DNA of 64,000 bases, from assembly GCF_006345805.1 (NCBI RefSeq), contig NC_043012.1, positions 44,516,001 to 44,580,000 of the forward strand, in the 5' to 3' direction. How positions within the stretch are numbered: the stretch's first letter is position 1; every line of letters starts with the position of its first letter. Under the pieces are notes generated by a model that saw nothing but the letters and a program-made list of their open reading frames with translations, had not been told where the DNA came from and did no database searches. The translations under genes and the position numbers were made by a program. Source of the stretch: Octopus sinensis. Lineage: Eukaryota. Positions 1 to 64,000 of the stretch are shown in pieces.

Positions 1-99
1 CCAGGACTATCATAGAAGACACTTGCTCAAGGTGCTATGCAGAAGGCCTGATCCCAGAACCATGTGGTTGAGAACAAGCATCTTACCACTCAGCTGTAC

Positions 100-780
100 C
101 TGTATGTTCATGTATGAGAAAGCAGCCCTTGCATGTGGCAGATGCATAGGAGCAATAAACACACAGGAAACAGATTCTCATAAATGCTTGGAAATATTCC
201 TAAAAATAGTTGATAGTTTCTGTTTTCAAGGTGATCAAATTAGTAGTAGAGGAGGATCTTCTGATGGTGCAGAAGCTAGAGCAAAAACAGCAAGAATAAG
301 AATAGTTCTGGGAGCTGTTAATTCTGTAGGGAATGTAAGGTTTCTATCTCAGAGTGTAGGTGAAAGCAAACTATATGATGCTTGTATATAAACTACAATG
401 GTAATTGTTGGCACTGAGTGTAGATGATCTGAAAAAACTAAAAAGGAATGAAGCAAACCTGCTTTGCTGGTTGTGCATGAATGATGGAGAACAGATGTGT
501 TGAGAGAAAAACTGAGCATAAGAGGAATCAGAGGTAGTTTGCAAGAGAGAAGATTGCATGTGATGTGTGTGGATGAGGATAACTGTATAAAGAAATGTCA
601 TCTGCTTACAATTGTTGGAATTTGTGGAAGGAGTCCCACAAAGACTCATGATGAAGTAGGAAGACTGATCTTAGGTTTGAGCCTTAGAGAGGAGATGACA
701 AAGGATTAATAGAGGCATGCAGTACTCTAGAAGATTCCATACCTATGAAAGCATGATGAAACTGATGTTAAAATGAAACT
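100..780 (+). mobile_element. RTE-clade LINE 3' fragment
   Basis: ACGRCIGAI, IVDSFCFQGDQIS, LREKLSIRGIRGSLQERRLH, DEDNCIKKC; degenerate. Confidence 0.75.
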
Positions 781-2456
781 AACTCTACAGAAGAACTACC
801 TCATGGAAGTGGACACATAGTATATTTGCTAGAGGTTTGAAGCTAGCTAAACTGAAGAGGTAATAGATGGAGATGGGGTCTGGAATCATAATGTGTATTC
901 ACATATCTGGGTCCTTTGCCAAATATGTCAATCAAATCCACATCTGTAACCTTCTCTCTTATCCAACAACCACTCATTAGTCAATCACTCTTCTATCTAC
1001 TGATGCAATTAATGATAGCACAAATCATTACTAAATATATCACCCCCCTTTCTTTTCAGCTCGTCATCACTCCTGAGTCACTTCCTCCAAACATCCATTC
1101 TTTGTTTTAACGATTACCCCTGACATTGCTCAGCATTGATTACCTTCACCCCCAATCTATCTATGACCATCCCTATTTCTATCCATCAATCACTTCTTTT
1201 CCACTTCCTATCCTTCTGATATTATGTTCACTCTTATTTACTCACTTAGTACTTGGACATGTTACTTTGAAGTTAAGCTCTGGCTCTTCAGCTCCATTAT
1301 CTTTGTCTCTCTTGAGCACTAATCCATCTTCCCCCACTTACTCATATAACACAGAGGGTGTCTTAAATTTCCCACCCAAACTACCCGATTTTCCTCCCCA
1401 AACCACCCCATTTTCCTCCTTAACATGCTCTGACTAACTTTCTTTCCTGTCTACTACACCTTTCCTCCACAATATTAGTTTCTCCTCTAACATCTTTTGC
1501 CAAAAATAAACCTGCTCTTCCCATCACACTTTGACCTCGCCACATCCTGCCTAAAATCATCACCCTTTCTCCTAATTCTTCCTCTCTAACATGGGTATTC
1601 TTTAGTTTATCGAATTACAAAGTGATCTCACCAGTGTTGGTGCCTCAAAGAGAGCGCCTAGTACACTCAATAAAGTGGTTGACATTAGGAAGAACTCCCA
1701 ACCATAGAAGCCATGCCAAAATTGAGACACTGGAACAAGATGGCATCTTTCAACTTGATGGATTCTGTTGAACTGTCATCCACCCCTTGCCGGATTGGAA
1801 AGTGGACTTAAAATAACAAGATCCTAAAACAAGGTGCCACATAAAAAGCATTGGTGTGGGTGCTGGTTCCACATAAAAAAGCACCCAGTACACTCTGTAA
1901 AGTGGTTGGAATTAGGAAGGGCAACAGGCTGTAGAAAACAAGCGAAAACAGACAATGGATCTAGGTCCGACACCTGGCGTCTTGCCAGTTTCTGTCAACC
2001 CATGCCAGTATGGAAAATGGATGTTAAATGTTGATAGTGATGATGATGATGTGTGTGTATGTCTGTATCATATATGTCTCTATATGTGCATGTGTGTGTA
2101 TATGTATGTGTCTATATATGTGCATGTGTGTGTGTGTATATGTATCTATATATGTGCATGTGTGTTTGTGTGTGTGTGTGGGTGTGCACAATGTACATGT
2201 ATCTATATAATGTGCATGTGTGTATATATGTGTGTCTATACATGTGTATGTGTGTGTGTGTGCTTATGTATGCACTTTGACAGAATGTCAAGCAAAATAT
2301 TCTGAGTATTTGGTTATAAGCCTTGATATACAGAACTTAAATACTGACCACATCAACCTTGCCTTTGATCCTTCCAAGATCAATAAAATAAAATACTAAT
2401 CAAGCACAGTATCCTTCACTTAAATGGGAATGACTTTATAAAAACCAGGGTAAATG

Positions 2457-2489
<33 letters not shown>

Positions 2490-4245
2490 ATTAATGTTCC
2501 TTTTCCATGCTGGCAGGAGTTAGACGATTTCACTGAAAACTGGTAAGCTGCACCAGATTCCAGTCTGATTTGGCATGGTTTCTATGGCTGGATGCCCTTC
2601 CCTAATGCCAACCACTCCAAGAGTGTAGTGGGTGCTTTTTATGTGCCACTGGCACAAGTGCCAGTTATGCAACACCGGCATCAGCCACACTATGATCTCA
2701 CTTGGCTTAACAGGGCTTCTCACGTATGGTATGTTGCCAAAGGTTTTGAAATTCTAACAAGTACTCTCAAACTTTACTTACATTAATTGTTAAGCTTGTA
2801 TTAGACTCAAGTAACTTACGCAGTGTAAGGCTAGCTGGGCAGCAAAAATGGTTGCACCTAATGGAGAAGTATTTTCTATCATCATTTGATGTAAGTGAAA
2901 TTTGATAAACTGAAATTGTGCACAAGCTGTGTGTATGTGTGTGTATATGTGTGCATGTTAACATACCATCAAAATTTCACTGATGACCTGTAATATGACA
3001 GAAGTACATTTAGTGTTGTTACTATACTGCTAACTCACAACCATTATCTAATTCTATGCAGGAATCTTAATATCCTGCCCAGGGAAGCAAAGAGCATGTT
3101 GTTACTTGCCCAAGGTGACCAACATCAACAAAGAGAAAGAAAGAAGTTTTCTATTCAATTCTGTATTATTGCTTAACCATTGAGCTTAATTCAAAGATAA
3201 TATACAAAACATAAATTTTGATAATAGTTTCTTGAAATGTGCACAAAGAAATTGTGATATCTTATCAAGATATCACTTTTATAGGACTGTACACACTTAA
3301 CAATGTTGGACATTGAATAAAAATAAATATTTGGGAAACTATGCAATTATTGAAGAGTTGTGATAAGCCCAGTTTTGATTCCCAGTAATAACTGTTTTAT
3401 TTTAACTATGTTGCTAATGTTTTTGGAAAAGGAATATCACAGCTTACCGATTTCCTTTCCTTGTCAATGAGAATTCTTGTATTTATGTAATAAATATTAG
3501 CTTGAAATTTTGGCACAAGGTCAACAATTTTGGAGGAGTTAAATCAATTACATCAACCCCAGTGTTCAACTGTTACCTATTTTATTGACTCCAAAAGGAT
3601 GAAAGGCAACGTTGACCTCAGCAGCATTTGAACTTAAAATTTAAAGACAGACAAAATGCTTCAAATCCTTTTGCCTGGCATGCTAACAATTCTGCCAGCT
3701 CACCACTTTAATCTATGTAGTAAATATCACAAGTAATTATCTTATGCTAATCACCTGATTCATTAATCTTACTATAATAAATCTAGGTGATATAAAGGGC
3801 CTACCTGAAATGTTAGTTTCACAATGTACTAGTATACTCAGTTTTATTTATACTACTATTAGAGTGCATAGGAATGGATGGCAATTGCTGCTATTACAGC
3901 TACAGATGCAGGAATATGTTTCATCAGTGGGGAAAATGCTACAAGGTTTTACTCCTATGTTGTGAAGTGAAATCTCACAGGAATAAACATTGCTTTTTAC
4001 TTTTATGGGACTGACTCCTAAAATGTTTGACCTTGGACCAATGTTAAAATTCAATGGTAGAAATTTCTACTGGAACTAACATTTGTTGGTGTCTGTAGAG
4101 TGGCTAAAGTTTTCAATGAAGTCTGTCAAATTTATCAGTCTGTTGTAAAAATCACCCCCAGCACCTTTTTATACTAGGAAAGGTGGTGGAGCAATTTTTG
4201 TCTGTATGGTGGCTGTGGTTGATTGAGACAGTGCATTATCTTAAG

Positions 4246-4605
4246 TAAAGGCAGCAAGCTGGCAGAAGTGTTAACACACTGGGCTTCATGGCATTTCGTC
4301 TGCTTTACATTCTGAGTTCAAATTCTGCTGAGGTCGATTTTACCTTTTATCCTTTTGGGGTTGATAAATTAAGTACCAATGAAACACTAGGGTTGATGTA
4401 ATCAACTAGTCTCCTCCCACCAAATTTCAAGGCCTTGTGCCTTCAGTAGAAAGGATTATTATTACAGTTCAAATTCCACTGAGGTCCACTTTGCCTTTCA
4501 TCCTTTTGGGGTTGATAAAATGAGTACTAGTGAAGCACTGGGATTGATCTAATTGACTAGCCTCCTCCCACAAAATTTCAAGGCCTTATACCTTTTGTAG
4601 AAAGG

Positions 4606-4641
<36 letters not shown>
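4246..4641 (+). mobile_element. tRNA-derived SINE family B (Nin-domain-like core), partly tandem; further copies at about 3500-3710, 6191-6410, 18147-18345, 27845-28056, 32440-32636
   Basis: ggcagcaagctggcagaa...gagttcaaat B box; core ctttgcctttcatccttttggggttgataaa; (ATT)n tail. Confidence 0.8.
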
Positions 4642-4643
<2 letters not shown>

Positions 4644-6833
4644 GAATCATTAGAGCATCAGAGAAAATGTCTTGCATTTGTTTTAAATCTTTACTCCCTG
4701 AGTTCAGCCTTTCAGGGTCAACGAAATAAAGTATCAGCTAAATACTGGTGTTGATGGTATTGACTAACCCAAGATTCAGGCCTTGTTCTTTTACTAGAAA
4801 TAATTATCATTTGGAACAGTGAATAACTAACAGTGTCCCAGACAAAATACCGCGACCTTTTTCGACTGTAATAGTTAGCTATATGTACAGAAAGGGCAAA
4901 TTTGTGGATTTGCTTCAATTGAAGAAATCCTTATAATTCTTTTTTCAAATAGCATAGCGGGAATTAAAAAAATTTTTGGGACCAGCACACCAAATCTGAT
5001 GACAAATAACTATTATTATATAGAAATGTTAGAAATTATGGATTATTTTTTTAGTATTGTATTTAGTGTTTCTCTTTTATCTTTTACCTGTTTCAGACAT
5101 TAGAGTGTGCCCATTCTGGAGTACCACCTTCAAGAACTTTTAGTAAAATGAGTCATCCCCAGGACTTATTTTCCATTTAAGTCTGGTATTTATTCTAAAA
5201 TCTTTTGCCAAACCACTAAGTTATGGGGATGTAAACACACCAACACCGGTTGTTAAGTGGTGGCAGGAGATAAACACAGGCATGAAGACATGCACACACG
5301 TAGATATATGTGTGTGTGACAGGCTTCTTTCAGTTTCCATCTACCAAATCCATTCACAAGGCTTTGGTCGGCCTGAGGCTATAGTAGAAGACACTTGCTC
5401 AGGTTGTCATGCAATGGGACTGAACCCAGAACCATGTGGTTAGGAAGCAAGCTTCTTACCACAGCCACACCCCATTTACATTTAAAAAAATTTTCTTAAC
5501 AATTAAACTTTGTACTTTTCAGTCAGGTTGCTTAAAACAAATCTACTAGCCAGTTTAATTAGCTAGCACAACAAATAATTCCATCTCATAAGACAGGTCC
5601 TATAGTTATAAAAATAATCTTTCAACTACACACTGTTATGACTTGTTCTTTCCTACTTATTGATGTCTTAAAACAAAGTAAATCAGTTGATGTATATATA
5701 TATATAATCACACAACCAAGACCATTCAAAGTCTCTTATTCTATGAGACGCTATTCATAAAAGAATAAAAGAATTACTTTTATCACACATTTTACTCTAA
5801 GAATAACTGGTATTTCTTCCTTTAGTGATACTGTACAATACTGACCCTGGCAGTATTTCAACTCAGAACAATGAAACAACTAACCTAACTTAAACAAGCT
5901 TTCTCAAATTCTAAAAATTTCTGTTTATTCTTTAATTCTTCTTTCTTCTATAAACATCACTAATATCGTATGTCTATGTGAGTGTGTATAAATAAATGTT
6001 TGTATGTATGTGTGCATATATAGAGAGAGAGACACATGCAGAATCTTCAATGTATCTATATACATGCCCTCCCCCCCTCTCTCTCTCTTTCTACCTGTTT
6101 ATGTATTTACCTTTCTTTACTATGTCTCTATTTGTAAAATGGTTATAAAACAAAATAGTAAATAAAATAATAGTTATATTGTGTATCATTAAAGGTGGCA
6201 AGCTAGCAGAATTGTTAGCATGCTGGCCAAAATGCTTAGTGGCCTTTTGTCAGTCTGTATGTTCTGAGTTCAAATTTTGCCAAAGTCAACTTTGCCTCTC
6301 ATCCTTTCAGGGTCAATAAAATAAATAACAAGTGAGCACTGGGGGGGTCAATGTAATTGATTTACCCCCGACCCCATAATTGCTAACCTTGTTCCAAAAT
6401 TTGAAACCAATATTATATCAATAAAACATCAATAAAATTCCTGAGTATAAACTATTTGAGGCACAAAAATAGAAAGGAAAAGAATGTATTGATTTGGAAC
6501 TATTTTGAACACTAAAGTATTTAAATAAAGACCCTGGTTGTGCTTTTGTAGTTATCATTTAACTAGTATAAAAATATCAGTGAATATGATAAGAAAAGAA
6601 ACGGTGGAGCTACAATCTGGACAGTAGACTAAGCAAGCTACTCTTTTGCAAGCATTCTAGCCAGTTTTCGGTCTAAGTTTAACTTCCTCTCTTCTTCCCA
6701 CTAATCTTGAAGAATCTAATGGGTGCCACCATGCTATATTTTGTCCTCTGACTAAGCCATCAAAAAAGAAACTGATTTAATCAATCTGACATTGCTTATA
6801 ACAATATCAATATATTCTTCTTCAAAGTAAGAA

Positions 6834-6972
6834 CTAGCAGTGTAGCCCGGCTTTGCCCGGGATTAAGTTATATTATTAAGCTAATCAAGTTCTTTATTTC
6901 AAACCAAACTAAATAACATCGACATCAAATTTGGGCAAAATCTGTTGAAATTGATTTACATATATATGTATG

Positions 6973-7028
<56 letters not shown>

Positions 7029-7464
7029 GGCAACACACACAAACACACCACACACACACACATGTATGTACATCTATTGCATACATGTTTGTGTGTGTGT
7101 GTGTGTGTGGTGTGTGTGTGTGTGTGTGTGTTGCCCATATATCAACAAAACACTTTTTTCCTCGATGGAAAAAAAAACAGCAAAAGTCTTAACAAAAACT
7201 TACTCATCGCTAGCAGGGGACTTAACTCCTGTTTGCAAACAATGGTGATTTCTCCAACTTGAAATTTGTTAAAAGTTTTGGTTGAAAATTTATATTTACT
7301 GCTATTCGCTGGTGCCTCTGGTAAAAATAAGTTGATGAAAATACAGCTAGGGTCATGACGAATGTCCTAAAATTGGAGCGACATGCATGCTAATTTGTGG
7401 ACGTGCATAAATTACATTCACGTACACACGCACACACACACATCCTGCCTTTTATATGTACAGA
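6834..7464 (-). mobile_element. Non-autonomous Helitron with internal microsatellites
   Basis: Minus strand: 5' A|TC, subterminal hairpin CCCGG GCAAAG CCGGG, 3' CTAG|T; no TSD. Confidence 0.75.
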
Positions 7465-8363
7465 TATTCAGTTGAATTCATTACACAGATATTTGTTGTT
7501 AACAAGTAATGTGTTATAATTGATAAGGTCTTCAAGATATCAAGGAAATCTCCTGAAAGACTTATCTTTTATCTTTTACCTATTACTTTTACCTATACTG
7601 GGGCACCACCTTGAACAATTTTAGTCAAATGAATCAACTCCAGTACTTATTTTTTTAAAGCTTGGTGCATTTTTACTGATTTATAAGGACATAAACACAC
7701 CAACACCAGTTGTCAAATGGTGGTGGGGAATAAACACAGACATAAACATCAATACACACACATGCATGCAACAGGCTTCTTTCAGTTTCCTTCAATCGAA
7801 TCCACTCACAAGGCTTTGGTTGACCCAAAGCTACAGTAGAAGACATTTGCCCACAATGGAACTAAACCTGAGACTATGTGATTAGAAACAAAGTACTTAA
7901 TTGTTATGCATCTACTAATTATTCAAAGAATTATGCTAATCTGGAATAGTGGATTAACTGAATTGTTAAAGTCAAGCTAGATGCCATGCAGTGTCTGACC
8001 TGGCTTCTTGTGGTGTATCACCTGCAACAACACTGGTGCCAATGTGTTTCAACCCAAATCAACAGTCTTTTCCTTGGATAAACATTGGTGGTGTGGAGTA
8101 GGGAGAATTGTGTGCCACAACTTCAAGCTACAAGATAATGCATGATTGATTTAGAATTCCTCACTAGCAATATTAACAAGAGTGCATTTTGCACCAAAAG
8201 CCAATATGGGGCTTTCTCTCATGGTATCTCCCACAGTATAGTTTGTTCTAACACAACATCTATGTTTAAGTATGGAAAAATATTACCTCTCAGTAATTCA
8301 AGACAATGTGATAAATATGCATTACATTTGACAGAGTAATCTGAATGTTTAAAGGGTTGAGCA

Positions 8364-8417
<54 letters not shown>

Positions 8418-10678
8418 CCTTCTTTTGATTTGGCTTGTGGTGTTTGTAAGATAACATGAAGGTAGACAATGCAAGATATGCCACAAATGTTGCAGGTAAA
8501 CTGCATGTAAGTTTTATGTGATCTTGCAAAATGAACATTTAGGAACAACAATGTACATTATCATAGGTACATCCATAGTTCATTAAACTTCTAGCATTCA
8601 TATTACTTTGTCAAACATAATAATGCCTATTTATTCAAATTGGTTTGAATTAATCATGCATTATCTCATAGCTTTGAGATTTTAATAATGTAATTGTAAA
8701 TGTTTATATTGACATTGTATGAATCTGGCCAGTTTAAGCATTAAATGTGTAGAATATTTGGGTCTGATATGGCTGGTTTAAAGGCCAAAGGGTTAATGTA
8801 AAATTAATAGTTTCAGACTTGTTTTGGTGGAGAGGTGTTGCCAATTATTTCACCCCCAGTACTTGACTCATGCTCTAATTTCTTGACTCCATAACGATGA
8901 ATGCTAATGTCAACCTCAGCAGAATTTGAATGACATTATATAAATATCAGTAACAACTAAAGAAACTACACCATCACAACTGTTAAACATACTTATACTA
9001 GTATGACTCTATACATATATACATGTAAAGACTTCCTCAAACTTATATAGGGCATATGTAAAAAATATCAATGCTAATTGAAAATATTAAGAATCAAAAG
9101 AAAATATCCAATTGTGAGAAAATCTTACCATCAGTTTTAATGTGGATATATCTTTATTATCTTTAAGTGATCATATTGCAAGTGTTCATAATTTATAGAT
9201 TTGATCACTTTGTTCTATTTTAATACATTTACTATTGAACGAAATCACTAAAACAAGTAGACATGCTACGACTAGTCTCATGTCATATTTTAAACACTCC
9301 TTATTACAACTGTAAGATTACGTGCCTTCATGCCGTATTAAATTCACACTATCTTTCTGTCTCTCTCTACTGGTTGTATAGATTTAGAATATGTTGCTAA
9401 TGCAGAAGTGAAATAACTGAATGGATCAGGTATGGACTACCAATTCATAGATTATGAGTTCAAATCTGTTGCTAAGCTTTTATTGTATTTTCCGGGCAAT
9501 CCAACTAGCTATTAGAAATAAATACCTGGACATCTGGGAATCTTACCATCCTATCAGTCATAAGTTGGTATCTTATCCATAAACTGGTGTTTTTCACTTA
9601 CTTCTAGCCTGACAACTGGAGTTAAACACAAGCTTTCAGTCTTCCCGAAACTTAGAAAACATTTAAATGCTATTAATGCACCTCCATTTCTATTTCAGAT
9701 TTTCAGAACGAGTCATAAAAAAACTCTATAAGAAAAGCACAAGTCGTTTATTTTGTAAAACATTGTTCATGTTTTCTTTATAATGTTCAGCACACCCTAT
9801 TAGGTATCAACTGCATATTATTAATATATTTCTATCTATCTCTTGTTATAACATTTTACAACTGCTTCTGAATTTAAATCAGCATGATTCTCTAATTATT
9901 CTATTATCATCTTGATAATTATTTTAACACACAGCTACGTCGTCATGTGCCTTGATGCAGTTTTAACTTCAACCTCTCTCTCTCTCTCTCTGATATTCTT
10001 GCATGAAGTGATTCCACCTATGGTTGTGTTGTCACCAGAAGATTTTTCAATTAATGATGTTGTGGACCAGGCTTTATTACTGCAAAGCAGGCCTTGCAGC
10101 ACTACACTGTTCTGATTCTTGCTGCACATCGCAGCAAGCTACAAACCAACTGCAGGAGGTTGGTCTCACTGACAAGGTTAAATGAAAATGATTGACAGAC
10201 TGAGTGCCTAAGAAAAGATCAATTCTATCTTTTTCCTTCTCACTCTATGTTCTTTGTAGAACTGTTTTTGAATTAATCAGTTGTTTTTGTTTGTAAAATA
10301 AAAAATTCTAAAAAAATATATCCCTTCATTACAAAAAAAATAATAATAGCAAAAAGAAAAAAAAGCAAGTATGTTATAGCCATTTTGTACATATTATTGT
10401 TGAAAAAATATATAAATGTAAAAATGACAAAAATATTTTTTAAATAAGCTGACAAAAGTTCTCGCTTCCTTCTCTGTACGAGTGGAAAATTTGGTGAAAT
10501 AGACCAATCACTCTATGCAACGAATATGTATGTACATATATATTTTGGTAGATAGGTGTGTATGCATTGATGTTTATACATATATAAAAAGTGTATAACC
10601 ATTTATGTCTGTGTATAGAGGAGTGTGTCTGTGTGTGTGCTAATAGATATATGTATATATAAATGTGATTATACACAC

Positions 10679-10712
<34 letters not shown>

Positions 10713-11654
10713 TCACACATGAAATATGAAAGAAAAATCAGTAAGACAGACTGTATGATTATCAAACCTTAATTATATTGGCTTACCTTATTACACTCAC
10801 TGTTATCATTGTTTTAACTGATTGTTCATCAATTATTGAATAAAAAGTTAAGAAAAAAAATTTGTATTGAATAGTTATTTCACATTTCATATTTCACATT
10901 TCCCCATCATCATTTAACATTTATGTTCAAAAGTGGCATGAGTTGGACAGTTTGATATGATGCTGGTGGCACATTGGGCCTCACAGAGGCAATGACGAAA
11001 GACCAAGACCTCTGAGATATGCTGTGACTGCAAAGACCCGCAAATGAAGTGAGTTCATGGCTTGCAGGACAGCCTGCTGTGCTAACCTTGGATCGTAGGG
11101 TGACCTGCTGTGCTTGAGGAGACCTATTAAGTCAAGTGCATCAACATCAAAATAAAAATCAAATGGAAATTGTAGTTGTGATACCCGTGCTGGTGACATG
11201 TAAAAAGCACCATCCGAACGTGGCTGATGCCAGCGTTGCCTTGACTGGCGTCCATGCCAGAGACACGTAAAAAGTACCAACTGATCGTGGCTGTTTGCCA
11301 GCCTCCTCTGGCGCCTGTGCCGGTGGCATGTAAAAAGCACCCACTACACTCACGGAGTGGTTGGCGTTAGGAAGGGCATCCAGCTGTAGAAACACTGCCA
11401 GATCAGACTGGAGCCTGGTGCAGCCTCCTGGCTTCTCAGACCCCAGTCAAACCGTCCAACCCATGCTGGCATGGAAAACGGATGTTAAACGATGATGATG
11501 ATGATGTCCAAAGACAGCATCATGCTCCAATGTCTGCTTTGGCATGGTTTCTATGGCTAGACACCCTTCCTAGCACCAATCACTTTACAGCAAGTACTGG
11601 GTGCTTCTTTTGGTGATACCAGTAATAGTGAGGTTGCTGAGCAGCTAATAAGAC

Positions 11655-12062
11655 TCTTTTACTTGTTTCAGTCAATTGACTGTGGCCATGCTGGAGCACT
11701 GCCTTTAGTTGAGCAAATCAACCCCAGGACTTATTCTTTGTAAGCCTAGTACTTATTCTATCTGTCTTTTGCTGAACTGCTAAGTTACAAGGACGTAAAC
11801 ACACCAGCATCGGACGTCAAGCAATGTTGGGGGGAGAAACACAGACACACAAACATACATACACACACTCACACACACACATACATATATACATATATAC
11901 GACGGGTTTCTTTCAGTTTCCTTCTACAAATCCACTCACAAGGCCCTGGTCGGCCCGAAGCTAAACTAGAAGACACTTGCCCAAGGTGCCACGCAGTGGG
12001 ACTGAACCTGGAACCATGCGGTCGGTAAGCAAGCTACTTGCCACACAGCCACTCCTACGTCT
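11655..12062 (-). mobile_element. tRNA-derived SINE family A; further copies at about 1-100, 5075-5472, 7565-7900, 19715-20098, 24450-24830, 33176-33452 (+), 40255-40590
   Basis: Minus-strand A box TGGCTGTGTGG and B box GGTTCAGTCCC; shared core agaagacacttgcccaaggtgcca; internal (CA)n. Confidence 0.85.
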
Positions 12063-13249
12063 ATGAAAGAACTCTGAGGGATAAGGGTGGTTTTAATGGC
12101 ACTCTATTGGATATGAAAACAAGGGTTACTGTTGATCTGATCAACAGAACAGCCTGCTTGTGAAATTAACATGCAAGAGTCTGAGCACTCCATGGACATG
12201 TGTCCCCTTCATGTTGTTCTCAAAGAGACTCAAAATGACACAGAATTTGGCAAGGCTGGTCCTTTTGAATTACAGGTACTACTCAGTTTTGTCAGCTGAG
12301 TGGACTGGAGCAAAGTGAAATAAAGTGTCTTGCTCAAGGAAACAATGCACCACTGGAAATTGAACTCACAACCTTACGATCCTGAGCCAAATATTCCTAA
12401 CCATTAAGCCATGCACCTTCACCGGGTGGCTTTATAGTAGAAGACAAGGGGTTAAAGTATGAGAGAAGGAGTCAGAGCAGAACAAGTCTGTAGAGAAGCT
12501 AATCAGCTCCTTGCATTTTAGATGAGTGGTTGGGAGTGACTGGGTGGAGGTGGAAAGCAATAAAAGAAGTGGAGTCTGGGTGAATCCTGAAGCTGTGAGA
12601 TGAGCAGAAATGAGTAATGACAAAGAAATGGATGTACGAGGGTAGAATTACAAGACCATACTGGAGAATGAGAGATGGGGAATAGGGGATGGGAGAAGAA
12701 TACAATGAATGAAGGACAAATGTTAAGGGGAAAATGAGAAGAGGGAGAAGGAAAGAATAGGAAATATCTATAGGGATTAGGTCTGGTTGAAGGATGGATA
12801 TAGTGAATGGTGGATAAAGGGTTAACAGTGATGCATGGGGGTGAAGAGCAATAGATTAGTAATGATAGACAGGGGAAGGAAGAGAGAGAGAGAGAGAGAG
12901 ATTATATATAGCTTGATGGATTGCATGAATGTGGGGGAAGAAAGAGGCAGGCATTGTGCATACAGAGAGTGAAAGCTATATTGTGAGAATGAAGGAGATA
13001 ATTTGGTGCTTCAGGTGGGTGATTAATAAAAAATGTGGGTAACGAGGTCAGTATCAAGAATGAAGAATGTATTTCAAAAGAAATGATTCTGAATAGGGAG
13101 TAGTGAAAACCTGCAGTTAGAAAGATGATGGGTTTTGGCGATGACTTAGAGGAAATTAGGCAAAAGTTCTCATTGTGTAGAACACACACAGCATTTCCAG
13201 AACTTAGTTTTGCTGGGTTTGGTGGGTCTTCTCAAGAACCACATGTTGC

Positions 13250-14360
13250 CAGTCATCCTGGTCCTTTGTCATCTCTTCTGCAACACTCAAGGCCCTGAGA
13301 TCAGCCCTCATCACTGCGTCCTATGTCTTCTAGGGTCTCCCTCTTCTGAAAGTTCCATCCACATTAAGTGATCAGTACTTTCCTAAACAGCTAATCCTCA
13401 TTGATATACATGTCCACACCTGCACAGACTTCTCTCTTACATCCTACATCGGATTCCTCTGTTTTTCTCTCAGCCCATTTGCCCTATGTCATTTATACAC
13501 ACCTACACTGCCCATCCAATGGAACATACTCACTTTATTTCCTTCCAGTCTTTTCAAATTCCCTGCATTGAAGGCCCATGTCTCAATACCATGCAACATC
13601 ACAGTTCTAACACAAGTATCATACAATCTACCCTTACTTAACTCTGAATGAAAAGACCTTTGTTGCTAGTAGTGATAGTAGCTCCCTGAACTTTCTCTTG
13701 TCTATTCTTACCCTGTCTATTATAGTTTCAGAGCAACCACGGCACTTGCTAATTATATCTCTAAGGTAACAAAAGCTATTGATTACGGCTAGTGAAGCAT
13801 CCAGGTATTTAAGAGAATCTATTTCCAGTGTGTTCAGAGCATGTACTGCTCCAGTGCATCTATCACAAACAAAGCTTACATTTTCAGTTAGTCTGCCGGT
13901 GATTCTACTACATCTCATGTATCCATAGCTTACAATGGGTAAACTTTATGAAGTTTATACCTACTCCATTTTTTTTTCTTTTTTCTTTTGCATATCAAGC
14001 AAAACAGTTTCTCTGAAGACATCAAACTTCTGCTTTTTTTCCTATTTACTAAACCCTTTGTCTTTTAAGACTTTGCAATTTTCAATTTAGCTTCCATGCC
14101 TGAAACTTCCCATAGAATTACCCTATTGATTCAGCTATAAGAACTAGATCTTCAACATAGAGAAATTCCTATAGCCAGTCAGTTGTAAACTTCTCCAAGA
14201 ATGTATTATAGGATCGTGATGAATTGGAGAGGACTAGGGACTGAGTTTTGATGGACTCCTACCCTCACACTAGAGTCATCACTGAAATCATGATTGACTC
14301 TCACTTAATTTACTGTATCTTTGTATAACCCCGTCACAAGCCATTCATCTCCACTTAACT
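13250..14360 (-). mobile_element. RTE-clade LINE fragment
   Basis: ITGRLTENVSFVCDRCTGA...SFCYLRDII...KFRELLSLL. Confidence 0.75.
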
Positions 14361-14399
14361 TCCCCTGTCTACAATACATTAAAGTTTTACAACTAGAAA

Positions 14400-16260
14400 A
14401 TTTGCATCATTTCATTGCAGGGAGCTGCTTTATAATAGGGTGAAATTCTATGTTCTGGAGAATATTGCTTTCAATGCGAAAAGGAAGGCAGACCCAACTC
14501 TTACTGTCTCATGTTGTGAAAAGAATTCTTTGTATTTTCTACCTGAACAATTTATGTGCCCTAGTTTAGTTGGTTCCTATTATGTCTATAAATGTTCTGA
14601 ATGTGATTTCAGCTTATCTGAAATGTATTTGCTGGGCATGTTTGGAAGGTCTTGAATTCATTCGTTAAGACAAGTTTTCACACCTTTGACTAAATTCATT
14701 TCAGTCAACTGCTTCTAACTGACTAAACAAAGAAAACAGATAACTGATACTTCCATGGGATTCTACATGTTTCATCAGAAAGAGATGTTTTAATCTTGAA
14801 CTTTCCACTTTTATGAAGAAGTACCTGTTCTGTTGATCCATCATATTGAGTAAGGTGTACACTTCACTTTCTGGCACATCTGTCTCGATCACTAAGTTTA
14901 GAATTTGAACAGCAGCATCTAGCTTTCACTACAAACTCACTGAATTGAAGTTTTCATTTCTAAAAGACAGAATCTTTCACAGACTTGAGGAGATCAACAG
15001 CAACAAATATATCCACATCTTTTGATTGTAAGATTCAAGTTGTTTTGATCCCTCTTTCATTCCAGTCTCAAGCTTCTCCATTTTCTTCTTCAATCCTTTG
15101 GCCTAGTGTCATGTGTTTCATTCCTTATCCAATGAATCTGGAATTTTTACAAAGCCTCCACAAAGGACAGTAACACCAAAATGTGCCGACCATCTTCTGC
15201 TAAAGAGACGAACACAACATGATTCCTTCCCAAATATGATGTCAGAACATTCCAGCAATGTGTGAAAGCAGATAAAAAGGGATATAAGTACTGAACAAAG
15301 TCAAAGATGTTCACTAGATCACATTGTGTTGATTTTACTCCCACCAAGTTCAAATTGCATCCAGCACAGTCAGAATTTGATGGAAGATAAATAGTTAGAA
15401 ATATGGGTAGTAAATTCAATCCATTTTAGTGTCCTGACATATTTGAAGCATTGTCGTAAGACTGACCAAAAAAAGTTTGAAAATGGTAAATTCTTCTAAA
15501 ATTCTTTGTGTAGTGAGAAAAGATGTGGATGAATTTGGCAGAACATTACATCAGCTCACTTTCACAAATGTATCAAACAGTAAATATCAGTTGATCAATA
15601 TTTAAGATGTCTTCGGTGGAATCAACACTTACAGAATAATACTTTGACTTTTAGATTTCTTCCATTATTTCAATAAATACTTTGCAAATGTTTGCTAAGT
15701 TCATACATTTTTAAATGTTCTTGCAAAAACGAGTCAAATCCACTCAATAGTACAAGAATGCCAAGAAAGTTTCTGTTTCTTGAGAAGTCAATAATTTGAT
15801 ACTCTATGAAATACCAAATCTCTAGAAACAAGAAAGTAGGTGACAGAAATCACAAGGATTCCTTTTGTGAACAATGCTGACTGTGATGTCACAGCTGCTA
15901 TTTCTGCAATGATGCAACTGTATCTATATTGTTGATATTTAACAATGCAGATATAGCTGCAACACCTACTGCCTCACTAGCTCCTAACTCCATGCTGGGT
16001 TACTCATCACCACAAAGTTCAGTGGGACAACTGTGTTAACCCTATCTGCTTCTGATGTACACATCCAGAACCTGCAGACACACAGGAGTGGATACAACAG
16101 TGGAGAAAGTACAATACTCTCAGACTGTCACCCTGTATATCATAGAATTCAGCACTGCATGTGTTTAGTACAGTCCACATTGAGGGAGAAGTTGGTCAAT
16201 CTATGTGCCACAGGACTGCTTGACCAAAGTTGACTTGGGAAAATACAATAAGAACAAAAT
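14400..16260 (-). mobile_element. hAT transposase relic (ZMYM1-like)
   Basis: Minus-strand motifs KSKYYSVSVDSTEDI, GQSYDNASNMSGH, CAGCNLNLVG and FDFVQYLYPFLSAFTHCWNVL; multiple stops. Confidence 0.8.
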
Positions 16261-19200
16261 GGACCTTAATTTTTGTTTTTCAGATTAAATCTTGAGGCCC
16301 ATAAGCAACTGTTTTGGATATCCATGTGATAAGACAGCCTTGTCAACTACATGTACGCTGATCAACAAGAACACTTCAAATCTTAATCTCTTCTCTCCTT
16401 AAAACCTAGCTTTTCCAAAACTACACCATCTTTACATCTATTGAATCATCTAATCCCTACCTAATCACTGTTAACCTTCCTTCCAGAATATCACAGCACT
16501 TCTTGTTAGCTAGTCAGAGGTCTGCTAGTTTTATGCTAACTGTATCTGGCAATAAGTATGCTTCACCCTTACTAATCCAAACCTGCTAAATAATCTTTGT
16601 TTGTTAAAACTCCTCCAACAAGCAAGGCCCATGATGCAAATATACTGACTGGTTCATACAGAGTTGCTCTACACCAGTAAAAGCAAAGAACAAGGCCTAA
16701 AATAACTGCAGAAAAAAATCATTAATTTCTATCACTGGGTGAGTTTTATTCACTATGGCAACTCTTATAAGACAATAATTAAAAACAAACTAAAGGACTC
16801 GCTCATGCATTGCATAGCTTGCATGTTGTTCTACTTCCAAATTATTGCTAGTTATTTTGGTTAGTTGCCAAAATAATATTTTTGTGATCCTTCAACCAAT
16901 CCCTACCCAACCATAATGGCTCCAGAAACAGTCTTCATGTGGAGAAAGCTTCTATATTTGCTACCCCCTTTGCATCAAACTTTACACAGCACAAACTCAA
17001 TAAAACTCCACCAGCCTCACCCTAATATATCTACACTTAATGAAATGCAGAAACACCTTTCATCACCCTCAATCTCAACAGTAAATAGGGGTACATATAA
17101 AATACTCGAGATACTAGGACAGGTTCACACACACATACACACACTATCTATATAAGTCTACAATTCAGGGCTATTGATAAAGAACGGAAAGATGTGAGAC
17201 ATTTTGAAAAAAATCAGATGACTGAACCTAATTTGAAAAAGAGGATCTTCTATTGTAGATTTTTATGTACATTACTGGCTTCCCAGTTGTGTTCAGCTAT
17301 ATGTGAAGACTACAGTTAAATATCTAATACTCTATTCTCTTAATCTGAATAGGAATGATATTCAGTCACAGATTCTGCTCATGAGAAGATAAGAACTTAG
17401 AATTACATACTAATAAAACACTTGTCAATTACACAGTTCTCCTGCCATCAACAGTAGCAAATTAATCCACTCATTATTACACTTATTCAGAGCTAAATGA
17501 ACTAAACCTTTGAGAGTGGGACACATCATATCATTGATAGCAATGTAGATATAGTTTGGTTGTCAGGTTATATTAATCACTTCAACTTTTTAATCAGAAT
17601 TGAATTTCTTTGACAGACTGACCTCCAATCTAGTCTACCAGTTTTATCTTGAAATTTTGAATTGAAATATGCAGCCCCTAGTGTAAGGAGTTAGATAATG
17701 GAGAGATTTAGTAGTCAATGTACTGATAACTGCTAATGTTCTCCTAATTAAAGTACTCTAAATAGCAAAAGGAAATAAAGGTTTGTTTGTCTGCTGGTTC
17801 AGTGCCATTTGGTGAAACTATGACGTCAATTTGCAGTATTAAAAATAGAGTAGTTTGGACGTCTGCATTATTGATTGGCAGTTATTGATAAGAAAGAGAG
17901 ACAGGCCTGAAAAAGAAGTGTATTTTGTTGCATGTTCATAATGCTTTCAGTTTCCAAGTGGGTTTTTTTTTTCTTTTTCCTCTCTCTTACCAACATAAAT
18001 TCATATGTAGTTTGTAGCTGAACATGTCATGTACGAAGAGAACTGAAAAAATATTTGCTGAACATTGCCAGCTTGTAAAGTTGAGCATTTCTAATTAAAA
18101 AAATTACAAAAATATGAAATAAACTTAATCATTTTGTGTCTATGTAAGATGGTGAGTGGGCAGTAATGTTAGCGTCAGAAAAGTTCTTTGCAACTCTTTG
18201 CATACTGAGTTCAAATCCTGCCAAGTTCAACACTATCTTTCATCCTTTTGGGGTTGATAAAATAAGTACCAGCACTGGGGTTTATGTAATAGATTGCCCC
18301 TCCCCTTAAAATTGCTGACTTTGTGCCAAAATTAGAAAAGATTATTAATGCTAAGAGAAACACTACTCTCCAAGCAGTTTTTCCTCATTTTTATCTTTGT
18401 GAATATTAGACTACATTATCCAATGAGTCCTTTCCTAATTTAAAATAGGATCTAATTTGAAGGTTATTTGGCTGCTATTTCTAGCAGGAAAAACGACCAA
18501 GCAAATACCTCTCCTAGTTGACTTGAAGTAAATTTTGTTGTTGCTTAACTGTAGATCATCCCTGATCAAACACACTTATGATGAAAGGTGCTCCAGCCAT
18601 GACCATCCATCCTCTCTATTTTGTCCAGTATATCCTTTATTCAAGAGTGTAATTTGATGGCCACTATTTCCGGCATGTTAAGAGACAATATAGAAGTTCA
18701 GCTGTTGAATCCCAAGGCTAGCCAACATATACTGATGTTACCTTCTATGAAGGTGAATACTGTTTGTAATGATTCAGAAAAGACAACACCCTTCCTCCAA
18801 AAGAATGGTTGGTGTACAAGCCACTGTGGAGTATGAATTATTTGGAAAAGGGTATGATAGATGGCGAGAGAAAGGGCTGGCAATGTTTCAGTTTCATTAT
18901 AATAAGGAGGGATTTAAATAGTTCTACAATTTAAAAGTGTGTGTATATTATTGGTACAAACAGCTCCAGTGGTTAGGGTATTTGGCTAACACTAGTGAGG
19001 CCATGAATTCGATACTTGGCAGTGCACTGTGTCCTTGAGCTGGCAAAAAGGAGTTGGCACTATATTTGAAAAGGGCCAGCCTTGTCACATTCTGTGTCAC
19101 ATTGAATCTCCCTGAGAACTACATTAAGGGTACGTGTATCTGTGGAGTGCCCAGTCACTTGCATGTGAATTTCACAAGAAGGCCATTCCACTGATTGGAT

Positions 19201-19898
19201 CAACTGGAACCCTCGCTGTCATAACCAACAGAATTCCAGTTGAGTTAAAAGTTGGACCCATGCTAGTTGAGCATACATGAGTATTGTAACAAGGTTTGAA
19301 CCCAGTAATCCAACACAATTAACAAACAATAACTCAACTCCACCAATTAACTACAAGTTTCAATGGTAACAAATAATTTATGCTAATTTTCATATTGTAT
19401 AAGATACCATCATTTTTATACAATTATTCTTTAACTACATTGAAACTACAGAAAACTGCCACTAGCTGCGAAAAAGATTTTTAATTCAGAAATGATATAA
19501 TGTCTAATAGATTATTGAGTTGAACTAATGAAAGTGAAAGATGAATACTGATTGAAAAAGTAGTGTGAGCTGGTGTTGAATGTATGAAGTCACAGAAAGT
19601 GTTTAACCCTTTAAAATTTAAACTGACTGTTACAACTTGAACCTACAACTACGTGTTATGTATCGTTCAGTCTATCGTGTGTATGAGTGTATGTGTGTTT
19701 ATTCTTTCTTTTATTCTTTTACTTGTTTCAGTCATTTGACTGCGGCCATGCTGGAGCACCGCCTTTAGTCGAGCAAATCGACCCCATGACTTGTTTTTTG
19801 TAAGCCTAGTACTTATTCTATCGGTCTCTTTTGCCGAACCGCTAAGTTACGGGGACATAAACACACCAGCATCGGGGGACAAACACAGAAACAAGGAT

Positions 19899-19943
<45 letters not shown>

Positions 19944-20254
19944 CATGATGGTCTTCTTCCAGTTTCTGTCTACCAAATCCACCCACAAGGCTTCGGTCGG
20001 CCCGAGGCTATAGAAGACACTTGCCCAAGGTGCCATGCAGTGGGACTGAACCCATGACCATATGGTTGGTAAGCAAGCTACTTACCACAGCCACACCTAT
20101 TCTGATTGGTTCTTTTCCTATCTATAAAACTTGCTGTAAATTGTTTTGCAACAATAAATGTTTTTTTAACTAAGTTAGTCTTATCTACAGCATGTGTTCT
20201 GTGTTGTTTTCATTAGGCTATAGCCTGAATTACATATTACTGGTACTTATTACC

Positions 20255-23200
20255 TGGCGACGAGGCTAGACATGTGTGCTATGCTGCAGTTACCAACACA
20301 ACTGTGGAGTATTACTTCAGACAAACCATCCCCCGCCAAATAGAATTGCTGGAAACGTTCATTTGGGGATTATTTAGAACTACTTCCGATACTACAACCA
20401 ACCATTAATTTATCAGAATGTCACAAAATAAAGTTATGCCAATTACTTGGGCAGGAAGGACAAAGACACTTTGACGCCTTGAGAATTATGGAATCTGCCA
20501 CATTAACTAAAGTTATTTGGTTTACTGAATGAACTTTGGGGATCTGCTAAAAATGTGTACACAGCATGTTACTGTTTTACAAAATTAGTTCAAAAACCTG
20601 AAGAAGATTGCAATGATTCCATTGCCAGAATACAACAAGCTTTACCTGAGAGTAAATACAATCTAATTCCTCCAAAAATATTTGAAAACGAAATGGCTTT
20701 CTGGTATTCATGATGAGACTGTCCATTCTAAATTGCTTTCAGAAGAAGAATTAAAGCTTACTTGCGAAAGAGCCTGTGCTATAGTTTGTCAAAGCGAAAA
20801 ACATTTCACAACAGTTTATTAAATTTTCTATACAAAAAGAGACAGATGCTGTGCAATCTATTACATCTACAAAAACTTGGCCATCTAGTCTTACAGAAAA
20901 ACAGCCGTGGATTTAAACATTATTCTCCATCTGAGTGCTGGCATCAGCAAACCGTTTGTCATTTATGTGGTAAAACGGGACATCTTGTCAGAGTTTGTTG
21001 TACAAAGAACAATGAGCACAGAGCTTCATCTTCACAAAAACATTCAGTGCAAACAATAAAGACAAATCTGGAAAACCAAGACCAAGATTTTGCTTTAAAT
21101 TCAGTTTTAAACACTACAGTACGACCACCTTCGTACGTTGTCGATGTGATAATTGAAGGTCAGTCAGTACGCATGGAAACTGACTCAGGTGCTTCAGTCT
21201 CTATTGTTACCACTCCTTCTGTCAGCTGTTTTCCATTTTCTACAAACTATTCAACTTTAAAAACATATACCAGGCAATAAATCCCAATAATTGGAGTTTG
21301 CAATGTAAACGTGTAACATGGTGATATCAAATGTGTTGGGCCGTGATTGGTTATGACAATTACCTGGTACATTCACCATGATTAAAACTGTGATACACCA
21401 TCATTGGAACAACTGGAAAAAGAATATTGTAGTTTGACACCAAGCATGAAAAATTGAATGGATTTAAAGCTAACATAAAATTACTTTCCAACATGTCACC
21501 GCAGTTTTGTAAAGCTCAAACACTTCCATACACTTTGCAGCCAAAAGTGGAAGCTGAATAACAACGTTTACAATCGGAAGGTGTTATTGTTCCAGTTCAA
21601 TACTCTGATTGGACAGCTCCCATTGTACCAGTGATGAAACCGGGTGGCTCAGTGTGCATTTGCAGAGATTATAAACTTACAGTCAACCAGTCAGCTGTTT
21701 TAGACAAGTACCCGTTACCTAAAATAGAAGATTTGTATGCAACTCTGGCGGGAAGTCAAAAGTTCACAAAAATTGATCTCAGTCATGCATATTCCCAGAT
21801 TAAACTTGATGACAATTCTTGTGCTTGCACTACGATTGCTACCCATATTGGGTTGTTTTAATTTACTAGATTACCATTTGGAATTAATTCAGCCCCAGGA
21901 ATGTTTCAGCGCATTATTAAAGAAGTACCATGAGCTGGTGCATACCTAGATGATTTACTAATCACCGGACGTTCCGATGATGAACCTCTTCATACATTAT
22001 TCATCGTACTCAATCGTCTTCCCAAAAGTGGATTAAAGCTGAAGAACAAGTGTGAGTTTTATGTGATTGTTTATCTTGGTTACCAACTTAATAAAGATGC
22101 TTTACAAATTAGGAGTGATAAAGTGCAACCTATTTTAAATGCACCAGAACCTAAAAACAATAGGGAGTTAAGATCATTTGTAGGAATGTTATCACATATT
22201 TGAACAGTACTGACACCCTTATATTCCTTATTGCATAAAGATTCCCTTTGGGGTTGGAATATACTTGTGCATTATGATCCGCATAAACGTTTAATGTTAC
22301 AATGTGATGCATCTCCATCAGGGCTAGGCGCAGCGTTCTGTCATCGAATGAATGAGAGTACTGTTCGTCCTGTAGCAAAAGCTGAAAAGAACTATTCTCA
22401 GTCGGACAAAGAAGCACTTGTAGTTTTATTTGGTGTCAAGTGATGCCATCAATATGTTTGGGGGCCGTCATTTTGAAATCTGTAATGATCATAAACCTTT
22501 GATTGCACTACTTGGAGAAGAGTGGGGTATTCAGCAAATGTGTTCCCCTGGAATGCAGGGATGGGCTTTGATGTTAAGTGATTATAGTTATCGTATGCTT
22601 TACGTTCCTGGGTCTAAGAATGTTAATGCTGATGCATTGAGTCGTTTTCCCTTGACTTCTTTGTTACACGAAATTGAACAACCAGCGGAACTGGTACACA
22701 TGATGCAACATTTTAGTGACACACCTATCTGAGGACAGAATGTACTTTGACTAACAAAGATCAAATACTGTCCTGTGTCAAGCATTATCTTTGAAGAGGA
22801 TGGCCGTCCCAAACAAGTTTAAGATTAAAACAGTTTTTACAACGCAAAGATGAACTGAGTTTGCATGAGGGTTGCATACTTTGGGGTCCTCATACCTTTT
22901 AAATTAAGGTAACAATTGCTTAATGAGTTGCATGATGCTCATCCAGGTATAAATTGAATGAAGGCATTATCTTGACGCTACTATCAGTGTCCAATCTGGA
23001 TGCTGATATTGAGCAGATGTGCAGAAGATATGACGTTTGTCAACAACATCAGTGACAAAACAGGACCTGTACATCCCAGGAATTGGCCAGCAAAACCGTG
23101 GCAAAGGTTATACGTTGATTATTTTGGCCCTCTTAATGTATGATGTACTTATTGGTTATTGATGCACATTCGAAATGGAGAGATGTACATCCAGTGGTAC

Positions 23201-23475
23201 ATGTTACAGCAGAAGCTACGGTAACCCGACTATGCTCATCATTTTCTACATTTGGGATTCCAGAAGCAATCTGTTCAGATAATGGTACTCCTTTCCAAAC
23301 ATTTTTGAAAAAGAATGGGGTACATCACATAAGAACTGCACCGTATCTTCCGTCTTCAAAAGGCCTAGCAGAACGAGCTGTTCAGACAGTAAAGAATGGA
23401 TCAAAACAGCAAAGTACTGGAAACCTCCAGACTAAACTGGATCATTTACTTTTTGCCTATCGCACAACCCCAACT
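20255..23475 (+). mobile_element. Degenerate Ty3/Gypsy element (Mag/K02A2.6-like), 3' truncated
   Basis: PBS TGGCGACGAGG (tRNA-Ser GCT type); CCHC knuckle CHLCGKTGHLVRVC; PR METDSGAS; RT PLPKIEDLY...KIDLSHAYSQI and YLDD; RNase H LQCDASPSGLGA; IN LVIDAHSKW, SDNG, GLAERAVQTVK. Many stops and frameshifts; no 3' LTR seen. Confidence 0.9.
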
Positions 23476-24202
23476 GGTTTGACAGGAGCTTGCAAGCCAA
23501 AGGATTGCACTAGACTCCACTGTCTGATTTCGCATGGTTTTTATGGTTGGATAACTTGCTAACACTAACCACTTTACAGAGTGTACTGGATGCTTTTCAT
23601 GTGGCACCAGCACCAGCAAGGTCTACTCTGGCATGGTTTTACAGCTGGATGCTCTTCCAAATGCCAACCACTTTGCCGTGTAGCCTGGGTGCTTTTCACA
23701 TAGAAAACATATTTCTAAATGTTGGTTTAAAGAGTTATATTAGAGTGGGGAAACGAGAGTATGTGGTGTTCATATTTTGACCAAAAAAATTCAAGATGGA
23801 GTGAATGAAAACAATCACAGACTCTATTTGGTGAGAATTTACATCCCATCAAGATATTAAAATCAGATCAATAACAGAACAGTATTCCAAAGAATATTGA
23901 TTGATAACTAAGATAAAAATTGAAAACATAGATTTTAAAAGATTTCTTTTATTCTCTGTCAAATGAAAATCTTCAGCTAGTATATTGAATTTTGTCACGT
24001 AATAAACAGCAAATAAATAAACAAAAAAAAAATAAACAAAGCAAATTATAATGAAATTGTTCAGTTTTTGGAATGCAGCATTTTCAGAAGGGAAGAATAT
24101 AAAACAAGTCACTGTCAGTTCATAAAAATGAAATTAAAAGAACAAAAGTAAACAAAAAGGAATAAATGAAACAAATAAACAAAAAACAATGCTGACTTTG
24201 AA

Positions 24203-24297
24203 TTATGATTTATACATCACTTGACATCCAGCTTTTCCTGGGATAAATAATTCCAAATGGCCTGATGCCTTCTGTAGTTCCATTATGCTGACAATAT
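24203..24297 (-). CDS. TERB2: TERB2 last coding exon (DIVSIMELQKASGHLELFIPGKAGCQVMYKS*), MAJIN-binding C-terminal motif
   Basis: Acceptor ttccatag, stop TAA at 24203-24205. Aligns with the recalled human GYISIDAMKKFLGELHDFIPGTSGY. Confidence 0.9.
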
Positions 24298-24848
24298 CTA
24301 TGGAAATAAATAACATTAGATCAACACAACATGACTACGAGGGTGTATATGCATATACACATTCACATTTATAAACATAACTTTGTTCAATCCAAGCCAG
24401 TAAGGAAGGTGGATGTTAAATGATGATGATGAACATACATACAAAATTTATATCTGTTATTTCTTTCAGTCACTGGGCTACATCCATGCTGGAACTCTGC
24501 CTTAAAGGTTTTTAAGTGAACAAATCTATCACAAGAATTATTTATTTTTTCAAGTCTGGTACTTATTTTGTCAGTTTCTTTTATTACCAAACTGCTAAGT
24601 TATGGGGACATAAATAAACCAACACTTGTCAGGTGGTGGTGGTCGTGGTGGGCAAATACACAAACATATATATGATGAGCTTCTTTCAGTTTCTGTCAAT
24701 CAAATCCATTAACAAAGCTTTGTTTGACCCAGGGCTATAGCTGAAGACACTTGCCCAAGGCGTCATGCAGCAGGATTGAACTCAAAATCATGTGGTTGAC
24801 AAGCAAACATCTTACCACTCAGCCACACCTATATACTTTATATATATA

Positions 24849-26134
24849 CGAGGGGCGTTGTTTGATCTAGCTGAAATTTTGCGTGTGCTATTATTTATAT
24901 CTCTATAGAGTAGGTGGAAAATTACAGCTCTGAACTAATTGGGGTTTCTGATTTACAGGTGTTTGAACTGAGTCAAGTGTGAAATGGAGCCTGTTGAGTG
25001 TCGAGCAGTGATCCGGTTTTTGTATTTGAAAGGACGCACACCACAGGAGACTTTTCATGAAATGAAAGTAACTTATAATGATGATGCCCCATCATATGAC
25101 CTTGTAAAACGCTGGCATCGTGAATTCAAACATGGTCGGAACTCGATGGAAACAGCTCCCAGATCTGGTCGCCCCCCCTTCTGCAATTGTTGAGGCATCT
25201 GTCCGTCAAGTTGAGGCTGCCATTTTGGAAGATCGACGCATAACTATTCGCCAAATAGCCCACGAGGTAAGATTAGTATCAGGTCTGTGGAAACTATCAT
25301 TCATGACCATTTGCATATGCAAAAGGTGTCTGCCAGATGGATTCCCAGGTTGCTCACACCTTTCCAGAAGCAAGAACGCGTGGAGTGCTCGAGGATGAAT
25401 TTGGAGATGTGCCAAGAAGATGAGTCAAAATTTTTCAAAAGACACAGGATGAAACCTGGGTCCATCACTATGATCCAGAGACCAAAGCCCAGTCAATGCA
25501 GTGGAAAAACCGTGACTCACCTCCTCCAAAGAAGGCAAGGGTGCAGCCCTCCGCTGGCAAGGTCATGCTCACAGTCTTCTGGGACCAGGACGGAGTATTG
25601 ATAACAGATTTCCTGGAAAAGGGTACCACAATTACAGGAGCCTATTATGCTTCACTTTTGAGGAAATTAAGAGAAACTATCAAAATCAAGAGGCAGGGCA
25701 AGATCAGCAAAGACATCATCCTCCTGCAGGGCAAGATCTGCAAAGACATCGTCCTCCTGCAGGACAACGCTCCGGTCCACAACTCGCTTGTCGCTAGATC
25801 AGAAGCACAGGCGTGCGGCTATGAACTCCTCCCCCATCCCCCTACTCTCCTGACCTTGCACCCTCTGATTTTCACCTCTTTCCAGCCATGAAGTTGTTTT
25901 TGAAAGGAAAGCGTTTCTCAGATGATGCAGCCTTGATTTCTGAAGTCACGTCGTGGTTGGAGGACCAAGCTGGGTCTTCTAAAAAAAACGGTCTCCAGAG
26001 CTGCATCAAACGATGGGAGAAATGCGTAACTCTGGGTGGTTCCTATGTAGAGAAAGACTAATAACTGTGCAAAGTTTCGTTGCTCTACTGCTATGGGAAG
26101 TGGGTCAGGGGCATTACTTATTGAACGCCCCTCG
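24849..26134 (+). mobile_element. mariner DNA transposon (Hsmar2/irritans-like), frameshifted, in TERB2 intron 5
   Basis: TA-flanked CGAGGGGCGTT termini; WIPRLLT, DETWVHHYDPETK, QDNA and YSPDLAPSDFHLF motifs; short internal duplication at GKISKDIILLQ. Confidence 0.93.
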
Positions 26135-26165
26135 TATATATATATATATAGTATAGTATAGTAGT

Positions 26166-26485
26166 GAAGGCACATGGCTCGGTGGTTAGAAGTAGTGAGT
26201 TTGATTCCTGGACCAGCAGTGTGTTGTGGTCTTGAGCAAGATACTTTATTTCATGTCGCTCCAGTTCACTTAGTTGTAGAAATAAGTTACAACATCAGTG
26301 GTACCAAGCTGTATTGGCCTTTGTCTTTTCCTTGGATAACATCAGTGATATGGAGAGAAGAGGCTGGTATACATGGACGACTGCTGGTCTTCCATAAACA
26401 ACTCTGCCAGGACTTGTGCCTCAGAGGGTAATTTTCTAGGAGCAATCCCGTGGTCATTCATGGCTGAAAGAGGTTTTACCTTTTA
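26166..26485 (+). mobile_element. tRNA-derived SINE family D; further copies at about 12130-12425 and 18965-19240
   Basis: tRNA-like head catggctcggtggttaga...gagtttgattcc followed by cttgagcaagatactttatttca. Confidence 0.6.
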
Positions 26486-26489
26486 TAGT

Positions 26490-26790
26490 AATGAATTTAG
26501 TGTGCAGAGGACAGTACATGGCTGGGGAAAGCTAAGGAGAAATGAAAGTATCATCTGCATAAAAGTAGGTATTGTTGGCTGTAATGGCAGGTAAGTCATT
26601 TATGAATAGAAAGAAGAGAATCAGGACAAAACCAAATCGTGGTGGATGCCAGAGTTGATAGAATGAGGAAGAAAAAAGTTCCATTATTGTCACACATACC
26701 AATAGTATAATCTGACAGGAAGCTACCAACCCAAGAGATGAGACATAAGTGCAGTTCCAGAAAGGAGATTTACATGCATCCAAGACACAA
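26490..26790 (-). mobile_element. LINE RT fragment
   Basis: LFFLFINDLP...YFYADDT reverse-transcriptase motif. Confidence 0.6.
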
Positions 26791-27669
26791 ACAAAAGTTT
26801 TGCAATGACAACATTGCTTTCATTAAATTTCTTCAAAGTAAGAAACAGATCATAGTAGAGAAAAATTTTTAAATTTAAAAAAACCCCAGAAAACTATAGA
26901 GGGAAACTGAGAGTCTGAAGTGTTGTTACAATATCGGAATTCTCAAAACACTACACAATTCTTCATGCCTGATTGATTTGCAGTCAGTTGTCATGACTAC
27001 GACCGTTCCTGTCTTTGGCATGACTTGATAAGCTTTCTCCATACTGATCATTTATTATGATCAATTCCTTTCCACTTCAGATTCCGTTTTTTTGCAATAT
27101 CTTTGAATCTCAGTCTAGCTCTTCCATGGTTTCTTTTTCCCTTGGATAGTTGGAAGTAGAGGATTTGTCTGGGGAATCTGCTATTGTCTATCCTCTGTAT
27201 GTGACCCAACCAACATAAATTTTTATCAATTTCTGTTGTAACTATGTTCTACTATTCACAACTGCAGTTCATATCATAACTGCGTGGTACTATCACGCTT
27301 CACTAAATTGTCAACAATTTCACCGTCTTACATTACACTGAAAAATAATACAATATCTTACGTTGTAAGGTCTTGGGATATCTTTTAATTCTACTTAATA
27401 TAAAACAACATTTAATTTTTAGTCAATTTAAATTTTGGAGTTTCTTCCCTCACTGTTTTTTGTTTTCAAAAGAATTCTTATTAACACTGATGACTTTTCT
27501 TATCATAACAAGAATAATTACAACTGTTTAAAAATATTTCTGGTTTATTACGTTACTATATTACTCCTCAAAAATTTTATAAAATAAAACCAGGTTTCAA
27601 AATAACATAAATCACAGCCATAAAATCATGACACATACTAGAATATTTGAAAGAAACAACCATCCTTAC

Positions 27670-27769
27670 CATTTGTTTTCTCACTGGACTTAGATTGAAA
27701 TGATGCTTGTGAATGTGAACATGCCATAGGCTGCTGTTGTCTAGATTTTATACATGTTTCTTCATCATT
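27670..27769 (-). CDS. TERB2: TERB2 coding exon 5, linker (NDEETCIKSRQQQPMACSHSQASFQSKSSEKTN), 100 nt, phase 0 to 1
   Basis: Polypyrimidine tract plus tcacag acceptor, donor G|gtaagg, open frame, phases consistent with neighbours. Confidence 0.8.
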
Positions 27770-28634
27770 CTGTGATAGAACATAAGGAAAAACAGTAAAT
27801 GAAAGTCCAAAGGCTGAATAAGCAAATCTACATACAATAATAGTGTCAAGTTTTAGTACAAAGCCAGCAATTTTAGGGGAGGGAGTAAGTCTATTACATT
27901 GACCCCAGTACTAAATTGGTACTTATTTTATCGACCCTGAAAGGTTGAAAGGCAAAGTTAACCTCTGCAGAATTTGAACCCAGAACATAGAGACAGAAGA
28001 AATTCTGCTAAGCATTTTGTCCAGCAAGGTAACAATTCTGCCAGCTCACTGCCTTTGTAAGTGTACAATATTAGAAACTCATAGAAATATCAATTCAAAC
28101 TTTTAGTACCTAAGCCAAAGCAGACACTGGGCTATGATGCAGGTGTTGGGCCCCTTGGATCCCATCAACCCATCCAACCAATGCCAGCATGGAACATGGG
28201 CACTAAATCATTATCATTGTTGCTGCCACCACCATCATCTGTACTACAATATTTTATAAAAAAAGAAAGCATAGTTTTTATAGCTAGAAGCATTGTTAGC
28301 GAGAGTAATATTTTAGAGTAATTAGCTCACTGTTGTAGTCTGTGTGTATCACTGCATGGTTAAGAAGTTTGCTTTGCAACCTCATGGACTCGGATAGAAT
28401 CCCTTGGCAAATGATGACTTACAATACAGCCTTGGGTTGACCAATGACTTGTGAGTGGAGTTTTGTTTGGAAATTGAAAGGAAGACTGGGTGGAGGTGTA
28501 TCCTTTGTCGATGCACATTGGATGCCTCAGTGATGTTGAACATATCAATGAGAAAACTGAATAAAATAAAAGTGTTTTCTGAATCAAATCCTTTGTTAAC
28601 ATTTGTCCTACACCAACTTACAAAGTACAATTCT

Positions 28635-29070
28635 ATATTTCTGAGATGAAATCAAAATCAAAATTGTAATCGATCAACATCAATGGAATTTGTAGCTGTG
28701 ATACCAGTGCTGGTGGCACGTAAGAGAACCATCCGAACGTGGCCGTAGCCAGCGCCACCCTGACTGGCCTCCGTGCCGGTGGCACGTAAAAAGCACCATC
28801 CGATCGTGGCCGTTGCCAGCCTCGTCTGGTCTCTGTGCCGGTGGTACGTAAAAAGCACCATCTGATCGTGGCCGTTTGCCAGCCTCGTCTGGCACGTAAA
28901 AAGCACCCACTACACTCACGGAGTGATTGGCGTTAGGAAGGGCATCCAGCTGTAGAAACACTGCCAGATCAGACTGGAGCCTGGTGCAACCTTCTAGCTT
29001 CCGAGACCCCAGCTGAACCGTCCAACCCATGCTATCATGGAAAACAGATAGTTAAACGATGATGATGATG
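28635..29070 (+). mobile_element. SINE family C with RTE-like (GAT)n tail and internal tandem sub-repeats; further copies at about 1620-2050, 2457-2720, 10980-11506, 23480-23700, 42858-43088
   Basis: Core aagcacccactacactcacggagtg.ttggcgttaggaagggcatccagctgtagaaac; 3' end gttaaacgatgatgatg. Confidence 0.85.
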
Positions 29071-29199
29071 AATTTTATACTATGTACATTGTTTGCATTG
29101 GTTGGATGGGGGTCCTCATCTTGATAGTTGCCTTCATGTTTCAGCTGTTGTACAGTTCAACCTTCTTGAACTTGGCTTGATGGGTTCTCTCAAGTACAG

Positions 29200-54329: not shown

Positions 54330-54663
54330 TATATTATATATATATATAATATATGATTAATTAATAAGGGTGAGAGAATTAGATACTAATTTAATAGTAT
54401 ATCTATTCAACACCAAGTGGCCCAGTGCTCCGAGAAACCTGGATTATTATAATATTTTGTAATATATTATAATATTTTATACAAAAATAAATATAAGAGA
54501 GTGGTCACTATATGGCTCACTCTAGCACTAGTTAATCCAAAAGGTTTCAACCACAAAAATACATGTTTCCCATGAAAGTCAGTACGATTGTTAGCTCACA
54601 CGAACAGGGCAAATAAAAAATAACAAAAATACAGGTGTGATTGAGTGGATTTCATCCAGATAG

Positions 54664-54745
54664 TTTTGGCTGAGGAGCTACAAGTGGATTTTTTTGTAAG
54701 TAAAATTACATTTAATTCATTAATAGCGAAACAATTGTCCCAAAA
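54664..54745 (+). ncRNA. Type-I hammerhead ribozyme, copy 1 of a tandem pair
   Basis: Stem I TTTTGG/CCAAAA; core CTGAGGA; stem II GCTA...TAGC; GAA; palindromic stem III ACAATTGT; GTC cleavage (cut after 54739). Confidence 0.85.
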
Positions 54746-55199
54746 TAATCTGTATTTTTGTTATTTTTTATTTGCCCTGTTCGTGTGAGCTAACAATCGT
54801 TCTGACTTTCATGGGAAACATGTATATTTGTGGTTGAAACCTTTTGGATTAACTAGTGCTAGAGTGAGCCATATAGTGACCACTCTCTTATATTTATTTT
54901 TGTATAAAATATTATAATATATTACAAAATATTATAATAATCCAGGTTTCTCAGAGCACTGGGCCACTTGGTGTTGAATAGATATACTATTAAATTAGTA
55001 TCTAATTCTCTCACCCTTATTAATTAATTATAATTATGCTACATTTATTTCTAAATGTAGTATTTGTTTCCGTGAAAGTTTGGCGCGCTGTTAGTAGGGG
55101 CATTTGAATTATAACGTCGGATGTAATCAATTGAACCACACGTGTATTTATCGTTATGGTAAAATCTGGCGTGTGATTGAGTGGATTTCATCCAGATAG

Positions 55200-55281
55200 T
55201 TTTGGCTGAGGAGCTACAAGTTGGGTTTTTTGTAAGTAAAATTACATTTAATTCATTAATAGCGAAACAATTGTCCCAAAA
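55200..55281 (+). ncRNA. Type-I hammerhead ribozyme, copy 2, 536 nt downstream of copy 1
   Basis: Same stems and core as 54664-54745; cut after 55275. Confidence 0.85.
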
Positions 55282-55498
55282 TAATCTGTATTTTTGTTAT
55301 TTTTTATTTGCCCTGTTCGTGTGAGCTAACAATCGTACTGACTTTCATGGGAAACATGTATTTTTGTGGTTGAAACCTTTTGGATTAACTAGTGCTAGAG
55401 TGAGCCATATAGTGACCACTCTCTTATATTTATTATTATTATTATTATTTATATATATATATGTATATATATATATATTATATATGTATATATATATA

Positions 55499-55582
<84 letters not shown>

Positions 55583-56288
55583 TATATATATATATATAAT
55601 ATATATATATATAATCGTATTTTAGAAAAACAAATCCGGAGAAGCACTTTAAGAAGTAGAGCAGTCTACCAGTAATTTATATATATATATCCTAGTTGAT
55701 CTGAACACTTGATTAAAACAGTTCAGGATATAATCGCATTGAATTGAAAGCAAATTTCTAATATTCTTATGAATAATTAAGCTCAACTAAATAAAAGTAA
55801 TAAAATATTTAGTTAATATGTGAAAGGATAGATTTCTTTGAATTAAATTTGTTTTTAATTCTTATAAAGACACAACACAAACGATTCAAAATACAAAGGA
55901 TCATTACTATTCCTCAATAAGAACCGGTAGGAATAAGAGTATATTAAAAAAGGTTTTTAAACATTCTCTAAAAGGGAACCAAAAGTGATTAAAGTTGGTT
56001 TGAATATTTAGAGAAGGGGAGATAACTACGACGAAACACGCGAAAATGTGCGTCAGTCTATTTTAATTTTTAAGTCGTCTTAAATGTATTTCTTTCGAAG
56101 GGATACACACACGTTATATACATACAGGCATACATACATGTATGCATACATTCATACATACATGCATACATACATGCATGCATACATACATACATGCATA
56201 CATACATGCATACATGCATACATACATACATACATACATTCTTCCTAGAATGTTAAACCTTTGGAAATCTTCCCCTACTCAAGTTTTC

Positions 56289-57093
56289 GGATCTTCTCGG
56301 TTTGAACGGCAGTTTTTTAAAATAATTTCCACGTAACTAAACACTTTTAAACTTCGTATACTGGTAGAATGTGTTTATAAAACATCATTTTTTTTTTGGC
56401 TTTATTGAGAAAATTCTTTAGGTTGTAAGATATTTCGTCTGAAATTTCGAGCATTTCAGCAATTTTAACCAATCGCTGGAGTCCGTTTAGGTAAACAACA
56501 TTCCGTGCTGTATGAATATGTCCCTCCTTTAAGAAACAGATTGGGTTCATTTACATTTGTGAAGAAAAAAGATACCTTTCCCCTGCCACTAACCCTAACC
56601 CTAAATCTAAAATAGATTGAAATGCAATAGATCGATACTAGGGCCATAATTATGGGTAACATTTTCATTTGACACCGCTAGAAAAAAATCCCATTTTCCG
56701 TAGCGGTGTCGTATGAAATTGTCACCCATAATTATGGCCCTAGTATCGATCTATTGCATTTCAATCTACTTTAGATTTCTGGTGAGAGTCAGGGTTAGGG
56801 TTAGTGGTGGGGGAAGGGTATCTTTTTTCTTCACAAATGTAAATAAACCCAATCTGTTTCTTAAAGGAGGGACATATTCATAAAGCACGGAATGTTGTTT
56901 ACCTAAACGGACTCCAGCGATTGGTTAAAATTGCCAAAATGCTCGAAATTTCAGACGAAATATCTTACAACCTAAAGAATTTTCTCAATAAAGCCGAGAA
57001 AAAATGATGTTTTATCTACCAGTATACGAAGTTTAAAAGTGTTTAGTTAACTAGAAATTGTGTTGAAAAGTGCCATTCAAAAGGAAAAGATCC
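56289..57093. mobile_element. Related fold-back MITE, about 400-bp arms, centre near 56690
   Basis: GGATC...GATCC termini; outer arms homologous to 52313-53015; ctaaccctaaccctaa and agggttagggttag inside; no matching TSD. Confidence 0.75.
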
Positions 57094-57096
57094 TTT

Positions 57097-57457
57097 ATTC
57101 TCACTTAAATGTGGATGTTCAGCTAGAACAAACTTCACCGCGATAGATACCATTAGAGAAACTCACATATAGGCTTTTGGTGCAATATGCACGCTTGTTT
57201 ATATCGTTAGCCGGGAGATAAATCCCACCAATCCAGCGCCGAGACCACCAGATCACGTGATTTTGACCTTCTATTGTCTCATCGGTAAAATCACGTGATC
57301 TAGTAATCTTGGCGCTGAAGCTGGTTGGGATTTATCTCCCTGCTTGCGATTTGAACAAGCTTTCATTTTGCACCAACAGATTTTATGAGAGTTTCTCGCA
57401 TGGTGATACTGCAGTAAAGTTTGTTCAAACAGAACATCCACGTTTAAGTGGGAATAC
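57097..57457. repeat. Imperfect, roughly 360-bp palindrome (old fold-back element)
   Basis: tattctcacttaaatgtggatg...agatcacgtgatttt is mirrored by aaaatcacgtgatct...catccacgtttaagtgggaata. Confidence 0.7.
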
Positions 57458-57517
57458 ATTTGAGAAATGTATTTCCGTTCAAATAACTTCCCTAACAATA
57501 AAATTTAACCTTCACTT

Positions 57518-60500
57518 TGTAACAGGATCTGGAATCGGTATCACTGAAGGGGTGTCGATCCGATCCTGTCACATACAATTTAGTTAGATATAACAGACGA
57601 AGTCAGGTTATCGGTGAAAGATAGCAGTGTTGTTTATTATTCGTGATGGTGTACGTATCTCTGAAGGGAAAACGACAGCCGAATCTGTTGTACAGCTTCT
57701 TGTTCGTTGGTTGAAGTGATTCGATGTCGTCCGCGGCTAAGTCGGTGTAGTTATCAGAGACTACCAAATGCACGTCTGTTCACGATGGCTGAAATGGCCA
57801 GAGAGAGAGAGAGTGATCGAGTTTAGTGTTCCTTAGGGGTCAGTTTCCCGCACATGCGCATGGGGAAGACTTCCGGTGGCCACCCGGAAGTAGTCCCATT
57901 CTGCGCATGCGCGCTGAACCTTACACAGTAGCATCACTACATGGCTCCCCCTCGAGTGCGGAAGTACGAAGACAAGAAAATTTGTAGTGGTGCTGCAGAA
58001 AAACAGATGGCTTGCCGATCCCCAGAAGATTTGGTACATAATATCATACAAAAACAAGAAATTTGAAAGAAAGTTAAATATAAATTGTCTTTGAAAGTTT
58101 CTTGGGCCAATGCACTGTTCTGCCCGATCTTGTAATATACGGTGTGCTCGGGGCACCCGTTGACGGCGAAGGTGGTGTTGTAGGAGCCGGTGAAGGCAAA
58201 GGTGTCTGTGCAGGTGAAGGTGTTGTTAAAGGTGCATAGGTGGGTGTGGCAAAAGATGAAGACGTCTCAAAGTATGCTTTCTTTAATCGGTCCACGGAAA
58301 CGGTCTCCGAATGACCATTTATTTCAATAGTGAAAACCTTAGGTGTGCGAGAAAGCACACGGAAAGGTCCTTTATAGGGAGAAACAAGTGGCCCCTTGAC
58401 AGAGTCGTCCCGAACAAAAACATGCGACCAAGTGTCCATATCCGGTGGGAGATGGGATGGTGGAGATTGCTTCCTGGGAACCATGGATGGAAGATTCGAG
58501 AAATATGCACGCAGTCTGGCGACATAGGTCGCCGGATCATGGGGCTGGGGAGTGTCTGGCACCAACATCGTACCAGGCAATGCCAGTGTGGTACCATACA
58601 GCAGCTCTGCAGAAGAAAACCCCAGGTCTGCCTTGACAGCAGTCCGACAACCGAGAAGCACAATTGGCATAAATTCAATCCAGGGCTGTGGGTCTGAAGA
58701 GGCACGAAGAGCGGCCTTGAGCTGTCTATGGAACCGTTCAATTAATCCAGAAAAACCGAGCAGTGATCAGCTTAAAGGTGGCAGCGATGCCAGGATGTGA
58801 TAAGGAGTGCAGTGCTTCAAACACTGAGTGTTGATGATTCTCAGGCACGAGTGGCCTGGGAGAACCAGTGGAAGTATCACAGAGAATGGTGCCTTCGGCT
58901 GACGGAAGCGGAAGGTAGGAAAACTGGCAACAGGAGAACTTGGGAGAAGTTAAGTCTAACGACGCCAAAGGTGGCTGCTCCTGCGAGATGGCAGTTAAGT
59001 CGATAGCAGCAGGAGACGAAAGGGCGCAGACTGGAAGGCGAGAGAGAGCGTCAGCAGGAACGTTCTCTTTTCCAGGTATGTGTCGAATGTTACTAGTGAA
59101 TTGAGAGATAAAATCCAGGTGCCGGAAAGCACGAGGTGAGAGTTTGTCCGTTTTTGAACACAGGGCAAACGTAAGGGGCTTGTGATCCGTATAGATCACA
59201 AAATCTCACCCTTCAAGTTGATGCTGGAAATGACGAACCGATAGATAGATCGCTAGGAGCTCACGATCAAAGGTGCTGTATCGTCGTTCAGCTGGTTGCA
59301 GTTGGCGGGAAAAGAAAGCCAGAGGTCGAATATGATCATCCACTGTGTGTTGTAACACAGCGCCAATCGCAGTGTCCGATGCGTCTACAGTCAAAGAGAG
59401 AGAAGCACCAGGAACCGGATGTGCAAGCAAAGAAACAGAAGCCAGCTCCTTCTTAATGGACTCAAAGGCTGTGAGTGCCTCAACAGAGAGGGTGACTTGA
59501 CCGTCCTTTCTAGGAGTATCCTTTAATAGCCTGGTGAGAGGAAGTAGCTTATCTGCACAGCCGGGAATAAAACGTCTGTAGAAATTGATCATCCCTAGAT
59601 AATGCCTGAGCTGGCGCAAGGAAGTGGGGGGTGCGATGCGTTGAATGGCATCGACCTTTGACGACAGGGGGCTGATTCCACTCGAATCAATATGATGGCC
59701 TAGAAAATCTAGGGAAGAGCGTCAGAAAAAACACACTTGTCGGGATTTATACGTATGATATAAGCGCGAAGACGCTGAAAAAGCTGAGAAAGGTGCTGAA
59801 GATGATTTTCACTTGTGTCGCTCGCAATGAGTATATCATCGACATAGGCAAACGCAAAATCAAGACCGCGGACAACCTCATCAATGAAACGCTGGAAAGT
59901 GCTAGTAGCATTCCGCAAACCGAAACTCATATACAAAAACTCAAAATACCCAAAAGGGGTAGTGATCGCAGTTTTCGGAACGTCGGCTGGGTTGACCGGT
60001 ATTTGATGGTACGCGCGTATAAGGTCGACCTTCGAAAAAATGGTACAACCATGGAGATTTGCCGTAAAGTCCTGTAGAATTCTGATTGGATATCTGTCGG
60101 CTATTGTTACGGCATTGAGGCGTCGATAGTCTCCAACCGGGCGAAAATCAGACTCGCCCTTTCGCGCCAAATGAAGGGGAGACGCCTATGGGCTGGTGGA
60201 GGGGCGTATAAGGCCAAGTTGAAGCATGAGCTCAAACTCGGCCCTAGCCGTTTTTAGTCGGTCAGGCGCAAGGCGCCGTGGGCGCGAAAATACAGGTGGC
60301 CCAGTGGTGGTGATAAAATGGAGTGTCGAGTGGGTAGGCTTTTCCGGTTGAAAGGCAATGTCCACTAGCTCCGGAAATGAAGCCAAAAGAGAGTGAAAAG
60401 CGTCTCCAGAGGTGGCAACAAAGAATGTCGGGCTAAGGACCGCATTGGTGGAACTCCCAGTCGGCGTAGAGAGCGACATCGTGCTATCAAGAAGCCTCCG

Positions 60501-61898
60501 ACGCCTGACATCCACCAATAGATTAAACCTATCCAAGAAATCAGCGCCGAGAATAGGATGCGGGATGTCAGCGATGACGAAAACCCATTGAAAATCTCGA
60601 CGAAGGTTGATGTCGAGGCGCAGCGAAATCTGACCGAAGGTGGTTATGGGAGACGAGTCAATGGCATGCAAGACAATTGAAGAGCGCTTGGGCTTGTCTG
60701 CAGTCAGACGAAGGGGCCAGATGCTGCAACAAGAGCCGATGTCCACCATGAAGAATTTCTTCGACACCAGATCTTTTACAAAGAACGCACGATTTTTGGG
60801 AAACGAGAAGGAAGAAGGTGACGTGCTCACCTCCTCCGGATTTAGTTTTCCGAGGGCTGGAAAGTGCACGGCTGGGTACACCGTTCTGCCTTTTCGGCAG
60901 AGCCACTGCGACTACGACTGCGTGGTCGGCGCCCGATTGCACGGCACAGATCATCGATTCGCCGCGTGAGCGCATCGAGCCGCTCGGCTAATGAATTTTG
61001 CGTCGGAGAAACTGTCGGAGGGGGCTCTGTACATGCGCACAGGCCTCGCGATGGAGATGGTTTCGGAAATTCCAATATTTTATCGGCCATCAGCTCCTTA
61101 AAATTACTCTCCTCCGACCGCGTGTTGCGGCGGAGGATTTCGGCTTTCACGGACGCGTATGCGGCGTCCGGGTGGGGACTTATTATGAGATCCCTGACCA
61201 ATGTGGCGAGTCGGGGATGTAAACTTGAATATAGCAGATACAACTGCTGCTGTGGAGGAACGGCATGTGCGTCAAAATGCCACTCCACCTGGGCAAACCA
61301 CAGACCCACATCCCCTGTGAATGAAGGCAAACCTGATGCAGCCATGTTTGTCCGAAGAATCGTCTGTCAGAAAGGGGCAGAAGGTATGAACGAGAAATGG
61401 AGAACACGTGGAACCAACAAAGCAAATCAAAATCGTGTTTTGTGTACTGGTGTGTGTGTGTGTGTGTGCACCTCGTGGGTAGTAAAAAATAAGTGTGTGT
61501 GTGCACAAAGGAAAACAAAGGTACGGAAAAGAAAAAAAATAATGTGTGTATGTTTCTTTTTTTTTTTTTAGTGTACTGAGTGCGATGAATAAACTTTTGT
61601 TTTTTTACGCACCTTCGCCGTCCTGAAAGGCAAAGAAAAATGAAAATGAAAACTGAGTGTTCAGTGCTCTATCTGGCAAAACCTGTTCGCTGCGTCTTCT
61701 GTTCTTTTTTTTTTTCTACTTGGGGTCACCAATTGTAACAGGATCTGGAATCGGTATCACAGAGAGTGAGTGATCGAGTTTAGTGTTCCTTAGGGGTCAG
61801 TTTCCCGCACATGCGCATGGGGAAGACTTCCGGTGGCCACCCGGAAGTAGTCCCATTCTGCGCATGCGCGCTGAACCTTACACAGTAGCATCACTACA
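57518..61898 (-). mobile_element. Young but internally deleted Ty3/Gypsy LTR retrotransposon
   Basis: TG..CA LTRs at 57518-57941 and 61734-61898; 4-bp TSD ACTT (57514-17 and 61899-902); PBS TGGTGACCCC (tRNA-Trp type, 61722-31); PPT GAGGGGGAG next to the 3' LTR; order gag, PR, RT, RNase H, IN. Confidence 0.95.
58074..61345 (-). pseudogene. Gypsy gag-pol, disrupted
   Basis: Gag LWFAQVEWHF; protease MVDIGSCCSIWP; RT FSKVDLIRAYHQIPV and FAYVDDILIAS; RNase H TVDASDTAIGAVL and YSTFDRELLA; IN ERFHRQLK and GPF motif. Stop at 60186, frameshifts, and the IN core is missing. Confidence 0.93.
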
Positions 61899-62359
61899 AC
61901 TTTTACTTGATTATCAATCAGAGTTTATACCAATCCTGTTTCGCAAAAGTCGGAATATATTGTCAGAGAAAGGCGAGATATTTAATTTTCAACGATGGGT
62001 ATGAGAAGCATTAACAGAAAATGTAAACATCATATAAAACATGAAATATATATATATATTCTATAAAATTATTTAACAGTACTGCACGTAAAAATTACAA
62101 AGTTGATACCGTAAATTGTAACGTGGTAGATGACTGATGAGTTTGATGCAGAGGCAGGGCCGATCCTTAGTAATTTCGAGATCTTAGAGCCCTGATACTA
62201 ATTGTAGTTAATGAATTATAGTTAATTGTAGTTAAGACAAATCACTTCACAAAGTACCAACAGGCGATTCAAGGGTTTCTTTTTTAACAGAGAGTTTGTG
62301 TTTCTTGGTCAATGGTTCGTCGTTACTCTCGTCACACGCATCATCACCATCTGTCTCAC

Positions 62360-62436
<77 letters not shown>

Positions 62437-62539
62437 GCTGTTATCAACAAAAACGTTGTCTTCTATTTCCTCTGACGTTGTCCTCCGTGACATCTGTTTC
62501 GCATGTTCCCTGAATTATACGATGAAAATCACTTGCCTC

Positions 62540-63340
62540 GAATCCACCAAAATCGTTTTCTATTTCCATCTACAGAAACGTATTACCAATTATTGGCTTC
62601 TGTGCTAGTCTTCGACAACTCCCATACTGCTACTAAATTGAACATAGCAGATTTGAGGTTGTAGTCCTTGATGTTATTGAGTGTTTTCAGTCCTTGTGTA
62701 TCTTTTGTAAGAGTGTCCGTTTCTGTGACCACGAACCCTTCTTCGAAATATCTTCGTCGGTTTCAATTATATCTCGAACCATTGACTGGATCGCGTAGAT
62801 AACACTGGGTGGCAAGAACATGCATCCTATTTTACCATCAACTAGGGGAACGCCTATGCGAGCAGTTGCATTGTTAAAAACTAACGATGTCTTCATCTCA
62901 TCAGTAGAAACATTGAGATTTTCCTGGCATTACGCATTTCTTTCGTTTCAGCCATTAAATGAAAAATATACAAATTGAACCTCAATTTTTTTGAATGGTA
63001 GTAATGCACTGATCGCTGACGTTATTACCTCTCACGACCGATAACTTTGAAAGGAATTTAACGTCCGCATTCGCGCAACACATCACCATAAACTGTTCTT
63101 TATGACTAGGTGTGTAGGCGTCATTGTTAAAGCTTGGCGATTGCAAGTTAATTGCTACCAATGTTGTAGAATTTCGCTATCATTATACGTTTTAGAAATT
63201 AAAAGTTCTTTTTTCTTCCTGAATAGTTCGGTTTCCTTGGTTTGTCTGCTTCTTGATTCACCATGGGCAATTTTATAACCTATTTCGTAACGATTTGTCA
63301 TAACTACTTGTTACTAGCTTCGAAACTTTTGTTCCATATA
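62540..63340 (-). mobile_element. Tigger/pogo (DDE_1) transposase relic
   Basis: KEQFMVMCCANAD and LVFNNATA...DGKIGCMFLPPSVIYAIQSM resemble the Tigger motifs KERxTVxxCANA and LLLDNAPAH...FLPPNTTSxIQPMD. Confidence 0.7.
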
Positions 63341-63344
63341 TGTT

Positions 63345-63980
63345 CAGCTAACCCGGGAACAACACTTTCAATTTCTGCATCCCTCCAGACGACCTAATTT
63401 TCAGGAAACTCGAATGTTTGGTCAATGTCAAAATCTCCCCAGACTCCCGCGACCAAGCTGCTTTGCCCAAACGGTTTGGGGGTTTAGAGCTGCACAAGTG
63501 CTCATCTATATCTCTTCCCTGTTTTCTTTCCTCCATCCACGCTTGCTTCTCTTTGGTAGGCAACATCCTCTTCTCTCCAAAATAGACTAATTCCAACAGG
63601 GAAATGGATGAAGCTCAATCACAGTGGGAGGAGCTGAGTTTGTCGGTTCCGATTACAGTGGAGAATAGACGGAAACAGAGAATGTGGAACAATCTACGTT
63701 CAGGTGCCACTTTCAACTCTCTCCTTGATCAATCTGATCAATTTTCAAGATGTCACCTACTTTCAGCTTGTGCAAAATTCTCAGGGACTGGGCCGATGCC
63801 CTGCCTGTGGCCAACATTGAAGGTCTACTCAGTGTGAATGAACTCTGCATGTCCATCGCACTCAAAGTGGAAATTGACGTCAGTAGGGGACTGAGATGCT
63901 GCTGTGGTATGCCCTTCGACCCCGCAGGTCTTCAAGGTCTGTCTTGCCGACTAAATGTTGGTCGCTTCGCTCGTTAACGC
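63345..63980 (+). mobile_element. CRE/SLACS-clade non-LTR retrotransposon fragment
   Basis: QAALPKRFGGL...SLPCFLSS, SGDWADALPV, CCCGMPFDPAGLQGLSCRLNVGRFAR (zinc-knuckle region ahead of the restriction-like endonuclease). Confidence 0.7.
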
Positions 63981-64000
63981 TCAGTTCTAGAGCTGTCGGG

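Follow-up and report, generated by a model that had tools for sequence, protein, structure and literature searches.

A 536-nt ORF-less hammerhead repeat family in Octopus sinensis, most likely a non-LTR retrozyme copied in trans by a Penelope-like element

An ORF-less insert at positions 54356–55436 of a 64,000-nt stretch of Octopus sinensis DNA (contig NC_043012.1, positions 44,516,001 to 44,580,000; hereafter the window) lies between (TA)n tracts and carries two complete hammerhead ribozyme motifs. What kind of element was inserted here, and which enzyme copied it, is the question that this locus raises. A sequence-only reading had described two hammerheads 536 nt apart in an ORF-less (TA)n insert, preceded by a 279-bp inverted copy starting about 10 nt past the predicted cut site. 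The former was reproduced by a whole-window scan and a repeat comparison, and the latter was confirmed with an offset of 10 nt (Table 1).

Layout of the insert and its hammerhead motifs

The locus holds 1.5 units in tandem plus an inverted piece. The direct repeats, compared over 54635–54898 and 55171–55434, show 5 differences per 264 positions, three of them clustered. At 54801 and 54826 the majority allele of the family is found in copy 2 and in the inverted arm alike, and the private changes at these two sites therefore sit in copy 1. The inverted arm (54356–54634) is the reverse complement of 54750–55028 over 279 bp and can be extended to 54352/55032, giving 283 nt with 4 differences; its inner end lies 10 nt downstream of the predicted cut.

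Table 1. Features of the insert and its flanks (positions in the window)
Feature	Positions	Strand	Remarks
(TA)n tract, left flank	54229..54355	.	likely insertion target; target-site duplication unreadable in (TA)n
Inverted partial copy	54356..54634	-	equals 54750-55028; outer end is the family's "long" terminus near 55032
Direct repeat copy 1, pseudo-LTR-like	54635..54898	+	meets inverted arm without microhomology
Type I hammerhead 1 (HHR1)	54663..54746	+	predicted cut 54739/54740; N7 = 54674, A15.1 = 54731
Predicted cut-to-cut monomer, 536 nt	54740..55275	+	31.5% GC, ORF-less, strongly self-paired
5' strand of predicted long-range helix	54760..54820	+	partner 55065-55115
Internal segment	54899..55170	+	place of the ORF in an autonomous PLE; covered in 4/4 runs, depth dips at 55031-55084
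Hairpin with family-level compensatory change	55040..55059	+	A55041-U55058 to G-C
Direct repeat copy 2	55171..55436	+	outer end is the family's "short" terminus near 54900
Type I hammerhead 2 (HHR2)	55199..55282	+	predicted cut 55275/55276
Short (TTA)n run, then (TA)n tract, right flank	55437..55613	.

A scan of all 64 kb for type I hammerheads returned three matches in total, including HHR1 and HHR2. These two are spaced by exactly 536 nt, with predicted cuts after C54739 and C55275, and each has the full core (CUGAGGA, GAAA, GUC) of a type I hammerhead (CUGANGA / GAAA / NUH, helices I–III, helix I open). Helix I comprises 7 bp and can be extended by 4–5 bp beyond one mismatch, the base of helix II comprises 4 bp, both helices being extended, and helix III is the perfect palindrome ACAATTGT in HHR1 and HHR2 alike. 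Matches of this quality occurred in 0 of 200 dinucleotide shuffles of the window, and a loose version of the pattern gave 0.06 matches per shuffle. The Rfam Hammerhead_1 search suggested in the sequence-only reading gave a full-model match to HHR1 (54664–54745, model positions 1–45 of 45, 28.5 bits, E 1.5e-5). This score, with 39 inserted nt in loop 2, nevertheless does not reach the gathering score of 34. Standard Rfam annotation would therefore pass over HHR1, and an Rfam scan over 6 kb listed no hammerhead, only microRNA-type hairpin matches. Because their hammerheads score below the Rfam cut-off, such families may be overlooked in repeat-rich invertebrate genomes.

The third type I hammerhead (43364–43430, plus strand; predicted cut after 43425) belongs to another sequence family, with helices of 5/5/5 and a near-palindromic helix III, and lies in an insert at ∼43120–43690 between TA/CA repeats. 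Matches of its quality were likewise absent from 200 shuffles, and it is likely the end of another Penelope-like element (PLE) or retrozyme family; a 135-aa frame at 43167–43571 containing the word DVKSLF had no Pfam match. In metagenome contigs the specific hammerhead pattern had 0 matches. Loci found with a looser pattern (two in metagenome contigs and one in viral contigs) were rejected, as their similarity to the unit was confined to the pattern (best E 0.069) and they were also without a palindromic helix III.

The longest stop-free frames of the closed unit span 47 aa on the plus strand and 81 aa on the minus strand, the latter with no Pfam match. The closed monomer is predicted to fold at −139.8 kcal/mol (z −5.3 versus 60 shuffles; 64% paired), and the linear monomer and the minus strand have z scores of −5.95 and −5.74, respectively. 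Because the minus strand also scores this highly, the predicted folds point to self-complementarity and not to one strand. The predicted circle is highly self-paired with the hammerhead helices left free: in the monomer fold helices I and II form with probabilities of 0.96–1.0 and helix III with 0.01, and two hammerheads co-fold through an 8-bp helix III at −52.1 kcal/mol, compared with −46.3 for two monomers. When the whole insertion is folded, the 279-bp arms pair with each other and HHR1 does not form its helix I, and this locus may therefore be a poor source of monomers.

The family in public sequencing runs

Public sequencing runs were searched with the permuted unit 54635–55170; all records were contigs, none of them on record as RNA. 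The family was found in 20 of the 21 listed runs, from 10 studies and four organism codes (A–D), and at least half of the unit's words were present in 9 of the runs listed. Four of the 21 were aligned, namely X1 (organism A; 4342 records), X6 (D; 348), and the presumed-RNA runs X12 (C; 185) and X15 (A; 27), and each covered 30 of 30 bins of the unit. The summed depth in X1 ranged from 1.1e5 to 1.4e6, a value that is not a copy number but that only a repeat of very high abundance would give. The share of records running into unlike sequence was 0 in both large runs, 0.06 in X12 and 0.42 in X15; 24 of 133 loose ends were displayed, and short contigs can conceal branches. All 12 rows crossing the seam 55170/54635 did so in register. 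This is no proof of a closed unit, because a truncated PLE predicts the same.

Both outer ends of the insertion recur in the family. On the right, 8 X1 contigs enter (TA)n behind 54900, and at the left, inverted end 2 X12 contigs enter (TA)n behind 55032. Depth falls ∼2- to 8-fold at 55031–55084 in all four runs, immediately beyond the long terminus. Among the records listed, a single one crosses 55032 with 31 letters on either side; some copies may thus belong to a longer parent. An equally deep dip occurs at 54905, a site crossed by two copies in the window; dips thus also arise at variable sites. Beyond the long terminus, X15 record 24 spans 54982–55170, and the hairpin at 55040–55059 is spanned by X12 records 15–16, X6 record 32 and X1 record 8. 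Its A55041–U55058 pair is changed to G–C in the four runs, with shares of 0.96/0.83, 0.37/0.88, 0.60/0.60 and 1.0/1.0. Given the records that span this link and the compensatory change, the closed 536-nt unit characterises the family in three organism codes or more, although a longer parent with the same ends may exist.

The variants listed (40 of 55) comprised 18 at unpaired positions, 12 that keep a pair, 1 compensated and 9 that break a pair, two of the listed variants breaking pairs in helix I. Single-site pair conservation was not significant (10 breaks versus 13.9, P 0.074). Among the variants listed for the large runs (X1 and X6), the sole variable position of the catalytic core was N7, the free position. 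The 11 majority alleles of X1 lowered the predicted energy of the closed fold from −142.9 to −150.9 kcal/mol. The same changes placed at random sites gave −136.6 ± 4.9 kcal/mol (best −149.7), and 0 of 60 placements matched the X1 alleles; a non-catalytic pair formed by N7 supplies 2.9 of the 8 kcal/mol gained.

Several loose ends, at 54784, 54820, 54856, 54897 and 55167 (X1, X6 and X15), loosely resemble the unit by eye and point to a diverged sister subfamily, which has the hammerhead region in common with the unit but seems to be without the hairpin near 54910–54940. This subfamily is a candidate for the pseudo-LTR (pLTR) of the helper or for an older retrozyme. Long loose ends at 55020 (X15, ∼144 nt, A-rich) and 54697 (X12, ∼255 nt), of which 30 letters each were displayed, lead into unlike sequence.

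Insertion mechanism and competing explanations

PLE insertions are described as partial tandems with an adjacent inverted 5'-truncated copy, an optional 30–40 bp tail and a microsatellite bias (passages of PMC8557442). According to the accessible sections of PMC11167929, AT-rich DNA is cut by a purified PLE protein from an anole, which then extends both strands, and the tail is defined by the two internal sites at which it starts; the PLE hammerhead is dispensable for priming in vitro. The present insertion has the same composition, a pLTR partial tandem beside an inverted 5'-truncated copy, in a microsatellite target and with two alternative 3' termini, whose spacing of ∼130 nt exceeds the 30–40 bp described. 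It also has features of a non-LTR retrozyme, namely membership of a repeated family, two consecutive 536-nt units each with a type I hammerhead, a GC content below 50% (31.5%) and no coding capacity (plus-strand frame of at most 47 aa). In our reading, the locus is one copy of an abundant, ORF-less 536-nt family that is most likely a non-LTR retrozyme, a non-autonomous element copied in trans by the reverse transcriptase/endonuclease of an autonomous PLE. The retrozyme-type, PLE-mobilised identity proposed in the earlier reading thus gains a high-copy family, a full unit in 4 of 4 runs and two recurring termini.

Under this reading, tandem copies would be transcribed and cleaved by their hammerheads, which should work best as dimers joined at the palindromic helix III. 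The product would be a 536-nt monomer, possibly closed by a host ligase; the chances for and against a circular intermediate seem evenly balanced. A PLE protein would nick both strands of a (TA)n tract, and each target strand would prime one cDNA, with an internal start at one of two favoured AU-rich sites, the first near 54900 and the second near 55032 (∼130 nt apart). One cDNA would have run 1.5 units and the other 0.5 unit, and joining of their truncated ends would give the inverted-plus-tandem layout. An L1-type twin-priming origin of the inversion is less favoured than two-ended PLE priming, given that the outer end of the arm recurs as a family terminus. One idea, which comes from a single 10-nt offset noticed post hoc, is that the inverted arm ran off at a cleaved 5' end; none of the 24 loose ends displayed (of 133) showed a recurrent end at 54750.

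Copying beyond one unit needs a circle or a tandem RNA, and the template could equally have been an uncut linear multimer, because the anole hammerhead is not needed for priming and the two copies are not identical; their 5 differences in 264 nt would not have come from a single circular template unless mutations followed. Junction reads from 55275 to 54740, once put forward as a mark of the circle, are not diagnostic versus tandem read-through, because tandem DNA already contains that junction sequence; no difference separates the direct-repeat copies over the first 61 nt past the cut. A PLE-dependent internal-deletion derivative that moves as uncut linear tandem RNA, with a hammerhead inherited from its parent's pLTR, is accordingly a serious if less probable account, which needs neither monomer nor circle and differs from the preferred reading only in the RNA intermediate. 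It agrees with priming by the PLE protein on unprocessed RNA and with the lack of reads ending at the anole PLE cut site (both from the available part of PMC11167929), with the homology of Xenopus retrozymes to pLTRs (bioRxiv 10.64898/2026.07.22.740005, as far as accessible), and with a locus whose direct-repeat copies differ and whose outer ends both lie away from the cut site. The predicted helix 54760–54820/55065–55115 could then reflect pairing of the 5' and 3' UTRs around a loop that formerly contained the ORF. Against such a derivative stands the core, which both copies retain intact and which, in the two large runs, varies at N7 alone; selection for cleavage would produce that pattern. 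With its 2 bp and palindromic tetraloop, helix III is also of the retrozyme kind rather than the minimal PLE type, and no ORF remnant is present.

The element is not an autonomous PLE: the 272 bp between the repeats are without an ORF, and GIY-YIG had no Pfam match in any of the 205 complex frames of at least 62 aa in the window. Nor is it a plant LTR retrozyme, the topology here being type I; elements of that kind have a type III hammerhead in their LTRs, along with a primer binding site, a polypurine tract and a 4-bp duplication. The insert might still be the truncated 3' end (pLTR) of an autonomous PLE, its 536-nt spacing being a chance re-priming junction of this insertion or of its donor. 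The depth dip at 55031–55084 in 4 of 4 runs would fit, and short contigs could hide a branch into an ORF. We consider this unlikely. The template was continuous at the short terminus, since the inverted arm runs across it, and the link region, with a compensatory change of its own, occurs under three organism codes. In addition, the displayed loose ends upstream of 55067, 55097 and 55132 resemble the unit itself (by eye). The counter-case that had been named at the outset, a truncated pLTR of an autonomous element, is not favoured. The inverted ends of the insertion could also recall a DNA repeat of the satellite or MITE-like kind, which recombination or DNA transposition has spread and whose hammerhead is decayed or incidental. 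That origin is very improbable, as the inverted arm copies part of the interior rather than forming a terminal inverted repeat, the insertion's two ends correspond to different positions of the unit, and complete catalytic cores are present far beyond chance.

Relation to known elements and A>G clusters

Non-LTR retrozymes, tandem ORF-less units with type I hammerheads and circular RNAs, are known in coral, mussel and axolotl, and PLEs have been proposed as their helpers (sections of PMC7229834 and PMC7761336). The unit resembles the metazoan examples of Cervera and de la Pena 2020 (PMC7229834, accessible text) in being a non-coding tandem with one type I hammerhead per unit, a GC content below 50%, a self-paired predicted circle and a short palindromic helix III; a mollusc is among them, with Mytilus units of 350–390 bp. 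It differs in its length of 536 nt, against RNAs of ∼170–400 nt there, in its long helices I and II, and in having an inverted 5' piece and a (TA)n site, neither of which is mentioned in the same accessible text. Circles were demonstrated in that study, whereas for the present unit the circle is a prediction. Animal hammerheads typically have a short palindromic helix III and fold as dimers, according to portions of Cervera and de la Pena 2014 (PMC4209133).

In the available text of Li, Clavereau and Pollet 2026 (bioRxiv 10.64898/2026.07.22.740005), retrozyme units range from 51 to 972 bp and are tied to PLE pLTRs, and 1 of 9 predicted Xenopus dimers cleaved in vitro. The tandem arrangement here, with complete type I hammerheads in two consecutive units of 536 bp, falls within their definition; their sample, as given in that text, comprised 31 vertebrates, three insects and a coral, and no mollusc. 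Their link to PLEs is drawn from co-occurrence and pLTR homology, whereas ours is drawn from insertion structure. With EN+ PLEs, as portrayed in parts of PMC8557442, PMC11167929 and PMC4209133, the insertion shares a partial-tandem pLTR with a hammerhead inside, an adjacent inverted 5'-truncated copy, a (TA)n target and two alternative 3' termini. It departs from them in a unit without an RT/GIY-YIG ORF and in termini ∼130 nt apart instead of a 30–40 bp tail.

Octopus Naiad and Hydra families with a (TA)n preference are listed in the supplement of Craig et al. 2021 (PMC8557442, in the part available). In that material no pLTR homologous to the unit was found: the Hydra-1_Obim hammerhead has stems different from those of HHR1 and HHR2, and six short motifs from the window had 0 matches, where line breaks could mask one. 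The accessible text of the giant squid genome paper reports 235 Rfam hammerheads, and that of an O. vulgaris repeat paper reports 31 recently active Penelope-like families, with no mention there of "hammerhead". A literature search on hammerheads, retrozymes and Penelope in cephalopods, in which subscription papers were thinly covered and supplements may list one, found no such family; this negative refers to literature only, and Repbase or Dfam could contain a consensus unnamed. The novelty first claimed was hence overstated: the class is described, including in a mollusc, and its dependence on PLEs is argued in a 2026 preprint. The present unit is likely a further family of this known class, with no cephalopod report found in the literature searched. 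The enzyme that mobilises animal retrozymes has so far been argued only from co-occurrence and pLTR homology, and a young, abundant ORF-less family with a full PLE insertion signature and two mappable priming sites makes the question testable in vitro. What raises the locus above routine is this insertion signature with its two mappable termini, together with a hint of editing in the core.

That hint comes from X12. At 54731 (A15.1) 14 contigs of this run, 0.14 of the depth, carry A>G, with 0 in X1, X6 and X15. Five sites reach at least 0.1 in X12 while staying at or below 0.03 in both large runs, and all five are A>G (54731, 54801 from the majority A, 54817, 54818 and 54879). In one X12 loose end (2 contigs), 9 of 15 A are changed by eye over 30 nt at 54719–54748, all of them to G, and 0 of 15 other letters are changed. 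Clusters of this kind are the pattern of ADAR hyper-editing, and those seen here, across the catalytic core including A15.1, look like ADAR editing in one presumed-RNA run. T>C changes are also listed for this run, at 12 places compared with 3 in the large runs, an indication that both strands are transcribed, for example by read-through of inverted copies. X15 is dominated by alleles rare in X1, although both are of organism A (54665, 0.50 versus 0.00; 54691, 0.76 versus 0.00), as selective transcription would give if X15 is RNA, as presumed. Both presumed-RNA runs cover the unit, and their contigs give no ends, strand or topology.

It is conceivable, though we think it improbable, that host A-to-I editing, including that of A15.1, switches off the ribozyme of an abundant animal (possibly cephalopod) retrozyme family. 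The equally doubtful corollary is that editing of A15.1 would block release of the mobile monomer or lock circles shut. The premise would be an effect of inosine at hammerhead position 15.1. Literature searches on that effect gave no usable passage, and those on retrozymes and ADAR editing surfaced one unrelated review only. More simply, read-through transcripts of inverted copies may have been edited. If the signal holds, heavy A-to-I editing would be tied to the control of a catalytic mobile RNA; were the reading true, editing would be what keeps the hammerheads of metazoan circles from cutting in vivo, and mobilisation of retrozymes by PLE proteins would have direct structural evidence in the two fixed priming sites.

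Other repeats lie in the same window. The (TA)n tract that holds the insert contains a second one at 53952–54228, a near-perfect palindrome (225 nt aligned, 97%), in which no hammerhead was found and which may be another inverted PLE-type end. An Rfam mir-9 match at 54085–54156 was rejected, as both strands of this palindrome give it. Inverted arms of 220 nt, 95% complementary and MITE-like, occupy 56389–57004, with a related copy near 52309–52991. Pfam matches in the 205 frames were to Ty3/Gypsy-like, mariner and short RT pieces. Broken Ty3/Gypsy-like remnants with RT, RNase H and integrase matches lie at 57800–61400 (minus strand) and 20700–23600 (plus strand), and a mariner-type transposase is present in two copies, at 24972–25888 (plus strand) and 45145–45957 (minus strand).
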